Shown: piece after piece, positions 1 through 64,000 of the stretch
How the letters are laid out: every line of letters begins with the position of its first letter
How positions within the stretch are numbered: position 1 is the stretch's first letter
Source of the DNA: Dehalococcoidia bacterium
Lineage (GTDB): Bacteria; Chloroflexota; Dehalococcoidia; Plut-88900
DNA: 64,000 nucleotides
NCBI GenBank assembly: GCA_965249275.1
Contig: CBDFLQ010000006.1
Span: 64,001-128,000, forward strand
Reading direction: 5' to 3'
Made by a program: the position numbers and the translations under genes
Notes under the pieces: model-generated
Told to the model about the DNA's origin: nothing
The model's database searches: none
Seen by the model: only the letters and a program-made list of their open reading frames with translations

Positions 1-1
1 G

Positions 2-490
2 GGCCAGGACCCGGTGGAAGCCTTCCTGGACATACTACTGGACGACGGCCTTGACCTGTGCATCGTTGGCGTGGGTACCAACGCCAATACCCTACCCACT
101 TTTGTGTCTCACCCCTGCGGCATGGTCGGGAGCGACGCTGTGCTCATGGGTGAGTTCCCAAGCCCCCGGACCTACGGCTGCTTCCCCGTAATCCTCGCTG
201 AGAACGTCCGCGCCGAGAAACAGCTCCGCCTCCCTGAGGCCATCCGCAAGATGACCTCCTTCCCTGCCCAGCGCCTGGGCCTCAAGACCCGTGGCCTCCT
301 CCGAGACGGATACAAGGCCGACATCACCATCTTCAACCCCGAAACCGTCAAAGCCCCCGCCACCCGAGAAAACCCCAAGCAATTCCCCCTGGGCATCCCC
401 TACGTCATAGTCAACGGCAAAGTAGTCGTCGACGAAGGCCAACACTCCGGCCAACTCCCCGGCCGAGCCCTCCGCTTCGGCCAAGACTAG
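2..490 (+). CDS. N-acyl-D-amino-acid deacylase (D-aminoacylase), C-terminal part; gene begins before the window
   Basis: Motifs MVGSDA, PRTYGCFP, LPEAIRKMTSFPAQRLGL..RGLLRDGYKADITIF and YVIVNG..V.....G.LPGRAL; frame is open from base 2. Confidence 0.88.
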   Translation, partial: GQDPVEAFLDILLDDGLDLCIVGVGTNANTLPTFVSHPCGMVGSDAVLMGEFPSPRTYGCFPVILAENVRAEKQLRLPEAIRKMTSFPAQRLGLKTRGLLRDGYKADITIFNPETVKAPATRENPKQFPLGIPYVIVNGKVVVDEGQHSGQLPGRALRFGQD

Positions 491-532
491 CCCCCAAAGT
501 CCCCCATTCCAGGTGGCAGCGGGGAGGTCCAA

Positions 533-702
533 TCCCCTCTCCCTCGACGGGTCGCAGATGCGCCGCGAGGCGTGCGAGGGCTAGGGTCGAAGAATCGCCG
601 AGGAGAGTGAGGGTGACCCTTCCTCCGTAATCCCGCCTCCCGAGCCGGAATCCAGTGCCGGGTGGGGCCGCTCGTGCTGAGCCCCGTCGAAGTATGAGCG
701 GG
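533..702. repeat. Cluster of intergenic palindromic (REP-like) repeats
   Basis: CCCTCTCCCTCGA...GAGGGCTAGGGTCGAAGAATCGCCGAGGAGAGTGAGGG recurs at 31901-31957 and in part at 62471-62508; GGGGCCGCTCGTGCTGAG..TCGAAGTATGAGCGGG recurs at 19281-19320. Confidence 0.8.
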
Positions 703-793
703 ATGGGGGGCGCACCCCCGCCGGCAGAAGGCCAGCCTAAGGGGTGATTTCCACAAGTTGACCCCAATCCAACAGGCAGACTAGACTTCAACC

Positions 794-1027
794 ATGCGAA
801 AACGCCTACAAGTCCTCCTGGACGATACGGAATACCGAGAAATCCAAGACCTTGCCCGACGCCAGGGAGTCACCGTCGCCGACTGGGTCCGCCAGGCACT
901 CCGCGAGGCCAGAAGCGCCCATCCAAGCATGATGGAAACCAAGCTGCGCGCCATCACCGACGCCTCCCAACACCACTTCCCCACCGCCGACATCCAAACC
1001 ATGCTCCGTGAGAGCGCCTCTCGCTAG
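794..1027 (+). CDS. Ribbon-helix-helix (CopG/VapB-type) antitoxin, apparently orphan
   Basis: MRKRLQVLLDDTEYREIQDLARRQGVTVADWVRQALR is an RHH pattern; FPTADI tail seen in VapB-like antitoxins; no toxin follows. Confidence 0.7.
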   Translation: MRKRLQVLLDDTEYREIQDLARRQGVTVADWVRQALREARSAHPSMMETKLRAITDASQHHFPTADIQTMLRESASR

Positions 1028-1041
1028 CACATCGTCATTCC

Positions 1042-2097
1042 TGTAAGTGTTAGGTAATTCGTTGACAGATTGGTATAAGAGGCCAACACCAATCTGGAGG
1101 CGAGAATGCGAGACAATAGCAAGGACCTCACCCTTGAACGGAACTACATTCAGAAGTGGCGGTTCCTCATCCATGAGTATCAACTGGTCAAGGCAGGGAA
1201 GCATCCCCGTTTCCGCTTCGCCCAGGACTTCTACTCCTTCCACGGCACTAGCCGTCAGACCTTCGCCAAGTACTACAACCGGTTCCTCCTCTCCCCCTCC
1301 GACAACGCCTTCCTCCCCCGTAAGCGGGGTCCCGGGTGGAAGTCCCGCCGCACCCTGCCCTACATTGAGCAGAAGGTCATCAACGAGCGCCTTAACGGTA
1401 CCAACCGTTACGAGATCTATGCCATACTCAAACCCATCCTTAAACACAACACCCCTAAGCCCTCCACCATCTACGCCATCACCAGACGCCACGGTTTCAA
1501 TAGGCTCACAAAGCCGATGCAGCAGTCGAAGCGCAAGATCATCAAGACCCGGGCAGGAGAGCTGGGCCACCTGGACAGCCACTACCTCAGCCGGGATACC
1601 ATCGTGGGCACTAAGCACCGCTACTACCTCGTGGCCCTCATCGACGCCTTCACCCGTCTGGCCTGGGCCGAAGTGGTTGGAGACATCAAGAGTCTCTCCG
1701 TGATGTTGGCTACTCTGAAGTCCATCAATTTCCTTAACGTGGAGTACGGCATCCAATTCGAGGCTATCCTCACCGACAACGGCCCCGAGATGGCCTCCCC
1801 AAGGAACACCCAGGGCCACCCTATGGAACGCATGCTCAATGAACTGGGCATAAAGCACCGCTACACCCGCCCTTATAGGCCCCAGACCAACGGGAAGATA
1901 GAACGGTTCTGGAGAACCTTGAACGAGGACCTGCTGGAGGGGACAACCTTCGAGTCGGTCTCGGAACTGAAGGACGAGCTTCAGCAATACCTGATCTACT
2001 ACAATACTCAGAGACCCCACCAGGCAATGGACGGAAAGACCCCTTTGCAAACCCTTAAATCTCTCTAATTCTGTCAACGAATTACCTGACATCTACA
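1042..2097 (+). mobile_element. IS481-family insertion sequence, 1056 bp, with 5-bp target duplication ATTCC
   Basis: Left end TGTAAGTGTTAGGTAATTCGTTGACAGA; right end reverse-complements to TGTAGATGTCAGGTAATTCGTTGACAGA (TGT...ACA termini); ATTCC at 1037-1041 and 2098-2102. Confidence 0.92.
1106..2068 (+). CDS. IS481-family DDE transposase (rve integrase core)
   Basis: GELGHLD, LIDAFTR, ILTDNGPE, TRPYRPQTNGKIERFWRTL, YYNTQRPHQAMDGKTP. Confidence 0.93.
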   Translation: MRDNSKDLTLERNYIQKWRFLIHEYQLVKAGKHPRFRFAQDFYSFHGTSRQTFAKYYNRFLLSPSDNAFLPRKRGPGWKSRRTLPYIEQKVINERLNGTNRYEIYAILKPILKHNTPKPSTIYAITRRHGFNRLTKPMQQSKRKIIKTRAGELGHLDSHYLSRDTIVGTKHRYYLVALIDAFTRLAWAEVVGDIKSLSVMLATLKSINFLNVEYGIQFEAILTDNGPEMASPRNTQGHPMERMLNELGIKHRYTRPYRPQTNGKIERFWRTLNEDLLEGTTFESVSELKDELQQYLIYYNTQRPHQAMDGKTPLQTLKSL

Positions 2098-2206
2098 ATT
2101 CCGAGGCCCCGCGAGGAATCTAACGCGCCAGCCCTAACCCAACCCCCTTCTTCCCCACCCACCCCTACCCTACGCATTAAGTTAAACTGTTGATGGTATC
2201 TGGCCA

Positions 2207-3196
2207 ATGGAACGCCTAAAGGCAATTATTGATTCCGCAAAGCGTTACGCTCGTCACCCTTACCTCCCCGAGTCCCGCGGAAGCTGGATAGCCCTCGCAG
2301 TTGCAATACCCTTAGTATCAACGGCGGGGCTGGTCATTTCAGGGCTTTTCTCGGAGGCGTTCCGAACCTGGCTAATGGGCATGGAGTCCGGCGGTGCCGC
2401 AATCCGCAATGCTGGCCTTATTATTGCAGCTCTAACCGCACTACCAGTGGCGATCTGGCGCGGAATCGTCGCAGATAAGCAAGCCGACGCAGCGCAGCAG
2501 AGTCTAAGAAACGAACGCTATCAAAAGGGCGCCGAAATGCTAGGCGACGAAAACCTGTCGGTTAGGTTAGTGGGTATCTACACCCTGCAACGCCTAGCAG
2601 AGGAGCATCCGAGAGAATTTCACGTTCAAATCATGCGCCTTTTCTGTGCCTTCGTTCGTAACCCTACAGCTGATGAGAAGTATGAGTTAGAGCTAGAAAA
2701 GTTAGCAAGAGAATCAGGGGATTCTTGGATACGCGATGATGTTCAACTTGCAATGACATCGATAGGTAGACGCGACTCTCTTCGCATTTCTTTGGAAGCA
2801 GAGGCAGGTTATAGGCTAGAGTTGTCAGGCATAAGGCTAAGGCACCTAACCCTAATGCAGGGAAATCTGACAGACGCTGCCTTGCAAAACACAGATCTAT
2901 CTAACGCTTACCTAGTGAACACAAATCTGAGCGAATGTATGCTCCAAGAAGCAAATCTTAGCGGAGCAAAACTAGTGGGTGCTATCGTGTCAGGGACATC
3001 CCTAGGGCGAGCAGTTCTCAAGGCAGGTGGTGACGCAAGAATCACCATATATTCCTTCGGCCCAGTAACCGGCCTTACCCAGAGCCAAGTAGACCAATCT
3101 CGAGCCGATCCCAACAACCGACCCAAGCTGGAAGGCGCGATAGATGCGGAGACCGGCAAACAGTTAGTCTGGCGAGGCGCGCCTCTCAAAGACTAG
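2207..3196 (+). CDS. Membrane-anchored pentapeptide-repeat protein
   Basis: Two N-terminal hydrophobic helices; ERYQKGAEMLG...VRLVGIYTLQRLA motif; A(D/N)LxxA pentapeptide repeats; more A/T-rich than flanks. Confidence 0.8.
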   Translation: MERLKAIIDSAKRYARHPYLPESRGSWIALAVAIPLVSTAGLVISGLFSEAFRTWLMGMESGGAAIRNAGLIIAALTALPVAIWRGIVADKQADAAQQSLRNERYQKGAEMLGDENLSVRLVGIYTLQRLAEEHPREFHVQIMRLFCAFVRNPTADEKYELELEKLARESGDSWIRDDVQLAMTSIGRRDSLRISLEAEAGYRLELSGIRLRHLTLMQGNLTDAALQNTDLSNAYLVNTNLSECMLQEANLSGAKLVGAIVSGTSLGRAVLKAGGDARITIYSFGPVTGLTQSQVDQSRADPNNRPKLEGAIDAETGKQLVWRGAPLKD

Positions 3197-3205
3197 GCGC
3201 ACCCC

Positions 3206-4054
3206 CTAAAACGCGTCCCCACCCCGCACATAAGCCCCCAGGTCCTGCCCCGTGTTCCGGTTCACCAGGTTCCGACCGTACATCGGGTGCCTCATCCCCC
3301 GCACCTCGTGCTCGATCTCGAAAAGCACTTCCCCCGACTCCGGGTCGACGATCTTCTGGAACCTGAACTGGTGATTTCGTATCTCCTCGGTGATCAGACC
3401 TCGCTCCGACAGAGCAGTGAACGGCCCCGAGAACCCCGCCACGTATATCGCAATGTGATGCCCGTCATAGTCGGGGACATCGCCGTCTGACTCGCAGAAC
3501 CGCAGCTCCTGCCCCGCCCCAATGCTCACCTTAGCCATCCCATCCGACGCCTCCGCCGGAGCGCCCATGATCTGCCGGTAGAACGCCGCAATCCCCTCCG
3601 CCGTCCCCGACGGCACGCCAAACTCCACGTACGGTATCCCCAGCGACATCTCTCCAAACTTATCTGAGCTGCCGTCGTAGCACCGGAACGAGTTTCCCCA
3701 CGGGCCAGTTATATCAACACAGCAGTGCTTGTCCTCCCAAGCAAACTCCGTCCCCGCAAGCCTCTCCTCCGCCTCCGAGAGCCGCTCCCTTAGCTGGTCC
3801 AGGCTCGGGGTCACCAGCCCGACGTGCCCCCGCAGGTGCTGGGCCTGGTTTGTCGGCAAGTGAAACTGCTGGTTGCCCAGGTTTACCCACATATTGTCCA
3901 CCCCGACCATCAGGTACGGGTCTCGGGTTCCGCCCAGCGCGGTCAGATAGAATGCCGTCGCCGTCGACTGATCCGGCACCGTCAGATTCACGTGCTCCAT
4001 CCCGACTATATTCCCGACGTCCTCCGCTTGCAGTGCGATCTCTGGATTGCTCAT
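3206..4054 (-). CDS. Glyoxalase/VOC-superfamily protein
   Basis: EHVNLTVPDQ..A.AFY...LG, QFHLPT, GPWGNSF, YDGHHIAIY, FEIEHEVR; RBS GGAGG upstream. Confidence 0.7.
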   Translation of the reverse strand: MSNPEIALQAEDVGNIVGMEHVNLTVPDQSTATAFYLTALGGTRDPYLMVGVDNMWVNLGNQQFHLPTNQAQHLRGHVGLVTPSLDQLRERLSEAEERLAGTEFAWEDKHCCVDITGPWGNSFRCYDGSSDKFGEMSLGIPYVEFGVPSGTAEGIAAFYRQIMGAPAEASDGMAKVSIGAGQELRFCESDGDVPDYDGHHIAIYVAGFSGPFTALSERGLITEEIRNHQFRFQKIVDPESGEVLFEIEHEVRGMRHPMYGRNLVNRNTGQDLGAYVRGGDAF

Positions 4055-4190
4055 GTCGCCTCCCTACCGGGGCGCTGTGACTGCACTCCCCGGTCTCGTT
4101 GCTCGGTCTACCATTCGACCTATTCTATACCATCCCATCTACAGTGCCCCAACCGACCTAAGACATACAATGCCGAGGCCCCGTTTTACT

Positions 4191-4223
4191 GTCATTCCGA
4201 TGCCCCACGAGGAATCTAGGACT
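4191..4223. repeat. REP-like repeat family A (GTCATTCCGAGGCCCCGCGAGGAATCTAGGACT)
   Basis: Copies at 16634-16660, 36803-36836 and 63422-63450; IS-split copies at 1034/2122 and 33063/34300. Confidence 0.85.
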
Positions 4224-4325
4224 TACCGCTTCACCTATCTCCCAGCATCAACTCTCCTCCTTCCACCTTCCACCACCTCTGAACGATGAGCGCACGACAG
4301 AACACATCTCTGTCAACTTCCTGTC

Positions 4326-4657
4326 CCCTCCCCCGGTACTGAATTACACCTACCTGCCGCCACAATACACTAGGCTGTACATGCTGTTCCATGCCACCCA
4401 TCACTGCACTAGGCGACTACCGCAAAACATACCTCAAGCCTATTCTTTCCATCTTCCCCCCCAAGTACTGAATTAGGAGCCTCCTGCAACACATACCTCA
4501 ACTCTATTCTTTCCCCCCTCCCCCAGGTACTGAATTAGGGGTATGCGTATGCGCAAAGCGCATACGCATACCCCTATTCATCTCTCCCCCTCTCCCTTTA
4601 AGGCCCTAAGGGAGAGGGGGACCAAGGGGGTGAGGGTTCCCCAGGGGTGGGGCGGGG
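4326..4657. repeat. Composite repeat: GTACTGAATTAG-[hairpin]-CTATTC units plus a CCCCTCTCCCTT..AAGGCCCTAAGG..AGAGGGGGA element
   Basis: GTACTGAATTA three times; perfect 19-bp hairpin at 4536-4576; the same composite recurs at 16753-16999. Confidence 0.75.
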
Positions 4658-4669
4658 TATCCCTCCTCC

Positions 4670-5842
4670 CTAAGGCCCCTCCTGTTCGAACGTCCTCAAA
4701 GTCCGAGCCGGAGGCCGAAAATACTCCTCCGCCTCCAGCTTACCCTCGTCAAGCTCTATCCCTAGCCCCGGGGCCGTCGGCAGTTCGATATACCCGTCCT
4801 TCACCTTTATCGGCTCGACCGTTATGTCATTCGCCTTCTCTGCGAAGTTCACGAAGTACTCCGTGATCAGGAAGTTCGGAATGCACGCCGACACCTGCAC
4901 CGTCGACGCCAAAGCCACCGATGTGCTGTTGTAGTTGTGAGGCGAGACCGCCACGTAGTGAGGCTCGGCCATCGCCGCAATCTCCTTCAGCTCCAGGATT
5001 CCGCCGCAGTTGGCAACGTCCGGGTTGATGATATCCGCGGCTCTGGCCTCGAAGACCTCACGGAACGCTGCCTTGCCGTAAAGTGCCTCGCCCGTAACCA
5101 CCGGAATCCCGATCTCGCTCCTGACCTCTGCCAGCGCCTTCAGGTTCTCCGACGGGACCGGCTCTTCATACCAGAACGGGCGGAACCGTTCGACCTGCTT
5201 CGCTACCCTCACCGCGTTCATCGGCGAAAGCCGCCTGTGCACCTCGATCAGTATGTCGACCCTATCGCCCACCGCCCCCCTCACCGCCGCTATATTGTCC
5301 ACCGCCGCCTCCTCGACCTCCTTGTCCACGTACAGCCGCCAAGGCCCGGGGAACGGGTCGAACTTCAACGCCGTGAACCCTTCCTCCACCACCTCTCTGG
5401 CCATCGTTGCGTAGTCTTCCGGGTCCTTAGCTCCGCCGTACCAGCCGTTGGCGTAGACCCTGATCTTGTCCCGGCACGCCCCGCCGAGCAGCTGGTACAC
5501 CGGCACACCTAGCTTCTTCCCCACGATGTCCCAAAGCGCCTGCTCGATGCCGCTCAGTGCGCAATAGAACTCCATCGACCCCCGACGCCCCGCATAGTCG
5601 TCGTAGGCCATCTGCGTCGTGTGCTTGATGTTGAACGGGTCCCGACCCACGAGGTAGCGCCCCAGCTCTTCGACGTGGGCCTGGATCGACCGGTCCCGGT
5701 CCAGCTGGGTGTATGCTTCACCCCAGCCGTGGATACCGGCGTCGGTCTCCACCTTAACGAACAGCCAGCTTTTCCCACCGATCATCCCCGCCCTGTGACC
5801 CTTGGAGTAGACCAGGTACGACTTGATGTTCTCAATCTTCAT
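4670..5842 (-). CDS. Mandelate racemase/galactonate dehydratase-like enolase-superfamily enzyme
   Basis: Start set at MKIENIK (5842); VKVETDAGIHGWGE, ALSGIEQALWDIVGK..GVPVYQLLGG, KFDPF, WYEEP, VVTGE, PDVANCGG, PHN, PTAPGLGIE. Confidence 0.9.
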   Translation of the reverse strand: MKIENIKSYLVYSKGHRAGMIGGKSWLFVKVETDAGIHGWGEAYTQLDRDRSIQAHVEELGRYLVGRDPFNIKHTTQMAYDDYAGRRGSMEFYCALSGIEQALWDIVGKKLGVPVYQLLGGACRDKIRVYANGWYGGAKDPEDYATMAREVVEEGFTALKFDPFPGPWRLYVDKEVEEAAVDNIAAVRGAVGDRVDILIEVHRRLSPMNAVRVAKQVERFRPFWYEEPVPSENLKALAEVRSEIGIPVVTGEALYGKAAFREVFEARAADIINPDVANCGGILELKEIAAMAEPHYVAVSPHNYNSTSVALASTVQVSACIPNFLITEYFVNFAEKANDITVEPIKVKDGYIELPTAPGLGIELDEGKLEAEEYFRPPARTLRTFEQEGP

Positions 5843-5853
5843 GCCGCTCCCCT

Positions 5854-7113
5854 TCACCCGATGACCGCTATCGCCTCGACCTCTATGAGGGCCTGGGGAT
5901 CGAGCAGGCGGTTGCATACCGTCGTGGAGGCCGCCGGAAGCTCCGACCCGAAGAACTCCCGTCGCACGTCGATCGCCTTGTGGTAGTTGGGGAGAGCTGC
6001 CTCGTCTATGTAGTCGGTGACCTTCAGCACGTCCTTGAAGCTCGCTCCTCCTGCCTCCAGCACTTCGGCTATGTTCTGATAGGTCTGTCGGGTCTGTGCC
6101 TCCACGTCCCCAATTGCCAAAGCCCCCGACTCCGGGTGATGTCCCGTCGTCCCCGATATGAAGAACAGGTTGCCCTTTTTCACGCCCGGCAGGAATGTAA
6201 TCCCCTGCGCGTGGGCCCGCTCCGCCAACACCTCTTCCTTCTTTCCACCCTTCACCGCCACCATATTAATCTCGATCATCCATTCCGGGGCGTTCAGGGC
6301 CAGGCACACGACACCCGTTGAAGCCGGAAATTCCTCCCCGAAGAACTCTCTCCTCAAGTCCGCCGTCAGCCTGTAGAAGGGCCGTGCCGCCGGGATGATG
6401 TAGTCCCGGGTCATTATCACGTCTTCCCGAGTCACCCCACCCTCTGCCAGTATCATGTCGAACTTCTCGAACAGATAGCGCGTCTGCTCGACCAACGACC
6501 ACGGGCAGGCCCGCTCGTCGTCGTCATCAATGTACCAGGGGGCCTGTCCGGCAGACCACAATATGTCGTTCTTGAACACGCCGGGGCGGTTAGTTCCACC
6601 CTCGTAAGATGCTATGGACTTTTCCGGCGAGGGCGGGAAACCCGGATTGATATACCTCTTCTCGCCGGGCTTGATGTCGAGGACAAGGTCAACGCTCCAG
6701 ATCGCATTCAGGTTCAGGTTGCCCTGCATGTAAAGCCCGGTTCCCGGCGCATAGTTCGGCCCGAAATTGCTTCGCCACGTTTCCGGCGTGACCGTTGGAG
6801 ACGAGCGGAACGCCCTCTTGTAGTGCGACAAAGGAGGACTGCCCGCCGCGGACGTGAAGATCGTCCGATTGGTCATGTCCTCCGGCTTCCCACCCGACGT
6901 CTCGATCAGGAGCTTGTGCTTCTCCATGATCACGTCCATCTGCTCTACCGCATCGCCCGTGCACTCGATCTTCCCCGTCTCCGAGTTCTCACGCTCCGCA
7001 GTCTGCCCCGATAGAAACAGGATTCCGTCCTTCTCCGCCGCCAGAGAGTAGGGCATCTTCGAGTGGTCGAAGTAAGGCCAGTTGGCCGGGTTGATTAGCC
7101 GTCTTTCCGCCAT
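5854..7113 (-). CDS. Protein with three tandem RidA/YjgF domains
   Basis: Start MAERRLIN at 7113 with GGAG RBS; three units LFLSGQTA / LWSAGQAP / LFFISGTTG, each followed by EQ/AQ and ending in IEIN/IEVEA-like strands. Confidence 0.8.
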   Translation of the reverse strand: MAERRLINPANWPYFDHSKMPYSLAAEKDGILFLSGQTAERENSETGKIECTGDAVEQMDVIMEKHKLLIETSGGKPEDMTNRTIFTSAAGSPPLSHYKRAFRSSPTVTPETWRSNFGPNYAPGTGLYMQGNLNLNAIWSVDLVLDIKPGEKRYINPGFPPSPEKSIASYEGGTNRPGVFKNDILWSAGQAPWYIDDDDERACPWSLVEQTRYLFEKFDMILAEGGVTREDVIMTRDYIIPAARPFYRLTADLRREFFGEEFPASTGVVCLALNAPEWMIEINMVAVKGGKKEEVLAERAHAQGITFLPGVKKGNLFFISGTTGHHPESGALAIGDVEAQTRQTYQNIAEVLEAGGASFKDVLKVTDYIDEAALPNYHKAIDVRREFFGSELPAASTTVCNRLLDPQALIEVEAIAVIG

Positions 7114-7156
7114 GTTGTCTCCTTGAAATAGAGTGCTAAATCGTCTAGCCGTCCCG

Positions 7157-8554
7157 TTATGCTTTCGGGAAGTCGGGGCCCGGGTAGGCGGGCACGTATA
7201 TGTCCTCGTATTCCTGCTTGAAGCGCTTCCACACCCTGAGCGTCGCCTCCCGAGCCTTCTCCACCACCTCTCCCTCATCCATGCTCAGCACCTTTCCCTG
7301 TCGCATCACGAACTCGCCGCCCACCATCACCGACTCAACATCCGCAGTCTCTCCGTAGTGCACGAGGTTCGACACCGGGCTGATTGCCGGTACCAGGTGC
7401 GCCCGACCCAAGTCCACGAAGGTCAAATCTGCCAACTTCCCAGCCTCGATTGACCCGAATTCCTGCTCCATACCCACGGCCTTTGCACCGTTTTGAGTCG
7501 CCCAGTCCAGCATCGTCTGGGGCGTCGGGGTGGGGGGATCGTCGTCCCTCAGCCCGCGATTGAGCACTATGCCGACGTTCAGGGCCTGGAACATGTTCTC
7601 GCTCATGTTGTCCGTACCCAGTGTCACGTTCACCCCGGAATCAGTGATATTGGGCATCTTCGGCGCCGGATACCGGCCCGTCCGTGCGCTGGGCGCGGGA
7701 CAGTGGGCCATGTGGGTCCCTGTTTCCGCCAGGATTTCGACGTCCGCCTCATCGCAGAAGAACCAGTGTGCCGCCAGAACGTCGGACCCGAGCCACCCGT
7801 TGTCACGCAGATATGCCGCCGAGGACTTCCCGCTAATCGACCTCACCTGATCCAGTTCTTTCTGGCTCTGCGCCAGGTGCACCGTCCGCCGAAGCCCGTG
7901 CTTCTCCGACAAGTCCAGCAGCTTTCTCAGCATCCACGGGGAACAGTTGTCGGGCGCGTGGGCTGCCACCTGGCACTGCACCCGACCCCCGTCCATCCCA
8001 TGAAACTCCTCGATGAGCCGCTCGGCCCTGTCCAGAAACTCCTGCCCCCACTCCTCCGAATATTCGTATATGCCATACCGGATTTTCAGGTTCAGGGCGT
8101 CTGCACAGCTTTCGCTCAGAAACAACCTCAGCCCCGAGTCCGCCATGGTTTGCGCGTACTGATAGACGTGCCGGAACGGGTCAACCATCGTCGTCGTCCC
8201 CGACCTGATCGCCTCCAGGCACCCGAGAGCGTTCATTGCCTGCCGGTCCTCCGCGGTCATGGCAAAGGAGATCGGCGACATGTATCCGTATATCGCATCC
8301 CCGCCCATGTCCTCCACCGTCCCCCGAAGCACCGTCAGCACCGAGTGAGTATGTGCGTTGACGAAGCCCGGCATAACCGCCCGCCCTGAGGCGTCGATCC
8401 TATCCAGGCTCTCATATTTTCGCCTCATCTCCCCCGACTCCCCCACTTCCAGAATCCTCTTCCCCCGAACTGCAACCGCCCCGTCCTCTATCACCGTACC
8501 TTCGGCGTCGCACGTAATCACAACAGCATTTTCTATCAACGCATCCATAGTCAA
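7157..8554 (-). CDS. Amidohydrolase, ATZ/TRZ/MTA-SAH deaminase-like family
   Basis: VMPGFVNAHTH, EAIRSGTTT, VHLAQS, AHCP, LGTD, GSIEAGKLADL. Confidence 0.88.
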   Translation of the reverse strand: MTMDALIENAVVITCDAEGTVIEDGAVAVRGKRILEVGESGEMRRKYESLDRIDASGRAVMPGFVNAHTHSVLTVLRGTVEDMGGDAIYGYMSPISFAMTAEDRQAMNALGCLEAIRSGTTTMVDPFRHVYQYAQTMADSGLRLFLSESCADALNLKIRYGIYEYSEEWGQEFLDRAERLIEEFHGMDGGRVQCQVAAHAPDNCSPWMLRKLLDLSEKHGLRRTVHLAQSQKELDQVRSISGKSSAAYLRDNGWLGSDVLAAHWFFCDEADVEILAETGTHMAHCPAPSARTGRYPAPKMPNITDSGVNVTLGTDNMSENMFQALNVGIVLNRGLRDDDPPTPTPQTMLDWATQNGAKAVGMEQEFGSIEAGKLADLTFVDLGRAHLVPAISPVSNLVHYGETADVESVMVGGEFVMRQGKVLSMDEGEVVEKAREATLRVWKRFKQEYEDIYVPAYPGPDFPKA

Positions 8555-8693
8555 TCTTCCTCCGGCCCTATTCTATCAGCCGAGTGAGGGAGCAGTGATA
8601 GAATGAGACATTCTCTCCCGTGCACATGCGGAGGAGGAGCAGGTTCAAATCGGCTGCATGCGGGCGCACGACAAGTCGTAAAAGGAGAAGAGC

Positions 8694-9629
8694 ATGAACA
8701 CCAGGATCATCATGGCCATAGCGCTGCTGATGAGCATCCTAGCGCTGAAATGTGTGAGCGCCGTTCCCACTGCGATGCCTGGGTCGACACCTATGCCTAA
8801 ACCGACACCGACATCCACACCCATCCCTACCCAAATACCGGGTCGGGCAGACCTCTACGAGACCGTATTTCCTCCCGAGCACATGTCCTACATCTGGTGG
8901 AACTGGGACAGGCCTGCGGATGAGTTCAGGGAGCTTGAGGTAGACTTCACCATCCACAATGACCCGGGAGACTTTTCCGATAGATACGGCCTCTATCTGA
9001 TGGTGTGCCAGGGGAGCATTTCCGGGAGGGCCTTCTATTTCGGCCTGCAGACTAATACCTATGATCCGGGTCAACAGCGAGGGCGAGGGAAGGGGTTAAT
9101 CTTCTCTCGCTGGGGCGAGCGGGGCCTATCCTTTGCCAGGATTGCAGATAGTGAGCAGGGCTGGTACGAGTCCTCAGGCCACGAAGGAGACTTCATCGGA
9201 GTAAGACGGAGCTACGACTGGACTACAGGCGATTATCGAATGCGCCTTGCGCCAGATGGGAAGGATGATGACGGCGAGTGGTACGGCGTCTGGTTAACCG
9301 ACCTCGCTACTGACGTCACCACTTGGGCCGGATCCTTAAAGTTCCCACTGGTCAACGGAACAACTGTTGTCAGCACCCCTACCTACTCCACACTGGAGAT
9401 ATATGGTCAACCCATCCGCCCCATAGACATCCCGGAATGGAGTGTCAGTGTAGAGCGCCCCCGAGGCGATGGTGTCGAGGCCAGTTGGGGCAACCCCGGC
9501 TATTCGGGCTTTATGCGCGAGATTCACAATTCGGACGTTCTCTACGACCCTGCAACCAACTCCGTTCACTTCCGCGTGGGAGGCACCACGGAGCGGATGG
9601 GATCTGCCCAGCCAATTCACTTCCGCTGA
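8694..9629 (+). CDS. Secreted or lipoprotein hypothetical protein (possibly DUF3472-like)
   Basis: Signal peptide containing Cys, PT-rich linker, aromatic beta-rich domain (FYFGLQT, LIFSRWG, GHEGDFIGVRRSYDW). Confidence 0.55.
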   Translation: MNTRIIMAIALLMSILALKCVSAVPTAMPGSTPMPKPTPTSTPIPTQIPGRADLYETVFPPEHMSYIWWNWDRPADEFRELEVDFTIHNDPGDFSDRYGLYLMVCQGSISGRAFYFGLQTNTYDPGQQRGRGKGLIFSRWGERGLSFARIADSEQGWYESSGHEGDFIGVRRSYDWTTGDYRMRLAPDGKDDDGEWYGVWLTDLATDVTTWAGSLKFPLVNGTTVVSTPTYSTLEIYGQPIRPIDIPEWSVSVERPRGDGVEASWGNPGYSGFMREIHNSDVLYDPATNSVHFRVGGTTERMGSAQPIHFR

Positions 9630-9746
9630 GTAACCATCCACTTGATATCCGAGATGGCACGCTACAATAGGAAGACTGCGATAGAATACTTGCAATACAC
9701 CAACTAGGTGGCGACTCCCCAGTAACTTGGCTAACTCGGCGCTCCC

Positions 9747-10799
9747 GTGCATGTGCGGAGGAAGAACGGCTTGGCATCCGACCCCCATCAGACTCTCGAC
9801 TACCTTGAAGCCGTCGAGTATTACTTCAAACAAGGCCTCACCGACGGCCTGCCAGTAGTCCCCCCCACCCCTGGCCGGCTCGCCGAATTCCTCGACTCCG
9901 TCAACCTGAAACCCGACGACATCGTTGGCATCGTACCCGTTGGCGCTATCCCCATAACCGCCGAAAAGGTGGCCCTCAACGCCGTCATGGCCGGCTGCCT
10001 CCCCGAGTACATGCCCGTCATAGTGACCGGCATTGAAGCGATGGTAGACGACGAATTCAGCCTCAACGCCACTGCCGCAAGCACCTCCGGGTCGTCTCAC
10101 ATGCTTGTGGTCGGGGGCAAGGTGGTCGACGAACTCGGCATCAACTACGGCGTCAATATGCTGGGCCCCGGCGCGCGAGCTAACTCAACAATCGGCAGGG
10201 CCATCAGGCTCATACTCATGAACGTCTGCGGTGCCTTGCCCGGCGTGTTGGACAAGTCGACCCTCGGCAATCCGGGCAAGTACACGGCCTGCATCGCCGA
10301 GGACGAGTCCCTCACTCCCTGGCCTCCCCTCCGCGCCGACTACGGCATCCCCGAGTCCCAGGACGCTGTCACCGCCTTCGCCTGCTACGCCCCCGTGCAG
10401 GTCTCCGACCACCGCAGCGGCACCGCCGAAGAGGTCCTGACCCGCATCGCCGACGCCATTGTCGCCTATCCTTACTACGCTCGAGGGTGCGAGATCATGG
10501 TCGTCCTCGTCCCCGAGCACCTGACCCATATCCTGCGTGCCGGTTGGACCAAGAATGAAGTCCGGCAGTTCCTGCACGAGGCTACGCAAAGACCTATGGA
10601 CTTCTGGAAAGCCCGCCCCGACAGTGGAAAGAACGACTTCCGGGAGGGCATCGGACTCTCAGGCGTCACAGCCTCCCCCGACGATTTCCTGATAGTCCCC
10701 GCAGGCGGCAGCGCTGGCGGGTTCTCGGCTTTCCTGGTTTCATGGGGCAGCGAGGTAGACTACAGCCGCAGCGTCACCCGGCCCATAGGACAACCCTGA
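9747..10799 (+). CDS. Conserved hypothetical protein typically adjacent to UGSC-family genes (start may be TTG at 9771)
   Basis: TDGLPVVPPT, TAEKVALNAVMAGCLPEYMPV, GPGARANSTIGRAIRL, STLGNPGKYT.CIAE. Confidence 0.75.
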   Translation: MHVRRKNGLASDPHQTLDYLEAVEYYFKQGLTDGLPVVPPTPGRLAEFLDSVNLKPDDIVGIVPVGAIPITAEKVALNAVMAGCLPEYMPVIVTGIEAMVDDEFSLNATAASTSGSSHMLVVGGKVVDELGINYGVNMLGPGARANSTIGRAIRLILMNVCGALPGVLDKSTLGNPGKYTACIAEDESLTPWPPLRADYGIPESQDAVTAFACYAPVQVSDHRSGTAEEVLTRIADAIVAYPYYARGCEIMVVLVPEHLTHILRAGWTKNEVRQFLHEATQRPMDFWKARPDSGKNDFREGIGLSGVTASPDDFLIVPAGGSAGGFSAFLVSWGSEVDYSRSVTRPIGQP

Positions 10800-10817
10800 C
10801 CTATTACGAGGAGCAAT

Positions 10818-11396
10818 ATGGATACCGGCAAGCAACACGCGCAGCGCGTCCCCGCTATGGACCCCCGGGGCGCGACCCCCTCCACAAGCGTCCCCATGGC
10901 CGCCCGACCCTCTAGTCTGGACGGCATAACTATTGGTCTCGTCGACAACACAAAGATCAACGCTGGCAAGCTCTTGGACCGGCTCGCCTCCCTACTGGAA
11001 GCGGAGGCTCGTCCCGCCCGTATCGTCCGGTTTTCCAAGCCCGACGCCACCCGGCCCGCCCCCCCGGACTTGGTTAAACAGATCACCCAGGAGTGCGACG
11101 CAGCAGTCCTCGCCATCGGGGACTGAGGCTCCTGCAGCCAGTGCAGTTTGCACGACGGTATAGAATTGGAGATGAACGGCATCCCGACCGCAGTAATAAT
11201 CACCGAGGAGTTCGAGGTTCCCGCCAGGACCATCGCCCGCATGAGAGGAATACCGGACTACCCCTACGCCAAGGTGGGCCATCCCATCGGTAGCCTGAAT
11301 GAGCATGCCCTTCTGGAAAGAGCCAGGTCGGCGCTACCCCAGGTGCTTAGCATCCTCACCCGAGACCCAAGTCAAAGAAATGGACGGAAGCAATAG
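10818..11396 (+). CDS. UGSC-family selenoprotein (in-frame TGA at 11124-11126 read as Sec)
   Basis: ORFs 10818-11126 and 11148-11396 are in one frame; junction reads AIGD-U-GSCSQCSLHDGIELE..GIPT; GGAG RBS; hairpin GTGCA-GTT-TGCAC at 11141-11153. Confidence 0.88.
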
Positions 11397-12460
11397 TGGA
11401 CAATTCTTCTCTCTCTCCCTCGAATGAAAGCAGGCGCGGATCGGGCCTGAGGCGCCTGGGCCGCATTCTGGCCTCTCCATTTTCCAGGTCCCGCCGCGAA
11501 GGTCAGATCCGAGTGATCCAGACGTCTCCCGAAATCGCCAACCAGAACACCCCCAGAGGTAGAAAACTGAACATCAAAAGGAACAAGGCTTCAACAGGGT
11601 CCGGTGTGTACATTGACGTCGAGAACCTTCAGGGCGAGGCCCAGGACCTCATTTCAACCCTCATGTTTAACTGGCCCCACCCCGCTCCTTCCCCTTCTCG
11701 TCTGACCCTCTACGTCCGTGCAGACCAGGTCGAGCTTTGGCGTCTATGGGCCGTCGACCAATTTAATAACGTACAGGTCATCGTCAAAGGCATCCAGCAC
11801 TTCAGCCGGGACTCCTCCAAGAACTCCGCCGACATCGCCATCGCCACCAACGCCATCGCCGATTTCGTGCGCGGCAGGATTGCTCATGTTGTCGTCTTGA
11901 GTGACGACAGCGATTTCATATCCCTCTATGCCTCCATCCACGACGAAGTAGACCAGAACGAAGGCGCCACTCCGTTCCTATGGGTGGTCACGGACCGCCA
12001 CAAGTCACTCTCCGCCAATGTCAAGCAGTTCGTCCCTCGGAATATCCTTCACGTGATATCCGCGGATGTCCGCTCCCCCAAATCCCCCCCACCGCCCCCA
12101 CCCCTCCGGGCTAGAGCCCCCATCTCAAGACGTCCCGTATCCCCAACTCCCCCACCCCCATCCGCACCTCCGACTCCGCCACCCCTTACACCCGTCCCTT
12201 TGGGTAGCCCCTGGGCCGACATGGCCCGAATTATTGTCCGGGAGCGTCCTGTCGGCGCCTTCAAGAGCACTGACTGCCAGGACATCATCCGACGCCACTG
12301 GTCCGGCCACCGGATGGCCAGGGCAGGAGGCGGCACTTTCGGCACCGAGTTCAAAAAAAGCGTCTGGCCGGAGCTTGAAAAACTTGGTGTAAAAATCCCT
12401 AACCTAAACCGGAAACCCGTTACCTACGAGATGACCAAAGAGGCCAAAGCAGCGGTCTAG
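11396..12460 (+). CDS. NYN-domain (PIN-like) protein with Pro-rich linker
   Basis: VYIDVENL, SKNSADIAIA..A, VVVLSDDSDFISL. Confidence 0.75.
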   Translation: MDNSSLSPSNESRRGSGLRRLGRILASPFSRSRREGQIRVIQTSPEIANQNTPRGRKLNIKRNKASTGSGVYIDVENLQGEAQDLISTLMFNWPHPAPSPSRLTLYVRADQVELWRLWAVDQFNNVQVIVKGIQHFSRDSSKNSADIAIATNAIADFVRGRIAHVVVLSDDSDFISLYASIHDEVDQNEGATPFLWVVTDRHKSLSANVKQFVPRNILHVISADVRSPKSPPPPPPLRARAPISRRPVSPTPPPPSAPPTPPPLTPVPLGSPWADMARIIVRERPVGAFKSTDCQDIIRRHWSGHRMARAGGGTFGTEFKKSVWPELEKLGVKIPNLNRKPVTYEMTKEAKAAV

Positions 12461-12477
12461 TAAGGGAAATCAGGCCA

Positions 12478-14448
12478 TTGGCTACCCCATTTCCCCACCT
12501 GTTCCAACCGATAAAGGTCGGCAAGTACACCCTTAAGAACCGGATAGTGAACGCGGGCCACGCCGCCCACTTCCAGGGCGAGGGCGGCCTCCCCGACGAA
12601 AGGTACGTCCACTACGTCCGGGAGCGCGCCAAGGGCGGCGCGGCGATGGTCGTCCTCGGCAACACCGTCGTCTACAACGACGGCGAAGTCCCCCTCTCCA
12701 TGGCCAACTACGACGACCGTGTCATTCCCATCTACAGGCGCATGTCCGCCGCCACCCATGAGTTTGATACACCTCTCCTCACCCAACTCGGCCACCGAGG
12801 CAAGATGGTGGTAGATGCATCAGGCGTCCTGGGGAGACCTCTCATGGCCCCCTCCGCCGTCCCCCCACCCCACTTCGCCAGCCCCCAGTACATGCCCCAC
12901 GAGATGGACATTGATGAGGTGAAAGAGGCAGTCCAGCAGTTCTCCGACGCCGCCGCCCGGGTCCGCGAGGGTGGTCTCGATGGCACCGAAATCCTCGTCG
13001 GCCTCGGCTACCTCATCTCCGAATTCCTCTTCCCCGACTCCAACCGCCGCACCGACAAGTATGGCGGCAGCACGCTCGAGGAGCGCATGACCTTTCTCTA
13101 CGAGGTCATCGACGGCTGCCGCAAGGCCCTTGGCCCCGACCTCCTCCTCGGCGTCCGCCTGTATGACGACATGGTCGACTATAGTATCGGCATGAGCGAG
13201 CTCAAGGCCATCGCTCCCCTCCTCGAACGCACCGGCGCTATCGACTATCTGAACGTCTGGCAGGGCGCAATCCCCGACCCCAAGTCCTTCGCCGACCACT
13301 GGCCCAGCTACTACCGTGAGCCCGGCCAATTCGTCTACAAAGCCAACGAGATCAAGCAGTTGGTCAACCTGCCCGTCCTGGGCGCAGGCCGCATCGACTC
13401 CCCAGCCCTCGCCGAGCAGCTCCTAGCTGACAGCGTCGTCGACTTGGTCGGCATGGTCCGAGCCCTCATAGCCGACCCCCATCTCCCCAACAAGGCCCGA
13501 GAGGGTCGCGCCGAGGAGATTCGCTACTGCATAGGCACCAACCAAAGCTGCGCCGGGCACATCCTCATCGGCTTGGGCGTCGGCTGCATCTACAACCCCG
13601 TGACCGGTCGAGAGAAGGAGTGGAGCATCCTGCCCCCCGCCCCTCAGAAGAAAAAGGTCGTCATAGCCGGCGGAGGCCCGGCCGGTATGGAAGCCGCCCG
13701 CACTGCCGCCATGAGAGGCCATCAGGTCGTCCTCTTCGAAAAGGGCCCCCGACTCGGCGGCCAACTGAACCTGATTCTGAAGACCCCTAGGCGGGACCAC
13801 TTCGAAGAAGTGATTTTATTCTTCGAACGCCAGCTTAACAGGCTGGGAGTCGATATCCGGCTCAACACCGAGGCCACCCCCGACCTCATCCTCGCCGAAT
13901 CCCCCGACTCAGTCATCATCGCCACTGGTTCCACGCCCTACACCCCAGAAATCCCGGGCGCCGAGGGCCGGAACGTCGTCAACAGCTGGGATGTCCTGGA
14001 AGGCTCGGCTGAGTTGGGAGACCGGGTCGTCGTGATCGACACCCAGGGCCGCCCCGAGGCCTCCACCATCGCAGACTTCCTCGTCTCCGGCGGCAAGTCC
14101 GTCGAAGTCGTCACCGGCCTTCAGTATGTGGGCCGGGAGATTACCCCGCCCCTTTGGCAGCACATCTACGAAAGCCTGCTCCGCAAAGGCGTCAAGATGA
14201 CACCCTTCACCGGAGTCTTCGAAATCCTCGAGGACTCCCTCTACGTCTACGACACCATCACCTGGGCCCCCCGCTACATCACCGGCGTCGACACCGTAGT
14301 AGTAGCCGCCGGCGGCCAGGCCGTGGACACCCTTTACCGAGACCTCAAGGGCCGCACCCCTAACCTCCAGGCCATCGGAGACGCCCTCCAACCGAGAGAC
14401 ATCGAAGTCGCCGTAGTAGACGGCCACCGCGCCGCCCGTGCCATCTGA
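12478..14448 (+). CDS. NADH:flavin oxidoreductase (OYE/FadH-like) with FAD-binding domain
   Basis: HLFQPIKVG..TLKNRI, ERAKGG, NRRTDKYGG, RALIADP, CIGTNQSC...CIYNP, GGGPAGMEAA. Confidence 0.9.
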   Translation: MATPFPHLFQPIKVGKYTLKNRIVNAGHAAHFQGEGGLPDERYVHYVRERAKGGAAMVVLGNTVVYNDGEVPLSMANYDDRVIPIYRRMSAATHEFDTPLLTQLGHRGKMVVDASGVLGRPLMAPSAVPPPHFASPQYMPHEMDIDEVKEAVQQFSDAAARVREGGLDGTEILVGLGYLISEFLFPDSNRRTDKYGGSTLEERMTFLYEVIDGCRKALGPDLLLGVRLYDDMVDYSIGMSELKAIAPLLERTGAIDYLNVWQGAIPDPKSFADHWPSYYREPGQFVYKANEIKQLVNLPVLGAGRIDSPALAEQLLADSVVDLVGMVRALIADPHLPNKAREGRAEEIRYCIGTNQSCAGHILIGLGVGCIYNPVTGREKEWSILPPAPQKKKVVIAGGGPAGMEAARTAAMRGHQVVLFEKGPRLGGQLNLILKTPRRDHFEEVILFFERQLNRLGVDIRLNTEATPDLILAESPDSVIIATGSTPYTPEIPGAEGRNVVNSWDVLEGSAELGDRVVVIDTQGRPEASTIADFLVSGGKSVEVVTGLQYVGREITPPLWQHIYESLLRKGVKMTPFTGVFEILEDSLYVYDTITWAPRYITGVDTVVVAAGGQAVDTLYRDLKGRTPNLQAIGDALQPRDIEVAVVDGHRAARAI

Positions 14449-14556
14449 GGGTCTTAGCGGTTGACGTCCTCATAGCGATGCCCGACGAATCTAATTCAAA
14501 CTTCCCTATGAAAATACACCTAAGTGTGATACAGTTCTTCACAAGGAAGTGAACGT

Positions 14557-15318
14557 ATGAGCTATATCTCTTCTATTGAATGGACAGAGACAACCTGGAA
14601 CCCTGTAACTGGCTGCACGAAAATCACGCGAGGATGCGACAATTGTTACGCTGAGCGTCTTGCCGAGCGTTTTCGAGGAACTCCCGGGCATCCCTTTGAA
14701 AATGGTTTTGACCTCACCCTTCGCCCAGAACGCATATCGCAGCCACTCTCCTGGAAGCGATCGCGAATGGTATTCGTGAATTCGATGAGCGACCTATTCC
14801 ACAAGGACATCCCGACCAAATACATAGATAGCGTATTTGACACTATGGAATCGGCTGATTGGCACATTTTCCAGATACTTACTAAGCGCAGTCCACTAAT
14901 GAGAGATTACTTACAGAATCGGTATGGACCGCGCCTTGCTCCTCGACACATTTGGTGCGGGGTGTCTGTCGAGGACGACAAAGCGACCGCGAGAATAAGA
15001 CACCTCAAAGACTCCCCGGTATCGACTCGGTTCCTATCCATAGAACCGCTCCTTGGCCCTATTGGAGATATAGACATAGACGGTATCTCCTGGGTCATAG
15101 TTGGTGGAGAGAGTGGCCCCAATGCTCGGCCTATGAAGCCAGAATGGGTCATTGAAATCCAAGAAACTTGTGATGAACTAGATATTCCTTTTTTCTTCAA
15201 GCAGTGGGGTGGCCGCACTCCGAAATCAGGGGGCCGGTTGCTTGAAGGGATAGAGCACAATGCCTTCCCTGCTTATTTGCAAGAGGAGAAAGAATATGCC
15301 GTTCATATGGCATCCTAA
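14557..15318 (+). CDS. DUF5131 / phage Gp37-Gp68 family radical-SAM-like protein
   Basis: SSIEWTETTWNPVTGCTKITRGCDNCYA, FVNSMSDLFH, FQILTKR, FLSIEPLLG, WVIVGGESG, FFFKQWGG. Confidence 0.92.
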   Translation: MSYISSIEWTETTWNPVTGCTKITRGCDNCYAERLAERFRGTPGHPFENGFDLTLRPERISQPLSWKRSRMVFVNSMSDLFHKDIPTKYIDSVFDTMESADWHIFQILTKRSPLMRDYLQNRYGPRLAPRHIWCGVSVEDDKATARIRHLKDSPVSTRFLSIEPLLGPIGDIDIDGISWVIVGGESGPNARPMKPEWVIEIQETCDELDIPFFFKQWGGRTPKSGGRLLEGIEHNAFPAYLQEEKEYAVHMAS

Positions 15319-16558
15319 CGATCCACCGCCCGCCATTGAGGACCACAGCAAGGCAAAACTCGCAGTCCTGCGCCGATATCTCAGTGCATACTTTGATAGG
15401 TTAGGTAACATTCCTGCTCGTGATGAATTCAGGCTTGACCTTGTCGATGGGTTTGCCGGAGGGGAAACATTCCAAGACGGTGGCCTCATCGAGTCCGGTA
15501 CACCTCTCATAATGCTGGAAGAGGCCGAAGCTGCGCGAGAAAGGTTGAATCAGAGTCGAAGTAAGCCATTGCTATTCAATTGTAAGTTTCACTTTGTCGA
15601 CGTGAACCCTAACCATACCCAGCATCTTAGGATGGTCCTTGCGGACAGGGGATACCACGTAAATGGTGAGGAGATTGTTGTCCATGACGGACGTTTTGAA
15701 GATGTAGCCGAAGCTATCATCGCAGACGTCCTCATTCGGCAGCCCCGAGCGGGTCGTGCGATTTTCCTTTTGGACCAATGCGGTTTCTCACGAGTATCAC
15801 TTAACCTAGTGAATCGCATTTTCCAGAGGCTGCCGGCGGCGGAGGTTATACTTACGTTTGCAGCGGACAACTTGATCAACCACCTATCAGATACTCCAGA
15901 ACTCATCCGGGCAGTTGCACCTCTTGAATTGACCGAAGCTCACATACGCGACTTAATTGAGCTCAGCAATGGTGATGGTGGAAGGGCACTTGTACAGAGA
16001 GTATTGCGAGGACATATTCGTAACTCAACTGGGGCAACATTCGATACCCCCTTCTACATCCGTCCTAAGGAATCCCGTCGCGCCCTATGGTTTCTTCATC
16101 TTTCTAGGCATCCAACAGCTCGTGACGTGATGATCCAATGCCATTGGAAGAGTTTCAATACGTTCGAACACTACGGTTCAGGTAGTTTCGACATGTTAGG
16201 CTGGGACGCACTAAGACCAGGAGCTGGTACATTGCCTCTATTTCGTTTTGATGAATTTGACGCTGAGCACATGAAGACGAAACTCCTCACATCAATGCCT
16301 CAAGAGTTATATGCTCTAGCAGCAGAAAGTGCGATTACTGTTAACGCTGTTCGGCATATGTTGGCCAACAGGACAGCTGCCAGATTCTCAGACCTAGACG
16401 AAGTCATATTACAGCTTTCTAGGGAAAGAGAATTCGATATCTTGACCACTGACGGGAAGGAGCGTTCTAGAAACCTAACTCGGTTAAGTCCAACTGATCT
16501 GATCGCAGTACCAAGCATGAGACTGCTTCCCGGGCTTTCTCGCATGCCTTTACAATGA
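15296..16558 (+). CDS. tcmP: Three-Cys-motif partner protein TcmP (methyltransferase-like fold)
   Basis: HSKAKL.VLRRYL, VDGFAGG, GTPLI, FLLDQCG, EVILTF; overlaps the DUF5131 gene, its usual partner; GAGGAG RBS. Confidence 0.8.
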   Translation: MPFIWHPNDPPPAIEDHSKAKLAVLRRYLSAYFDRLGNIPARDEFRLDLVDGFAGGETFQDGGLIESGTPLIMLEEAEAARERLNQSRSKPLLFNCKFHFVDVNPNHTQHLRMVLADRGYHVNGEEIVVHDGRFEDVAEAIIADVLIRQPRAGRAIFLLDQCGFSRVSLNLVNRIFQRLPAAEVILTFAADNLINHLSDTPELIRAVAPLELTEAHIRDLIELSNGDGGRALVQRVLRGHIRNSTGATFDTPFYIRPKESRRALWFLHLSRHPTARDVMIQCHWKSFNTFEHYGSGSFDMLGWDALRPGAGTLPLFRFDEFDAEHMKTKLLTSMPQELYALAAESAITVNAVRHMLANRTAARFSDLDEVILQLSREREFDILTTDGKERSRNLTRLSPTDLIAVPSMRLLPGLSRMPLQ

Positions 16559-16633
16559 GCACATAGCGACAAGCCTCATACCCATTATTCCCGTGCCCGG
16601 CATGAGACTCAATCCCCTCCCTTGACCCCACCC

Positions 16634-16999
16634 CCATTCCGAGGCCCCACGAGGAATCTACAGCCCTCTCCCTAATTCCACCTTGTCCGCTGAAACCCAC
16701 CCCCTCCATCCGTCATTCCGGCCCCCGAGCCGGAATCCAGCCCTTCCTTCTACCCAGTATTGAACTAGAGGCCCGCACGGGTGCTGTGCACCCGTGCGGG
16801 CCTCTGTTCTTATCTCCCCCCTAACGTCAATCCCGACTCCGATCGGGAATCCATCCCCATCCCCCCAGTACTGAATTAGAGGCCCACGTGCGTGCTCTGC
16901 ACGCACGTGGGCCTCTATTCTTATCTCCCCCTCTCCCTTGAAGGCCCTAAGGAAGAGGGGGATCAAGGGGGTGAGGGTTCCCCGGTGGGGCTGGGGCGG
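16634..16999. repeat. Dense cluster of REP-like palindromes
   Basis: Family A copy; GTCATTCCGGCCCCCGAGCCGGAATCCA; two 19-bp hairpin units (16766-16806, 16877-16917); CCCCTCTCCCTT element matching 4583-4657. Confidence 0.8.
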
Positions 17000-17026
17000 T
17001 GTCTTCCCAAGTGTGACACGAACCCC

Positions 17027-17056
17027 TTGACCCTGCCCGAACACCCGTGCTACTAT
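17027..17056 (+). promoter_or_regulatory. Putative sigma70 promoter
   Basis: TTGACC-N18-TACTAT with TG extended -10; the same TTGACC -35 precedes tRNA-Gly and the HesB gene. Confidence 0.6.
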
Positions 17057-17244
17057 CCCCACCGTTCGAACACCAACCCAACCACCTTAAGGAGGAACCA
17101 AAAACCCAGGGAAGCCCACCCGACCCATCCGAGGACTCAACGCCCAAGCCCATCCCAACGGCCCTCACACGGGGCCCGCGGCTCAAGCGACCGGCGCCAT
17201 CTCCTCATCCCCACCGGGTCCCGTGCCCCTTCCCTGACCACCCA

Positions 17245-17674
17245 GGCGATGGAAAGACGCCCTGGTTCGCTATCGTTCCATGTGAGGCTCCTAACGGAGA
17301 TGCCGCTCCTTCAAGCGGAATAGCGGTCGGATAGGCCCGGCGCCGAGGTCCTCTCGGTACACCGTCCGCTTAATTCAGCCGGGAGCCGGTGGTCCCTGCA
17401 CTCCGGGTCGCACCGGCAAACTTGGACATATTACGCCTGCAAGAGGCTCCACCCGGACGCTGGACGAGCCTCCTAGCCGCCCTATAGCGGTGCAGCCAAC
17501 CCCTCGGAGTCAGGCTCGGACTTGGTGGCCCTGACGGTCCCTGCCCATGTCCAGCGTATACAGGGCCAAAGGCCGCAGCAGCGGCAAAAGCGGGCCGGAC
17601 GCCCTTGCCCCGGGGTGTCGGAGCACCCGAAGCACAGGAACGGGGGCAGCGTCCAGCAAGCGTCTTTCATCGCC
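17245..17674 (+). ncRNA. Candidate large structured ncRNA of unknown family (about 430 nt)
   Basis: Ends pair (GGCGATGGAAAGACGC/GCGTCTTTCATCGCC) and continue inward as a segmented helix; at least 8 internal stems, two crossing pairings; G-U wobbles favour the + strand; no credible ORF. Confidence 0.62.
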
Positions 17675-17761
17675 AACCACCCAGACAGAACAACCAAAAC
17701 CCCACCCTCCCACAACTGAATAAACCGGCGTGTCACTATCCCACCCAACGAGTGTCCTCCC

Positions 17762-17791
17762 TTGACCCCACCCCCCGCCCCCCTCTAATAT
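17762..17791 (+). promoter_or_regulatory. Putative sigma70 promoter for tRNA-Gly
   Basis: TTGACC-N18-TAATAT, 11 nt upstream of the tRNA. Confidence 0.6.
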
Positions 17792-17802
17792 CTCCCCGCG
17801 GT

Positions 17803-17877
17803 GCGGGAGTAGCTCAGTGGTAGAGCCCCTGCCTTCCAAGCAGGCTGTCGCCGGTTCGAATCCGGTCTCCCGCTCCA
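17803..17877 (+). tRNA. tRNA-Gly (TCC)
   Basis: GCGGGAG/CTCCCGC acceptor stem, D arm GCTC/GAGC, anticodon arm CCTGC-CTTCCAA-GCAGG, GTTCGAA T loop, encoded CCA. Confidence 0.97.
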
Positions 17878-17878
17878 C

Positions 17879-19063
17879 TCACAGGCTCGCCAACGCCTGT
17901 CCCAGGTCCGCCTCAATGTCCTCCGCCGACTCTATCCCGCACGACATCCGGATCAGCCCGCCGTAGATTCCAACCTCCTCCCGCTCCCCCTCCGTCAAAG
18001 ACCTGTGCGACGTCTTCGCCGGGTGCGACACCGTCGTGCACGTCTCCCCCAGGCTCGCCGCAAACCTGATCATCTTCAGAGACCGTATGAACCTCGACGC
18101 CGCCTCCACCCCACCCCTCAGCTCGAACGACACCATGCTCCCGAATCCACCCTCCAACGTCGACTTCGCCAACTCATGCTGCGGGTGACTGTCCAGACCC
18201 GGATAGTGAACGGCCGACACCGCCGGGTGTCCCGACAGGAACTCCGCCGCCCTCATGGCGTTTTCGCAAGTGCGAGCCACCCGCAAGGGCAGCGTCCGTA
18301 TCCCCCGCACGATTAGCCACGCCGCAAACGGGTCCAACGTACTTCCCCACACCCTGTTCGACTGCCGTATCGACGCCATCGCCTCGAACCGACCCGCCGC
18401 CACCCCTCCCATCACGTCCGAGTGCCCGCCTAACAGCTTCGTCGCGCTGTGGATTGTCACGTCAGCGCCCAGTTCCAGGGGCCGCATCAGCAGCGGCGTC
18501 GCCAGCGTGTTGTCCACTACCACCTGCACACCCCTCTCACCCGCCAACTGGGCAATCCCCTCCACGTCCGTCAGCCGCAGCAAAGGGTTCGTTATCGACT
18601 CTACGAGAATGACCTTCGGAGACCGCTCTAAAGCCCGCTCAACCAGCCCCAGGTCCGTCACATCCACGAACTCCACCCGAACCCCGAGCCTAGGCAGGTG
18701 TTGCCTCAGAAGCAGGTTTGTACCCCCGTACAGCACGTCCCCCGCCAAAACCGTGTCTCCAGCCTCGACCATGGATAACAGCGTGTTACCGATCGCCCCC
18801 ATCCCCGAGGCAAACGCCACCGCATCGTCGGCATTCTCCAGTTCGGCCACGACCCTCTCCAGGGTCTCAACGTTGGGGTTCCCATCCCGGGAGTAGATGA
18901 ACCCATCCTGGCTGCCCGCATAGATATCGTCCAGCAGCTCCAGGCTCTCGACTTCAAAGACGGAACCCTGGTAAATGGGCGCCATCAAGGGCCTAGTCGC
19001 CGACTCCACGTCCCTCCCCGCCGACGCGCATATACTCTCCACCGACCGCCTCTTGCCGTTCAC
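17879..19063 (-). CDS. Cys/Met metabolism PLP enzyme (cystathionine gamma-synthase/lyase or methionine gamma-lyase family)
   Basis: YSRDGNP, FASGMGAI, LYGGT, ESITNP, VVDNT, HSATKLLGGHSD, YPGL, ASLG, IRMSCGIE. Confidence 0.92.
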   Translation of the reverse strand: MNGKRRSVESICASAGRDVESATRPLMAPIYQGSVFEVESLELLDDIYAGSQDGFIYSRDGNPNVETLERVVAELENADDAVAFASGMGAIGNTLLSMVEAGDTVLAGDVLYGGTNLLLRQHLPRLGVRVEFVDVTDLGLVERALERSPKVILVESITNPLLRLTDVEGIAQLAGERGVQVVVDNTLATPLLMRPLELGADVTIHSATKLLGGHSDVMGGVAAGRFEAMASIRQSNRVWGSTLDPFAAWLIVRGIRTLPLRVARTCENAMRAAEFLSGHPAVSAVHYPGLDSHPQHELAKSTLEGGFGSMVSFELRGGVEAASRFIRSLKMIRFAASLGETCTTVSHPAKTSHRSLTEGEREEVGIYGGLIRMSCGIESAEDIEADLGQALASL

Positions 19064-19165
19064 TGCATTTCCCCTTTCTAGTTCAAGTCCTTTGCATTGT
19101 CAGTCCGGAGGAGTGTCTTATCCCCTCCCTTGCATATCCGTCATTCCCGCCCTGGGGCCGAGGTA

Positions 19166-19320
19166 TTCCGCTCGCCCTGAGTCGAGTCGAAGGGTCTCAA
19201 GAGCGGAATGGGCGGGATCTGTACCGTCCAGTCCCCTCTCCCTCGATTAGACATTTTCATAACCTGTGTTGGAGGGGCGTGGGGCCGCTCGTGCTGAGGC
19301 TCTCGAAGTATGAGCGGGGG
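19166..19320. repeat. REP-like repeats (CCTGAG..GTCGAAG family)
   Basis: TTCCGCTCGCCCTGAGTCGAGTCGAAGGGTCTCAAGAGCGGAATGGGCGGG is nearly identical at 51180-51230; the second unit matches 665-701. Confidence 0.8.
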
Positions 19321-19440
19321 GATGTTAGCGCATCTGGATGGAACAACAGATGCGATCTGCAGTTACCAAAATATCTCTCGATGGGAGAGGGTGATGGTGT
19401 TCCAATGCCTACAACCAACACTAGGTAGAGCTAAGCTCCC

Positions 19441-20715
19441 CTACCCCACCCCCAACACCTGCCTATAAAGACGCAGATTGTCCCTCAACACCCGAGTAAT
19501 AAGGAAATTCTCCCTCACGTGCTCTCGAGCCTGTCGCCCCATTTCCTCCGCCATATCCGAGTCCTGCAAAACACTCAACGCCCTCTCCGCACACTCCTCC
19601 GTCGACCCAATAAGAAATCCGGTCTTGCCGTCCAGGACTTGAAGCGTCAGTCCCCCCGTCCGACCCGCGATCACCGGCTTCCCGTGCCACAACGACCCCG
19701 TCGCGCTCAGCCCGAAACCCTCTCTCGTCGACTTCTGCACCATCACCCGCGCAAGGGTCTGCACTGCGTTCACTTCCCTGTCCGTCATCCCCTTGAAGTT
19801 CGTGATCAGATGGACGTCCGGGTCCTCCCCTGCGCGCCGGGCCGTCTTCTCGAAGAATCCGAGCCCCTCGGGGTCGTCCGCAGCCGTCGGCCCGATCATG
19901 ATCAGCTGGATCCCGGGCACCTCCTTCTTGACCAGCCGGTACGCATCCACGACACCTAACGGGTCCTTCCACGGGTCGAACCGCGACACCTGCGCCATAA
20001 TCGGCCTCTTCGGGTCCACCCCGAATGGGTCCAACACTCGGGCTGCCTCAATCGATGTCAAAGGCACATTCTTCTCGTCCAACGGATCAATCCCTGGCGC
20101 CGAGACCACCGCAGTCGGCCCTCCGTACCCCCCGATGATGAACTCCTCCATGCTGAACTCTGCCGCATCGTACAGCCGGATGTAGTCCTGGAGGTTGGCC
20201 CACACGTCGGGTTGGGCGTCCGTCAGGTCGATGTGGCAGCGCCAAATCCACTTCGTATCGCTGCCGCGTCGGTCTCCCATGAAGTGCAGAATGGGCGCAG
20301 GCTGAGGATCGTGGACGAAGACGATGTCGTATTCCGCGTACAGGTCTCCGGCGTTCCTCCGGTTGTATTCCAGCCACGTGTCCCACATCTCCGCCGTCCA
20401 CTCGACCCGCTTCCCTTGCAGGCTGTTGTGCATGCTCTTGGTCACGTCGAAGAACGGCGCCTCACCCCTGATCGTCCGCCACTCCGCCTCGACACCCACG
20501 TCGTTCAAAAGTGGAATCAGCGCCTCAAAGATATCAGCGACACCCCCGCCGCTCGCCGAGGAGTTGAGGTGCAGGACCGTCTTCCCCTTTAACCCGGCCG
20601 CCAGCTCCCGAATCTCCTCCACGGGCCCCCGCCCCGTGACCGCCGCGTAGTCTCCCAGCCGCCTGTGTCCCACCTCCCTCACCGGCAGGCTCGTCTTCCT
20701 GGTCGTCTCTGTCAC
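19441..20715 (-). CDS. treT: Trehalose glycosyltransferring synthase (TreT-like, GT4)
   Basis: HLNSS..GGGVA, FFDVTKSMHNSLQG, VHDPQP, WIWRCHID, QVSRFDPWKDP, DDPEG, QKSTREGFGL. Confidence 0.85.
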   Translation of the reverse strand: MTETTRKTSLPVREVGHRRLGDYAAVTGRGPVEEIRELAAGLKGKTVLHLNSSASGGGVADIFEALIPLLNDVGVEAEWRTIRGEAPFFDVTKSMHNSLQGKRVEWTAEMWDTWLEYNRRNAGDLYAEYDIVFVHDPQPAPILHFMGDRRGSDTKWIWRCHIDLTDAQPDVWANLQDYIRLYDAAEFSMEEFIIGGYGGPTAVVSAPGIDPLDEKNVPLTSIEAARVLDPFGVDPKRPIMAQVSRFDPWKDPLGVVDAYRLVKKEVPGIQLIMIGPTAADDPEGLGFFEKTARRAGEDPDVHLITNFKGMTDREVNAVQTLARVMVQKSTREGFGLSATGSLWHGKPVIAGRTGGLTLQVLDGKTGFLIGSTEECAERALSVLQDSDMAEEMGRQAREHVRENFLITRVLRDNLRLYRQVLGVG

Positions 20716-20745
20716 CTAAATCTCCTCGCGGGCTTCGCACAAGAC

Positions 20746-20774
20746 GAGGCGCTCACTTTTACCGCGAGCGCCTC
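20746..20774 (-). terminator. Intergenic hairpin, possible terminator
   Basis: GAGGCGCTC ... GAGCGCCTC inverted repeat downstream of the OB-fold gene. Confidence 0.45.
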
Positions 20775-20825
20775 CCTCGTAGTCCCGTCTTCTTTTGCTT
20801 TGCTTATGTCGACTCGTTAGATATG

Positions 20826-21245
20826 TCAGGCCGGATGGAATACCAGGCTCTTCCTTGCCCCTTCTCCTTCACCTTCCTCTTTGAAGGAAGCCTCCACCGA
20901 CATCCCTATCGACACCGCACCCGGGTCCGTCGCATCGAACCCGTCAAGCATAGCAGTGATGCCGGGGCCTTCCTCAGTCTGGACCACCGCACTCAAATAC
21001 GGCTTGTCTCGACCATAACCCTTGGCCGCCATGCCCGTCGGCACGATGGTAATCGCAGTGAACCCGATAACCTTGCCCTTGCCGCTCAGCTCTTTCCAAC
21101 CCATGTCCGTGCCGTGGCACTCGGGGCAAACAGGCCGGGGAGGCAGGTACAGTATGTCGCACTTCTCACAGCGGGAAGCCATCAGCTTCCCTTCGGAGAC
21201 GTGCCGATTGTAGCTGGAAATCGTAAAGTCGCTCTGCTCCATCAT
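20826..21245 (-). CDS. Zn-ribbon/OB-fold (DUF35) protein, thiolase partner
   Basis: CEKC...YLPPRPVCPEC, ELSGKGKV..FT, IGMSVEASF. Confidence 0.9.
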   Translation of the reverse strand: MMEQSDFTISSYNRHVSEGKLMASRCEKCDILYLPPRPVCPECHGTDMGWKELSGKGKVIGFTAITIVPTGMAAKGYGRDKPYLSAVVQTEEGPGITAMLDGFDATDPGAVSIGMSVEASFKEEGEGEGARKSLVFHPA

Positions 21246-22522
21246 GATCTTCGCTCCATGATGTGCACCGCACAGGTCCCGCCCGTGCCCCCGACATTAT
21301 GCGTGAGCCCCAACCTTAGGTCCTTGTCCTTCAACTGTCTGTCACCGGCTCGTTCGGTAAGCTGCATCCACATCTCAAGCACCTGCCCTGCGCCCGTGGC
21401 CCCTACCGGATGGCCCTTCGACTTCAGTCCGCCCGACACGTTCACCGTGCAGGGCGCTTCACGAGAGGTCTGCCCTTCAGCGGCGGCGAATGCGCCCTTG
21501 CCAGGCTCGAACAGCCCAATGTCCTCTATCCCGATGATCTCAGCGATGGTGAAACAGTCGTGTACTTCCGCCATGTCCAGGTCGCTCGGCGAGATGCCGG
21601 CCATTTCAAAGGCTTGTCGCGCTGCGATCCGCGCCGAGGGTATCGAAGTGATGTCTCCGGCCCATGTCGCCAGGGGTCCGGCGCTGGCCTGAGCGGTCGC
21701 AACTACGCTTACGACTTCATCGGTGTACTCCCGAGCCACGTCCTCCGCGGCCAGGATTATGCATGCTGCGCCATCGGTCACTGGCGAGCAGTCGAATAGG
21801 TGAAGCGGAGATGCCACCTGTGGGTTGGCCCGGGGGTCGTTCAGGAATTCGAACTCATCTGTCCATGTGGGCACCGGCCTGCCTCGCTTTGCCGCGCTCG
21901 CCTTCCGCCTCTCCATGAAGTCGGCAATCGACACATTGAACTGTGCCTTCGGGTTAAGCGCCCCATTTCGATGGTTTTTGATCGCCACGTGCATCAGGTG
22001 TTCGCGCGTCGCCCCATACCTGTCCAGGTACGCCGACCCCATCGCCGCGTACAGGCCCGGGAACGTGAACTGCGCCTGGTCCAGCTCCATTGGCACATCG
22101 CTAGCCGCAGCCAGGGCATCCTGGACCTCTTCGGTGGCAAGAGAAGTCATCTTCTCCACACCCCCGACCAGCACCACGTCGTACATGCCGGAGGCTATCG
22201 CCATGATGCCTTCCCTGAAGGCCAAGCCGCTGCTGGCACAGGCCCCCTCCACCCTTGTCGCGGGCCGGGGTGCGAGCCCCACCCAGTCCGCCATCAGGTG
22301 TCCAAGGTGTCCCTGCCCTTCGAACAGGTCCGCAGAGAAGTTGCCGACATAGAGGGCCTCAATGGCCTCCGGGTCAATCCCCTTGCTCACGGAGCCGATG
22401 GCCTCGGAGTAGGCCTCTCCGAAAAGGTCTCGGGTGCTCTTCTCGGCAAAGGCGCCGAACTTCGACATGCCTCCGCCTATTATGCTGACACCCCGCCCCA
22501 GCTTTCGTTTCTTGGCCGCCAT
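21242..22522 (-). CDS. SCP2-type thiolase (acetyl-CoA acetyltransferase domain protein)
   Basis: EGACASSG, GGVEKM, KNHRNGALNPKAQ, DCSPVTDGAA, AEVHDCFT, VNVSGGL..KGHPVGATG, HNVGG. Confidence 0.92.
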   Translation of the reverse strand: MAAKKRKLGRGVSIIGGGMSKFGAFAEKSTRDLFGEAYSEAIGSVSKGIDPEAIEALYVGNFSADLFEGQGHLGHLMADWVGLAPRPATRVEGACASSGLAFREGIMAIASGMYDVVLVGGVEKMTSLATEEVQDALAAASDVPMELDQAQFTFPGLYAAMGSAYLDRYGATREHLMHVAIKNHRNGALNPKAQFNVSIADFMERRKASAAKRGRPVPTWTDEFEFLNDPRANPQVASPLHLFDCSPVTDGAACIILAAEDVAREYTDEVVSVVATAQASAGPLATWAGDITSIPSARIAARQAFEMAGISPSDLDMAEVHDCFTIAEIIGIEDIGLFEPGKGAFAAAEGQTSREAPCTVNVSGGLKSKGHPVGATGAGQVLEMWMQLTERAGDRQLKDKDLRLGLTHNVGGTGGTCAVHIMERRS

Positions 22523-22583
22523 TGGCTCCTCCTTAGGCAGGTCTATTCCCCTGCTTTGCCTTGTTCCTTCTTGGTCGTCGAGG

Positions 22584-24065
22584 CTAGTCTTTGAGTTCTA
22601 GAGTAGTGACGCTGCCCGTCGATAGGGTAGCGACCCTGATTGCGTGATTGTTCGTGTCGGCAATGTACATCTTGCCGTTCACAATGGCCAAACCTTCCGG
22701 CTCATAGAAGAGGGCCGCCCTGGCGGGGCCGTCCTCAAACCCCGTGTCCCCAAGCCCGGTGAAGCTCACGACGGCCTGGGTCAGAGGCTCGATTCGCTTG
22801 ATCTTGTTGTTGTAGGTGTCAGTCACGTACAGCATCCCCTCGTGCCAGCACACCCCTTGTACGTGCTGAAGAAGTGCCCTGTCCCCGACTCCATCCTTGT
22901 CCCCGAAGTCGAACAGGCCCGTTCCCACCAGCGTGCTCACCTTCCCCGATTCTCCTCGAGTTGCCATGCGTATTGCGCTAGTTTCGCTGTCCGCGAAGTA
23001 GATCGTATCTCCGTCAGTGTCTATCCCTGTCGGCTGGGCCAGCATCGCGTTGCGGAGAGTCCCGTCCTTGATGCCCTCCCTGCCGCTTCCGGCAAATGGT
23101 CCCACGTACCCGGACTCCAGGTGCATCACCCAAAGCTGGTGGAACCCCGCCATGGCGATGTAGAGCATCCCGTCCAGGCAGGTCAGGTCCCACGGCGAGT
23201 TCAAGGCTACCGACCCCACCCCCCCGTCGTGGAACATCCGGGCCTGCTCTCCCGTCCCGGCTATCGTCTCCACCCGACGCTCCCGCAGGTCTACGCGGCG
23301 GATTGCGTGATTCTCCGTGTCGGCCACGTAAAGGCTGTCGCCCGACAGGGTCAGACCATGAGGATGGTGGAATTTTGCGTCGGCGTAGTCACCATCCTCC
23401 AGCCCCACATCCCCACCCCCGATCACGTCCAATATCTTCCCGTCCAGGGAAATCGAGAGCACTCTGTTATGGTTGGAGTCCGAAACAAAGAGCCGAGACC
23501 CCTTCTCATCGGCGATGATCTTGCTGGGGAACGAGAGCGTTCCGCCTTCCTCCTTGTGCACCGAAAGCCCGGGAATCGGGGTCCGGTCCAGCGTGCCCCT
23601 CGCCTCAAACTCGGTGATCATGTCTCGGATCACCCTGTCGAACGCATCGAAGGTTATCTCACCCTCGTGCCTCCCCAGGATGTTCCCTTCAGGGTCGACT
23701 ACGTAAAGCGTCGGCCAAGCCCTCGCCGAGTACTGGCTCCACACCCGGAAATCCTTGTCGTTCACCACCGGGTGCTCGAGCTCGAACCGCCGGATCGCCT
23801 TCTCGATGTTGGCTGTGTCTTTCTCGGAGGTGAATTTGGCAGAGTGGACGCCCACCACCACCAGCTCCTCCTGGTACTTCTCTTCAAGTTTCCGCAACTG
23901 CGGAAATATGTGCATGCAGTTAACTCAGCAATATGTCCAGAAGTCCAGGATGACTATCTTGCCCTTCAGGTCCTCCATGCTCAAAGGACGCTCGACGTTC
24001 AGCCAGTCGATGTCCCTCGGAAAGTCCGGGGCCTTTACGCTGCCTACCATTGTCTGTTGTGCCAT
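22584..24065 (-). CDS. Thioredoxin-like plus NHL-repeat protein (NHLRC2-like), predicted selenoprotein (TGA at 23925-23927)
   Basis: Frame upstream of the tracked ORF reads [48 protein letters not shown], versus family DFWTYCCINCMH; GAGGAG RBS; hairpin TTTCCGCA-GT-TGCGGAAA downstream; NHL repeats ([10 protein letters not shown]). Confidence 0.85.
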
Positions 24066-24115
24066 TACGGATTACTCCTCAGTTTTCCAAAGGGCCCCGA
24101 TATCCGTTCGACTCA

Positions 24116-25096
24116 CTACCCGGTTACCCTAATCACCCACACGGCGGGAAGGCCGCTAGCAATTTGTTCCCAGCTGTCTCCCGCATCCTCACTAGCGAAC
24201 AATTCCCCATCCGTTGTGCCGGCGTAGACCGCACCCGGTGTAACAGGGTCCGCAACCAGTCCCCTCACCATTGCGTGAAGTCTGTCCGGCAACCCGTTAC
24301 CGAGCCTCTCCCAAGTCGAGCCCGCATCTCGGCTCCTGTAGATCCGCGCCAGCGCTCCACCCGGCCCTCCGAAGGTTGTCGGGTTGTCCGCCGCTGCTCC
24401 TATGTACAGCAGATTAGGGTCTCGGCTGTCCAAGATAATGGGGTGGGTGTAGGGGTTGTCCATTCCACCCTGCAGGTGCTCCCAGTTCCGGGCCCCGTCC
24501 GTCGAACGGTAGAAACCGTCGCCCGTCGTGGAGTACATCACCTTCGAGTCCCGCGGATGGGAAAGGATATAGTGAATGTCTTCGTAGATGCCTTCGCCGT
24601 AGCTCTCCCACGTCTCACCGCCGTCCCCGCTCCGGATAAGCCCCCCCACCTCCACCCCTGCAAATACCGTGTCCGGCTCATCCGCTACGAAGTCGAACGT
24701 GCGAACGTGGGATATGAAGGGAGGTGCGGGGAATGACCACGTCGGGTAGGAGGGCAGATCCTTCACCGCCTTCAGCTCGACCCAGCTTTCGCCCCGGTCC
24801 CGGCTCCTGAACACAGCCGCCGGTTCCGTGCCGGCAAAGACCGTGCCGGACTGGTGCGGGGAAACGCCCAGACCTCTGATATCCCCCTCCAAACCTTGAG
24901 TCCAGGCCCCCGATGGCGAATCGGCCCAATAAACGCCGTCCTTAGTCACACCCGCATACAGCCGTCCCGAGGCATCTATCTCCAGCTTCTGCACCCACTT
25001 CCCGTCCATCGACTCAGCGGACTGTCCCCATGACCCTTTCTCCTTCTCCATGACCATGATCCCCGACTCAGTTCCCAACAACAGCTTCTTAGTCAT
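24116..25096 (-). CDS. BNR/Asp-box beta-propeller protein
   Basis: Repeated SxDxGxTW boxes (RSRDRGESW, RSGDGGETW, RSTDGARNW, RSRDAGSTW, ASEDAGDSW); AGTEPA. Confidence 0.85.
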   Translation of the reverse strand: MTKKLLLGTESGIMVMEKEKGSWGQSAESMDGKWVQKLEIDASGRLYAGVTKDGVYWADSPSGAWTQGLEGDIRGLGVSPHQSGTVFAGTEPAAVFRSRDRGESWVELKAVKDLPSYPTWSFPAPPFISHVRTFDFVADEPDTVFAGVEVGGLIRSGDGGETWESYGEGIYEDIHYILSHPRDSKVMYSTTGDGFYRSTDGARNWEHLQGGMDNPYTHPIILDSRDPNLLYIGAAADNPTTFGGPGGALARIYRSRDAGSTWERLGNGLPDRLHAMVRGLVADPVTPGAVYAGTTDGELFASEDAGDSWEQIASGLPAVWVIRVTG

Positions 25097-25428
25097 GCCC
25101 GCTCCTCCTGCTTGTCATCGGCCTCCATTGTTTCATTGACTCGCTTCGCCATGAGGTCCGGTCGGATTCTAAGTTCGCCCCGCCGATAGGCCATCACAAT
25201 CTCCGGGTCCACCTCTATGGCGGGGCGCATCTGGGCGAAGTCCTCCGCGGTTAGCTCCGGGTTGTCTGGGTCTCGTGCGATGCCAACGTCGATGGCCACT
25301 TCCTCACCATATAGCGTCTCTACCTCCTCGAAATCCATTTCCAAAGCGGCTAGTTTCTCAACCAGCGCTCTGTCGATTTCTACTTCGCCGGGTGCGGGCG
25401 CGGCCTCATTCGATTTACCGCTCAGCAT
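25093..25428 (-). CDS. BrnA-like antitoxin with atypical or missing C-terminal RHH
   Basis: Overlaps the brnT stop; DPDNPELTAEDFAQMRPA motif; no recognisable DNA-binding tail. Confidence 0.55.
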   Translation of the reverse strand: MLSGKSNEAAPAPGEVEIDRALVEKLAALEMDFEEVETLYGEEVAIDVGIARDPDNPELTAEDFAQMRPAIEVDPEIVMAYRRGELRIRPDLMAKRVNETMEADDKQEERA

Positions 25429-25675
25429 ATTCCTTGCGCTCCTTGGGTTTCGCAATCCTGAAACTTATGACACGCCTCCGTTCGCCCCGAATAACGTATA
25501 CCAAGTGATGGAGTCGGCCTTTCAAATAACCTGTGGCAGTCAATCGTGGCTCGGCATACCCTTCACTTGGCCGGATTAAAGCCGTATTCCACTCGAATTC
25601 GTAGACTGAGTAAAAGTCGACCTTGTGCTTCTGAAGGTTCGCTAATCGCTTTACCTCATCCCACTCGTATTCCAA
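25415..25675 (-). CDS. brnT: BrnT-family toxin
   Basis: YEWDEVKRLANLQKHKVDF, EPR..ATG, RRVISFRIA..KERKEY. Confidence 0.9.
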   Translation of the reverse strand: MEYEWDEVKRLANLQKHKVDFYSVYEFEWNTALIRPSEGYAEPRLTATGYLKGRLHHLVYVIRGERRRVISFRIAKPKERKEYAER

Positions 25676-25795
25676 GGTTCAACTATAAGCCCTGTAGGTG
25701 GGGCTATCAACTCTAATGTGTATGACACAAGAATCACAGCGTCTCAATCCCTTTCCTGCTCCCGACTTTCGATCAACTTCTCTCCGTCAGACGGC

Positions 25796-25954
25796 TTATT
25801 GAGTACTGCTAGTCCTCTTGATCGTCTTAATCGTCCTCCGCGCCGCCTCGCGTGCCCATTCTATTTCTTGCTCCAGGTTGGGAACAGATTTCAACTCACC
25901 TCGTTCGAACTTCTCAAGAATTTCAAGCTCTTCTGCGTCTAAATTCTGCTTCAC
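25796..25954 (-). pseudogene. Truncated CopG-type antitoxin remnant (52 aa, absent from the ORF track)
   Basis: GAGGTG RBS then GTG: MKQNLDAEELEILEKFERGELKSVPNLEQEIEWAREAARRTIK...; stops where the RHH (INIRL) would begin. Confidence 0.6.
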
Positions 25955-26071
25955 AATTGCCACCTCAATCCCATTGTAATCCGTACACGCTTTGGAAGTT
26001 TGAGCCTATTCTAATCACACTACCAAAATGGCGACTTCTGTGTCGTAATTTAGCAAATTAGAATCTCTACC

Positions 26072-27249
26072 CTACCCCGTCCCCAGATACTCCAGCGCCG
26101 CTTCCGTCATCACCTTCAACCCGACCTCCAGCGCCCGCTCGTCGAAACCGAACGTCCCGCTGTGATGAGGCCCGTACTCCCCCTCCTCATCCCCACCCCC
26201 GACGATGAAGTAGCACCCCGTCACTTCCTTCTGGAAGTACGCCATGTCATCGCCACCCATTGATGGCTCGCAGTCAATAACGTTTTCATCTCCAATGGCC
26301 CGAGTTGCGGCGCTGCGGACCAAGGCCGTCATTGCGGGATCGTTCATAACCACCGGGCTCTGATAAATGTCCTCAAATGCGTACGACGCCCCCGCCGCGG
26401 CCGTTATACCGCTCAGCACTTCTTCAATCCGCCCCATGACCCTGTCCCGCGTCCCGTCGTCAAAGGCCCGTACCGTGCCCTTTAGCTCGACCTCATCAGG
26501 GATTATGTTGAACGCCGTCCCGCCCCTTATCATCCCGATGCTCAGCACCGCCGCCTCCAACGCACCCACGTTCCGGCCCACTATCTGATGCAGTGCACTC
26601 ACTACCTGACCCGAGACCAATATCGGGTCGATCAACGATTCCGGGTGGGCCGCGTGACCTCCGGTCCCCTGGATTCTGATCGTGAACTCGTCCACGCTGG
26701 CGAACATACCCCCACCCTTACCCCCACCTTGCCAACGTCAAGCCCATTGATGATGTGAAGGGCCAGGGCCGCATCTACCTTCGGGTCCTCCAGCGCGCCC
26801 GACTCGATCATCCCCAGGGCCCCGCCCGCGGTCTCCTCCGCCGGCTGGAAAGCGAACTTAACATTCCCTTTGAGCTCCCCCCTCATCCCCACCAGCACCG
26901 ACGCCACTGACATAGCCACGGCTACGTGTCCGTCATGGCCTCAGGCATGCATCTTCCCCGGCTCACGAGAGCAATAGTCCGCATCGCTGTCCTCCTCGAC
27001 GGGCAACGCGTCCATGTCCGCCCTGATGAGCAACGTCCTCCCACCCGACCCCCCTCTCAGCAGTCCTGTAACCCCCGTACCCCCCACCCCAGTCTTCACC
27101 TCCAGCCCCAGTTCCCTTAACCCATCTGCCACCATCCCCGCCGTCCTCTCCTCCTCGAAAGACAACTCCGGGTGGCTGTGAATGTCCCTCCGAAGTGCCA
27201 CCATTGAGGGTATAACTTTCTCGTATGCGTGGTTCAGGTCTAGCGTCAT
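26072..27249 (-). CDS. M20D amidohydrolase with in-frame TGA (26941-26943) at the HACGHD Cys and a 1-nt frameshift near 26709-26713; candidate selenoprotein, alternatively a pseudogene
   Basis: RRDIHSHPELSFEE, LLIRADMDALP, GKMHA-U-GHDGH, FQPAEE, GGHAAHP, GTAFNII, GTVR, MGGDDMAYF, HH..F.FDE; three tracked ORFs join to about 392 aa. Confidence 0.85.
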
Positions 27250-27679
27250 GGAAAGTCTCCTTGAATATGGACTAGTGCAGCCCAGGCTAAGCGGATTCTA
27301 TATCACGCCCCGAGCCCCATCCAATACCCCCACCCCACCCCTCTATAGACGCAACCATTGTGGCTGCCCTGCCCCTTCCCTCCGTCATTCCAGTGCACCG
27401 ACACGGGAATCCAGAAATGACCTACTCGCGTTCCCTTCCAACTGTGACATCAACCCCTTGCTCCACCCCACACCCCATCCTATATAATAGTCCCATGCCA
27501 GCGTGCTCTTCCCTCTCTTCCACTCGGTATCCTTGCCCTCGGGAAAACGCGTGCAAAAACGTTTTCTTTCCGCAAATCAATCAAAGCAGGCACGAGTTTT
27601 GATTGTAACTATCAAAACTCCCCATTTTGACAAGATGCAAAAACCATCCAGTGTCCCCTCCATCTGTGACCCCCGCCCC

Positions 27680-27708
27680 TTGACCCCCGACCATGTGCGC
27701 GGTAATCT
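27680..27708 (+). promoter_or_regulatory. Putative sigma70 promoter
   Basis: TTGACC-N17-TAATCT upstream of the HesB gene. Confidence 0.5.
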
Positions 27709-27748
27709 ATTTCTAGGTATTCGCTAGACAGCAAGTCAGGAGAACCAA

Positions 27749-28090
27749 ATGGTAAGCCTAACCCCTCTGGCCCTTGAAAAAGTCAAGGAGTTCATCGCCG
27801 AGCAGAGCGAAGAAGAAATCTCGCTTCGCGTCATGATCGCCGGCATGGGCTGCGGCGGACCTCAGTACATGATGTCCCTCGACAACGAGATCTCTGCCGA
27901 GGACCTCACCGTTGAGCAGGATGGCCTGACAGTTGTCTACGACCCCGAGAGCGCCCCCATGCTTGACGGCTCGCAGATCGACTACATCGAGACCCTCGAA
28001 CGCTCTGGCTTCACCGTCAACAACCCCAACTTCCAGGCTGGTGGCGGCGGAGGCTGTGGTGGCAACTGCGCCTGCGGCCGAGGCGGCTAA
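27749..28090 (+). CDS. HesB/IscA-family Fe-S cluster assembly accessory protein
   Basis: LTPLALEKVK, GCGGPQY, LDGSQIDY, GFTVNNPN, C-terminal CGGNCACG. Confidence 0.9.
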   Translation: MVSLTPLALEKVKEFIAEQSEEEISLRVMIAGMGCGGPQYMMSLDNEISAEDLTVEQDGLTVVYDPESAPMLDGSQIDYIETLERSGFTVNNPNFQAGGGGGCGGNCACGRGG

Positions 28091-28124
28091 CCCCCGACCT
28101 CACATAATCGGCCTTGACGAAATC

Positions 28125-28154
28125 GGGCCCGCCGAATGGCGGGCCCTTTCTTTT
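28125..28154 (+). terminator. Rho-independent terminator
   Basis: GGGCCCGCC-GAAT-GGCGGGCCC followed by TTTCTTTT. Confidence 0.85.
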
Positions 28155-28207
28155 GATTGTACGTTAGTGTTATACTGGCATCACATCACAGTCAAAAAGG
28201 AGTTACA

Positions 28208-28450
28208 ATGGCTGTAAATCTCTCCATTAGAGAAGTTCCCGACGATTGGGCTGAAAAGCTGAAAGAAAGGGCAAGGCGCAACCACCGCTCGCAGCAGGGA
28301 GAACTGCTAGCAATACTTGAAGAAGCCCTCAGGCCCGGACGCCTATCTATAGAAGAAGTTCACCAAAAGATTCAAAGTATGCATTTACGCACACCCGATG
28401 AATCTACCCAATGGATAAGGGAAGATCGAGATGCCGGGTATAGTAGCTGA
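28208..28450 (+). CDS. FitA/Arc-like RHH antitoxin
   Basis: VNLSIREVPD...LKERARRNHRSQQGELLAILEEA, IREDRD tail; AAGGAG RBS. Confidence 0.85.
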   Translation: MAVNLSIREVPDDWAEKLKERARRNHRSQQGELLAILEEALRPGRLSIEEVHQKIQSMHLRTPDESTQWIREDRDAGYSS

Positions 28451-28814
28451 TGCATCCGTCCTAGCCGCAATTGCCTTCGGAGAACCCAATAGGTTGCAAG
28501 CACTTGCCCTCGTATCGGGCCATGAGATTCATGCTCCGTCCCTCATGGCATTTGAGATGACCAACATTGCTTGGAAGAAGATTCTTAGAAACCCTTCTCA
28601 ACATCTGACTACATCAAAAGGGCTTGATGCGATGCTCAGCGGAGCTATCTATTGGACTAAAGTGGACTTCAATAAGACCCTCGAATTAGCCCTCGAGACT
28701 GGACTGACCGCCTACGACGCCAGTTACCTCTACCTGGCTCAGACCCTCAGCATGCCGATAGCCACCTTCGACAGGAAATTGAGCTCTGCAGCCCAAGCCC
28801 GAGGCATCTACTAG
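28431..28814 (+). CDS. vapC: VapC-family PIN toxin
   Basis: IVADASVLAA, EMTN, LTAYDASYL.LA, ATFDRKL. Confidence 0.9.
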   Translation: MPGIVADASVLAAIAFGEPNRLQALALVSGHEIHAPSLMAFEMTNIAWKKILRNPSQHLTTSKGLDAMLSGAIYWTKVDFNKTLELALETGLTAYDASYLYLAQTLSMPIATFDRKLSSAAQARGIY

Positions 28815-28836
28815 CCTACCCCCCCACCCCGCCCCC

Positions 28837-30849
28837 CTAGGGCCGAATCCGCGTCCGTTTGTGGTTTATGTAGTCCACCAGGATGTACTCGCCCAGCCGG
28901 TCCGCTGTCGTGAAGAACGCCCGACCCCTGTTTATCTTCGTCACCTGTTCCATGAAGTCGATCAGGTAGTAGCTCGTGTCCAGCATAAAGACGTTGAGGG
29001 TTATCCTGTCCTTGGTGCAGCGCTTCACCTCTTGCAGGGTGGCCTGCACCGTTAGGAGACTCGGCGGCCACGCGAAGTAGGGATACCCCTGCTCCATGTG
29101 GGCGGTCGGCTCACCATCGGTGATCATGATGATCTGCTTGTTTTCACATTTGCGCTTCGCCAGGTACTCGCGCGCTAGCTGTAACCCGTGGTGCATGTTG
29201 GTACCGGGCGCACTATCGCTCGCTCCCGCCTCCGGCAGGTCCCGAGCCAATATCTCCTTCGCCATCAACGAAAAGCCGATTATGTGAAGATCATCCTTCG
29301 GGTACTGTCCCGATATCAGGCTGTGCAGCGCCAACGCCACCTTCTTAGCCCCGAAGAAGTCGCCGCTCATATCCATAGACCGGCTCTGGTCCAGCAGCAG
29401 CACCGTCGCACTCCGAGTCTGATGCTCGGGCTTGTAGATCTCCAGGTCCTCGGGTGTCATGTTCACCGGGATCCCCGGCCCCGACCTCTCCACCGCATTC
29501 AGTATCGTCCGCGGGATATTCAGCCGGAACGGGTCCCCGAATTCATAGGTCTTTGTCTCCTGCACGTCTTCCAACCCGATCCCGCTCCGCTGAGTCTCGT
29601 GGGCCGCGCGCCGGTCCTTCTTCATGTGCCCGAATATATCCCTCAAAGCCTTCTGCCCGATCCTCCGCAGCCCCTTCGGAGAAAGTTCCATCCGGCCGTC
29701 CTTGAACCGGAGATAGCCCGCTTCTTCCAACTCCCGGGCCAGTTCCCTCAGCGTCTCGATATTATCCTCCGCCTCCTGTCCCAACACCTCATTCAGCTTC
29801 TTCGTATCGATCCCCTCCAGCCCCCGGCTAGCCTGCGCCTTACGCAGCTGGGCCTCCAGCTCCTCCATGTTCTGTAGCTTGGACATCAGCTCCATCGCCT
29901 GGTCCCAGCTGAGCTCCTCTTCACCTTCAAACGGGTAGCCGCTTTTGCGCCGCCGCGTGGGATGCAGGGCTTCCAGGTTCTCCGCGAGGTTCGCCATCAG
30001 GTCTGCCAGGTCGGGGTCAGTGAGTTGGGACTGCATCATCTGCTCCAACGACTCCCGCGCCTCATCCGACAGGCTGTTCATCAACGACTGCATCTGCGAA
30101 ATCCGCCTCTGCAGCTCTTCTACGAACTCCTCCAGAGTGTCGGGCATGTCGGGGAAAGCTCTCCCGTACCTCTGCTTGAACTCGTCGTAGCCGGAATCGA
30201 GCCCCATGCGCTGCCGTTCGAGCATCTCATTGAGGTCGGAGAGCATCTGTTTTATGGCGTCCATTTCGCCGGCGCCCATGTTCTGCATCCGCTCCGCCAT
30301 GTCCCGGGCGTAAGGATCGAGCATCTTCTGGCGCAGCATGTCCAGCAGTTTCTGGAACTCCTCCCGCGCCTCCTCGTCGAAGAACTCGTAGTCCATCAGC
30401 TCCTTGAACATGCCGCCGGGGCTTTCGGGAAGGCCGTCGAGCGTGTCTTGTTTCCGTTGCACCATCCGCTCCAGCATCTCCTGCATCCCCTCCCCGGGCC
30501 CATCCCCCGTCTCGGCTTGTGCATCCTCCAGCCGCTTCTCCAGCCCTCCCCTCTCCATATCGACTATCTGGTCGAGTTTCTCTTTCAGATCCTCCATCAT
30601 CGAATCAAGGTCGTACTGCTTGAGCTGCCGTTCCTTCTCCCGACGAAGCTGGTTTATCAGGTCCCGCAGTCCCTGAATCCGCATACCCTGTCGAGTCTGC
30701 ATCCCCCTCTCTGTGAGCCGTTGGAGAGCAGATTCAAGGTTGCCATAGGCTAGAACGTCCTTCGTCAACTCATCCAGCAGCTCTTCGGCAGACGCCTTGA
30801 ACGGCTCCTGGGTCCCGTCCCATTTCGAATACCTGTATCGAATGCTCAA
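28837..30849 (-). CDS. vWA-domain protein (partner of the AAA+ ATPase at 35353)
   Basis: YRYSKWDGTQ start, RIGQKALRDIF, YEFGDP, LLLDQSRSM (MIDAS), GTNMHHGL, MITDGEPTAH. Confidence 0.88.
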   Translation of the reverse strand: MSIRYRYSKWDGTQEPFKASAEELLDELTKDVLAYGNLESALQRLTERGMQTRQGMRIQGLRDLINQLRREKERQLKQYDLDSMMEDLKEKLDQIVDMERGGLEKRLEDAQAETGDGPGEGMQEMLERMVQRKQDTLDGLPESPGGMFKELMDYEFFDEEAREEFQKLLDMLRQKMLDPYARDMAERMQNMGAGEMDAIKQMLSDLNEMLERQRMGLDSGYDEFKQRYGRAFPDMPDTLEEFVEELQRRISQMQSLMNSLSDEARESLEQMMQSQLTDPDLADLMANLAENLEALHPTRRRKSGYPFEGEEELSWDQAMELMSKLQNMEELEAQLRKAQASRGLEGIDTKKLNEVLGQEAEDNIETLRELARELEEAGYLRFKDGRMELSPKGLRRIGQKALRDIFGHMKKDRRAAHETQRSGIGLEDVQETKTYEFGDPFRLNIPRTILNAVERSGPGIPVNMTPEDLEIYKPEHQTRSATVLLLDQSRSMDMSGDFFGAKKVALALHSLISGQYPKDDLHIIGFSLMAKEILARDLPEAGASDSAPGTNMHHGLQLAREYLAKRKCENKQIIMITDGEPTAHMEQGYPYFAWPPSLLTVQATLQEVKRCTKDRITLNVFMLDTSYYLIDFMEQVTKINRGRAFFTTADRLGEYILVDYINHKRTRIRP

Positions 30850-30895
30850 ACCATCACCTGCTAGCTACCGTGTTTTACTGTGGCCCTCTCAGCGG

Positions 30896-31816
30896 TCAAG
30901 ACCGGAACGAATCGACCGTTCGGCTCAATCCCTCTTCCAGCGACACCGTAGGCTCCCACCCCAACACCCGACGCGCTTTTTCGGTGTTGAGGACTATCTT
31001 GAACACCTCGCCCTCGCTCAATGTCCTGTACTGGGGACTGAGCGAGTTGCCCGTTAGTCTGTCCAAATGACCGAATATCTCTTTCACTGAAGTCCCCATC
31101 CCCGACCCTAAATTGAACGCTTCGTCATCCCCGGTGCTGAGACAAATGACGTTGGCCCGAGCCACGTCCTGAACGTACAGGAAGTCCCGTTCCTGTTCGC
31201 CTGTCCCGTTGATCGTGACCCGTTCATTCTTCAACATCTTGCCCGCAAATATTGCGACTACTCCGGCCTCACCGCCGGGGTTCTGCCGGGGTCCGTACAC
31301 GTTGGCGTAGCGCAAAGCCGTATACCTCAGACCGAACAGGCTGCGATAAATGGGCAGGTACAGTTCAACCGCAGCCTTAGCTGCCCCGTAGGGGGCCAAA
31401 GGCTGGATTAGGTGGCTTTCGTCGCATGGCAGGGATATTGGCTCTCCGTAAATAGCCCCTCCGCTCGAGGAGAAGATTATCTTTTCAACGTCATTATTAC
31501 GGCATTCCTCAAGGACGTTAAGCGAACCCATTATGTTCTCGTCGGCATCCACCAGGGGCCCGCGTATCGACTTAGTTATGCTAGCCTGCGCCGCCAGATG
31601 ACAGACGAACCTCGGCTTATGCTCCTGAAATATACGTGCCAGGCCCGGGTCCCGAAGGTCGGCTTCCAGGACCAGGACGTCGGGGTTGACGTTCCCCCTG
31701 TTGCCCGTGACCAGGTTATCAATGACCACAACCTCGTAGCCCTCTTCGAGCATCGCATCGACAACGTGGGAGCCGATGAATCCCGCTCCCCCTGTCACCA
31801 GAACCTTGTCAGCCAT
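30896..31816 (-). CDS. NAD-dependent epimerase/dehydratase (UDP-glucose 4-epimerase-like)
   Basis: VTGGAGFIGSH, HLAAQ, SSGGAIYG, PYGAAK, RYANVYGPRQ, RDFLYV. Confidence 0.92.
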   Translation of the reverse strand: MADKVLVTGGAGFIGSHVVDAMLEEGYEVVVIDNLVTGNRGNVNPDVLVLEADLRDPGLARIFQEHKPRFVCHLAAQASITKSIRGPLVDADENIMGSLNVLEECRNNDVEKIIFSSSGGAIYGEPISLPCDESHLIQPLAPYGAAKAAVELYLPIYRSLFGLRYTALRYANVYGPRQNPGGEAGVVAIFAGKMLKNERVTINGTGEQERDFLYVQDVARANVICLSTGDDEAFNLGSGMGTSVKEIFGHLDRLTGNSLSPQYRTLSEGEVFKIVLNTEKARRVLGWEPTVSLEEGLSRTVDSFRS

Positions 31817-31900
31817 GCCCCTTTTCCCAGCTACTTCTCACTTCCCGGTGTAAAGACTCTTGCACCACAATGCCCAACATCTCCTGGGGTGGTGTCCTGT

Positions 31901-31957
31901 CCCCTCTCCCTCGATGGGAGAGGGCTAGGGTCGAAGACTCGCCGAGGAGAGTGAGGG
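31901..31957. repeat. REP-like repeat (CCCTCTCCC..GGGAGAGGG family)
   Basis: Matches 533-613 and 62471-62508. Confidence 0.8.
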
Positions 31958-31993
31958 CGATTCGATTCTTCCGAAAGCTGTTAAGCACAATTC

Positions 31994-33001
31994 TCAAAAG
32001 TGGGCGATCACCCCATCCGCAAACAGCTTCAGTGACTCTTCAAGACTCGTGAACCTGCCGTTGGAAGCTTGTGTGTTCAGCACTACCGTATCGAACCCCG
32101 ACACCGTCGCCATCCTCTCCACCTGTGCTCTAACCTCATGGGGTGTGCCTGCCAAGGCCAGCTGGTCGATGAATTTATCGGGCACGCCGCCCGCGTTCTT
32201 AGGCGCGTTTGGGTCGTGTGGGTACGGAGAAAACCCCTTCTTAATCCGCTCGATGGCTTCCCTGTCTTCCTCTTCGAACAGGTCCGGGTTGACCCGCGAC
32301 AGCAGACTGGCTACGTGCTTGGAGACGTGCTCCCGGGCCACTCCTCCCTCCTTCGCAATGGCGAAGGGCACCCACATTATCACGTCCGCCTCCGAAATAT
32401 CCTTCCCCGCCTCCCCCATCCCCGCGTAGGTCTTGTCCAGCCCCTCCTGCACAAAAGCCGGCCCCGACCCAGCCATCAGTATGATGTTCGATGTCATGCT
32501 TGTCGCCGCTCTTAGCATCTTCGGCCCCGTCCCTGCAACGTAAATCGGGATCCGGGTCGGGCTGTCCAGCCAGGAGATGCCGCCTCTCACACCGCCGTCG
32601 AAGTCCGTGTCCCTGTTGTCCAGCAGGTCTGTCAGCTGCCCGACGTACTCCTCCATCTCCGCAATGCGTGCCGGCCTTCGCCCTATGGTCCTGACCAGGC
32701 TGTTGCCCGTACTCACCCCCAGGATCACTCTGCCCGGCGCAAGTTCGTTCAACGAGGCAAAAGCGCCCGCCGTTACGCTCACGTGCCGGGTGTACGGCGC
32801 CGTGACCCCCGCCCCCAGCTTTATCCGGCTCGTGCCCAAGGCGCAGGCGGTCAGGGTAACGTAAAGCTCCCGGCACAACACCTGGGAGTCGGCGATCCAC
32901 AGACTGTCGTAGCCTAGCTCCTCCGCCAACTGCGCTATGCGCACTACCTCCGGCAGAGGTTGCTGCGCAAATATGCACGCCCCGAACTTCAGCTTTCTCA
33001 T
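31994..33001 (-). CDS. LLM-class (luciferase-like) flavin/F420-dependent oxidoreductase; start may be 33028
   Basis: AEELGYDSLWIADSQ, TSRIKLGAGVT.P.TRH, GRVILG, IPIYVAGTGPKML, LAGTPHEV. Confidence 0.88.
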   Translation of the reverse strand: MRKLKFGACIFAQQPLPEVVRIAQLAEELGYDSLWIADSQVLCRELYVTLTACALGTSRIKLGAGVTAPYTRHVSVTAGAFASLNELAPGRVILGVSTGNSLVRTIGRRPARIAEMEEYVGQLTDLLDNRDTDFDGGVRGGISWLDSPTRIPIYVAGTGPKMLRAATSMTSNIILMAGSGPAFVQEGLDKTYAGMGEAGKDISEADVIMWVPFAIAKEGGVAREHVSKHVASLLSRVNPDLFEEEDREAIERIKKGFSPYPHDPNAPKNAGGVPDKFIDQLALAGTPHEVRAQVERMATVSGFDTVVLNTQASNGRFTSLEESLKLFADGVIAHF

Positions 33002-33091
33002 AAACCGCCTTCCCACTAGTCTCGCCATTGTAACACCTGCTCCCACCATCTCTGATCCCCGTGTCATCCCGAGGCCCCGCGAGGGATCTAG

Positions 33092-34287
33092 GGAAGCTCT
33101 GAACAACTCACTGTAAACCAGCTTAGGTTGTCTTGCATGGAGTTTTGGGGAGAGGTTGGGTCGTAATGTTGCGTCTCGGTGGCTTATTTGCATCCTATGT
33201 TCTGGCCTGTCAGGGCATCCAGTCACCATCGACCCGGATTTGACCACACTGCTCCTCCGTCACACCGCTAAGTGGCGCTCGGCCCTTACCAAGTTGGCCA
33301 GCCCCAGCAGCATCGCCACCCGTTGCGTGTTCTTGTACAAGCCCCTGTAGCGGACCTTGGCGTAGCCGAAGTGCCGTTTCACGTACAGGAACGGATGCTC
33401 CACCTTAGCCCTGATGGATGATTTGCTCTTCTCCGCCAAGGCCTCGCAGCTCCCCGCCCTCAGTTTCCGACGCCGTCCAGGTCTCATCGCCACCCGCCAC
33501 TCCACATCCATATCCCGATTCTCCGCCCGCTTCTCCACTCCCTGATATCCCGCATCTCCCCACACTCGCCTCTCCCCTCCATGCAGCAGCCGGTGCGCCT
33601 CCGTCACGTCATGCACGTTCGCAGCTGTCGTACTCATACTGTGCACCACCCCCGTGTCAGCGTCTGCACCAATGTGCACTTTCATACCGAAGTGCCACTC
33701 CTTCCCCTTCTTCACCTGGTGCATATCGGGGTCTCGCTCTCCAGCACGGTTCTTCGTAGACGCCGGCGCCTCGATGATGCTCGCATCCACAATCGTACCC
33801 TCCCTGAGCCTCAGTCCCCGAGACTCCAGATGACGGTTGATCTCCTCGAACAGCCCCCGACCCAACTCCTGCTCTTCCAGCAGATGGCGGAAGTTCAGTA
33901 TCGTAGTCTCGTCAGGCAAGGGGCCGGACAGCCTCAGACCTGCGAACCGCCTCACCGACTCCACCTCGTAGAGCATGTCCTCCATGCCCGGATCGCTCAG
34001 GTTGTAGAACAGCTGCACGCAGTGTATCCGCAGCATCACCGACAACTCGTAGGGCCTCCGTCCACGGCCCGCCCTGGAATAGTAGGGCCGGATTCGCTCC
34101 TCTAACTTTCCCCATGGAACCAGGTCCTCCATCCGCTCCAGAAATATCTCCCGGCGGGTCTTTCGCTTCTTGCCCTCGTATTCCAAGTCTGCAAATGTCG
34201 GCTGCTCCATCAAATCTCACCTCAGCTTTGGCCTTACTCTCCCTATCTTACCTATTACCTATGCCCTTAGACTTGTTCAGAGGTTTC
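33092..34287 (-). mobile_element. IS5-family (IS5 subgroup) insertion sequence, about 1196 bp, with CTAG target duplication
   Basis: IRs GGAAGCTCTGAACAACTC / GAAACCTCTGAACAAGTC (15/18); CTAG at 33088-33091 and 34288-34291. Confidence 0.9.
33260..34213 (-). CDS. IS5-family transposase
   Basis: KKRKTRREIFLERM, MLRIH, LPDETTILNFRHLLE, GTIVDASII, WHFGMKVHIG, GDAGYQG, RAKVEHPF. Confidence 0.95.
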   Translation of the reverse strand: MMEQPTFADLEYEGKKRKTRREIFLERMEDLVPWGKLEERIRPYYSRAGRGRRPYELSVMLRIHCVQLFYNLSDPGMEDMLYEVESVRRFAGLRLSGPLPDETTILNFRHLLEEQELGRGLFEEINRHLESRGLRLREGTIVDASIIEAPASTKNRAGERDPDMHQVKKGKEWHFGMKVHIGADADTGVVHSMSTTAANVHDVTEAHRLLHGGERRVWGDAGYQGVEKRAENRDMDVEWRVAMRPGRRRKLRAGSCEALAEKSKSSIRAKVEHPFLYVKRHFGYAKVRYRGLYKNTQRVAMLLGLANLVRAERHLAV

Positions 34288-34369
34288 CTAGGACTTGCCC
34301 ACCCACATCCCACTATGCCATCCACCCCCTTGCGCCCCTACTCCCACCCCCCTTATCATCCCACCCGCT

Positions 34370-35365
34370 ATGGCCCCACCTCCAAACCCCAACTCTGCAA
34401 GAATAGTCGTCATAGGCGGCGGCACCGGTAACTATGTCGTCCTCAACGGGCTCAAGCACCACACTTCCAACCTCACCGCAATTGTCGCCATGACTGACAG
34501 CGGAGGCTCCTCCGGCCGGCTCCGAGACCAGCTCGGCCAGCTTCCTCCAGGGGATGTTCGCCAATGTCTCCTCGGCCTGAGCCCCGACAACCCCAACGAC
34601 TCAATCCTCCGCCGTCTCCTCGACTACCGCTTCGACCGCGGCCAAGACCTGCAGGGCCACAGCTTCGGCAACCTGATGCTCGCCGCCCTCACCGAGTTAA
34701 CCGGCAGCATGGCCCTCGCCATCATCGAGGCTGGGCGCATGCTACAGATCACTGGCCGCGTCCTCCCTGTGACCCTCACCAAGACCAACTTAAAGGCCCG
34801 GCTGGTCGATGGCACAGTCGTCTCCGGAGAGGCCAGCATCGACGTCCGCAGCATCAAGCCCGGCGTCCTAATCGATTATGTCTACCTCGATCCCCCTGCC
34901 CAGGTTTATGCTCCTGTGGTCGAGGCCATCCTTGAAGCCGACCTTGTAGTCATGGGCCCCGGCGACCTTTACACCAGCATCATCCCTAATCTGATGGTCG
35001 ACGGAGTTGGTGACGCAATAGCCCGCACCCGGGCCAAGGTTGTCTACACCTCCAACCTTATGACCAAACCCGGAGAGTCGGACTCGTTCAAAGTCTCCGA
35101 CTTCGTAAAGGAGGTGAAGGGTTACATGGGCCCGAGTGGGCGCATCGACTATCTTCTGGTCAACAGTGGTCCAATGCCAGAGGAGGTCGTGGACCGTTAC
35201 CGTTCTAGCAATGCCCACCCTGTCGAGTTGGATACTGAGGAATGCGCCGGCCTGGTTGGGCGGATAGTCCGTAGCCCGATAGTCGGGCATGGGGCACAGA
35301 TCAGACACGACTCCGACGCCTTGGCCAGGACGATCATGAGCGTGGCCGAGGATCAGGCCTCGTAG
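34370..35365 (+). CDS. yvcK: YvcK/CofD-like gluconeogenesis factor
   Basis: VVIGGGTG, IVAMTDSGGSSGRLR, PPGDVR, GHSFGNL, GPGDLYTSIIPNL, RHDS. Confidence 0.9.
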   Translation: MAPPPNPNSARIVVIGGGTGNYVVLNGLKHHTSNLTAIVAMTDSGGSSGRLRDQLGQLPPGDVRQCLLGLSPDNPNDSILRRLLDYRFDRGQDLQGHSFGNLMLAALTELTGSMALAIIEAGRMLQITGRVLPVTLTKTNLKARLVDGTVVSGEASIDVRSIKPGVLIDYVYLDPPAQVYAPVVEAILEADLVVMGPGDLYTSIIPNLMVDGVGDAIARTRAKVVYTSNLMTKPGESDSFKVSDFVKEVKGYMGPSGRIDYLLVNSGPMPEEVVDRYRSSNAHPVELDTEECAGLVGRIVRSPIVGHGAQIRHDSDALARTIMSVAEDQAS

Positions 35366-36747
35366 CTGATTTCCCCCGACTGCGCCGTCACCTTGTTCAG
35401 CTTCCGGTTCAGGTGCAGCCCCTCCAGTATGAACTCCACCCCCGACGCAACTGCTGCCGGCTTCTTGTCGCACTCCAGCTTCTGCAGCCCCTTTTCGAAG
35501 CCCCCGAGCTTCTTGACGAGACGAGTGTGTGTCCGGGAGTGGGCCATGTCCGAAATGCCCACACTTGCCCCTTCCTGGAACTGCGTAAGTAACGCAGCGA
35601 AGTCGGTAACGTTGAAATAGCGGGCAAATACGTTGGACACGGCCCGGTCCACGAGTCCGTCCAGCACCTGCTCGCTCCGCTCGTCCTCCACGGTCTCCAG
35701 CTCCAGCTTACCCAGCGTCGACGCCTTAAGATAAGTCAGGTCCGAAATCCTCGGCGCCGCCGCCTTCTCACCAGTGTGGAGCGCCCTCCGCATGGCGTTA
35801 CCCATAATGCTTTCGTAGTTTGCCGTCGATATCCTGACACTGACACCCGACCTCTGATTCACGTCCGGGCTCTTCCGAGCCAACGCCGACACTTGCGCCA
35901 CGATCTCCTTCATAAAGTGCGGCACCAGTGTCGTACGCCCATCCTCGAATCGCCGCGCTTCACTTTCCATTATTGCAATTTCGACTTCCGGCGTCTGGGG
36001 ATAGTGCGTGCGTATCTGGGCCCCATACCTGTCCTTGAGCGGCGTGATAATCCGTCCCCGGTTCGTGTAGTCCTCCGGGTTGGCGCTTGCTACCACCAGG
36101 ATGTCCAAAGGCAGCCGGATCTGGTATCCCTTGACCTGGATGTCACGTTCCTGCATCAAGTTGAATAGCCCGACTTGTAACCTTTCCGCCAGGTCGGGAA
36201 GCTCGTTGATGCAGAAAATGCCGCGGTTGGTCCTCGGGACCAGACCGTAGTGAATGGTAAGCTCGTCGGATAGATACCGTCCCTCGGTGACCTTGATCGG
36301 GTCGATGTCCCCGATCAAGTCGGCCATGGTCACGTCGGGAGTGGCAAGCTTCTCAGCGTAGCGATCGTCCCGGTGAAGCCAAGTCACCGGCGTCCCATCC
36401 CCGAGCTCGCGCACCTTGTCCCTGCAGGTACGGCAGACCGGAGCGTATGGGTCGTCGTTGATCTCGCACCCCTCCACCACGGGAACTTCCTCGTCCAGAA
36501 GACTCACCAAGCCGCGGATCATCCGGCTCTTCGCCTGCCCTCGCTCTCCGAGCACGATGATGTCCTGACCCGCCAGCAGGGCATTTTCAAGCTGGGGCAT
36601 AACCGTGTCCTCGTACCCGAGGATCCCTTCGAACAGCGGCTCCCGCTCCTCTAGCTTGCGGACCAGGTTCCGCCTTAGCTCCGCCTTTATAGACAGCGTC
36701 TCGTACCCCGACTCCCTAAGCTCTCCAACCGTACTGGCCTTTACCAT
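35353..36747 (-). CDS. Mg-chelatase-like AAA+ ATPase
   Basis: LGERGQAKSR, EKLATPD, DLIGDIDPIKV.EGR, RTNRGIFCINELPDL, ASANPEDYTNRGRIITPLKDR; start at MVKAST. Confidence 0.88.
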   Translation of the reverse strand: MVKASTVGELRESGYETLSIKAELRRNLVRKLEEREPLFEGILGYEDTVMPQLENALLAGQDIIVLGERGQAKSRMIRGLVSLLDEEVPVVEGCEINDDPYAPVCRTCRDKVRELGDGTPVTWLHRDDRYAEKLATPDVTMADLIGDIDPIKVTEGRYLSDELTIHYGLVPRTNRGIFCINELPDLAERLQVGLFNLMQERDIQVKGYQIRLPLDILVVASANPEDYTNRGRIITPLKDRYGAQIRTHYPQTPEVEIAIMESEARRFEDGRTTLVPHFMKEIVAQVSALARKSPDVNQRSGVSVRISTANYESIMGNAMRRALHTGEKAAAPRISDLTYLKASTLGKLELETVEDERSEQVLDGLVDRAVSNVFARYFNVTDFAALLTQFQEGASVGISDMAHSRTHTRLVKKLGGFEKGLQKLECDKKPAAVASGVEFILEGLHLNRKLNKVTAQSGEISYEA

Positions 36748-36802
36748 TTTTTCACCTTCGAATGAATTGATACCACTTCTTATCCCCTCTCCCTCCACCT
36801 CT

Positions 36803-36840
36803 GTCATTCCGAGGCCCCGCGAGGAATCTAGGACTTGCCC
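36803..36840. repeat. Intact REP family A copy
   Basis: GTCATTCCGAGGCCCCGCGAGGAATCTAGGACTTGCCC. Confidence 0.85.
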
Positions 36841-36973
36841 CTACACCTTCTGCCATGCCCTACCCCTCCCACGACCCCTCAATCTTAACGTTGCTCATGT
36901 TCCCAAACCCCCATCCCCAATGTCAAATTCTCCCCACCTTGCGATACGCACGCCGCGAATGTAGGCTTTCATC

Positions 36974-38140
36974 ATGCCGACCCACACCCTTACGCTCGAC
37001 ACGCTTTCCCTCGACGGCGAAGTAGTCGCAACGCTCAACGGCGAGTCAATACCCATCCCCCTCGCCATCCCCGGGGAGACCGTAGAGATTGAGGTCCATG
37101 AAAATCGGCGAGGCATAAAAACTGGCGTTGTCACCCGGGTAATTGACCCCTCTCCCCACCGCGTCGAGCCCCCGTGCCCCTACTTCGGCGAATGTGGCGG
37201 CTGCCAGTGGCAGCACGTCGCCTATTCTCATCAGCTTGATATGAAGCGCGACGTTCTCAAGAGGCGCCTTGAAGAGGTAGCTGGCTTGAAGTCTCCCAAC
37301 GTATCCCCGACCATCGCCTCTCCTTCGCAGTCCGGATACCGGAATCACGCACGGTTCTCCGTGGACCGGAAAGGGAGCCTCGGATTCACCCGAACCGGTA
37401 CCCACCGTCCCCTCAAAATCGACCGCTGCCTTCTCATGCACGAAGATATAAATGCCGTCTTGGCCGAACTCCAGGGCAAGGGCAAAGGCCTACGTCAGGT
37501 CGCTGTCAGGTGTGGTGCCAACACCGGAAGTCTTCTCATCCAACCCTCCCTCAACATCCCAGGCGTCAACGTCGAGTCCGGCCAGTCCGACTTCACCGAG
37601 TCTCTCTTCGGCTACAGCTTCAAAGTCTCCAGCCCGTCCTTCTTCCAGGTCAACACGCCCCAGGCCGAGCGAATGACCGCCGAACTTAGGGACCGACTCT
37701 ACCCTACCGGAGATGAACTCCTTTTCGACGCCTACGGCGGCGTGGGAACTTTCGCTGTCCTCCTTGCCCCCTACTACCGGGAGATAGTCACCCTGGAGGA
37801 GTCTCCCTCAGCCATCGAGGACGCCTTGATAAACTGTCGACCCTTCTCCAACGTAACCGTTATGAAGGGAAAGGCAGAGGAGGTGCTTTCGGAGATTGAG
37901 GCCCTACCCGACACTGTAATTCTCGATCCTCCCCGCGTCGGCTGCCACCCCAGGATCTTGGAGGTGCTTACCTCCCTGCGGCCGCGGAAGATAGGCTACG
38001 TATCCTGTTCCCCGAGCACGTTGGCCCGGGATTTGGCATTCCTCACCGGCAACGGCTATTCTCTAAGGGAAGCCGTGCCCATCGATATGTTTCCCCAGAC
38101 CCACCACGTCGAGTCCATATCCATCCTCGAAAGGACCTGA
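36974..38140 (+). CDS. rlmD: 23S rRNA (uracil-C5)-methyltransferase, RlmD/RumA family
   Basis: RVEPPCPYFGECGGCQWQH, SFFQVN, LDPPRVG, YVSC, DMFPQTHHVE. Confidence 0.9.
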   Translation: MPTHTLTLDTLSLDGEVVATLNGESIPIPLAIPGETVEIEVHENRRGIKTGVVTRVIDPSPHRVEPPCPYFGECGGCQWQHVAYSHQLDMKRDVLKRRLEEVAGLKSPNVSPTIASPSQSGYRNHARFSVDRKGSLGFTRTGTHRPLKIDRCLLMHEDINAVLAELQGKGKGLRQVAVRCGANTGSLLIQPSLNIPGVNVESGQSDFTESLFGYSFKVSSPSFFQVNTPQAERMTAELRDRLYPTGDELLFDAYGGVGTFAVLLAPYYREIVTLEESPSAIEDALINCRPFSNVTVMKGKAEEVLSEIEALPDTVILDPPRVGCHPRILEVLTSLRPRKIGYVSCSPSTLARDLAFLTGNGYSLREAVPIDMFPQTHHVESISILERT

Positions 38141-38143
38141 CCA

Positions 38144-38803
38144 ATGGCTGCTAAAGACGGCCCGACCCTGGTCCTAGCCTCCCGCTCCCCGAGACGCCGG
38201 GAGATCATGGACGCGATCGGGGTGAGCTACGAAATCGTCCCTGCTGACATAGACGAGGCCTCACTCCTGGACCAGGCCGCTGGCCCGGAGGACGCAGCCC
38301 GCAGGCTAGCCCTGAGCAAGGCCGAGGCCGTAGCCAAACTCCGCCCCGAGGCCCACGTCCTCGCCGCCGATACCGTAGTCTGCCTGAGTCGTCGCATCTT
38401 CGGGAAGCCCGCTGACGAGCAGGAAGCCACCGACATGCTGAAAGCCCTGCGGGGAAAACCCCATCGGGTGGTCACGGGCCTCGCTCTTCTGCCACCTGGA
38501 CCCGCAGACCCTATTGTCGCCCACATCAACACCTCAGTCCTAATGCGTCCCTACACGGACGAGGAAATCGACGCCTATGTCGCCACCGGCTCCCCCATGG
38601 ACAAGGCAGGCGCATACGGAGTCCAGGACACTGAATTTCATCCCGCCGCCCCCGTCAACGGCTGCTACTTCAACGTAGTCGGACTTCCCCTCTGCGCCGC
38701 CTCGGAGATGCTCAGGCAGGCGGGTTTCCCGCCCGTAGTAGACTTGCGTGTCGCTGCGGCGTGCGTCAGCCACCGCTGCCCCTTCGCCGGGTTCGGTCAC
38801 TAG
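38144..38803 (+). CDS. maf: Maf-family NTP pyrophosphatase
   Basis: LASRSPRR, AADTVV, GKP, H.V.TG, DKAGAYGVQ, NVVGLP. Confidence 0.93.
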   Translation: MAAKDGPTLVLASRSPRRREIMDAIGVSYEIVPADIDEASLLDQAAGPEDAARRLALSKAEAVAKLRPEAHVLAADTVVCLSRRIFGKPADEQEATDMLKALRGKPHRVVTGLALLPPGPADPIVAHINTSVLMRPYTDEEIDAYVATGSPMDKAGAYGVQDTEFHPAAPVNGCYFNVVGLPLCAASEMLRQAGFPPVVDLRVAAACVSHRCPFAGFGH

Positions 38804-38825
38804 CGGGCAATACTTGGAGAGCCTA

Positions 38826-40073
38826 CTACTTCCCCCGGTTACCGCCCGACAGACCACCCCCCGCTCGGGGCGAAATCATCAGTCCCGCTAAAGAAACCGC
38901 TATTGGGCATAGAGCTGAGATTATCATGGCCAGGTGCAGGCTTCCCGTTGCCGTCTGCACCGCCCCCACCATCACCGGCCCGATGAAGCTCCCGACCCAC
39001 AACATTGTGAACATCACGCCTTGGATTACCGCTGCCTCCCGGGGCGTGATACCCGGAAGCTCGAACGGAAGCGACGTAAACGGTATCCAGAACGCCCCTC
39101 TAGCCAAGCCGTTGATTATGAAGGTCACAACCAGAATGGGCAGAGACCCGGTGAACAGTACGGCCAGCGATGTGACGGTTACCAAGACTCCTATCCCGAT
39201 GAGCGGGATCCGGTAACCCCCGAATCGGCTGATCACCGGCAACATCACGAATCCCCCCACCGCCACCACCACCCCTACCACTCCAATTATTAGCCCGGCC
39301 TGTACAAGAGACATGTCATATGTCTCTTGCATGAACTTAGGCCAGAAGGTGAATTGGGACATCTGGGCTATCGCATATCCCAGTATTCCTACGCCCAGTA
39401 ACCAGGGCTCTTTGTACTTGAACAGACTCCTAATCGGCGAGCCTTCTTGCGACTGCTCTACCTCTCGGTAATCCGCGGTGCGGTTTTCACGGCCAAGTAG
39501 CACCCAGGCTATCGCCATTCCGATACTGAAGAAGCCCCAGGCATATAGGGTCTTCCGCCAGTCGTTATCAAACGCCTCCAGCAGCATTGGTGCTACTACG
39601 AAGCTCACCGTAAGGCTCACCCCGAACACCGCGTTGAGTATCCCGCTCGAAAGCTGTATCTCTTTCCGTGGCAGCCATTGCCGCACAAGCAGCACCCGAG
39701 ACGCCTCCCGCGCCACCGGGGTAATCCCGAAAAGCACACGTCCAAGCAGCAGGACCACAAAGTTTGCGGCCTCTGCCTGCATGAACACGAAACCAGCCCC
39801 CAGAAACAGCGTTATCGCCGTCAGCAGCATCGGCCTGAACCGAGACATCCAAAGCCCGAAGGGTATCGAAAAGATAAGGCTGCCGATAATTGCCGAAGAG
39901 CCGAGCCACCCCTGCTCCAGGGGCGATAGCCCCAGGTCCTCCGCCATTGCGGGAAGGAGCACTCCCAGCACCAGCGCTCCCACCATCGCCGAGGCGTGCG
40001 CGATGTTAAACGTCATCATCACCACCCAGCGGTATGGTGATGGCGCAGTTATTTCTGCAGGTGGACTAATCAA
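38826..40073 (-). CDS. MFS transporter
   Basis: About 12 hydrophobic segments; LPAMAEDLGLS..EQGWL. Confidence 0.85.
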   Translation of the reverse strand: MISPPAEITAPSPYRWVVMMTFNIAHASAMVGALVLGVLLPAMAEDLGLSPLEQGWLGSSAIIGSLIFSIPFGLWMSRFRPMLLTAITLFLGAGFVFMQAEAANFVVLLLGRVLFGITPVAREASRVLLVRQWLPRKEIQLSSGILNAVFGVSLTVSFVVAPMLLEAFDNDWRKTLYAWGFFSIGMAIAWVLLGRENRTADYREVEQSQEGSPIRSLFKYKEPWLLGVGILGYAIAQMSQFTFWPKFMQETYDMSLVQAGLIIGVVGVVVAVGGFVMLPVISRFGGYRIPLIGIGVLVTVTSLAVLFTGSLPILVVTFIINGLARGAFWIPFTSLPFELPGITPREAAVIQGVMFTMLWVGSFIGPVMVGAVQTATGSLHLAMIISALCPIAVSLAGLMISPRAGGGLSGGNRGK

Positions 40074-40137
40074 GCGGTCATTGACCCGGGTCCCGTCGTC
40101 CTTTCAGGCCGTCTCATAAATCAGGTCCTGTCCTCAT

Positions 40138-41436
40138 TCAGTTTTTCTCCGGCCTAGGTCTGTCTCTGAACAGCATGAGCCCCGCGGCGGCCATTGTAAG
40201 TCCAAAGAAAGAGCTTATCACCATCGGCCATACCCGATCTCCCGTCGCGTCCCACGCTATTCCTACAAACGCGGGGCCCATTACACCCCCCAGCCGCCCC
40301 ACCCCTTCGATAAACCCGGACGCCACCGCTATCTGCCTGTGCGTAACCCCAGGTATCTCGAACGGCACTGTCCAAATCAGCGACACGAAGGAAAACCCGA
40401 CGCCGTGAAGCGCCGCAAAAGTCCACAGGAGCGGTATGGCTGTACTCGCATTCATCCCTATCGCTGTGCCGACCAGCAGCAATGCCAGTATCGTCACTAT
40501 TGGACGCCGCATCCCTCTCGATATCCGTCCCATCAACATCGCCGACAAAGCCACGCTGCCTATACCCTCGCAAATCGCCCCCGTCAACAGCATCGCACCG
40601 GATATGGTCTCCTCTATGCCTCGTTCTCGCAGCATCAACGTCGGCCAGAGAGTAAGTATGGAGAATTCCATTACCAGCATCCCGGCCATTCCTACCCCCA
40701 CCACCCAAACATCCTTCTCCTTGAGCACCGACCAGAGGGATGTGTCACCCGAGCCCCCGCGCTCCTGCAAAGCGGGGACGGCTATCGGTTCCTCCGTTCT
40801 GCGTTCCTTGCCTATGGCGGCCCAAACCAGCGTGACTACTACGAATATTGCCCCGTATATCGTGAGTGTCCCCCGCCAGCTTTCGTCCAGCCATATTTGC
40901 AAGTATGGAGTCAGCAGAAGGGCAATCACCGCCGAGGCGCCGTAGGTGGTGTTGACCAGACCGTTCACCAGCACGATCTCCCGTCTCGGGAACCACTGGG
41001 CGGTCAGCATGGCACGCGCCGGCTGCCGAGCCACAATTGCAATGCCGAATGCCAGGCGCGCCAGCAGCAACACCGTATAGGTCGGGGCCCAGGCCTGGAC
41101 TATCACGAACGTCGTCCCGAAGGCCAGGGACCCCAATAAGACTTTGCTCGCGTCCGGCCGGGACAGCCACAGTCCTGCTGGCAGGGACATAATCATTGTC
41201 CCTATGAACATGGACGAACCCAGGAACCCCTGTTGTGCAGAGGAAAGCCCCAGGTCCTCGGAGATGTTGGGCAGCAGGATGCCCAGGGAGAGCATAATGA
41301 GGGAGTTGAGGATGTTGGATAGGCCCAAGAACGCCAACACCACAAACCTGAACCTTGATGGCGGCCTGTTACCAGGGTCTATGACAAACCCCTCCTCCGA
41401 GCAGGCGATGTGGACAACATTCTCACGTCTCCGCAC
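40138..41436 (-). CDS. MFS transporter, paralogous to the adjacent one; start uncertain
   Basis: About 12 TM segments; LPNISEDLGLSSAQQGFL, QWFPRREI, PFEIPG shared with the neighbour. Confidence 0.85.
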   Translation of the reverse strand: MRRRENVVHIACSEEGFVIDPGNRPPSRFRFVVLAFLGLSNILNSLIMLSLGILLPNISEDLGLSSAQQGFLGSSMFIGTMIMSLPAGLWLSRPDASKVLLGSLAFGTTFVIVQAWAPTYTVLLLARLAFGIAIVARQPARAMLTAQWFPRREIVLVNGLVNTTYGASAVIALLLTPYLQIWLDESWRGTLTIYGAIFVVVTLVWAAIGKERRTEEPIAVPALQERGGSGDTSLWSVLKEKDVWVVGVGMAGMLVMEFSILTLWPTLMLRERGIEETISGAMLLTGAICEGIGSVALSAMLMGRISRGMRRPIVTILALLLVGTAIGMNASTAIPLLWTFAALHGVGFSFVSLIWTVPFEIPGVTHRQIAVASGFIEGVGRLGGVMGPAFVGIAWDATGDRVWPMVISSFFGLTMAAAGLMLFRDRPRPEKN

Positions 41437-41574
41437 ATTCTAAAGTATTCTTTGATTGCGGCGGAGGTCTTCTGCCGCTCTATTGTTGGCCGCAAGCCCT
41501 TTTCGTATACTTTCGACGTATCCCCTCTTCTCACTCATCTTCCACGGCCTGGATTCAGAAATCCCAACTCTCAC

Positions 41575-42243
41575 GTGAACGACCTTACCGAGCCACAGGG
41601 CCTAGAGGCCCAAGAATCCCCTGCGCCTCCACAGCGTCACAACATGTTCTCGGGGGTTCAGCTCCTCCTGGAAAAGGCCGGCATCAAACGCCAACATCTG
41701 ATTGCCGGTGCAGCCGTCGCCGCCGCGGCCGCCAGTGTTGGGGCCTTCTTCCTCCACGATTTCCTCTTCGACCAGCAAAACCTGATCTCCCTGGGCTACG
41801 CCGGCGTATTCATCTTCACGTTTCTGGGTGCGGCTACCATTTTTCTGCCCAGCGCCAGCAGTCTGGTGGTCATTGGGGCCGGGGCATGGCTCAATCCCTT
41901 CCTTGTGGGACTCGTAGCTGGCACCGCCGCAAGCCTGGGCGAGTTTACCGGCTATGCCATTGGATACGAGGGCGGCGAGCTTCTCGAAAGGCGCAGCAGG
42001 GTTTTCCAACGGGCCAAAGGTTGGATGGAGAAACGCGGAAGCATCACCCTATTTCTCCTATCGATCTTACCCAATCCCTTCTTTGACGCCGCGGGTTTGG
42101 CCGCGGGCGCCAGCAAGTTCCCCATCAAGAGGTTCTTCGCCATCGTATGGGTGGGCAAGACCATCCAGGCAATCGTCGGCGCATACCTCGGGGAGCGTAC
42201 GTGGGACTGGCTTTCCGAGATAATCGACCGAATACTCTCCTGA
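41575..42243 (+). CDS. VTT/DedA (SNARE-associated) membrane protein
   Basis: LGYAGVF, ASLGEFTGYAIG, PNPFFDAAGLAAG, VGKTI; GTG start chosen. Confidence 0.8.
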   Translation: MNDLTEPQGLEAQESPAPPQRHNMFSGVQLLLEKAGIKRQHLIAGAAVAAAAASVGAFFLHDFLFDQQNLISLGYAGVFIFTFLGAATIFLPSASSLVVIGAGAWLNPFLVGLVAGTAASLGEFTGYAIGYEGGELLERRSRVFQRAKGWMEKRGSITLFLLSILPNPFFDAAGLAAGASKFPIKRFFAIVWVGKTIQAIVGAYLGERTWDWLSEIIDRILS

Positions 42244-42354
42244 CCCGTTCCGGCTCCCTCGACTGCTCAGATACAATCTCACCGGCATTCAGTGTAAAAT
42301 TAACGTTTGGATGCTCCTTTTTTATCAATAAAAACAGGTCTTTTAAATAGCCTT

Positions 42355-42999
42355 ATGCCAGTTTACTATCCAGCATTTCTCAGCATCGAGGGCCGACCCT
42401 GCCTCGTCGTCGGCGGTGGCCAGATCGCCGAGCGAAAGGTCAAGGGCCTCTTGGAGGCTGGGGGCAAGGTTACCCTGGTAAGTCCCACCGTCACCCCGAG
42501 ACTTCGCCGCCGCATAGACAAGGGTCAGGTCGAGTATTTCAACCGCGAGTTCCAGTCCTCGGACATGTACGGCATATACCTCCTCATCACCGCCACCGAC
42601 GACATGCCCCTCAACCGAGAGATCGGCATCGAAGGACGCAACCTTGGCCTCGTCGTCAACGTCGTCGACGATCCCGACTATTGCGACTTCATAGCCCCCT
42701 CCATCGTCCGCCGCGGCGAGATCACCTTCGCTATCTCTACAGCCGGGGCCAGTCCCGCATTGGCCCGTTGGCTCCGGCGCCAAATCGAGCAACAGTTCCC
42801 ACCCTCATACGCCGGTCTTGCCAAGGTCATGGCCAAGGTGCGTCTCCAGGTTAGAGGCGGAGGCCACGTCGTCAGTGCAACTAGGTGGCAAAAGTCCATA
42901 GATGAGAGTTTCTTAACCCTGGTCAAGCAACGCAGACTCGCCGAGGCCAGGCGTCACCTATTTGCTGCGTTGACCGGCAGTCGGTCCACAGCGAAATGA
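42355..42999 (+). CDS. Precorrin-2 dehydrogenase/sirohydrochlorin ferrochelatase (SirC/Met8-like)
   Basis: YYPAFL, VVGGGQIAERK, ATDD, VNVVDDP..CDFIAP, ISTAGASPALA. Confidence 0.92.
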   Translation: MPVYYPAFLSIEGRPCLVVGGGQIAERKVKGLLEAGGKVTLVSPTVTPRLRRRIDKGQVEYFNREFQSSDMYGIYLLITATDDMPLNREIGIEGRNLGLVVNVVDDPDYCDFIAPSIVRRGEITFAISTAGASPALARWLRRQIEQQFPPSYAGLAKVMAKVRLQVRGGGHVVSATRWQKSIDESFLTLVKQRRLAEARRHLFAALTGSRSTAK

Positions 43000-43012
43000 A
43001 CGAGCCGCGACG

Positions 43013-43936
43013 GTGATGAACACCATAAAGCTGGGTACGCGGGCCAGTGATCTCGCTATGGAGCAGGCCCGAGAAACGTCTCGGGCCCTCACGAGAGCCT
43101 ACCCGAGCCTTAACGTCGAAATCGTCCCCGTCCATGCCCTCGGAGACCATGACAAGGTGTCTCCTATCGCCAAGCTGGGCGCTCGGGGCGTCTTCGTATC
43201 TACATTGGAAGACCGGCTCCTCTCCGGCGAGATCGACTCCGCTGTCCACAGCCTTAAGGACATGCCCACTGATACCGCCGAGGGATTCGTACTCGCCGCA
43301 GTACTGGAACGCCTCGATCCCCGGGACGTCCTGCTCACCTCCAACGGCCGCGGCTTGAAAGAACTGGCCCCCGATTCCCGTGTCGGCACCGGAAGCCCCC
43401 GACGCGCCGTTCAGATCAAGGCCGCTCGCCCCGATATTGAAATCACCGGCATACGCGGCAACATCGACACGCGTATCCGCAAACTCTACAACGGTGACTA
43501 CGATGCCATAGTCCTCGCCGCCGCGGGTCTCATCCGCATGGGTTGGCAGGACCGTATTGCAGAGTACCTCCCAGTTGAGACCTGCCTTCCTTCCATGGGC
43601 CAGGGCGCACTCGCCATCGAGACCCTCGCCACCAACACGGAGGTCACCCAACTCTTCGCTGAAATCGAGCACACCCCCACCCGCCAGGCCGTCGACGCCG
43701 AGCGGTCCTTCTTAAGGCAACTTGGCAGCGGCTGCCTCGCCCCGGTCACCGCTCATGCTACATTGAATGGCGATACATTGGCCTTGTCCGGACTAGTCGG
43801 CCACCCCGAAACTTATCAAATTATGACTGATTCCATAAAAGGAAGCCCTGAAGATCCCGAGGGTCTGGGAATACTTCTCGCCGAAAGGCTCAAGGCCCAA
43901 GGCGCAGAAGCCTTGCTCGCAGGAGTTGTATCTTGA
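43013..43936 (+). CDS. hemC: Hydroxymethylbilane synthase
   Basis: GTRASDLA, VHSLKD, GTGSPRR, RGNIDTR, GQGALA, GCLAP. Confidence 0.95.
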   Translation: MMNTIKLGTRASDLAMEQARETSRALTRAYPSLNVEIVPVHALGDHDKVSPIAKLGARGVFVSTLEDRLLSGEIDSAVHSLKDMPTDTAEGFVLAAVLERLDPRDVLLTSNGRGLKELAPDSRVGTGSPRRAVQIKAARPDIEITGIRGNIDTRIRKLYNGDYDAIVLAAAGLIRMGWQDRIAEYLPVETCLPSMGQGALAIETLATNTEVTQLFAEIEHTPTRQAVDAERSFLRQLGSGCLAPVTAHATLNGDTLALSGLVGHPETYQIMTDSIKGSPEDPEGLGILLAERLKAQGAEALLAGVVS

Positions 43937-45459
43937 GCGGCGTCGGGTTGGTGGCCCTGGTCGGCGCTGGCCCCGGAGACCCGGGCCTCATCACCGTAAA
44001 GGCCTTGGAATACATCAAGCGCGCCGATGTCATCGTCTACGATAGGCTGGTAAACCCTGTCCTCCTGGACCATGCCCCCGAGACCTGTGAACTGGTCTAC
44101 GTGGGCAAAACTCCGAAGCATCACACAAAGACCCAGGACGAGATCAACAACATCCTGGTCGCCCAGGCCAAACAGGGCAAGCTCGTCGTCAGGCTCAAGG
44201 GCGGAGACCCCTTCCTCTTCGGCAGGGGTGGGGAGGAGGCCGAGATCCTCGCCGCCAAAGACCTGCCTTTTGAGGTCATACCCGGCGTTTCCTCCGCAAT
44301 CGCTGCTCCCGCTTACGCCGGCATCCCGGTCACCCACCGAGACCTCTCCTCCTCCGTGGCCGTGGTCACCGGCCACGAGGACCCTGAAAAGTCCCGGGTC
44401 TCCGTTGACTGGGCTGCCCTCGCCCACGGCCCCGATACCCTTGTCATCCTTATGGGCCTCGGCAATCTTCAGTCGATTACCGACTGGCTCATTGAGGCCG
44501 GTAAGGCCCCCAACACTCCTGTCGCACTCATACAGGACGCCACCACTCCCGACCAGAAAACTGTCACCGGCACACTTGCCGATATCGCCCGGAAAGCCAA
44601 TGAAGCGGGCCTCAAACCCCCCGCCGTCGCCGTAATAGGAAACGTGGTAGGCCTCCGAGATCAGATCTCGTGGCACGAGACCCGGCCCCTTTCCAACCGT
44701 CGCATCCTCGTAACCCGTGCCCGCAAGCAGGCCAGCGCCCTATCTTTCAGGCTCGCCACGCTCGGTGCGGAGGTAATCGAGCTTCCCGCTATTGAAATTA
44801 CCCAGTCGTCTGATCACCGGAAAGCCCTTGAAGAGGCGGTCGGCAGTGTGCACGAATACGACTGGGCTATCTTCACCAGCGTGAACGGTGTCTCCCTATT
44901 TTTTGACCGATGGCGCACCCTCGGGGCCCGACCCGACTCCCTGAACGGCTTGAAACTTGCCGCCATCGGCCCCGAGACCGCCAAGGCCATCAAGAGCTAC
45001 GGTTTCCCGGTATCCGTCACCGCCTCTACCTATACCGCCGAAGGACTCCTGGATTCCCTCGCCACCCTGGACATGCAAGGGACCAGAGTCATGCTCCCAA
45101 GAGCCGAGGGTTCCAGGCCCGTGCTTCCCGCAGGGCTGACAAAAATGGGCGCAACTGTGGAGGAGTTCCTTACCTACGGCGCCTCGGGCCCACAGAGAAA
45201 GCCCGAGCAGGCGATCAAACGGCTCCGGGCCGGAGAGGTGGATATCGCCACCTTCGCCAGCTCGTCCACGGTCAAGAACCTTGTTAGTATGCTGGAAGGC
45301 GACGTCGCCCCACTGAAGAACACCTGCGTGGCCTGCATAGGCCCCGTGACCGCTGCAACCGCCGAGGAACTGGGCCTGAATGTCGCTATTGTGGCCCGTG
45401 AACACACCATACCCGGTCTCGTAGACGCTATACTTGAGGGCAAAGGAGGTCTGACATGA
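43933..45459 (+). CDS. cobA: Uroporphyrinogen-III C-methyltransferase/synthase fusion (CobA-HemD)
   Basis: VGAGPGDPGLIT, RLKGGDP, PGVSS; second domain ILVTRA, FTSVNGV, AIGPETA, FASSSTV. Confidence 0.93.
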   Translation: MSGVGLVALVGAGPGDPGLITVKALEYIKRADVIVYDRLVNPVLLDHAPETCELVYVGKTPKHHTKTQDEINNILVAQAKQGKLVVRLKGGDPFLFGRGGEEAEILAAKDLPFEVIPGVSSAIAAPAYAGIPVTHRDLSSSVAVVTGHEDPEKSRVSVDWAALAHGPDTLVILMGLGNLQSITDWLIEAGKAPNTPVALIQDATTPDQKTVTGTLADIARKANEAGLKPPAVAVIGNVVGLRDQISWHETRPLSNRRILVTRARKQASALSFRLATLGAEVIELPAIEITQSSDHRKALEEAVGSVHEYDWAIFTSVNGVSLFFDRWRTLGARPDSLNGLKLAAIGPETAKAIKSYGFPVSVTASTYTAEGLLDSLATLDMQGTRVMLPRAEGSRPVLPAGLTKMGATVEEFLTYGASGPQRKPEQAIKRLRAGEVDIATFASSSTVKNLVSMLEGDVAPLKNTCVACIGPVTAATAEELGLNVAIVAREHTIPGLVDAILEGKGGLT

Positions 45460-46475
45460 CCAGTTTGCTTGAGCAGATGGTACCAACTCAGGGTTCTGGA
45501 TTCCCCATTCAGAGGCTCCGACGTTTACGCCGAACCCAGGCTATGCGGGACCTGATCAAGGAAACTACCCTGAGTCCCAGCGACTTCATTTACCCTATGT
45601 TCGTCACCCAGGACTCGGGCCAAAAGCGTGAAGTCCCCTCCATGCCTGGTGTCTACCAGATGTCCCCCGACATCGCCGCTAAGGAGACGGAGGAAGTTGC
45701 GGCGCTCGGTATAAAGGCAGTGCTCCTTTTCGGCCTGCCCAACGAAAAAGACTCCGTCGGCACTGGGGCCTACGACCCCAACGGAGTTATTCAAGAAGCG
45801 GTCGCCAGCATAAAAAACGCCTCCCCCGACACCCTCGTCATCACTGATGTCTGCCTCTGCGAATACACCGACCACGGCCACTGCGGCGTCATCGTCGACG
45901 AATACGTCGACAACGACCGGACACTGGAACTCTTGAGCAGTACGGCCCTCTCCCACGCCGAGGCCGGCGCCGACATCGTCGCTCCTTCCAACATGATGGA
46001 CGGCGCCGTCGCCTCCATCCGGGACATCCTCAACAGAAACGACCTCGACCTCACTCCCATCATGGCCTACTCGGCCAAGTACGCCTCCTCCTTCTACGGG
46101 CCCTTCAGGGACGCCGCGAACTCCACTCCCTCCTTCGGAGACCGTAAGTCCTATCAAATGGACCCCCGAAACTCTCGAGAGGCCCTTGTGGAGATAGATT
46201 TGGACATCCAGGAAGGCGCCGATATAATCATGGTCAAGCCCGCGCTGGCCTTTCTGGACGTAATATCCAAGGCCCGAGGAGCCTTCCGCCAACCCCTCGG
46301 GGCCTACAACGTCAGCGGCGAATACGCTATGGTCAAGGCCGCGGGCCGCAACGGCTGGCTCGACGAGAAGAAAGTCACCATGGAAATCCTGACCGGCATC
46401 AAACGGGCGGGCGCCGACCTCATCCTTAGCTACCACGCCAAAGAGGTCTCTCGCTGGCTTAGGGAACAGGAGTAG
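45456..46475 (+). CDS. hemB: Porphobilinogen synthase
   Basis: RLRRLR, DVCLCEYTDHGHCG, YGPFRDA, MVKPA, AYNVSGEY. Confidence 0.96.
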   Translation: MTSLLEQMVPTQGSGFPIQRLRRLRRTQAMRDLIKETTLSPSDFIYPMFVTQDSGQKREVPSMPGVYQMSPDIAAKETEEVAALGIKAVLLFGLPNEKDSVGTGAYDPNGVIQEAVASIKNASPDTLVITDVCLCEYTDHGHCGVIVDEYVDNDRTLELLSSTALSHAEAGADIVAPSNMMDGAVASIRDILNRNDLDLTPIMAYSAKYASSFYGPFRDAANSTPSFGDRKSYQMDPRNSREALVEIDLDIQEGADIIMVKPALAFLDVISKARGAFRQPLGAYNVSGEYAMVKAAGRNGWLDEKKVTMEILTGIKRAGADLILSYHAKEVSRWLREQE

Positions 46476-46484
46476 TCACACCCA

Positions 46485-47066
46485 ATGAGTTTCGTATCCC
46501 TGGCCCTGAAGGAATGGGCAGTCATCACCCGGGCCTTGGCCCGCGGTGAACAATTCCTTGTCCTCCGCAAGGGCGGCATCCGTGAACAGCAAAAGCGTTT
46601 CGTCCTGGAGGGCACCCGATTCCTCCTATATCCCACCTACGAGCACCAGAGCGCCGATCTCCTCAAGCCCCAGTGGCACGACTCCCTCGCCCAAACCTTG
46701 ACCCAAGCCCCGTCACCCGACACCGTTATCATCGATACCCTCGCCGAGGTCGTAGAAATACTAGAAATCACCGAGCCTGAACGCGTAACCGCACTCACCG
46801 ACTTCTACATCTGCACTGACGACTACGCTCAATATCGGCTCAAGTGGCGACCCAAGCACGCCCTGTCGATCATCCTTCTCCGGGCAATGAAGCTGAAGCG
46901 CCCTCAGGCCATCCCGGTTCTGCCTCGATATGGCGGTTGCACCTCCTGGGTGGAGCTTGAAGAGCCTGTCAACGTTACCGGAGCCAGCGCCGTAGTGCCC
47001 GACGAAACCCTCCGCTCCGAAATCATCCGCATAAAGGAGGCCGTGGGCACGGTAGTCCCAGTATGA
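46485..47066 (+). CDS. DUF1802-family protein
   Basis: ALKEWAV...L..GEQ..LRKGGIRE, FLLYPTYEHQ, YGGCTSW. Confidence 0.85.
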   Translation: MSFVSLALKEWAVITRALARGEQFLVLRKGGIREQQKRFVLEGTRFLLYPTYEHQSADLLKPQWHDSLAQTLTQAPSPDTVIIDTLAEVVEILEITEPERVTALTDFYICTDDYAQYRLKWRPKHALSIILLRAMKLKRPQAIPVLPRYGGCTSWVELEEPVNVTGASAVVPDETLRSEIIRIKEAVGTVVPV

Positions 47067-48058
47067 AATACCGTACGATACCCAACACCGACCTATCTGT
47101 ATCCGAGACCGGTTTCGGCACCTGGACCCTGGTCAGTAACTGGTGGGGCAACGTCAGCGAAGAGGATTCCGTCAAACTCATCCACAAAGCCCTCGACCTT
47201 GGCATCAACCTCTTCGATACCGCCGACCAGTACAGCTCCGGTGCTAACGAGGAAGTCGTAGCCAAGGCCCTCAAGGGCCAGCGCAACGACGTCGTTCTTT
47301 GCACCAAGGTCGGCTACGACTTCTATACTTTCACCGCCCGCATCCGACACAAGGAGAAACCGCAGAACTTCGAGCCTCAGTTCATCAGAGATGCCTGCGA
47401 AAAGAGCCTTCAACGTCTTCAGACCGACTGGATAGACGTCTACCAGCTCCACAACCCCCGTATAAATGTCATTGAGCGGGACGACGTTTTCGAAACCCTG
47501 GAAGACTTGAAGAAAGAAGGCAAGATTCGCCACTATGGCGTGGGCCTCGGCCCCGACATCGGCTGGTTCGAAGAGGGCCAGGCCACCATGCAGGAGCGAT
47601 CTGTCTCCACCCTACAAATCATCTACAGCATCCTCGAGCAGGACCCGGCCCAGGACTTCTTCCCCATAGCCAAGGATTGCGGCACGGGCCTTTTCGTGCG
47701 CGTGCCCCACGCCAGCGGGTTGTTGGATGGCACCGTCAACCGGGACACCGTATTCCCGGAGACCGACCACCGCAGTTACCGCAAGCGTGAGTGGCTCGAC
47801 GAAAGCATGCTCAAAGTCGATCAGATCGGCTTCCTCACCGAGGACACAGGCCTGACCATAGGCCAGGCGGCCATCAAATTCTCCCTCGGTCAGGACACCG
47901 TATCCTCCGTCCTGATCACAGTAACCGACCCCGTTCAGCTCGAAGAGTTCGCCAACGCCCCGGACCTTCCCGACCTTCCCCAGGAATACCTTGACCGAGT
48001 TTACGAGCTATATCGAAATAACTTTGGCATAACGCCGGCTCCCACCGCCGCAAGTTAA
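47063..48058 (+). CDS. Aldo/keto reductase
   Basis: VSETGFGTW, GINLFDTADQY, SLQRLQTDWIDVYQLHNP, EGKIR, PHASGLL. Confidence 0.92.
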   Translation: MKYRTIPNTDLSVSETGFGTWTLVSNWWGNVSEEDSVKLIHKALDLGINLFDTADQYSSGANEEVVAKALKGQRNDVVLCTKVGYDFYTFTARIRHKEKPQNFEPQFIRDACEKSLQRLQTDWIDVYQLHNPRINVIERDDVFETLEDLKKEGKIRHYGVGLGPDIGWFEEGQATMQERSVSTLQIIYSILEQDPAQDFFPIAKDCGTGLFVRVPHASGLLDGTVNRDTVFPETDHRSYRKREWLDESMLKVDQIGFLTEDTGLTIGQAAIKFSLGQDTVSSVLITVTDPVQLEEFANAPDLPDLPQEYLDRVYELYRNNFGITPAPTAAS

Positions 48059-48095
48059 CCCAAACCCGGCCCAAATCGACTTACCAGGAGCAAGA

Positions 48096-49097
48096 ATGGT
48101 CGCCAAGACTGCCACGGAACTCACTACAACCCAGAAGGAGCTTCTAAACACCCTGCAGTGGGACTTTCCTCTGGTAGAAGAGCCATTCTCCGCGATTGGC
48201 GCGAAGCATGGCTTGACTGAGGAAGAGGTAATCGGTCAAATCGCCACGCTCAAGGACGAGGCCATAATCAGGGAGCTAAACGCCATATTCGACACCCGGA
48301 GGCTGGGTTACAAGAGCTCCCTCGTAGCCGTCCGTGCCCCCGAGGACCGCATCGACGACGTAGCAGCCGTAATCAGCGAACACCCCGGAGTCAGCCACAA
48401 CTACAAGCGCGACCACTATTTCAACATCTGGTTCACCCTCGCCGTACCGCCGGAAAGCGACCTGGAATCGGAGCTCGACTCCCTTGCCACCCGCGCCGGC
48501 GCAGAGAAGTACCGCCTGCTGCCCACCAAGCACCTGTTTAAGATCGGTGTGAAGCTGGACATGACCAAGGATGAGGTAAAGCTGGAACCCGAGAAGCGCG
48601 CAGCCAAAAAGACTAGGCCGACCGCTGGGCCCTTAACCGACGAAGACCGGGCCTTCGTTCGGGAACTTCAGGAAGACGTCCCCTTGGTCCCGCGCCCCTT
48701 TGACGGCATGGCCAAAAGGCTGGGTATGACGGTTCCTGCGCTGTTGGAGAAAATCCAGTGGTTTCAGGATGTGGGACTAATGCGCCGGTTCGCCGCAGTG
48801 CTCAGGCACCAGAACGCCGGCTTCACTTCCAACGGTATGGTCTGCTGGAAAGTGCCGGAAGAGCAGATCAGGAGCGTGGGGGAGATTGCGGCTTCATTCC
48901 CTCAAGTGAGCCACTGCTACCAGAGGCCCACCTACCCCGACTGGCCCTACAGCCTCTTCAGCATGGTTCACTCGCGGTCCGACGATAAGTGCCGCAAGAT
49001 TGCTGAGCAGATATCTGAAAAGACCGGTATAACCGAGTACGAGATCCTGTTCAGCACCAAGGAATACAAGAAGGAGCGGGTCAGGTATTTCGTTTAA
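48096..49097 (+). CDS. Siroheme decarboxylase, fused AhbA-AhbB (NirDL-like, Lrp/AsnC fold)
   Basis: LQWDFPLVEEPF, GVSHNYKRDH..NIWFT, VSHCYQRP..PDWPYSLFSMVH, FSTKEYKK. Confidence 0.9.
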   Translation: MVAKTATELTTTQKELLNTLQWDFPLVEEPFSAIGAKHGLTEEEVIGQIATLKDEAIIRELNAIFDTRRLGYKSSLVAVRAPEDRIDDVAAVISEHPGVSHNYKRDHYFNIWFTLAVPPESDLESELDSLATRAGAEKYRLLPTKHLFKIGVKLDMTKDEVKLEPEKRAAKKTRPTAGPLTDEDRAFVRELQEDVPLVPRPFDGMAKRLGMTVPALLEKIQWFQDVGLMRRFAAVLRHQNAGFTSNGMVCWKVPEEQIRSVGEIAASFPQVSHCYQRPTYPDWPYSLFSMVHSRSDDKCRKIAEQISEKTGITEYEILFSTKEYKKERVRYFV

Positions 49098-49130
49098 CCC
49101 GTACCCGCGCCTGACTGATTCAGAGGGTCA

Positions 49131-49157
49131 TCCCAAGGGGGCTAGCCGCCTTGGGAC
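49131..49157. terminator. Hairpin between convergent genes
   Basis: CCCAAGG ... CCTTGGG inverted repeat. Confidence 0.45.
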
Positions 49158-49179
49158 CGTGCTTAAAGGGACAGCGCCG

Positions 49180-49284
49180 CTAGTCGGCCTCCGCGTCCTT
49201 GCTGCCCATTCGGCCCCTCAGTATCTTGGCTGCAGCGCCTATCACTGCGGCAACCAGCGCAACCAATATAAACTTTTTCTTCAT
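49180..49284 (-). CDS. Small single-TM protein (34 aa), absent from the ORF track
   Basis: GAGGTG RBS; MKKKFILVALVAAVIGAAAKILRGRMGSKDAEAD. Confidence 0.55.
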   Translation of the reverse strand: MKKKFILVALVAAVIGAAAKILRGRMGSKDAEAD

Positions 49285-49565
49285 CTTGTACACCTCTTAC
49301 CCGGGACTCGAGGATCGGAGAAATTCACGACCCTCTCTATAAATTATATTGATTTGCGCTTCCCTTTAGCAAGTAGTCACTTAGGAGCGTCTGCCAACCC
49401 TATCCCCGAGGCCGTTAACTAATGCACAGAAACCTTCCGAACGCCTCGCTTTAATCGGATATTCGTATAAACGGTTGCCCAAGGAGGTCGGGCGAGGCTA
49501 CCATATACCCTGAATGATCTCCCTCTTAGACCTCGCATAATTCCCAAGCAAGATACGGAGTAAAC

Positions 49566-50264
49566 ATGTCCGCCCAATTGACGCCAACCCAACTCCAGAC
49601 CCTCCGAACCATCACCTCTCCCACAATTGCCAACGCCATTGAGACTTTCGATATCCAATCCAGAAGCATCGGCTTCATGGGCCCCGAGATCAAGTGCATC
49701 CTCCCGAGCCTAGGAAACATGGCCGCCTACGCCTGCACAGCAGTCCTCAGCGCCCGCGCCCCGGCCTTCAAAGGACAGGGGCCAACAGCCCGAGACCTCT
49801 GGGAGCACGCCCTGAGCATCCCGGAGCCCCGTGTTGTAGTCATCAAGGACCTGGACTACCCCAACACTATTGGCTCCTTCTGGGGCGAAGTCAACGGCAA
49901 CGTCCACAAGGCATTGGGGTGCGTGGGCACGGTTACCGACGGTGGAGTGCGCGACTTGGACGAAGTCGAGGAGCTAGGCTTCCACTTCTTCGCTTCTGAG
50001 GTACTGGTCTCCCACGCCTACGTCCACTTGGAAGCCGTGGGCTGTCCCGTCACCGTCGGAGGAGTGGAGGTCCGACCCGGCGACCTGATTCACGGTGACA
50101 AGCACGGGGTCATCAGCATCCCCTCTGAGATCGCCGCCCGTGTCGCCGAGGCCTCTCAACAGATGGAAGACTGGGAGCGCCCTGTCATTGAGTATTGCAA
50201 GTCCCCCGACTTCAACATAGACAAGCTGCAGGAGCTTATGTCGAGGCCCCGTCCCTCCAACTAG
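49566..50264 (+). CDS. RraA/HMG-aldolase family protein
   Basis: SPTIANAIE, FWGEVN, GTVTDGGVRD, VRPGDLIHGDKHGV. Confidence 0.88.
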   Translation: MSAQLTPTQLQTLRTITSPTIANAIETFDIQSRSIGFMGPEIKCILPSLGNMAAYACTAVLSARAPAFKGQGPTARDLWEHALSIPEPRVVVIKDLDYPNTIGSFWGEVNGNVHKALGCVGTVTDGGVRDLDEVEELGFHFFASEVLVSHAYVHLEAVGCPVTVGGVEVRPGDLIHGDKHGVISIPSEIAARVAEASQQMEDWERPVIEYCKSPDFNIDKLQELMSRPRPSN

Positions 50265-51098
50265 CTACAACCCCGACCTGTTGGCCTCCGACTGCCGCTG
50301 CGCTGCGATCAGGCACTCCTGGTACGCCGCTTCCACTCCTCGCCTTTCGAGCGCCTTTATGCCTGCAAAAGTCATGTTGTTCGGCACCCGGGCGTAGTCC
50401 AACAGCTTCTCCAGCCCTTCGGGTGTACAGTCCTCGTCGTCTAACACCCTGGAAGTGCATCTAAGCGTGGCAAGCGACACTGCCTGAGCGTCCGCCACCG
50501 ACAACCCCGCCTCCCGACCATAGGCCACCATCGCCTTTATGACTGGAAACAGAAAGAACTGGCTGCACGCCTGCAACACCGTAAACGCGTCCAGCCCCCC
50601 GTCCTCGACTACCATGATTTCGTTGCCGAACCTGCCCCAATATTCCTTCAGAGCCTCAACGTGTTTCGCCGGCGTCCCAGGCTCGAAGGTCATGGCGATA
50701 TAGCCCTCTCCACTCCCCATGAAGACCGGGGTAAACACCCATGCCAGGGTACAAGGGGACTTGAGAAACTGCCGGTACCACGTTAGGGGAATCGACGCTG
50801 CACCAGTCGCTACGATTTGATCCTCACCAATCACCGGCCCGACCTCCTCCATCAGTGCGGCCATCTGTTCCGGCCTCACCAGGGGAATGATCATGTCCGC
50901 ACCCTCGCAAGCCTCCCGGTTGGAAGCCAGCACCCTGATTCCGAACCGCTCAGATACTTCCGCCCGACGCTCCACCCGCCTGTGCGTCGCGACTACCTCC
51001 ACTCCTCCCGCCTTCTCTTCATCCGAGGCCATGACCTCCAAAAGCAATTCTGAGTATCGACCCGCGCCCAGTATCGCAATTCTCTTTATTCTTCCCAT
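50265..51098 (-). CDS. Divergent pyrroline-5-carboxylate reductase-like protein
   Basis: IAILGAG Rossmann start, SNREAC, LDAFT, GREAGLS, T.AGIKALE. Confidence 0.65.
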   Translation of the reverse strand: MGRIKRIAILGAGRYSELLLEVMASDEEKAGGVEVVATHRRVERRAEVSERFGIRVLASNREACEGADMIIPLVRPEQMAALMEEVGPVIGEDQIVATGAASIPLTWYRQFLKSPCTLAWVFTPVFMGSGEGYIAMTFEPGTPAKHVEALKEYWGRFGNEIMVVEDGGLDAFTVLQACSQFFLFPVIKAMVAYGREAGLSVADAQAVSLATLRCTSRVLDDEDCTPEGLEKLLDYARVPNNMTFAGIKALERRGVEAAYQECLIAAQRQSEANRSGL

Positions 51099-51267
51099 CG
51101 CTCTCCTAAAGCCCTATCGAGGGATTTGTATAACAGTTGCTCCCGCTCCCGAGTCGGATCCATCCTCACGGGCGGGGCATTCCGCTCGCCCTGAGCCGAG
51201 TCGAAGGGTCTCAAGAGTGGAATGGGCGGGGTGGCTCAGACCTGATCTGGAGTTATACAAAGGCTCC

Positions 51268-52359
51268 TTATCCGGCATCAACCGCAGCCAACTTAGGAGT
51301 TGGAAACTCGATACCAAACTCCTCGGAATAGGCCCGTAACGCCTCCACAACTTCCGTATGAAGAGGCACCCCATCCCGAAGACGCGTCAACCGAACCTCG
51401 TGCTCCTTCTGTCCTGGAATCAGCACTGGTTGGTCAGGCTCGACCCGTGGCGTCGACCTCAGGTCCCGTATCATCTCGTCCATCATTGACTTGAACTCCG
51501 CTACAGGCCGGAAACCGTCCACCCGGAACGCCCCTAAAAAGTGCCCGACCACCCGTTTCTCCCTCGACATCGTAGCCCCAAACCCCACCCCCGTCAGCAC
51601 CCCGGCAAGAATGTCCACCAGCATGCCCAGCCCGAAACCCTTGTAACTGCTCAGCTCCGGCATTGAGCCCAGGGGCACCAGAGCGCCCCCATTCCAGTAG
51701 TCGTTGGGGTCCGTCGTGTCCCGGCCCTCCGAGTCCACAGCCCACCCCACTGGTATCGGTTCTGACTTTCTCCTCGCGAGCTCCAGCTTCCCGACAGCCA
51801 CCGCACTGGTAGCCATATCCAACACGTAAGGGGGCTCCTCTCCTGCGGGGATTGCATAGCTCATCGCATTCGTCCCGATTTTCCGTTTCGCTCCGAATGT
51901 AGGCAGCACTGCCGGAGACGCCTGGGTCATCGAGATTCCGATCATGTCATGGGGTAACGCCATCTCCGCATAGTATCCCGCCGATCCATAGTGTCGGCTG
52001 TTCGAGACCCCCACCAGCCCCACCCCCGTGGCCCGCGCCTTCTGAATCGCCATCTCCATCGCACGGTGACCCACCACCGGCCCTAACCCACCGTCCCCAT
52101 CGACCATCGCTATCGTCGAGCTGCCGCTAATCGTCTTCAGTTTGGGCCGCGGGTTAACATTTCCGTTCCTCAGCCCTTTTACGTAGGACTGATGCGCTGA
52201 GAGATGAGCAACACCGTGGGAGTCGATCCCTCGCAGGTCGGCATATAACAGGACGTCTGCGCCGATGTCGGCCTCTTCCCCCCTCATCCCACACCCCTCC
52301 AAAATCAAGCTGGCCAGCCGATGCAGTTCACCGGCGTCAAAATAGGTGTATTCGTTCAT
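51268..52359 (-). CDS. Ldh_2-family oxidoreductase (malate/L-lactate/ureidoglycolate dehydrogenase type)
   Basis: ADLRGIDSHGV, VSNSRHYG, GTNA, LDMATS, YKGFGL, IPGQKE. Confidence 0.9.
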   Translation of the reverse strand: MNEYTYFDAGELHRLASLILEGCGMRGEEADIGADVLLYADLRGIDSHGVAHLSAHQSYVKGLRNGNVNPRPKLKTISGSSTIAMVDGDGGLGPVVGHRAMEMAIQKARATGVGLVGVSNSRHYGSAGYYAEMALPHDMIGISMTQASPAVLPTFGAKRKIGTNAMSYAIPAGEEPPYVLDMATSAVAVGKLELARRKSEPIPVGWAVDSEGRDTTDPNDYWNGGALVPLGSMPELSSYKGFGLGMLVDILAGVLTGVGFGATMSREKRVVGHFLGAFRVDGFRPVAEFKSMMDEMIRDLRSTPRVEPDQPVLIPGQKEHEVRLTRLRDGVPLHTEVVEALRAYSEEFGIEFPTPKLAAVDAG

Positions 52360-52604
52360 CTTTTACCTCAAGTTTCGGACCGTCGGCATTCTACCCCTTT
52401 GGCTGAACCCTTGTGTAGAAGGGCCCGATCACTGTAGTGGAGCTTGTCTTGCTTACACTTTCCCTCACCCCTTATGCAGCACGGCCTTGCACCTTGAATA
52501 GCCCCCGACAGCCGGGGGCTGGTATACTGAGATGCGTAGCCCACTCGAGCCCCTGCCCGGCATTCCTTGGATCCTCCCCTCCTCAACACTGATAGGAAAC
52601 CTCA

Positions 52605-53477
52605 ATGAGCAACATCATTTTCTCGGAATCCCCCGAGCTTAGGAAACCCAAGGTTGTTGCTGGATTTTCCGGCTGGGCCAATGCTGGCGAGGTGTCATCC
52701 GGTACTGTTGCCTATCTGAAAAGCAAGCTGAACCCCACCAAGTACGCCGAGTTTGACCCCGAACCCTTTTATGATTTCACCAACGCCCGACCTCATGGCG
52801 TCATCACCGACGGTGTAGTAAAAAGCCTGAAGTTCGTATCTAACGAGTTCTTCTACTGGGAAAACGCCAAGGGAGAGCACGACCTCATCCTATTCCTCGG
52901 CACCGAGCCCCACCTCATGTGGCGCCAGTTCTCCGAGGACTTCTTCTCCGCCTTCCAGGACAGCGACCCCGACGAGCTGATCCTCCTCGGCAGCTTCTAC
53001 GACTCAACACCCCACACCCGGGACCCCATCGTCTCCGCCGCCGTCAACGACAGTGGCATGCGCGACACGTTGGCGGAGTTCGATCTGCAGTTTACGGACT
53101 ACGAAGGGCCCACCTCCATCCACTCCGTCCTGGAGCATGCCTGCGTGGAGATGGGGATACCCAGCATTAGCCTTTGGACCGGCACTCCCCACTATCTCCC
53201 CACCGCTAATCCCAAGGCCTGGCGCGCAGTCCTGGACCGACTCCTGCCCATCCTCGGCATAGACCTCGACCTCCGAGACCTCAACCGCCGCGAAGACCGC
53301 CTCATCAAGCAGGTCGAGCAGGCTTTATCCCAGAATCCAAAGCTGCAACGCTACGTCCGCCAGCTTGAGAATGCCCTTGAGGTCAAAGAGGATGACGATT
53401 CCTTCCAGTCTGAGGAGATCATCAAGAGTTTGGAGGACTTCCTTAGGCAGCGCCAACATGACGGGCCCGAGGACTAG
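52605..53477 (+). CDS. PAC2-family (proteasome assembly chaperone-like) protein
   Basis: GFSGWANAG, FYDF...RP, GTEPHL.W, TPHTR, YEGPTSI, PHY...NPKA, YVRQLE. Confidence 0.88.
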   Translation: MSNIIFSESPELRKPKVVAGFSGWANAGEVSSGTVAYLKSKLNPTKYAEFDPEPFYDFTNARPHGVITDGVVKSLKFVSNEFFYWENAKGEHDLILFLGTEPHLMWRQFSEDFFSAFQDSDPDELILLGSFYDSTPHTRDPIVSAAVNDSGMRDTLAEFDLQFTDYEGPTSIHSVLEHACVEMGIPSISLWTGTPHYLPTANPKAWRAVLDRLLPILGIDLDLRDLNRREDRLIKQVEQALSQNPKLQRYVRQLENALEVKEDDDSFQSEEIIKSLEDFLRQRQHDGPED

Positions 53478-53489
53478 ACGCCGCCTGTC

Positions 53490-53813
53490 CTAAACGTACG
53501 GCCCCAGGAACCTGCCCCCTATCACGTGCAGATGCCCATGCTCTTGGCTCTGCATGGCATCATCTCCAAAATTCGACACTAGCCGAAACCCGTCCGGGCA
53601 GTACCTCATCCCCATCTCTACCGCAATCCTCCCTGCCTCCGACATGTCCTGCCAGTATTCCTCCTGGTCCATGTGTTGTTTCCGCATCACCAGCATCATC
53701 ACTGGCGCCCAGGTAAGCTTGTTGTCGAAGACTATGAAGTTCTCATCCTCGTACCGCACGTTGGACGACTCTATCCCGGAGATGATGTCACAGAAAACGC
53801 AGGAAGATGCCAT
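53490..53813 (-). CDS. HIT-family protein
   Basis: CVFCDI, GFRLVSN.G..A.QS..HGHLHVIGGR. Confidence 0.85.
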   Translation of the reverse strand: MASSCVFCDIISGIESSNVRYEDENFIVFDNKLTWAPVMMLVMRKQHMDQEEYWQDMSEAGRIAVEMGMRYCPDGFRLVSNFGDDAMQSQEHGHLHVIGGRFLGPYV

Positions 53814-53859
53814 GTTAGTGATTGAGTGAAATTGGTGATCGAGAGGAGCCTAAAACCTG

Positions 53860-55269
53860 TTAACGGCGGTCTCTCATGGACTGCCCCCTGCGGGGACGCA
53901 AAACCCTGGTCTCCCCGCTCCGGTAGTCCGGGGCTTCGTCGATTCCGTAGAACATTGTTAGGCTCGGGTCAGCCAGCCGGGAGCTTATTCTCTCGTCCAT
54001 CTCGTCCAGCGCGAGCGCCGTGGTTATTACTGTCGGCAGCTTGCTGTTATAGCGGTAGTTTATGATCTGGTACAACTTTTCCTTGGCCCAGGGCGTAGCC
54101 GCCTGCTCCCCGTAGTCGTCCAAAACCAGCAAAGCAACTGTCCGTACTTTGTTGAACAGCTCGTCATATGTGATTTTCGCGTCCAGGGAATATGTGGATC
54201 GCAGGTAGTCAAGCAAGTCCGGCACAAGGATGAATAGGCCCTCTTTGCCCCGACTCCGATGGTAGTGAGCGATGGACGCAGCGAGGTGTGTCTTCCCTCG
54301 GCCCGGCGGCCCCATCAACACCATCCACCCGTCCAGCGACTCTGCGAAATTGATCGCCGCCCTGTACGCTCCTTCCAGGTTCTGCTTGGCGTCCCCGCGC
54401 AAGCCCCTCCCTCCGGGCTTAAACGACTCGAACGTCATGCCTGCTGGTAGAGCCAGACGCAGGCTGTCCATGGAACTGAGCACCGATGACCGCCGCTCCA
54501 CCTCAACTACCGTGGAAAGGGCAGGGTCCGTCAGTCGACTTTGAAGGCTTTCGTTCAAGCGGTCCAGAGGAACGTTCGTGGTCACCACCGTGGGAAGCTG
54601 GGCGTTGAACCGATGGTTCAGGACCTGGAACAGCTTTTCGGTTGCCCACGGGCTGCTTGTCTGCGCCCCAAGGTCATCAAGTATCAGCAGCGGCACGTTC
54701 CTCACTTGCTCGAACAATTCGTCGTAGGTGACCTCGCTGTTCGGGCCGAAAGTAGCCCTCAGGTGATCAAGAAGGTCCGGGACGACCATGAAGAACGTTC
54801 TGACCCGTAGGCCGATGCAATAGTTGGCTACCGCCGCCGCTATATGCGTCTTCCCGCCGCCGCTGTTTCCGGTAAGTACCAGCCAGCCCCGAGGCTCCAT
54901 CGCGTAACGCTTTGCCGCTTCGTAGGCCGCATGAAACAGCCGCCGATTGTCCTCATCGGGACTCCGGCCTTGTGGAATCAGGTTGTCGAAGGTCAGCCTT
55001 GCCAGCGGCCCGAGGTTGCTGTAGCGCTCTAGGCGCTGAGGGATTCCGGCATCCCATTGCACCTGCAGGCACCTGCAGGGCAGCGCCTTACCAAAGTCGG
55101 CGTGGCCAAAGGGAACGTCAGATGTCACCCACCCGACGCCGCCACAGATCTCGCATTCCGGGTCACCGCTGTCTTTAGTCGAATCTGCGGCGGACGAGAT
55201 GCCCGTATCTCCCCTGGAAATACCTGTCCGTATCTTCTCTTGATTTAGTATGTCCCCGATCCGTTCCAC
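53860..55269 (-). CDS. DnaC/IstB-like helicase loader with two tandem ATPase domains
   Basis: CEICGG.G zinc motif; GNSGGGKTH...LILDDLG and GPPGRGKTH...LVLDDYG. Confidence 0.88.
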   Translation of the reverse strand: MERIGDILNQEKIRTGISRGDTGISSAADSTKDSGDPECEICGGVGWVTSDVPFGHADFGKALPCRCLQVQWDAGIPQRLERYSNLGPLARLTFDNLIPQGRSPDEDNRRLFHAAYEAAKRYAMEPRGWLVLTGNSGGGKTHIAAAVANYCIGLRVRTFFMVVPDLLDHLRATFGPNSEVTYDELFEQVRNVPLLILDDLGAQTSSPWATEKLFQVLNHRFNAQLPTVVTTNVPLDRLNESLQSRLTDPALSTVVEVERRSSVLSSMDSLRLALPAGMTFESFKPGGRGLRGDAKQNLEGAYRAAINFAESLDGWMVLMGPPGRGKTHLAASIAHYHRSRGKEGLFILVPDLLDYLRSTYSLDAKITYDELFNKVRTVALLVLDDYGEQAATPWAKEKLYQIINYRYNSKLPTVITTALALDEMDERISSRLADPSLTMFYGIDEAPDYRSGETRVLRPRRGQSMRDRR

Positions 55270-55891
55270 CGCTCCTGCCTTCCGTCTTCCATTTCTTCAG
55301 AATGGCCTCGATGTATCTCCAGCTCCGAGCCTCGTACTTGACTGCTTCCTGGATCGCCTCGGCAATCCATTCTTCCGAATAACTTTCCAGGGCATCGTTG
55401 AGTTCGTCGGACACCAGAGGCGTAAGAGGCCCAATATTGTCCTCGTATAGCGAGAAGATATTGGGCCGAGCTTCACCGCCCGTAACGTCGACGGGCACCC
55501 TTCCGAAATCAATGTCTCTGCTCTGTATCCGTGTGAGGTCCCTGGCAGCCGTGGGAGTATTCAGCATATACAGTTGATTCCTCAGTCCCTCGGCCTCGAC
55601 TTCCGTCGTAATCAATATCCCCTTCTCCACCACCCCCCTCAGTCCCTTCTCCAATACCTCGACTCGTTCCGTTATGTCCTCTCCCAGACCTGGTGCCAAA
55701 GTCTTGTCTCCCAGCAGTTCCCTGAACGTCACAAAACGCGGCGACGCCTTCTTCTGTTGGAGGGCCCAGAAGACGTGCAGGACTATCTTCAGTTCTCCTG
55801 CGTCCTTGATCAACGGCATAAGCCGGGTGAAAAAGACGTTGGGGATTGCCGTCTTCTGAGAGTTTGGTTGAAAACCCTCGAACGCCGTCAT
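55175..55891 (-). CDS. DnaD-domain protein
   Basis: NIFSLYEDNIG.LTP, WIAEAIQEAV...ARSWRYIEAILKKW. Confidence 0.85.
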   Translation of the reverse strand: MTAFEGFQPNSQKTAIPNVFFTRLMPLIKDAGELKIVLHVFWALQQKKASPRFVTFRELLGDKTLAPGLGEDITERVEVLEKGLRGVVEKGILITTEVEAEGLRNQLYMLNTPTAARDLTRIQSRDIDFGRVPVDVTGGEARPNIFSLYEDNIGPLTPLVSDELNDALESYSEEWIAEAIQEAVKYEARSWRYIEAILKKWKTEGRSGGTDRGHTKSREDTDRYFQGRYGHLVRRRFD

Positions 55892-55898
55892 CGGACGT

Positions 55899-57254
55899 CT
55901 ATGCCACGCCTACCGGTAAGGGCTCGAACTTCGCGAGATGGTCGATAAACCGCAGCTGTACTGTGCCCGTAGGCCCGTTCCTGTGCTTCCCGACTATGAT
56001 GTCCGCTATCCCCTTCGGATACATCTGGTCGGGGAAGAGCTTGGCCCACTGATCCTCGGTGTAGTATCGGTCTCCCTTGTAAATGAACATCACCACGTCC
56101 GCATCCTGTTCGATGCTCCCACTTTCCCGCAGATCCGAAAGCATGGGCCGGTGGTCATTACGCAGCTCCGGCGCTCGGCTGAGCTGCGATAACGCCAGTA
56201 GGGGCACGTCTAGGTCCCTCGCCAGCAGCTTCAGAGACCTGGATATCTCGCTCATCTCCGCCACGTTATTGTCACCCCGTTGAAGCATCAAACCTATGTA
56301 GTCCACGATGATCAGATCAACGGGGTATTCCAGGTGCAGCCGTTTCGCCTTGCTGCGAAGCTCAACGATGTTCAGCAAGGCCGAGTCGTCTATGTAGATC
56401 GGAGCCTGGGCCAGCTTACCCGTCGCCTCGATGACGTTGGCCTCTTCGTCCGCCGTGAACTCCCCAAGCCTGAACTTCCGAGTATCGACCCCCGACTCAC
56501 TCGAAAGCAGACGCTGCACCACCTGCTGCTTACCCATCTCCAGGCTGAATACCGCCACCCGAGCCCCCTGCTCCAATGCCGCCGTGCGGGCAATGTTTAG
56601 CGCCAGGCTGCTCTTCCCCAGGCTGGGCCTCGCTGCCAGTATGATCAGATCCGAACGGTGCAGACCACCCAGCAGTGTGTCCAGGTTGTGGAAACCCGTC
56701 AAAGCCACTGACAGGGGCTCTGCCTCGGCATCGGGCCCGAACCCGCTCTCGTCGAGGTATTGGTCCAGGATTTCCCGGATGTGGACGAAGTCCCGAGATC
56801 CCTGCCCGCTCCTAAGTTGGAACAGGATATCCTCGGCCTTGCTGAGCGCCTCATCTTCGTCAGGGCCCGCTTCATACCCGATCTTGGATATCTGGCCGGC
56901 CGACTCGATAATCCGGCGCATCATCGCCATCCGGTGAACGATCCGGGCGTAATGCTCAATGTGCGCCGACGTCGGCACCACCGAGATCAGTTGACTCAGG
57001 TACGCCGCCCCGCCTGCATTGGTCAGTCTCTCCAGCCGTGACAGCTCATTCTCCACCGAGACCTGGTCAATCGCCACCCCACGGTCGTACAACCCTATGC
57101 AGGCCTGATAGCACCACCGGTTCGACTCCCGGTAGAAATCCTCGGGATTCAGAATAGGCGCGACCTCCGGCATCGCATCGCCGTTAATCAGCAGCGACCC
57201 TAAGACCGAGTCCTCCGCATCTATATCGTGTGGTGGCAGTCTTTCCGCGTACAT
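55899..57254 (-). CDS. dnaB: Replicative DNA helicase
   Basis: PPHDIDAE, AARPSLGKS, FSLEM, IVDY, LSQLSR, LSDLRESGSIEQDAD, KHRNGPTG. Confidence 0.97.
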   Translation of the reverse strand: MYAERLPPHDIDAEDSVLGSLLINGDAMPEVAPILNPEDFYRESNRWCYQACIGLYDRGVAIDQVSVENELSRLERLTNAGGAAYLSQLISVVPTSAHIEHYARIVHRMAMMRRIIESAGQISKIGYEAGPDEDEALSKAEDILFQLRSGQGSRDFVHIREILDQYLDESGFGPDAEAEPLSVALTGFHNLDTLLGGLHRSDLIILAARPSLGKSSLALNIARTAALEQGARVAVFSLEMGKQQVVQRLLSSESGVDTRKFRLGEFTADEEANVIEATGKLAQAPIYIDDSALLNIVELRSKAKRLHLEYPVDLIIVDYIGLMLQRGDNNVAEMSEISRSLKLLARDLDVPLLALSQLSRAPELRNDHRPMLSDLRESGSIEQDADVVMFIYKGDRYYTEDQWAKLFPDQMYPKGIADIIVGKHRNGPTGTVQLRFIDHLAKFEPLPVGVA

Positions 57255-57291
57255 CTATCCCTGATGTCGTTTGGGCGCTTAAGGCCCGAGA

Positions 57292-58494
57292 CTATTCGGA
57301 TTCGTCGGATTGCTCGGACGGCATCCTTCGCTTGGCCCGCCGGACCGCAGCTGCCGCAGCCGATTCCTTGCCTGCCGCAGACCTTCTTTGTGTTGCGGCA
57401 GCCTCACCCTCTTCCTCCGACTCCTCCGCCTCGGCAGAATCATCCTCTGCGGCGGCACTCTCCTCCGCTGTCGATTCGTCTGCAGTTTCCTCGGCTACCG
57501 GTTCTTCGGCCACTTCCACCTCGGCCTCAGCGACAGACGTTTCTTCCGCCACGGGGGCCTCTTCCTCTACCTCAGCTACTGGAGCTTCTTCTGCCACCGC
57601 CACTGCGGCTTCTTCTTCCATCTCAGCAACAGGAGTCTCTTCCTCTGCCTCTGCTACTGGAGCCTCCGCCGCCATTTCCGCCACAGGGGCTTCTTCTTCC
57701 ATCTCAGCAACAGGTGTCACTTCCTCTACCACTGCTACTGGAGCCTCTTCTATCTCCGCCACGGGGGCTTCCTCTTCCACTTCAGCAACAGGGGCCTCTT
57801 CTTCTACCTCAGCTACTGGAGCTTCTTCAATCTCCGCCGCCGGGGCTACTTCTTCCATCTCCGCAACAGGAGGTTCTTCCACCTCAGCAACAGGAGCCTC
57901 TTCGACTACTTCAGCCACCACCGCCTCTTCCTGCACCTCAGCTACAGGTGCTGTTTCCGTCGTCTCCTCAACAGCCGGCGCCGACACACTCGCCGTTTCC
58001 CTACTCTTAGGTGTTCTCGCCTTTCGCTTGACCGCTGGCTTTGCAGGCGCAGCCTCGACAACCTGTACGGTCACCACGGGTTCAACCTCTTCAGCCAGCC
58101 TGAAAGTGACCTGATAGTCGCCTACGGCCTTAATTGGCTCTGCCAGATCAAGATCCCGTGCCTCGATCTTTTCTCCCGTAGCCTCGGCAATCGCCTCTGC
58201 AACCCTCGCCGACGATACCGACCCGTACAATCGACCCGTAGGCCCGCTCCTCGCTTCGATGATGACCGTCAGGCCCTCCAGCTTGGGTGCAAGCTGTGCT
58301 GCCCGTGCCCCAGAAATACCGTGCCGCAGAGCCTCGGCTCGCTTCAGGGCATCTACTCTTCGCAGCTGGTCCGGGGTGGCCAGCACTGCTAGGTCCTTCG
58401 GGAACAGGTAGTTCCGCGCGAACCCGTTTTTCACTTCTTTTACGTCACCCGTTTTGGCGACATTCTCGACTTCTTCCAGGAATATAACTCTCAC
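57292..58494 (-). CDS. rplI: 50S ribosomal protein bL9 with long acidic C-terminal repeat extension
   Basis: VKEVKNGFARNYLFPKDLA, GRLYGSVS, PIKAVG; after about aa 150, (E)EAPVAE(V/M/I)E repeats. Confidence 0.92.
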   Translation of the reverse strand: MRVIFLEEVENVAKTGDVKEVKNGFARNYLFPKDLAVLATPDQLRRVDALKRAEALRHGISGARAAQLAPKLEGLTVIIEARSGPTGRLYGSVSSARVAEAIAEATGEKIEARDLDLAEPIKAVGDYQVTFRLAEEVEPVVTVQVVEAAPAKPAVKRKARTPKSRETASVSAPAVEETTETAPVAEVQEEAVVAEVVEEAPVAEVEEPPVAEMEEVAPAAEIEEAPVAEVEEEAPVAEVEEEAPVAEIEEAPVAVVEEVTPVAEMEEEAPVAEMAAEAPVAEAEEETPVAEMEEEAAVAVAEEAPVAEVEEEAPVAEETSVAEAEVEVAEEPVAEETADESTAEESAAAEDDSAEAEESEEEGEAAATQRRSAAGKESAAAAAVRRAKRRMPSEQSDESE

Positions 58495-58609
58495 TTCGAA
58501 CCCGAACCTTTCTATCGACGCTTATTTGGCGATGTTGATTGGGCATTCAGCCCAAGGCAATTATATACTGCTGGCTGGGCGGGACAAGAACGTCAGCAAG
58601 AAAAACATA

Positions 58610-60808
58610 CTATCCCGTGGCATCCGACAGACCGTTTCTCCAAACCCGCTCTACTTCCTTTAACGGTAGGTCTATGTAATTCCCTATCGTCAGCCGGTCT
58701 CCCCCCACCACCCCCAGCTCCGTAACCGTCACCCCCGACTCCTCCGCCATCTTCCCCACTCCTTCAACGTCCCCCGAAGCAATCGATACTACTATACGGG
58801 ACTGCATCTCCCCGAAAAGCGCTGCATCCCACCGCCCCTCCACCCCAATCTCCCCGTTGAACCCGACCTGTCCACGCACTGCACACAATGCCAGGGCAAC
58901 CCCCAGCCCACCCATCGAGCAATCGTGCGCCGAACGAAGGAGGCCCTTTTCTATAAGTGAGATGCAAAGGTCTTGTACCCGTTTCTCAATTTCCAAGTTT
59001 ATCGATGGTTTTCCGGCAACAGTCCCGTGCATGACCTCTAGGTACTCGCTTCCACCCAGTCCGTCGGCAGTTGGTGGCGTGCCCAAAAGCAGCACCTCGT
59101 CCCCCGGCTCTTGGAATCCCATCCGGCAGCCGAGGGAAACGTCTTCCAGGAGACCAAGCACACCGGCCACCGGGGTCGGGTAAATCGGCTCGTTCATCGT
59201 TTCGTTGTAAAGGCTGACGTTGCCGCTTATCACCGGAATGCCGAAGGTATTGCAGGCCTCAGTCATACCTTTGATGCACTGCTCCAGCTGGTAGTACACC
59301 TCCGGCTTCTCCGGGTTTCCGAAGTTGAGACAGTCGGTCACCGCTATCGCCCGTGCCCCGACACACGCCACGTTCCTGGCCGCCTCCGCCACCGCTATCG
59401 CACCCCCTGCATATGGGTCAAGGTAGCAGTATCGCCCGTTCCCGTCCGTCGAGAGAGCAATGGCCTTCCGAGTCCCCTTTATTCGTAGCAGCGCAGCGTC
59501 TCCGCCGGGCGGCACTACGGTGTTGGTCATCACCTGGTGGTCATATTGCCTGTACACTGACTCCTTGCTAGCCACATTCGGCGAGGCCAGCAGCCGAAGC
59601 AAGACCTCATCCGGCAATGAGTCCGGCATTGGCAATGAATCAAAGTCGAACTCCTGAAGCTCCGTTAGCCCCTCCGGCTTGGTGGCTTCAATCGTGTATA
59701 GCGGAGGGTTCGTCAGCACTCCAACCGGCAGATCAGAGACCAGTATTCCTTCATCCCTCACCTTGACCCGACCATCATCCGTGACCTTCCCAATGACATC
59801 GGAGTGAAGGTCCCACTTTTCGGTTATCTCGTCGACTTCTGCTTTCCTATCCGGGGTCACGACGAGCAGCATCCTCTCCTGCGATTCGGAGAGCATGACT
59901 TCGTAGGGAGTCATGCCTTCCTCGCGTCTCGGCACCCGTGCCACGTCTATATCGACACCGCTCCCCGCCCGACCCGCACTCTCAACCACCGAGCTGGTCA
60001 ATCCCGCTGCCCCTAGGTCCGCAAGCCCCACCAGCAGTCCCGCCTCCGATAGCTCCAGGCACGCCTCGATCAAAACCTTTTCCAGGAACGGGTTTCCCAC
60101 TTGGACCGTGGGCCTAAGCTCCCTCTCCTCCTCGAAAGTCCGGGACGCCAGCCCCGAGGCTCCATGAATTCCGTCCCTCCCCGTGTCCGCACCGACCAGA
60201 ATTAGCAGATTGCCGGTGCCCTCTGCCCGTGCCTTCAACAGCCCCTCACTCCGCACAATTCCTACACACATTGCATTCACCAACGGGTTCCCCGAATACG
60301 TCGGTGAAAACACCACCTCACCCCCGACGTTCGGTATCCCGAGACAGTTGCCATACCCGCTTATACCGCTCACCACACCGTTGAACAGGTATCGGTTCCG
60401 CGCCGAGTCCAGGGGCCCGAATCGAAGAGAATTCATAAGGGCGATTGGCCTTGCCCCCATCGTGAATATATCCCTAACTATGCCCCCCACCCCCGTCGCC
60501 GCCCCCTCGTACGGCTCGATGGCCGAGGGATGGTTATGAGACTCGATTTTCATCACCACCGCCAACCCGTCTCCAATATCGACGGCGCCCGCGTTTTCCG
60601 CACCCGGCTCCACCAGCACCCTTTCACCACCCGATGGGAACATCCTCAGCAATGGTTTGGAGTGCTTGTAACTGCAATGCTCACTCCAAAGAGAACCGAT
60701 AATCCCCAGTTCGACCAGGTTAGGCTCTCTCCCGAGTTTATCCACGGCCAACGCATACTCCTCGGGGGAGATGGCAAGCTGGTCAAGGGCCTCGGAGGAC
60801 ACGTTCAT
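58610..60808 (-). CDS. purL: Phosphoribosylformylglycinamidine synthase subunit PurL
   Basis: [53 protein letters not shown]. Confidence 0.96.
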
Positions 60809-60843
60809 CCTAGGCTTCCCTCGACCCGTGCTTCAGATTTCTG

Positions 60844-61704
60844 TCAGTAAGGATCGGCAAACAGCACCCCCACGGCAATGGCGTTGTTCAATAAGTGGAC
60901 GAGCATCGGAGCCCACAGCGCCCTCGTCCTATGATATAGCCATGCGAGCAGTAGGCCCAAGACGAAGAGCGGTGGAAACCTCAGCGGTTCAAGGTGCGCC
61001 CCCATGAAGAGCAGGGAGCTAATACCTGCTGCCCATATCGGCCCCCACCGACCCGACAACCCTGCAAACACGAATCCCCTGAAAAACAGCTCCTCTGCGA
61101 ACGGCGCGACCGCAACGGCCAAAATGGCAAGCCCTATGAGGTACTCCGTACCGCCCTCTAGGAAGGGAGTCGGGGACAAGTTGTCCGTGTCGACACCCGT
61201 CGCCTCCAGGATCAGGTAATAGACTGCCTGCACCACCAACTCGGCAATAAGAACGACTATCCCCCACCCCACATCCCGAAGAGCGGGTTTTCGCCAGAAT
61301 CCCAGCGCGCTCCAACGTACCCGTCGTCGAGACACAGCAAAGAACCAGACCGTAACCGGCAGTGCTAGCTGCGCAAGCAGCATCCCCACCAGCAGGGGAA
61401 CCCCCGTGTACTCTATTTCCGCCACCCTCGTTACCACCAGGACAATTGCGAAGATAGATATAGCCTGGATGATGTAGAAGCCCGTGCCCAGCGCCACATC
61501 CCCAACTCCCCACGCCACCCTTCTCCCCGGCCCCTGGGGTTCAGTCGCTGCAGATCCGACCGATGTCTCGGTTACGACAGGAGGGATATGGGCCCCGCAC
61601 CGGGTGCAAAATTGCCAATCGGGCTGTAAGCGCTGTCCGCAGGTGCTGCAGAACACAGGTGGGGGATGGGAAGTTTGCGCGGAAGGTTCGTCGGAGGAGT
61701 ACAT
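60844..61704 (-). CDS. CPBP (CAAX/Abi) intramembrane metalloprotease with N-terminal zinc ribbon
   Basis: CSTCG...FCTRCG; APFAEELFFRG, FMGAH, HLLNN. Confidence 0.88.
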   Translation of the reverse strand: MYSSDEPSAQTSHPPPVFCSTCGQRLQPDWQFCTRCGAHIPPVVTETSVGSAATEPQGPGRRVAWGVGDVALGTGFYIIQAISIFAIVLVVTRVAEIEYTGVPLLVGMLLAQLALPVTVWFFAVSRRRVRWSALGFWRKPALRDVGWGIVVLIAELVVQAVYYLILEATGVDTDNLSPTPFLEGGTEYLIGLAILAVAVAPFAEELFFRGFVFAGLSGRWGPIWAAGISSLLFMGAHLEPLRFPPLFVLGLLLAWLYHRTRALWAPMLVHLLNNAIAVGVLFADPY

Positions 61705-61763
61705 CGGGCGAATTTCCTACTCTGTACCGCGTCGTGCGGGAAGCAAGAGAGAAGAGAGGAGAA

Positions 61764-62459
61764 TCATCGACGCACGGCAGCCCCGACTATCGACTCGAAG
61801 ATATACAGCCCATCCGTTCCCCCGAGCACCGGTTCGCAGCAACGTTCAGGGTGTGGCATCATCCCCAGAACGTTCCCTTCTCGATTCATGATTCCCGCAA
61901 TCCCATTCAACGAGCCATTGGGATTCGCTTCCGGGCTTACGGCGCCATCCTCTGCGCAATAGCGGAACAGGACGCGGCCTTCTTCGTCCAGTGTGCTCAG
62001 CATAACGTCATCGGCGTAGTAGCGGCCCTCTCCGTGAGAGATTGGCACCCGAAGCCTCTGCCCCGACTCGCAGTGCCCCGTAAACACCGACTCCGAGTTA
62101 TCCACCCTTAGATTCACCCATTCGCACCGAAACTCCAGGCTGTCGTTTCTCAACAGCGCTCCCGGCAGAAGCCCTGCTTCACAAAGGACCTGAAAGCCGT
62201 TGCATATCCCAATCACCAGGCCCCCGCGTCCGGCAAAATCAACCACAGCCTCCATCACAGGAGAAAACCGCGCGATAGCCCCGCATCTCAAATAGTCGCC
62301 ATACGAAAAACCGCCCGGCAGAACTACGCAGTCATAGGACGACAGGTCCGTATCCTTGTGCCAGACGTAGCTGACCTCTTGACCAAGCACTTCATCCAGT
62401 ACGTGGTAACAATCGACATCGCTCCACGTCCCCGGAAATACAACTACTCCAAATCTCAT
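61764..62459 (-). CDS. purQ: Phosphoribosylformylglycinamidine synthase subunit PurQ
   Basis: [34 protein letters not shown]. Confidence 0.96.
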
Positions 62460-62623
62460 CGCCGATCCTGTCCCCTCTCCCTCGATGGGAGAGGGCTAGG
62501 GTGAGGGTGTTCCTGGATCTTCAACAACTCTCCTGCCCCAAAACGCCACTTGCAAACTAAAGCCCGGTTCCTTGATTAATCATAACCCAGGACCGGGCCC
62601 CGTGACCCCATATATGCCTATGC

Positions 62624-63079
62624 TCAATCTGATTTCCCGGCCAGCAACTCTCCTACTATCTGGCTTACCAGCTTCCCGTCCGCCTTGCCCTTCACCTGAG
62701 GCATAAGCTTCCCCATCACCTTACCTCTATCGCCAGCCCCCCCGGCGCCGGTTTCCTCTATCACCGAACGTGCGATCTCAGTGATCTCCTCGGCGCTGAG
62801 CTGCTGGGGCAGGTAGCTGGAGATAAGAGCCAGCTCAGCCTCTTCCTTTTCCACCAGGTCGGGCCTATTGCCCTTCTGGAAAGCATCAATGCTCTCCCTC
62901 CGCCGTTTCGCCTCTCGAGACAGGATTTGAATCACGCCATCATCACCCAGGGCCTTTCCCAGGGACTTCTCCTCGGCCTGCAGACTGGCCTTAATAAGAC
63001 GTAAGGCGGAGCGCCGTAATTCATCCTTACTGCGCACCGCCTTAAGCAGGTCGGCGTCTAGTTGTTCTCGTAGAGACAT
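62624..63079 (-). CDS. GatB/YqeY-domain protein
   Basis: KRRRESI..F..GNRPDL, YLPQQLS, GKVMG, GKADG. Confidence 0.92.
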   Translation of the reverse strand: MSLREQLDADLLKAVRSKDELRRSALRLIKASLQAEEKSLGKALGDDGVIQILSREAKRRRESIDAFQKGNRPDLVEKEEAELALISSYLPQQLSAEEITEIARSVIEETGAGGAGDRGKVMGKLMPQVKGKADGKLVSQIVGELLAGKSD

Positions 63080-63106
63080 CAGCCCATCCGGTTACGGGAC
63101 CCGGGG

Positions 63107-63292
63107 CTACCTTCGCGCGGTACGCCGTTTCCGGGCTGCCGCTGCGATTTTCTTCTTCCGCTTGATGCTTGGCTTTTCGTAGTATTCACGACGCCTGGCC
63201 TCGGAAAGTATGCCGTTCTGCTGCACTTTCTTATTGAACCGCTTCAGCAGACTTTCGAAGTTTTCGTCTCGCCCCAACTTTACCTCGGACAA
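63107..63292 (-). CDS. rpsU: 30S ribosomal protein bS21
   Basis: [23 protein letters not shown]. Confidence 0.93.
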
Positions 63293-63656
63293 ACTGGAAG
63301 CCTCCCACCTGTGCTATCTAATCGATACCGGATTAACTATAGAAACGGATTCTGATTATATGGACGCCCCAATTGAGTGTCAACAAAACCCCTCCAGAAT
63401 CTCCCCAACCCTCCTCACCCCGTCATACCGAAGCCCCGCGAGGAATCTGGGCCCTGCCCTCTCACCCCCTTCCTCCCCTCCCTCATTCCGCCAGAGCCAG
63501 TTCCGTACTTGATACGGGGGCCGGAACCTGAATGGTATGCGCGGAAACCGACGTCCCTGCACGCCTACCATCGTCCCCCTCTTTTCTTCGTCATCCCCGC
63601 GTCGGCGGGGACCCACACGATCATTCGGGCACAGCGCACGCCTGCCGTACGAACCC

Positions 63657-63998
63657 TCACCCGGTAGGACCGGCGGGCGGGAGAGGGCCGGGGGAGCGGT
63701 CGGTTCCGGGGGTCGGCCAGATACGCAGGAGGACGGTCTCCGCTGGCGGGACGGGCATCATGGCGCGGCGCGGGAGGTCGCGGGACGCGAGCGCGCGCCT
63801 GACCGCCTCGGCGCTCGCCTCGGGCTCGGTAGAAGCACACGCCAGCACGACATCGACGCGCGCGGGAACGGCACGTCCCCAATGAACGACCGTCGCAAGT
63901 GCGCCGGGCTCGAGGTTCCGCCACCACGCGCCGTGGACGCTGGTCAACGCCTCGAGCGCGCCGTCGTCCGCGCGGCGGTAGGCGACGGGTGTCTCGTA
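63657..63998 (-). CDS. 3' part of a DUF385/deazaflavin-dependent nitroreductase-like protein (gene begins beyond the window)
   Basis: Frame open to the window end: YETPVAYRR..G.LEALTS..GAWWRNL; much higher GC and CpG content than the rest of the window. Confidence 0.5.
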   Translation of the reverse strand, partial: YETPVAYRRADDGALEALTSVHGAWWRNLEPGALATVVHWGRAVPARVDVVLACASTEPEASAEAVRRALASRDLPRRAMMPVPPAETVLLRIWPTPGTDRSPGPLPPAGPTG

Positions 63999-64000
63999 GC

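Follow-up and report, generated by a model that had tools for sequence, protein, structure and literature searches.

A promoter-driven structured RNA as the probable cargo of a dispersed, non-autonomous DNA transposon in an uncultured Dehalococcoidia genus

The window, the 64,000-nt stretch of Dehalococcoidia DNA that was analysed, carries on its + strand a tRNA-Gly (UCC) gene (17803–17877), preceded by the promoter of that host gene (TTGACC-18-TAATAT, 17762–17791). Upstream of both, and on the same strand, lies one copy of a dispersed element. Its left end has decayed to the inner portion of a terminal inverted repeat (AGTGTGACACGAACCCC, 17010–17026); the left-repeat consensus is unmatched here within nine errors, while the 27-nt left repeat is full in 16 other copies. 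There follow a sigma70 promoter (17027–17056; TTGACC-18-TACTAT, with TG upstream of the −10), beside whose −35 stands a GTGACAC block common to nearly all copies; a conserved leader, module B (17089–17244), which opens with an orphan Shine–Dalgarno sequence, AAGGAGG (17089–17095); a core domain of type T1 (17245–17674); a C/A-rich, G/U-poor tail (17675–17729) that ends in AACTGAATAA (17714–17723); and a decayed right terminal inverted repeat (17730–17756), with seven differences from its 27-nt consensus (copy C6_81007). The target side (17757–17791) begins with CTCCC, the five nucleotides matching a target duplication whose left counterpart has decayed, and continues into the host promoter; the tRNA gene is outside the element. 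The insertion is shared only with the nearest sister genome. This copy is an old insertion. Decay of its ends has probably left it immobile, but its promoter, leader, core and tail remain intact.

The original prediction singled out the 430-nt core as a highly structured stretch, and this observation is confirmed. After correction of two 1-nt slips in the coordinates, all 17 of the pairings it listed are complementary at their places. The closing helix, P1, pairs 17245–17250 with 17669–17674 and 17252–17260 with 17660–17668, with one bulged G; inward of it lie CTGG/CCAG, CGCT/AGCG, CGTTCC/GGAACG and TGTG/CACA, in that order, and the core also holds eight internal stems and three crossing pairings. 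The outer helices are recovered in the minimum free energy (MFE) fold of the core. Folding energy had been put forward as a check against shuffled controls, and here the outcome was mixed: at −195.9 kcal/mol the plus-strand core is better than the mean of the shuffles (−181.4 ± 6.7; z = −2.17), but the signal is weak, 3 of 100 shuffles folding as well. The minus strand of the core gave z = −3.19.

The core was matched by no Rfam family. Screening of the whole 64-kb window at the gathering score returned no match for the element, and a search of 17000–17900 at E ≤ 10 matched only the tRNA-Gly at 17803–17877. Twelve copies of other subtypes, searched at E ≤ 1, yielded a lone match, to Twister-sister on the minus strand, at E = 0.37 and below the cut-off. 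There was no covariance-model match to OLE, ROOL, GOLLD, raiA, HEARO, RNase P, tmRNA or group I/II introns. RNase P could be rejected independently, because the genome's own RNase P gene sits elsewhere (C7:78340–78684, 293 bits). The absence of a credible ORF was borne out as well: none of the six overlapping ORFs (65–143 aa) matches Pfam, and indels between copies are not multiples of three. A coding reading of one of the local ORFs, 16892–17323, was rejected, since no start follows the promoter, TAG occurs in some copies and the frame is broken by 1-, 2- and 4-nt indels among copies. The same ORF looks codon-like in one short stretch.

A sigma70-type promoter upstream of the fold had been predicted, and one is indeed present, although it lies ∼190 nt upstream of the fold. 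Three promoter-like sites occur in 16550–17900, compared with 0.3 expected from shuffles, and the hexamers of the element's promoter are kept in 10 of 10 aligned full copies and in a 56-row alignment. Transcription would start near 17063, as judged from the promoter's position, and the transcription unit is put at ∼620–690 nt (about 17063 to 17680–17756), so that the 430 nt are not the full unit. AAGGAGG is identical in all 69 aligned leaders. In the window copy no ATG, GTG or TTG lies 5–12 nt downstream of it, and across the 69 leaders the indels just 3′ of it are not multiples of three; the orphan Shine–Dalgarno near the 5′ end may instead stabilize the RNA. The alignment of these leaders (A2, eight genomes) contains long invariant blocks and has a weak consensus fold, in which 2 of 17 pairs show double changes. 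The leader is thus conserved in sequence with almost no covariation, and may have a role at the DNA level.

Base composition changes sharply after P1. In 56 copies the following 50 nt average 40.5% C, 9.4% G, 41.1% A and 9.0% T, as against 30.7% C and 28.4% G for the genome; 28 of the 56 tails have C ≥ 40% and G ≤ 12%, which holds for 2.2% of windows drawn at random from the genome. The window copy has no intrinsic terminator at its 3′ end. We propose, from this composition, that the tail may be both a Rho-loading site and the end of the transcript: being C-rich and G-poor, it would load Rho, and transcription would be halted before the host promoter is reached. Rho is present in all eight sister genomes and was not found in the window's own assembly, which is 87% complete.

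The core does not stand alone. The ∼0.75-kb element occurs in ∼55 copies in its own 2.9-Mb genome, where a search with the element gave 50 matches, 10 of them near full length. The nine genomes of the genus together hold an estimated 500 or so copies. The T1 core has 10 copies (79–100% identity), and the leader, common to all core types, is found at 56 places. Clustering of the element interiors produced groups of 13, 12, 10, 6, 4, 4, 2, 2, 1, 1 and 1; 140 distinct cores from eight genomes fell into nine clusters of four or more. There are therefore at least nine interchangeable core types inside one conserved frame, and blocks such as ACAGCCAACC...GGAGCC are common to T1, T2, T4 and T8. The loops of cores carry inserted hairpins that vary. 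Orthologous insertions in sister genomes carry different cores, and for one locus represented on two contigs, the copy on C4 is T4 and that on C7 is T1. These patterns suggest a design in which the conserved leader and the invariant outer P1 would be common handles, and the core an exchangeable structured module, of which different types can occupy the same orthologous site.

Copies with both ends define a unit of 739–902 bp. Intact ends have 5′-TG...CA-3′ termini and imperfect terminal inverted repeats of 27–32 bp, and the 27-nt left and right consensus sequences (the latter built from 23 right ends) are inverted copies of each other. Both are present in 16 copies. Target duplications of 5 bp flank these 16 as follows: 10 are perfect (two of them being one locus on two contigs), three match at 4/5, one is offset by one and two copies have none. 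No transposase gene lies inside the units, the six ORFs of the window copy included. This anatomy rests on a minority of copies, because ∼39 of the ∼55, including the window's, are without one or both recognizable repeats.

Empty sites complete the picture. The element at C5:615049–615787 is present in G000 (the window's own genome), G002 and G005, and G001, G004 and G007 lack it; the empty site of G001 reads as a single GCATT, then TTGGAC-17-TATAAT, then tRNA-Pro. The element at C6:177385–178152 is missing from G005, in which its two flanks meet directly. These were the two loci tested; both are polymorphic, and the 5-mer is single in both empty sites. At a third locus, L003, the interval is much shorter in G007, as judged by interval length alone. 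Taken together, the TG...CA ends, inverted repeats, 5-bp duplications and empty sites indicate that the element moves as DNA. We conclude, with a probability of about 0.8, that the 430-nt fold forms the core of a non-autonomous DNA transposon, which carries an RNA gene and no other cargo.

The prediction of a new large ncRNA is therefore partly supported. A large structured RNA outside Rfam, driven by its own promoter and containing covarying helices (see below), is what the locus appears to encode. What did not survive is the notion of a single ornate RNA gene, given ∼55 copies, at least nine core types, inverted-repeat ends, target duplications and empty sites. For the same reasons we regard as very unlikely a single-copy, host-encoded RNA in the manner of OLE, ROOL, GOLLD or raiA and functionally linked to tRNA-Gly; the size, ornate fold, promoter and lack of an Rfam match would suit such a gene, and it is contradicted by the copies, ends, duplications and empty sites, by a distribution confined to one genus and by the different cores at one orthologous locus. 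Nor does a tie to tRNA-Gly hold, since only 2 of the 22 examined copies precede a tRNA.

The adjacency of element and tRNA-Gly is explained by the element's insertion immediately 5′ of promoters. Past the right repeat, 14 of 22 copies have a −35-like hexamer at offset 5, compared with none or one at each of 15 other offsets, and 20 of 22 have a −10-like hexamer at offsets 28–29. The element is always oriented like the downstream host gene. The downstream co-oriented ORF has a Pfam domain in 19 of 20 cases, two further copies precede tRNA genes, and the genes concerned (UvrA, Asd, RibF, Def, Lgt, SdhA, tRNAs and others) are unrelated in function; the 19 Pfam-annotated genes and the two tRNA genes show no constant tie to one gene family or pathway.

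Such a position invites the idea that the element is a cis-acting mobile regulatory cassette, with the core as sensor and conditional read-through of the tail and host promoter into the downstream gene. Co-orientation with the host gene at 5 bp from its −35, a 3′ end without an intrinsic terminator, a tail that is C-rich and G-poor as at Rho-dependent sites in a group where Rho is found in every sister genome, and several core types on one vehicle are all consistent with it. Nevertheless, the downstream genes are functionally unrelated, each has its own promoter, and an asymmetric target preference could equally give co-orientation; we consider this explanation unlikely. Much the same tentative standing is given to a broader version, in which the transposon would be a mobile modular riboregulator that homes upstream of host promoters and installs there a second promoter, a sensor RNA (one of the nine or more cores) and a Rho-dependent stop. 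In its bolder variant, the RNA itself may help to direct the transposase to promoters. Within the preferred reading, a DNA transposon with an RNA gene as cargo, our leading guess for that RNA is that it is bound by protein and either serves the element or is extended conditionally into the host gene.

That the cargo acts as RNA is the part of this reading on which an ordinary MITE would differ: its fold would be meaningless as RNA, and its helices would be kept by the youth of the copies or as DNA-level palindromes used in transposase binding or recombination. The alignments bear on this question. In 35 distinct T1 cores from seven genomes, 92.5% of cells at paired positions are paired, compared with 35–44% when partners are slid, and 19 of 104 pairs show double changes, compared with 4–11 in slid controls, a value that 0 of 500 shuffles reached; the structure tested was derived from one of the aligned sequences. 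P1 is kept across the 140 distinct cores of all types, with inner pairs changed on both sides. For seven core types RNAalifold gave 56–122 consensus pairs each, with 95–99% of cells canonical and with more double changes than when partners were slid, the structures having been fitted to the alignments on which they were scored. Column variation is 0.061 for paired and 0.148 for unpaired positions. Homologues with compensatory changes, the evidence that the original prediction had called for, are thus found within T1, across types at P1 and in the seven types. Its claim that wobbles are G·U on the + strand receives moderate support at best: over all 104 pairs there are 102 G·U and 107 A·C cells, and an excess of G·U, 99 against 43, emerges when 11 pairs with >20% mismatches are left out. 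Within a type the covariation read from these alignments is modest; most stems never vary because copies of one type are 79–96% identical.

Contigs from RNA libraries (four runs of three studies) fall on 17089–17678, three of them with 0–1 differences over 89–183 nt; such contigs give neither strand nor ends, and a DNA template is possible. None covers 17003–17069, which includes the promoter, or 16400–16667 and 17941–18400, in the flanking protein genes, gaps that are not evidence in themselves, and the uneven cover may arise because the element is multicopy.

Weighing this evidence, we think an ordinary MITE improbable, if not negligibly so. In its favour are the close identity of copies within a type, the z of only −2.17 with better folding of the minus strand, the equal numbers of G·U and A·C cells before filtering and the conservation of the leader in sequence without covariation. 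MITEs, however, normally shed all but their ends, and here a full promoter is aimed at the fold in every copy. Moreover, P1 is kept with different inner pairs in core types that cannot be aligned with one another, the seven core types have largely canonical pairs with double changes in excess of slid controls, loops have gained hairpins that vary, variation is lower in paired than in unpaired columns, and contigs from RNA libraries match the element. By these comparisons of sequences, the RNA of the element is under structural selection.

Which enzyme would move the element can be approached through the transposases of its host. The genome contains 22 rve-domain transposase genes of three types, all best matching the IS481 model and belonging to three insertion sequences (ISs), of which one of 1056 bp makes 5-bp duplications. 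Like IS481-family ISs, the element has TG...CA-type ends and a short target duplication. The likeness of the ends themselves is slight and judged by eye: the element's repeats match those of the genome's ISs only in a terminal TGT(A) and in a GT(A/G)ACA block that lies about equally far in. These ISs insert into REP-like hairpins, whereas the element is found at promoters. From these features the element is probably mobilized by an IS481-family transposase, and we suggest that this DDE enzyme would act in trans. A shared interior or an antisense relation with the genome's ISs was rejected, only 11–13-nt chance matches being found.

In G000, G002 and G005, no gene was found to be flanked by element-type ends in inverted orientation; the search gave one chance-like pair in G000 and none in the other two genomes. 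The left-repeat pattern occurs only at left ends of the element and at three solo sites in G000. A solo left repeat ahead of groES-groEL cast doubt on the repeats as transposon ends, a doubt that the target duplications and empty sites settle.

Two further kinds of mobile RNA were considered. A guide or scaffold RNA (the omega-RNA of TnpB/IscB, or an IS110-type bridge RNA) dispersed as free-standing copies would also be a multicopy structured RNA tied to mobile DNA. Of the proteins that work with such RNAs the search covered TnpB, whose domain PF07282 has no match in the 87%-complete G000; there is no Rfam match to the HEARO or IS605-orfB families, and the variable parts of the element are common to subfamilies, with no copy-specific guide-like segment seen. 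In addition, inverted-repeat ends with 5-bp duplications are not the insertion mode of IS200/IS605 or IS110 elements, and we hold a guide RNA to be most improbable. A retroelement, either a group II intron without an ORF or some other repeat copied through RNA, is harder still to credit: the size of ∼700 nt and the helix joining both ends of the core would fit, but the reverse transcriptase domain PF00078 has no match in G000 and Rfam gives no group II match. Because the upstream promoter is copied along with the element, and because its ends are inverted repeats with duplications, a DNA intermediate is indicated.

Among known systems, the closest relatives of such a transposon are bacterial MITEs and mobile insertion cassettes, which are non-autonomous and bounded by IS-type inverted repeats, the cassettes carrying passenger genes. 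The element resembles them in having no transposase gene, inverted repeats, a target duplication of fixed length, many copies and presence/absence polymorphism. It differs in its length, three to five times that of a typical bacterial MITE; in its interior, which is a complete RNA expression unit with exchangeable cores and not a deleted IS; and in its insertions, which are directed to a single position with respect to sigma70 promoters. It also departs from the class in its partner, since no autonomous IS with the same ends was found in G000, G002 or G005. HEARO and the omega-RNAs of IscB/TnpB are structured RNAs of hundreds of nucleotides that multiply with mobile DNA; the element differs from them in lacking an Rfam match and a TnpB domain in its genome, and its inverted repeats and duplications imply a different transposition chemistry. 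In size, number of helices, possible pseudoknots and possession of a promoter, the RNA recalls OLE, ROOL, GOLLD and raiA, and large RNAs of this kind sometimes adjoin tRNA genes; those, however, are single or prophage genes, while the element is a 55-copy transposon family with several unrelated cores. Correia, ERIC and BOX sequences are likewise dispersed, transcribed repeats; their RNA folds, and they can supply promoters. They are 100–200 bp long, are co-transcribed with their neighbours and have one simple hairpin-like fold, in contrast to the dedicated promoter and 430-nt multi-helix core found here.

Bacterial MITEs have been viewed as cargo-free ends and large ornate RNAs as solitary genes of a host or phage. 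The element would combine the two, being of the cut-and-paste type and having as sole passenger an RNA of some 650 nt that is driven by its own promoter, constrained in structure and built with several unrelated cores. An RNA that serves the element would amount to an RNA cofactor of a DDE transposon, and one that serves the host would make the element a ready-made vehicle by which RNA genes or regulatory leaders spread in a genome. Should the riboregulator version be true, host genes would gain a new conditional input. The element provides a clean case of promoter-targeted integration, and its 140 distinct cores are natural variants for structure work. For a lone structured intergenic RNA, it is advisable to check its own genome for copies first.

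The distribution of the element is narrow. No description of such an element was found in the parts of the literature reached by full-text search, and phage and plasmid collections gave no match. In the class, all 8 sister species searched carry the element and 0 of 292 other genomes do, and the leader is found in 9 of 301 genomes, all from this uncultured Dehalococcoidia genus. The sole match outside the genus among 32 relatives (in G031) was 39 nt long and chance-like, and was discarded. A metagenome scan with a gapped 20-base pattern reported 120 stretches; when 120 metagenome and 7 viral loci were screened, 2 of the 127 proved to be real elements and the others matched by chance, with no real element on any of the 7 viral contigs.

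A search of the 2.9-Mb source assembly (G000) with the region around the fold (17200–17720) returned 50 matches, of which 10 span nearly the full length and are 79–100% identical. The leader with its promoter (17007–17244), a conserved segment 5′ of the core, occurs at 56 places in this genome and the 430-nt core itself, here called type T1, at 10; a 3′ module was found ∼430–600 nt downstream of many leaders, with quite different sequence in between. These interiors fall into groups of 13, 12, 10 (T1), 6, 4, 4, 2 and 2, plus three singletons, and when copies from sister-species genomes of the same genus were added, 140 distinct cores formed nine clusters with at least four members and about four looser superfamilies. 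By simple arithmetic (55 copies of ∼0.75 kb), the element makes up roughly 1.4% of the genome. We conclude that the actual entity is a transposon family whose members are non-autonomous, carry an RNA and seek out promoters. The original prediction of a novel large structured RNA was half right: the RNA is structured and has no Rfam family, but it is part of such a transposon family.

About 19 copies start with a 27–32-nt motif opening TGATCCCGTTCAC, and about 23 finish with a motif ending CCGAACGAGTACA, an imperfect inverted copy of the left-end motif, so that the termini read 5′-TG...CA-3′. Both terminal repeats are present in 16 copies, 739–902 bp in length; the 5-nt sequences that flank these copies on either side are identical in 10 (two of which are one locus seen on two contigs), match at four of five positions in three, are offset by one in one and differ in two. 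The insertion at C5:615049–615787 is present in G000 and in the sister species G002 and G005, and absent from G001, G004 and G007; in the G001 empty site the flanks lie 27 nt apart with one GCATT, where G000 has GCATT-element-GCATT. Similarly, the insertion at C6:177385–178152 is present in G002 and absent from G005, whose flank alignments abut at a single tAGGT; G000 has CAGGT on both sides. Inverted repeats, a fixed target duplication and empty sites are generally read as DDE-type mobility, and their combination here points to a mechanism of DDE type, either cut-and-paste or copy-in. Neither a reverse transcriptase domain nor a TnpB-type domain was found in G000 (87% complete). We put the probability that the element has the anatomy of a transposon at about 95%.

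A −35-like hexamer (at least four of six matches to TTGACA) stands at offset 5, directly past the 5-bp duplication, in 14 of 22 right ends; at any of 15 other offsets it occurs once at most. The 22 exclude two ends, one from a locus duplicated on a small contig and one a partial tandem end. In 20 of the 22 there is also a −10-like hexamer, at offset 28 or 29. Spacer sequences separating the two hexamers show no relationship to one another, indicating that these promoters belong to the host and not to the element. The G001 empty site is an intact target, with GCATT, then TTGGAC-17-TATAAT, then tRNA-Pro. Clear Pfam domains are present in 19 of 20 downstream co-oriented ORFs, whose products include UvrA, aspartate-semialdehyde dehydrogenase, FAD synthetase, peptide deformylase, Lgt, succinate dehydrogenase flavoprotein, permeases and oxidoreductases; tRNA genes lie downstream of two further copies. 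Given this targeting, the tRNA-Gly beside the fold is merely the host gene whose promoter (17762–17791) was targeted. Beyond the window, at G000:C6:928804–928830 on the minus strand, the left repeat stands alone as a perfect copy, followed by CCCCTTGCGA-17-TAAAAT, a CIRCE-like inverted repeat (TTAGCACTC-N9-GAGTGCTAA) and groES-groEL; the chaperonin promoter seems to derive from what is left of the element's left end.

G000 encodes 22 rve-domain transposase genes in three insertion sequences (ISs), for all of which IS481 is the best model: a 1056-bp IS481-family element (12 copies), a 1299-bp IS (eight copies) and a third type (two copies). The 1056-bp IS, one copy of which lies in the window at ∼1042–2097 (G000:C6:65042–66097) with a 320-aa transposase ORF at 1106–2068, has TGTAAG...CTACA ends (TG...CA) and 5-bp duplications of ATTCC or GGAAT, and its insertion sites are always inside REP-like GTCATTCC...GGAATC hairpins. 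Judged by eye, the ends of the other two ISs have a terminal TGTA and a GT(A/G)ACA block ∼20 nt in, in common with the element; this likeness is too little for naming the element's partner. In G000, G002 and G005 no gene was found between element-type ends in inverted orientation, and the interior of the element has nothing in common with the ISs of G000 beyond 11–13-nt chance matches.

Directly inside the left repeat, every copy carries a sigma70 promoter; in the window it is TTGACC-18-TACTAT with an upstream TG (17027–17056), as had been proposed. An invariant AAGGAGG with no start codon behind it lies ∼27 nt past the inferred start, and this orphan Shine–Dalgarno sequence could serve as a 5′ stabiliser. 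The leader (∼155 nt) has long invariant blocks and little covariation, with double changes at two of 17 consensus pairs in an alignment of 69 sequences. The core, closed by the P1 helix, lies between leader and tail. The tail, at least 50 nt 3′ of the core, averages 40.5% C, 9.4% G and 41.1% A; tails reach C ≥ 40% with G ≤ 12% in 28 of 56 copies, as compared with 2.2% of random genome windows. Between the tail and the right repeat there is often at least one small CCGCC...GGAGG hairpin. The element has no intrinsic terminator at its 3′ end, and the C-rich, G-poor tail may be a Rho-loading site. Rho is encoded in all eight sister genomes, each with one ∼450-aa ORF carrying the Rho RNA-binding domain; this domain was not found in the G000 assembly (87% complete, seven contigs), probably because of an assembly gap. 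Hairpin units of ∼20 nt, GGAAC(A/G)TCCGCCT-NNN-GGAGGA (or ...GGGCGG), are inserted one to three times in the leaders and tails of many copies and behave as their own mini-repeat (e.g. G000:C6:148091+, C7:805308− and C7:235815+).

The observation that led to the element, an ornate fold at 17245–17674, is right. All 17 of the helices drawn are complementary after a 1-nt coordinate adjustment at two, and the long segmented outer helix (with P1, 17245–17260/17660–17674, outermost) is also recovered in the minimum-energy fold. The folding energy of −195.9 kcal/mol lies below the mean of 100 dinucleotide shuffles (−181.4 ± 6.7; z = −2.17) but is not striking, as three shuffles equal it; the opposite strand has a slightly better folding energy (z = −3.19). 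Rfam 15 holds no family for the fold, either at gathering score across the whole window or at E ≤ 10 over 17000–17900, the sole passing match being tRNA-Gly (17803–17877), and the RNase P RNA of G000 is on another contig (293 bits). None of six overlapping ORFs has a Pfam match and indels between copies are not multiples of three, in agreement with the claim that there is no credible ORF. The argument for the plus strand from G–U wobbles proved weak, with 102 G·U versus 107 A·C over all pairs and 99 versus 43 after 11 poorly aligned pairs were removed; the plus strand of the RNA is assigned mainly from the promoter.

Compensatory changes are present among T1 homologues (35 distinct cores, seven genomes). 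The structure tested, 104 pairs including three crossing helices, was derived from one of the aligned sequences, which favours it in the following comparisons: 92.5% of cells are paired, as against 35–44% with partners slid by one to three columns, 19 pairs are changed on both sides, as against 4–11 in the slid controls, and none of 500 shuffles reaches the observed value in four of five measures. Column variation is 0.061 at paired and 0.148 at unpaired positions, and two loop positions hold variable hairpin insertions. The strongest structure signal comes from the comparison of core types: in the 140 cores, P1 has an almost constant outer part of 8 bp (GGCGAUGG/CCAUCGCC), while its inner pairs co-change (GACGCC/GGCGUC, GGUCC/GGACC, GACAC/GUGUC and GAAGCCC/GGGCCUC). 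Seven core types folded separately gave 56–122 consensus pairs each, with 95–99% canonical cells and double changes versus slid controls of 22/2–7, 4/0–1, 3/0–2, 9/0–4, 6/0–4, 6/0–4 and 7/0–2, the consensus structures having been fitted to the same alignments on which they were scored. RNA-library contigs from four runs in three studies (two labelled sponge metagenome) match 17089–17678, three of them with 0–1 differences over 89–183 nt; such assembled contigs show neither strand, ends nor RNA template. We believe it likely that selection acts on the RNA structure, while any specific function proposed for the RNA would be doubtful. A weak Twister-sister match on the minus strand of L143:296–387 (G000:C7:250825–250916; 22.6 bits, cut-off 34, E = 0.37) lies within a singleton core type, reads against the direction of the element promoter, and is most likely due to chance.

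Leaders and tails are 80–94% identical across core types, and cores of different superfamilies are unalignable. Where G000 has the T1 copy C7:585563–586211, the orthologous sites of G002 and G005 agree with it in flanks, leader and tail, but their interiors are of other length and unalignable to T1; the C5:615049 locus of G005 likewise keeps flanks, leader and tail, with an interior that differs in length and cannot be aligned. The simplest account is recombination between copies inside their common frame, although a dedicated exchange of cores at the invariant P1 sequences may be at work. A 9-kb contig, C4, repeats at 6576–7440 the locus C7:585488–586288, with the same flanks, GCGGA duplication and downstream gene region, and carries a core of another type, T4, where the C7 copy has T1. 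Either strains are mixed in the assembly or the locus was recently duplicated and its core exchanged.

All eight sister species carry the element. Beyond the genus it was found neither in three genera of the same family nor in 29 additional families of the class; the single match there, of 39 nt, is chance-like. A search for the leader alone in a sample of 301 genomes of the class found it in nine, each a member of the genus, and the species-representative genomes hit in a pattern scan were limited to six complete chromosomes, each titled ‘MAG: Dehalococcoidia bacterium’. Phage and plasmid collections gave no element match, and a metagenome pattern scan gave two real elements among 127 screened loci; the viral loci, on seven contigs, included none. 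No description of such an element came up in full-text literature searches.

In the window's copy the promoter, leader, core and tail are all intact, whereas the ends are decayed: seven of the 27 nt of the right repeat depart from the consensus, and just the inner portion of the left repeat is still there. With its neighbours it is common only to the closest sister, G002 (95–96% identity), and the G004 alignment at this locus starts at the tRNA promoter. It is therefore an older, probably immobile insertion, which, judged by its sequence, should still be transcribable.

Upstream of this copy, 16745–16935 holds two tandem copies of a dispersed repeat, module A, which occurs at ∼25 or more places in the genome, often immediately 5′ of an RNA element. 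Each copy has a GC-rich hairpin of 19 bp, then TTCTTATCTC, and is terminator-like (16766–16806 and 16877–16917), with a GGGGGTGAGGG tract in addition. REP-like hairpins lie at 16637–16665 (CATTCCGAGGCCCCACGAGGAATC) and 16708–16740 (GTCATTCCGGCCCCCGAGCCGGAATC). The latter has a summed RNA-library contig depth of 87–334 in three of four runs and 3 in the fourth; the sequence on both sides of it in these contigs is unlike that of the window, indicating a motif common in other transcripts or organisms.

Follow-up and report, generated by a model that had tools for sequence, protein, structure and literature searches.

A Candidate Selenocysteine-Containing M20D Amidohydrolase Family with an In-Frame TGA at the Metal-Bridging Cysteine Position

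The stretch of Dehalococcoidia DNA analyzed here (64,000 nucleotides, hereafter the window) carries a gene of the M20D amidohydrolase family (Table 1) that is interrupted twice, by an in-frame TGA at the codon of the metal-bridging Cys and by a one-base frameshift further downstream, which raises the question of whether the TGA is a lesion, a boundary between two products, or a codon for an amino acid and, if so, for which one. To our knowledge, redox enzymes account for almost all of the selenoproteins described so far. The initial annotation had nevertheless proposed a Sec-for-Cys hydrolase, and the comparisons presented below lend this proposal support, in that the TGA is kept, the Sec machinery is present, and the hairpin 3' of the TGA is specific to TGA forms. 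We consider it very probable that the gene represents a family of M20D N-acyl-amino-acid amidohydrolases/carboxypeptidases with selenocysteine in place of the metal-bridging Cys, the UGA being recoded via this hairpin.

Table 1. Coordinates of the Features of the M20D Locus in the Window
Feature	Position	Strand	Basis or remark
M20D amidohydrolase gene (TIGR01891)	27249-26072	minus	TGA in frame and 1-base frameshift
GGAG, ribosome-binding-site-like, upstream of ATG	27257..27260	minus	read from sequence
ATG start of M20D ORF	27249-27247	minus	ORF list
CDS 5' part, codons 1-102 and in-frame TGA	26941..27249	minus	ORF, translation, TIGR01891 and PF01546 matches
TGA codon 103, proposed selenocysteine codon at metal-bridging Cys of HA-C-GHD	26941..26943	minus	comparison with homologues
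Proposed bacterial SECIS hairpin: conserved upper stem/loop (26927-26910) and weaker lower stem	26899..26935	minus	conservation, covariation
G5 run (G6 in closest relatives), one-base deletion shifting the frame	26709..26713	minus	relatives, TIGR01891 split at 167/169
CDS 3' part in shifted frame: dimerization domain and C-terminal catalytic part, including stop codon	26072..26707	minus	TIGR01891, PF07687, PF01546

The Reading Frame and the Conserved TGA

The minus strand reads GKMHA-TGA-GHDGH, as the initial annotation had it, with the TGA as codon 103, and translation confirms its further statement that the frame runs on through FQPAEE. Both parts of the gene are assigned to the same family: read through the TGA, the 5' part matches positions 1–167 of TIGR01891 with 182.5 bits, and the 3' part matches positions 169–366 with 158.9 bits (cut-off 153.75), with the matches to PF01546 and PF07687 likewise exceeding their cut-offs. 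The top NCBIfam models for both halves are CpsA (NF040868) and TIGR01891; since the two halves reach 197 and 154.7 bits with CpsA, far under its equivalog cut-off of 500, the substrate is not transferable from CpsA. No selenoprotein-specific NCBIfam model was matched by either half in this profile search. The GGAG preceding the start codon is similarly placed in most of nine orthologues.

These nine orthologues, from eight species of the genus and one of the sister genus, are 390–392 codons long at 96–66% identity, with the proposed Sec at codon 103, and all of them have, the TGA apart, the uninterrupted single frame that the deletion removes from the copy in the window. Counting the window's own genome, the TGA stands at codon 103 in 10/10 genomes from the genus and its sister genus, such that the outcome that would have spoken against the initial annotation, relatives with TGC or TGT throughout, did not occur. 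TGT or TGC is found at the aligned codon in 10 further, more distant homologues and in 80/80 homologues among genome contigs, and an internal stop is absent from at least 149 phylum matches among the matches listed, the window's TGA-bearing half excepted. The median dN/dS is 0.133 N-terminal and 0.075 C-terminal of the TGA (35 pairs each, dS ~0.8–3). As judged from these substitution patterns, there is purifying selection on both sides of the TGA, and the TGA at codon 103 is not decay.

It is thus exceedingly improbable that the TGA acts as an ordinary nonsense codon in a pseudogene decaying across the whole clade. Gene callers do end the gene there, and the cluster of N-terminal fragments (52 members) measures 101–102 aa in all 15 members listed, while in a collection of 5.8 billion proteins, the nearest 15 clusters all consist of truncated, C-terminal fragments of 269–282 aa. 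Against this, none of the nine orthologues has acquired another lesion despite the large synonymous distances, the lower of the two dN/dS values is the one downstream of the TGA, the ligand residues are all invariant, TGA recurs at this codon in several clades that are unrelated to one another, and the hairpin is specific to the TGA forms. The database pattern also has a practical side, namely, that the enzyme is mis-annotated wherever it occurs, because gene callers split the gene at the TGA and the close clusters are all fragments; the public protein records of Sec-M20D accordingly end at the TGA.

The TGA-bearing form extends well beyond the genus. A pattern scan of metagenomes returned 41 stretches, of which 40 are TGA-bearing M20D homologues at 35–60% identity; 23 of these 40 are full length with this TGA as their only in-frame stop, and four forms have an additional early stop. 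Their hairpins differ, and covary, and the residues past GHDGH differ as well in other Sec clades (e.g., TAIGLMAA or TAVAVV). This last observation bears on a further reading, in which the enzyme would be split without any involvement of selenium, into a 102-residue N-terminal piece and a piece of ~280 residues restarted at an internal GTG or ATG. An in-frame GTG start indeed lies nine codons past the TGA (ORF 26632..26919), and fragments of ~280 aa are stored in databases as predicted proteins; however, the restart position is unconserved, the bridging ligand, His105, and the GHDGH segment would be lost from both pieces and yet are invariant, and the hairpin and its covariation would be left without explanation. 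We therefore regard a split enzyme as very improbable.

With selenocysteine as the preferred reading of codon 103, the distribution of the two forms can be followed on trees. FastTree gives eight Cys/Sec changes, at least six of them forced by starred branches, and IQ-TREE gives six, at least four of them forced. In an AU test, monophyly of the Sec forms was rejected (delta lnL 232.8, p = 4e-43), for a Sec group that was named after the first tree had been seen. On these phylogenies, Cys and Sec have switched repeatedly, at least 4–6 times.

The Hairpin 3' of the TGA and the Selenocysteine Machinery

In E. coli fdhF, the bacterial SECIS is a stem-loop that follows the UGA immediately on its 3' side, within the coding sequence, and its apical loop contains G and U. 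The upper hairpin in the window is ACGUAGC-CGUG-GCUAUGU, with the loop G 22 nt past the A of the UGA. The initial annotation had placed the hairpin at this site and its loop G at +22, both correctly, but we read 7 bp for the stem and 4 nt for the loop, not 8 bp and 2 nt. The lower-stem extension that it noted, GCCAUGAC/GUCA-G-UGGC, is part of the minimum-energy fold but is unconserved in the distant orthologues L028–L032, where CGAUG may pair with CRUCG instead. Compared with the fdhF element, the placement and the G/U loop are alike, whereas sequence and stem length differ, with the hairpin being a putative SelB target. Many Sec-M20D hairpins, and the selD hairpin of this genome, show GGUC or GUC within the loop; the window's loop is CGUG.

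The minimum-energy fold of the window's hairpin (−19.9 kcal mol–1, z = −1.98) was equaled by 8/200 shuffles, such that the predicted hairpin alone is marginally above chance, and it is the comparison with related sequences that makes it convincing. The upper stem is identical in 9/10 TGA-bearing genomes and altered in L032, and the synonymous diversity over the hairpin, at codons 105–114, is the lowest of the whole gene (0.086 vs a mean of 0.44). Within the genus alone, no significant covariation was detected for the extended 15-bp hairpin including the lower stem (275/500 shuffles reach its score), and a search of 26700–27100 against Rfam (E up to 10) gave no match. In the comparison across lineages, the type A hairpin has 92.9% of its cells paired, with two compensatory pairs, and the type B hairpin 97.9%, with four, and in neither case was the score reached in any of 500 shuffles.

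The hairpin also separates TGA forms from Cys forms. A stem of ≥6 bp whose loop starts at +22 to +29 is present in 37/44 distinct TGA contexts vs 15/119 Cys contexts, and the same stem with GU in the loop in 34/44 vs 0/119, these structures having been derived from the same sequences that were used for the counts. Seven of the 44 TGA contexts have no hairpin, one of them (L170) being a non-M20D gene. The prospect raised at the outset that the hairpin might be equally present in Cys-encoding orthologues is not what these counts bear out.

The genome encodes most of what selenocysteine insertion requires. The selD match scores 388.7 bits, with a single TGA, at the known CAG-U-xxK Sec site, and selA (541.3 bits) and selB (369.4 bits) have no internal stops; all three are above their curated cut-offs, in contrast to the absence of Sec machinery that the initial annotation had named as counting against its proposal. 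Its suggested survey of selA, selB, selC, and selD is borne out for the three protein genes, but selC was detected only in relatives: a tRNA-Sec(UCA) of 95 nt was found in 5/5 relatives tested (65.8–67.3 bits by the tRNA-Sec model; called tRNA-SeC by ARAGORN), and none was found in this 87%-complete assembly by ARAGORN or RF01852. The best RF01852 match here (48.1 bits) is a tRNA-Ser(UGA) gene and not selC, and a sub-threshold match at C5:385421-385511 (34.6 bits) was rejected as selC, having GCC at the anticodon position and no cloverleaf fold. As the 3-kb tRNA-Sec locus of a relative has no blastn match in this genome, and the assembly is 87% complete, we attribute the missing tRNA-Sec to an assembly gap.

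That no tRNA-Sec was found in this assembly is the point in favor of a reading in which the UGA is decoded as Trp, Cys, or Gly, through a reassigned code or near-cognate suppression, rather than as Sec. This we consider highly unlikely: none of the 44 tRNAs found in this genome has the anticodon UCA, the UCA tRNA that the tRNA-Sec model finds in the relatives is the tRNA-Sec described above, selA and selB are free of internal stops with the one TGA of selD falling at a known Sec site, and 14/23 full-length metagenome forms terminate with TGA, such that TGA is an ordinary stop in these organisms, where the M20D gene itself ends in it.

The Frameshift in This Copy

The second interruption concerns the window's copy alone. 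As the initial annotation stated, one base is missing from a G5 run, which is G6 in the closest relatives. In public contigs, the missing base is present at depths of 18.8/37.9 in X1, 74.2/74.2 in X2, 20.6/20.6 in X6, and 32.9/38.4 in X7, and the form without the extra base at 19.1/37.9 in X1 (the best-matching run) and 5.5/38.4 in X7, these depths deriving from contigs rather than raw reads, with the contigs including relatives at 90–99% identity and thus not being specific to the exact strain. The intact allele is thus in most public contigs, X2 and X6 having it exclusively, and the frameshift is private to this assembly.

It is an appreciable possibility, somewhat short of an even chance, that the copy is a true pseudogene in this strain, i.e., that the Sec-M20D family is real and the enzyme was lost here when one base dropped out of the G6 run. 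The deletion splits the TIGR01891 match at 167/169, no other clear indel breaks a CDS in the ~16 kb that were aligned to two relatives, where homopolymer errors are in no general excess, and the shortened run recurs in X1 and X7. Conversely, X1 may be the source sample, in which case its G5 contigs are not independent; X2 and X6 are intact; for the 211-aa product that the shifted frame encodes, the window's own contig is the sole recorded source, and the other members listed for its 125-member cluster measure 276–300 aa for the most part (two are shorter, of 191 and 91 aa); and there is no second lesion, with both halves 94–96% identical to the nearest intact orthologue. Of the two explanations given by the initial annotation, assembly error finds backing in the intact allele of most public contigs, but not in the surrounding sequence, where homopolymer errors are not in excess. 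The copy is either a mis-assembled or a recently inactivated allele.

Two side observations belong here. A small indel at 28778, near the end of a PIN gene, was the only other one inside an annotated ORF that looked relevant, and the RNA runs X19 and X20 gave 0.07 and 0.05 of sampled words.

The Metal Site and Relation to Known Selenoenzymes

The role of the residue at codon 103 can be read from solved homologues. The best solved matches are YxeP from Bacillus subtilis (1YSJ, E = 1.3e-78), 4EWT (E = 4.4e-72), and Arabidopsis ILL2 (1XMB/2Q43, E = 2.1e-68), which align over nearly their full length and keep the motif, but are all Cys-encoding, without UGA or hairpin. CsAga (N-AGA), the N-alpha-acyl-glutamine aminoacylase of Corynebacterium striatum (6SLF), belongs to the same family (E = 7.5e-47, common HA-C-GHD motif). 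Four solved M20D structures matched at the sequence level thus fix the fold, and in the alignments with 6SLF, 1YSJ, 4EWT, and 1XMB, codon 103 falls on the motif Cys. In CsAga, according to PMC7209930, the Cys-105 sulfur binds both Zn, the other ligands being His-107, Glu-141, His-168, and His-370, in agreement with the bridging role that the initial annotation had assigned to this Cys; all of these ligand positions are conserved in the Sec-M20D family. CsAga differs in having Cys where Sec-M20D has the UGA, and its acyl-glutamine substrate (from human sweat) is specific to CsAga. Sapep (PMC2937973) was set aside as a comparison, because it resembles PepV and lacks the motif Cys, and PMC7804941 yielded no ligand information.

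The five ligand positions (Cys, His, Glu, His, His) and the general-base Glu are invariant in 32/32 Sec rows, where the UGA replaces the Cys codon, and in 115/115 Cys rows, the first three positions being fixed by construction as rows were picked by the motif H[AGS][C/*]GHD. Taking these correspondences into account, we propose that UGA codon 103 is recoded cotranslationally, with SelB carrying Sec-tRNA(Sec) binding the hairpin, which starts ~13 nt downstream of the UGA and has a G/U-containing apical loop, and that the ribosome would insert Sec and go on to the regular stop codon, with a product of ~390 residues. In this protein, the selenolate would hold a binuclear metal site, of whichever metal, together with His105, Glu139, His165, and His363, and Glu138 would act as the general base on a putative N-acyl-amino-acid-type substrate. 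The benefit of selenium may lie in a lower pKa, a softer ligand, or a bridging ligand that resists irreversible oxidation.

Such an enzyme does not figure in the catalogue consulted. Table 1 of a 2026 review (PMC13188914) lists 119 selenoprotein families, and M20D is missing from it, whether by PF01546, PF07687, TIGR01891, or amidohydrolase/peptidase names, and the text of this review has no match for amidohydrolase, hydrolase, M20, peptidase, or aminoacylase; PMC5658510 and PMC2276186 mention M20 and selenium together, without a Sec-containing M20 enzyme. According to the same review, most selenoprotein families have thioredoxin-like folds or UxxC/CxxU motifs. The closest parallels described there are FdhA (Mo/W-Se) and the [NiFeSe] hydrogenases, in which the selenium of Sec coordinates the catalytic metal and Sec and Cys forms alternate. 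Both, however, catalyze redox reactions and have a single Se-metal bond at a center that is itself redox-active, whereas in Sec-M20D, selenium would bridge two metals at a hydrolytic, non-redox site.

We think it likely that Sec-M20D is a widespread, uncatalogued selenoprotein family, with Sec bridging a binuclear non-redox metallohydrolase center and with Cys-to-Sec replacement fixed independently at least 4–6 times, apparently in more than one phylum. Repeated independent fixation would in turn imply a recurrent selective advantage of selenium in a hydrolytic metal site, which, if this is true, could be, for example, protection of the bridging ligand from irreversible oxidation, or a shifted metal affinity or preference. 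A selenolate bridging two Zn/Mn/Co-type ions in a hydrolase would then extend the known chemistry of Sec, and the coexistence of related Sec and Cys forms, switched repeatedly, would constitute a natural experiment on the role of selenium in a non-redox metal site.

In-frame TGA at the metal-bridging position

The gene under study, a minus-strand M20D amidohydrolase gene, opens with a reading frame that runs up to an in-frame TGA and continues past it in the same frame (GHDGHVAVAMSV...FQPAEE on the minus strand). With the TGA read through, residues 16–181 match positions 1–167 of TIGR01891 at 182.5 bits (cut-off 153.75), and this is the only gene of its genome (G000) to reach that cut-off. Its Pfam domains are Peptidase_M20 and M20_dimer. 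The substrate is not assignable from profiles: among equivalog models the top one is carboxypeptidase CpsA, whose cut-off is missed by a wide margin. None of the selenoprotein-specific NCBIfam models is matched by the gene.

Features of the amidohydrolase locus and related elements of G000 (window positions, unless a contig is named)
Feature	Position	Strand	Basis or remark
GGAG ahead of start	27260-27257	minus	sequence reading
Start codon ATG	27249-27247	minus	ORF reading
In-frame TGA	26943-26941	minus	ORF MTLDL...GKMHA up to TGA
Hairpin, 7-bp stem ACGUAGC/GCUAUGU, loop CGUG	26927-26910	minus	fold and comparison
Run of five G, break between the two frames	26713-26709	minus	six G in closest relatives
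Second amidohydrolase ORF, other frame	26707-26072	minus	TIGR01891 positions 169-366, 158.9 bits
Toxin-antitoxin-like pair	25093-25675	minus	BrnT-family toxin, overlapping unassigned 120-aa ORF
IscA/HesB-type Fe-S assembly protein (PF01521)	27749-28090	plus	C-terminal tail rich in glycine and cysteine
Toxin-antitoxin-like pair	28157-28814	plus	FitA-like ribbon-helix-helix antitoxin, PIN-domain protein
selD	C2:14217-15140 (outside window)		one TGA at CAG-U-ASK site
89-nt tRNA gene	C5:382659-382747 (outside window)		long variable arm, class-II shape
89-nt tRNA gene	C5:383323-383411 (outside window)		long variable arm, class-II shape
91-nt element	C5:385421-385511		tRNA-Sec model 34.6 bits; GCC at anticodon position by reading

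Four solved M20D structures were matched, namely YxeP (1YSJ, E = 1.3e-78), 4EWT, ILL2 (1XMB/2Q43) and CsAga (6SLF, 7.5e-47), with the MHACGHD motif aligned in all four. In CsAga, the highly conserved Cys-105 links both metal ions, its sulfur being a ligand to each, and Glu-141 is also a ligand (PMC7209930); the bridging role is restated in a review (PMC11511702). By its spacing to Gly and His and by the numbering of the chain in the alignment, Cys-105 falls at the TGA codon. Across 147 aligned homologues, chosen by motif such that the first three ligand-site positions are fixed by that choice, the ligand positions and general base show no variation among 32/32 rows with TGA (Sec rows) and 115/115 with TGT or TGC (Cys rows), and no column but that of the motif residue has Cys in 90% or more of its rows. 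Because all these positions are kept, the read-through protein would have a complete active site; within it, a selenolate would serve as the bridging ligand.

The N-terminal part of the amidohydrolase was searched against 61 genomes (G000 and 60 relatives; E ≤ 1e-20), giving matches in 19. All ten genomes of the window's genus (G000–G008) and one sister genus (G009) have exactly one TGA within the match, at the identical codon; the other ten matches, from nine more distant genomes, have zero TGA and carry TGT/TGC there, and two more genera from within the family had no hit at this threshold. The initial annotation had noted the TGA at the motif Cys, a hairpin and a frame break, all confirmed here from the sequence, and had proposed a survey of homologues, which now provides nine orthologues (G001–G009) uninterrupted apart from the TGA, with 390–392 codons, Sec at codon 103, identities from 96% down to 66%, and usually GGAG before the start. 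Median pairwise dN/dS (35 pairs, dS ~0.8 to 3) is 0.133 upstream and 0.075 downstream of the TGA, and a plain nonsense codon is implausible because the downstream 287 codons stay constrained across such divergence. Gene callers terminate these ORFs at the TGA. The N-terminal fragment's protein cluster has 52 members, with 101–102 residues in all 15 listed, while in a collection of 5.8 billion proteins the closest 15 clusters (71–95% identity) are C-terminal fragments of 269–282 residues at 69–72% query coverage, and full-length matches start only at ≤54% identity.

Hairpin 3' of the TGA

Taken alone, the fold of a 48-nt stretch starting at the UGA is weak evidence (z = −1.98, with 8/200 shuffles equally good), and zero Rfam families match the hairpin region. 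The case for the hairpin is nevertheless strong because of the synonymous minimum, the metagenome hairpins and the comparison of TGA with Cys contexts. Synonymous differences among the nine intact orthologues, in an 8-codon sliding window, average 0.44 and reach their gene-wide minimum of 0.086 at codons 105–114, which is the hairpin. In TGA-bearing metagenome genes, the sequences after the TGA differ yet again fold into hairpins, either of type A (loop at +23, CGUG or GGUC) or of type B (loop at +26 to +28, GGUCU, GUC or GGG, with 7–11-bp stems). A rule applied to all distinct contexts (stem of at least 6 bp, loop start at +22 to +29) is satisfied by 37 of the 44 TGA contexts vs 15 of the 119 Cys contexts, and with GU in the loop by 34/44 vs 0/119. 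The type A and type B structures, which were drawn from the same sequences as those counted, in relatives that share history, have 92.9% and 97.9% of cells paired (13–56% and 13–65% with the partner slid), with two and four pairs changed on both sides, respectively, and 0/500 shuffles reaching the covariation score for either. Within the genus alone, covariation is not significant, and the lower-stem extension initially proposed is conserved no further than the closest species.

The Sec-for-Cys reading is thus supported by a TGA kept in ten genomes, purifying selection past the TGA and a TGA-specific hairpin, and we predict that the gene encodes an M20D amidohydrolase with Sec in place of Cys and has its SECIS within the coding region.

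Frame break and selenocysteine machinery in G000

We lean towards an assembly error as the origin of the G missing from the window's copy. Logan contigs of four public sequencing runs from four studies, aligned over the G-run, contain the extra base at depths of 18.8 of 37.9 (X1), 74.2 of 74.2 (X2), 20.6 of 20.6 (X6) and 32.9 of 38.4 (X7), noting that contigs mix strains and that X1 may be the source sample. The exact 211-residue shifted-frame product is recorded from a single contig, the window's own; its cluster has 125 members, and of the others listed most have 276–300 residues. Evidence against a simple error is that, in ~16 kb around the gene (aligned to two congeners, 91–92% identity), the G-run is the only clear CDS-breaking indel.

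The neighbours, a BNR-repeat protein, a BrnT toxin with a small upstream ORF, an IscA-like Fe-S assembly protein and a ribbon-helix-helix/PIN pair, have no visible functional connection to the amidohydrolase, which is flanked by the two toxin-antitoxin-like pairs. About 650 bp downstream of it (about 25429–26080) are unaligned to congener G005. HesB-like proteins are among the known selenoprotein families (PMC13188914); unlike these, the window's IscA/HesB-type protein encodes Cys. The motif CCCCACCCC occurs 25 times in the window vs 3.08 expected (0/100 shuffles reach 25), on the plus strand in 22/25 (e.g., 27328–27341, 28822–28830 and 12096–12158); many sites are intergenic, and several inter-congener indels fall in such C-runs.

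As to the Sec machinery that the initial annotation proposed to confirm, G000 encodes selA (541.3 bits, cut-off 267.9), selB (369.4 bits, cut-off 242.25) and selD (388.7 bits, cut-off 125), the last itself a selenoprotein gene with a hairpin (GGACC-UGGUCCA-GGUCC) behind its TGA, but selC was not found: ARAGORN reports 44 tRNAs in G000, zero with anticodon UCA, and the relatives' tRNA-Sec and its 3-kb locus have no blastn match there. The top RF01852 match in G000 (48.1 bits) was rejected, being a tRNA-Ser(UGA) gene. All five relatives tested have a 95-nt tRNA with anticodon UCA (65.8–67.3 bits), called tRNA-SeC by ARAGORN, and the G000 assembly is 87% complete (2.9 Mb vs 3.0–4.0 Mb in congeners); the absence is probably an assembly gap. 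Separately, the two 89-nt tRNA genes on contig C5, whose anticodons are GCC (Gly) and UGC (Ala), are separated by 660 bp, and G+C content there is 51% vs ~59% for the genome; the 91-nt element follows ~2 kb beyond. The stretch may be a foreign island carrying unusual (allo-tRNA-like) tRNAs.

Distribution and history of the predicted Sec form

A review from May 2026 (PMC13188914) gives, in its Table 1, 119 prokaryotic selenoprotein families/subfamilies with domain identifiers, none an M20 peptidase or amidohydrolase. In text searches, this review and the deep-Sep paper do not mention M20, amidohydrolase, hydrolase, peptidase or aminoacylase, nor does a 2022 review mention amidohydrolase, hydrolase or peptidase. 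We found no description of a Sec-containing M20 enzyme in the open full-text literature, although supplementary candidate lists may hold one; two papers naming both M20 and selenium were rejected as prior reports, as neither describes such an enzyme.

The predicted Sec-M20D family is wider than the initial annotation could see. A scan for the TGA-bearing motif in a metagenome collection gave 41 stretches, 40 of them M20D homologues 35–60% identical to the window's family; L170 was rejected as not an M20D gene. The motif TGA is the only internal stop in 23 full-length forms; 2 others are truncated upstream where their contig ends, and 11 are incomplete downstream for the same reason. In the remaining 4 (L168, L169, L176 and L181) another stop comes early (TGA after 161 and 203 codons; TAG after 43 and 120). 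The hairpin is absent from its usual place in the M20D genes L165, L172, L186, L194 and L196 and in L176. Pseudogenization, assembly errors or a different form of SECIS may account for these early-stop or hairpin-less loci.

Homologues at E ≤ 1e-60 occur in 213 of 400 further phylum genomes sampled (214/401 with G000); five of the genomes in this tally are marked as unpublished (G394, G097, G228, G324 and G281) and are used only here. Among the 150 listed matches (120 more are unlisted), TGA occurs in the window's own only, and the best 80 homologues in one-genome-per-species contigs have TGC (57) or TGT (23).

The trees show repeated Cys/Sec switching in the M20D family, as read from the motif codon. 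The Sec label has to change 8 times on the FastTree phylogeny (147 rows), with 6 or more of these changes forced by well-supported branches, and 6 times on the IQ-TREE one (46 representatives, without near-duplicates and the hairpin-less L165 and L196), with 4 or more forced. A tree uniting 16 Sec rows, a group defined after the first tree was seen, is rejected by the AU test (delta lnL 232.8, p = 4e-43), and the window's clade has a Cys form, L033, as its sister. L163 stands for one large metagenomic Sec clade, and its own database record is a 286-residue truncated fragment. Because its nearest full-length relatives (62–68% identity) include records labelled Planctomycetota, the predicted Sec form may be present in more than one phylum.
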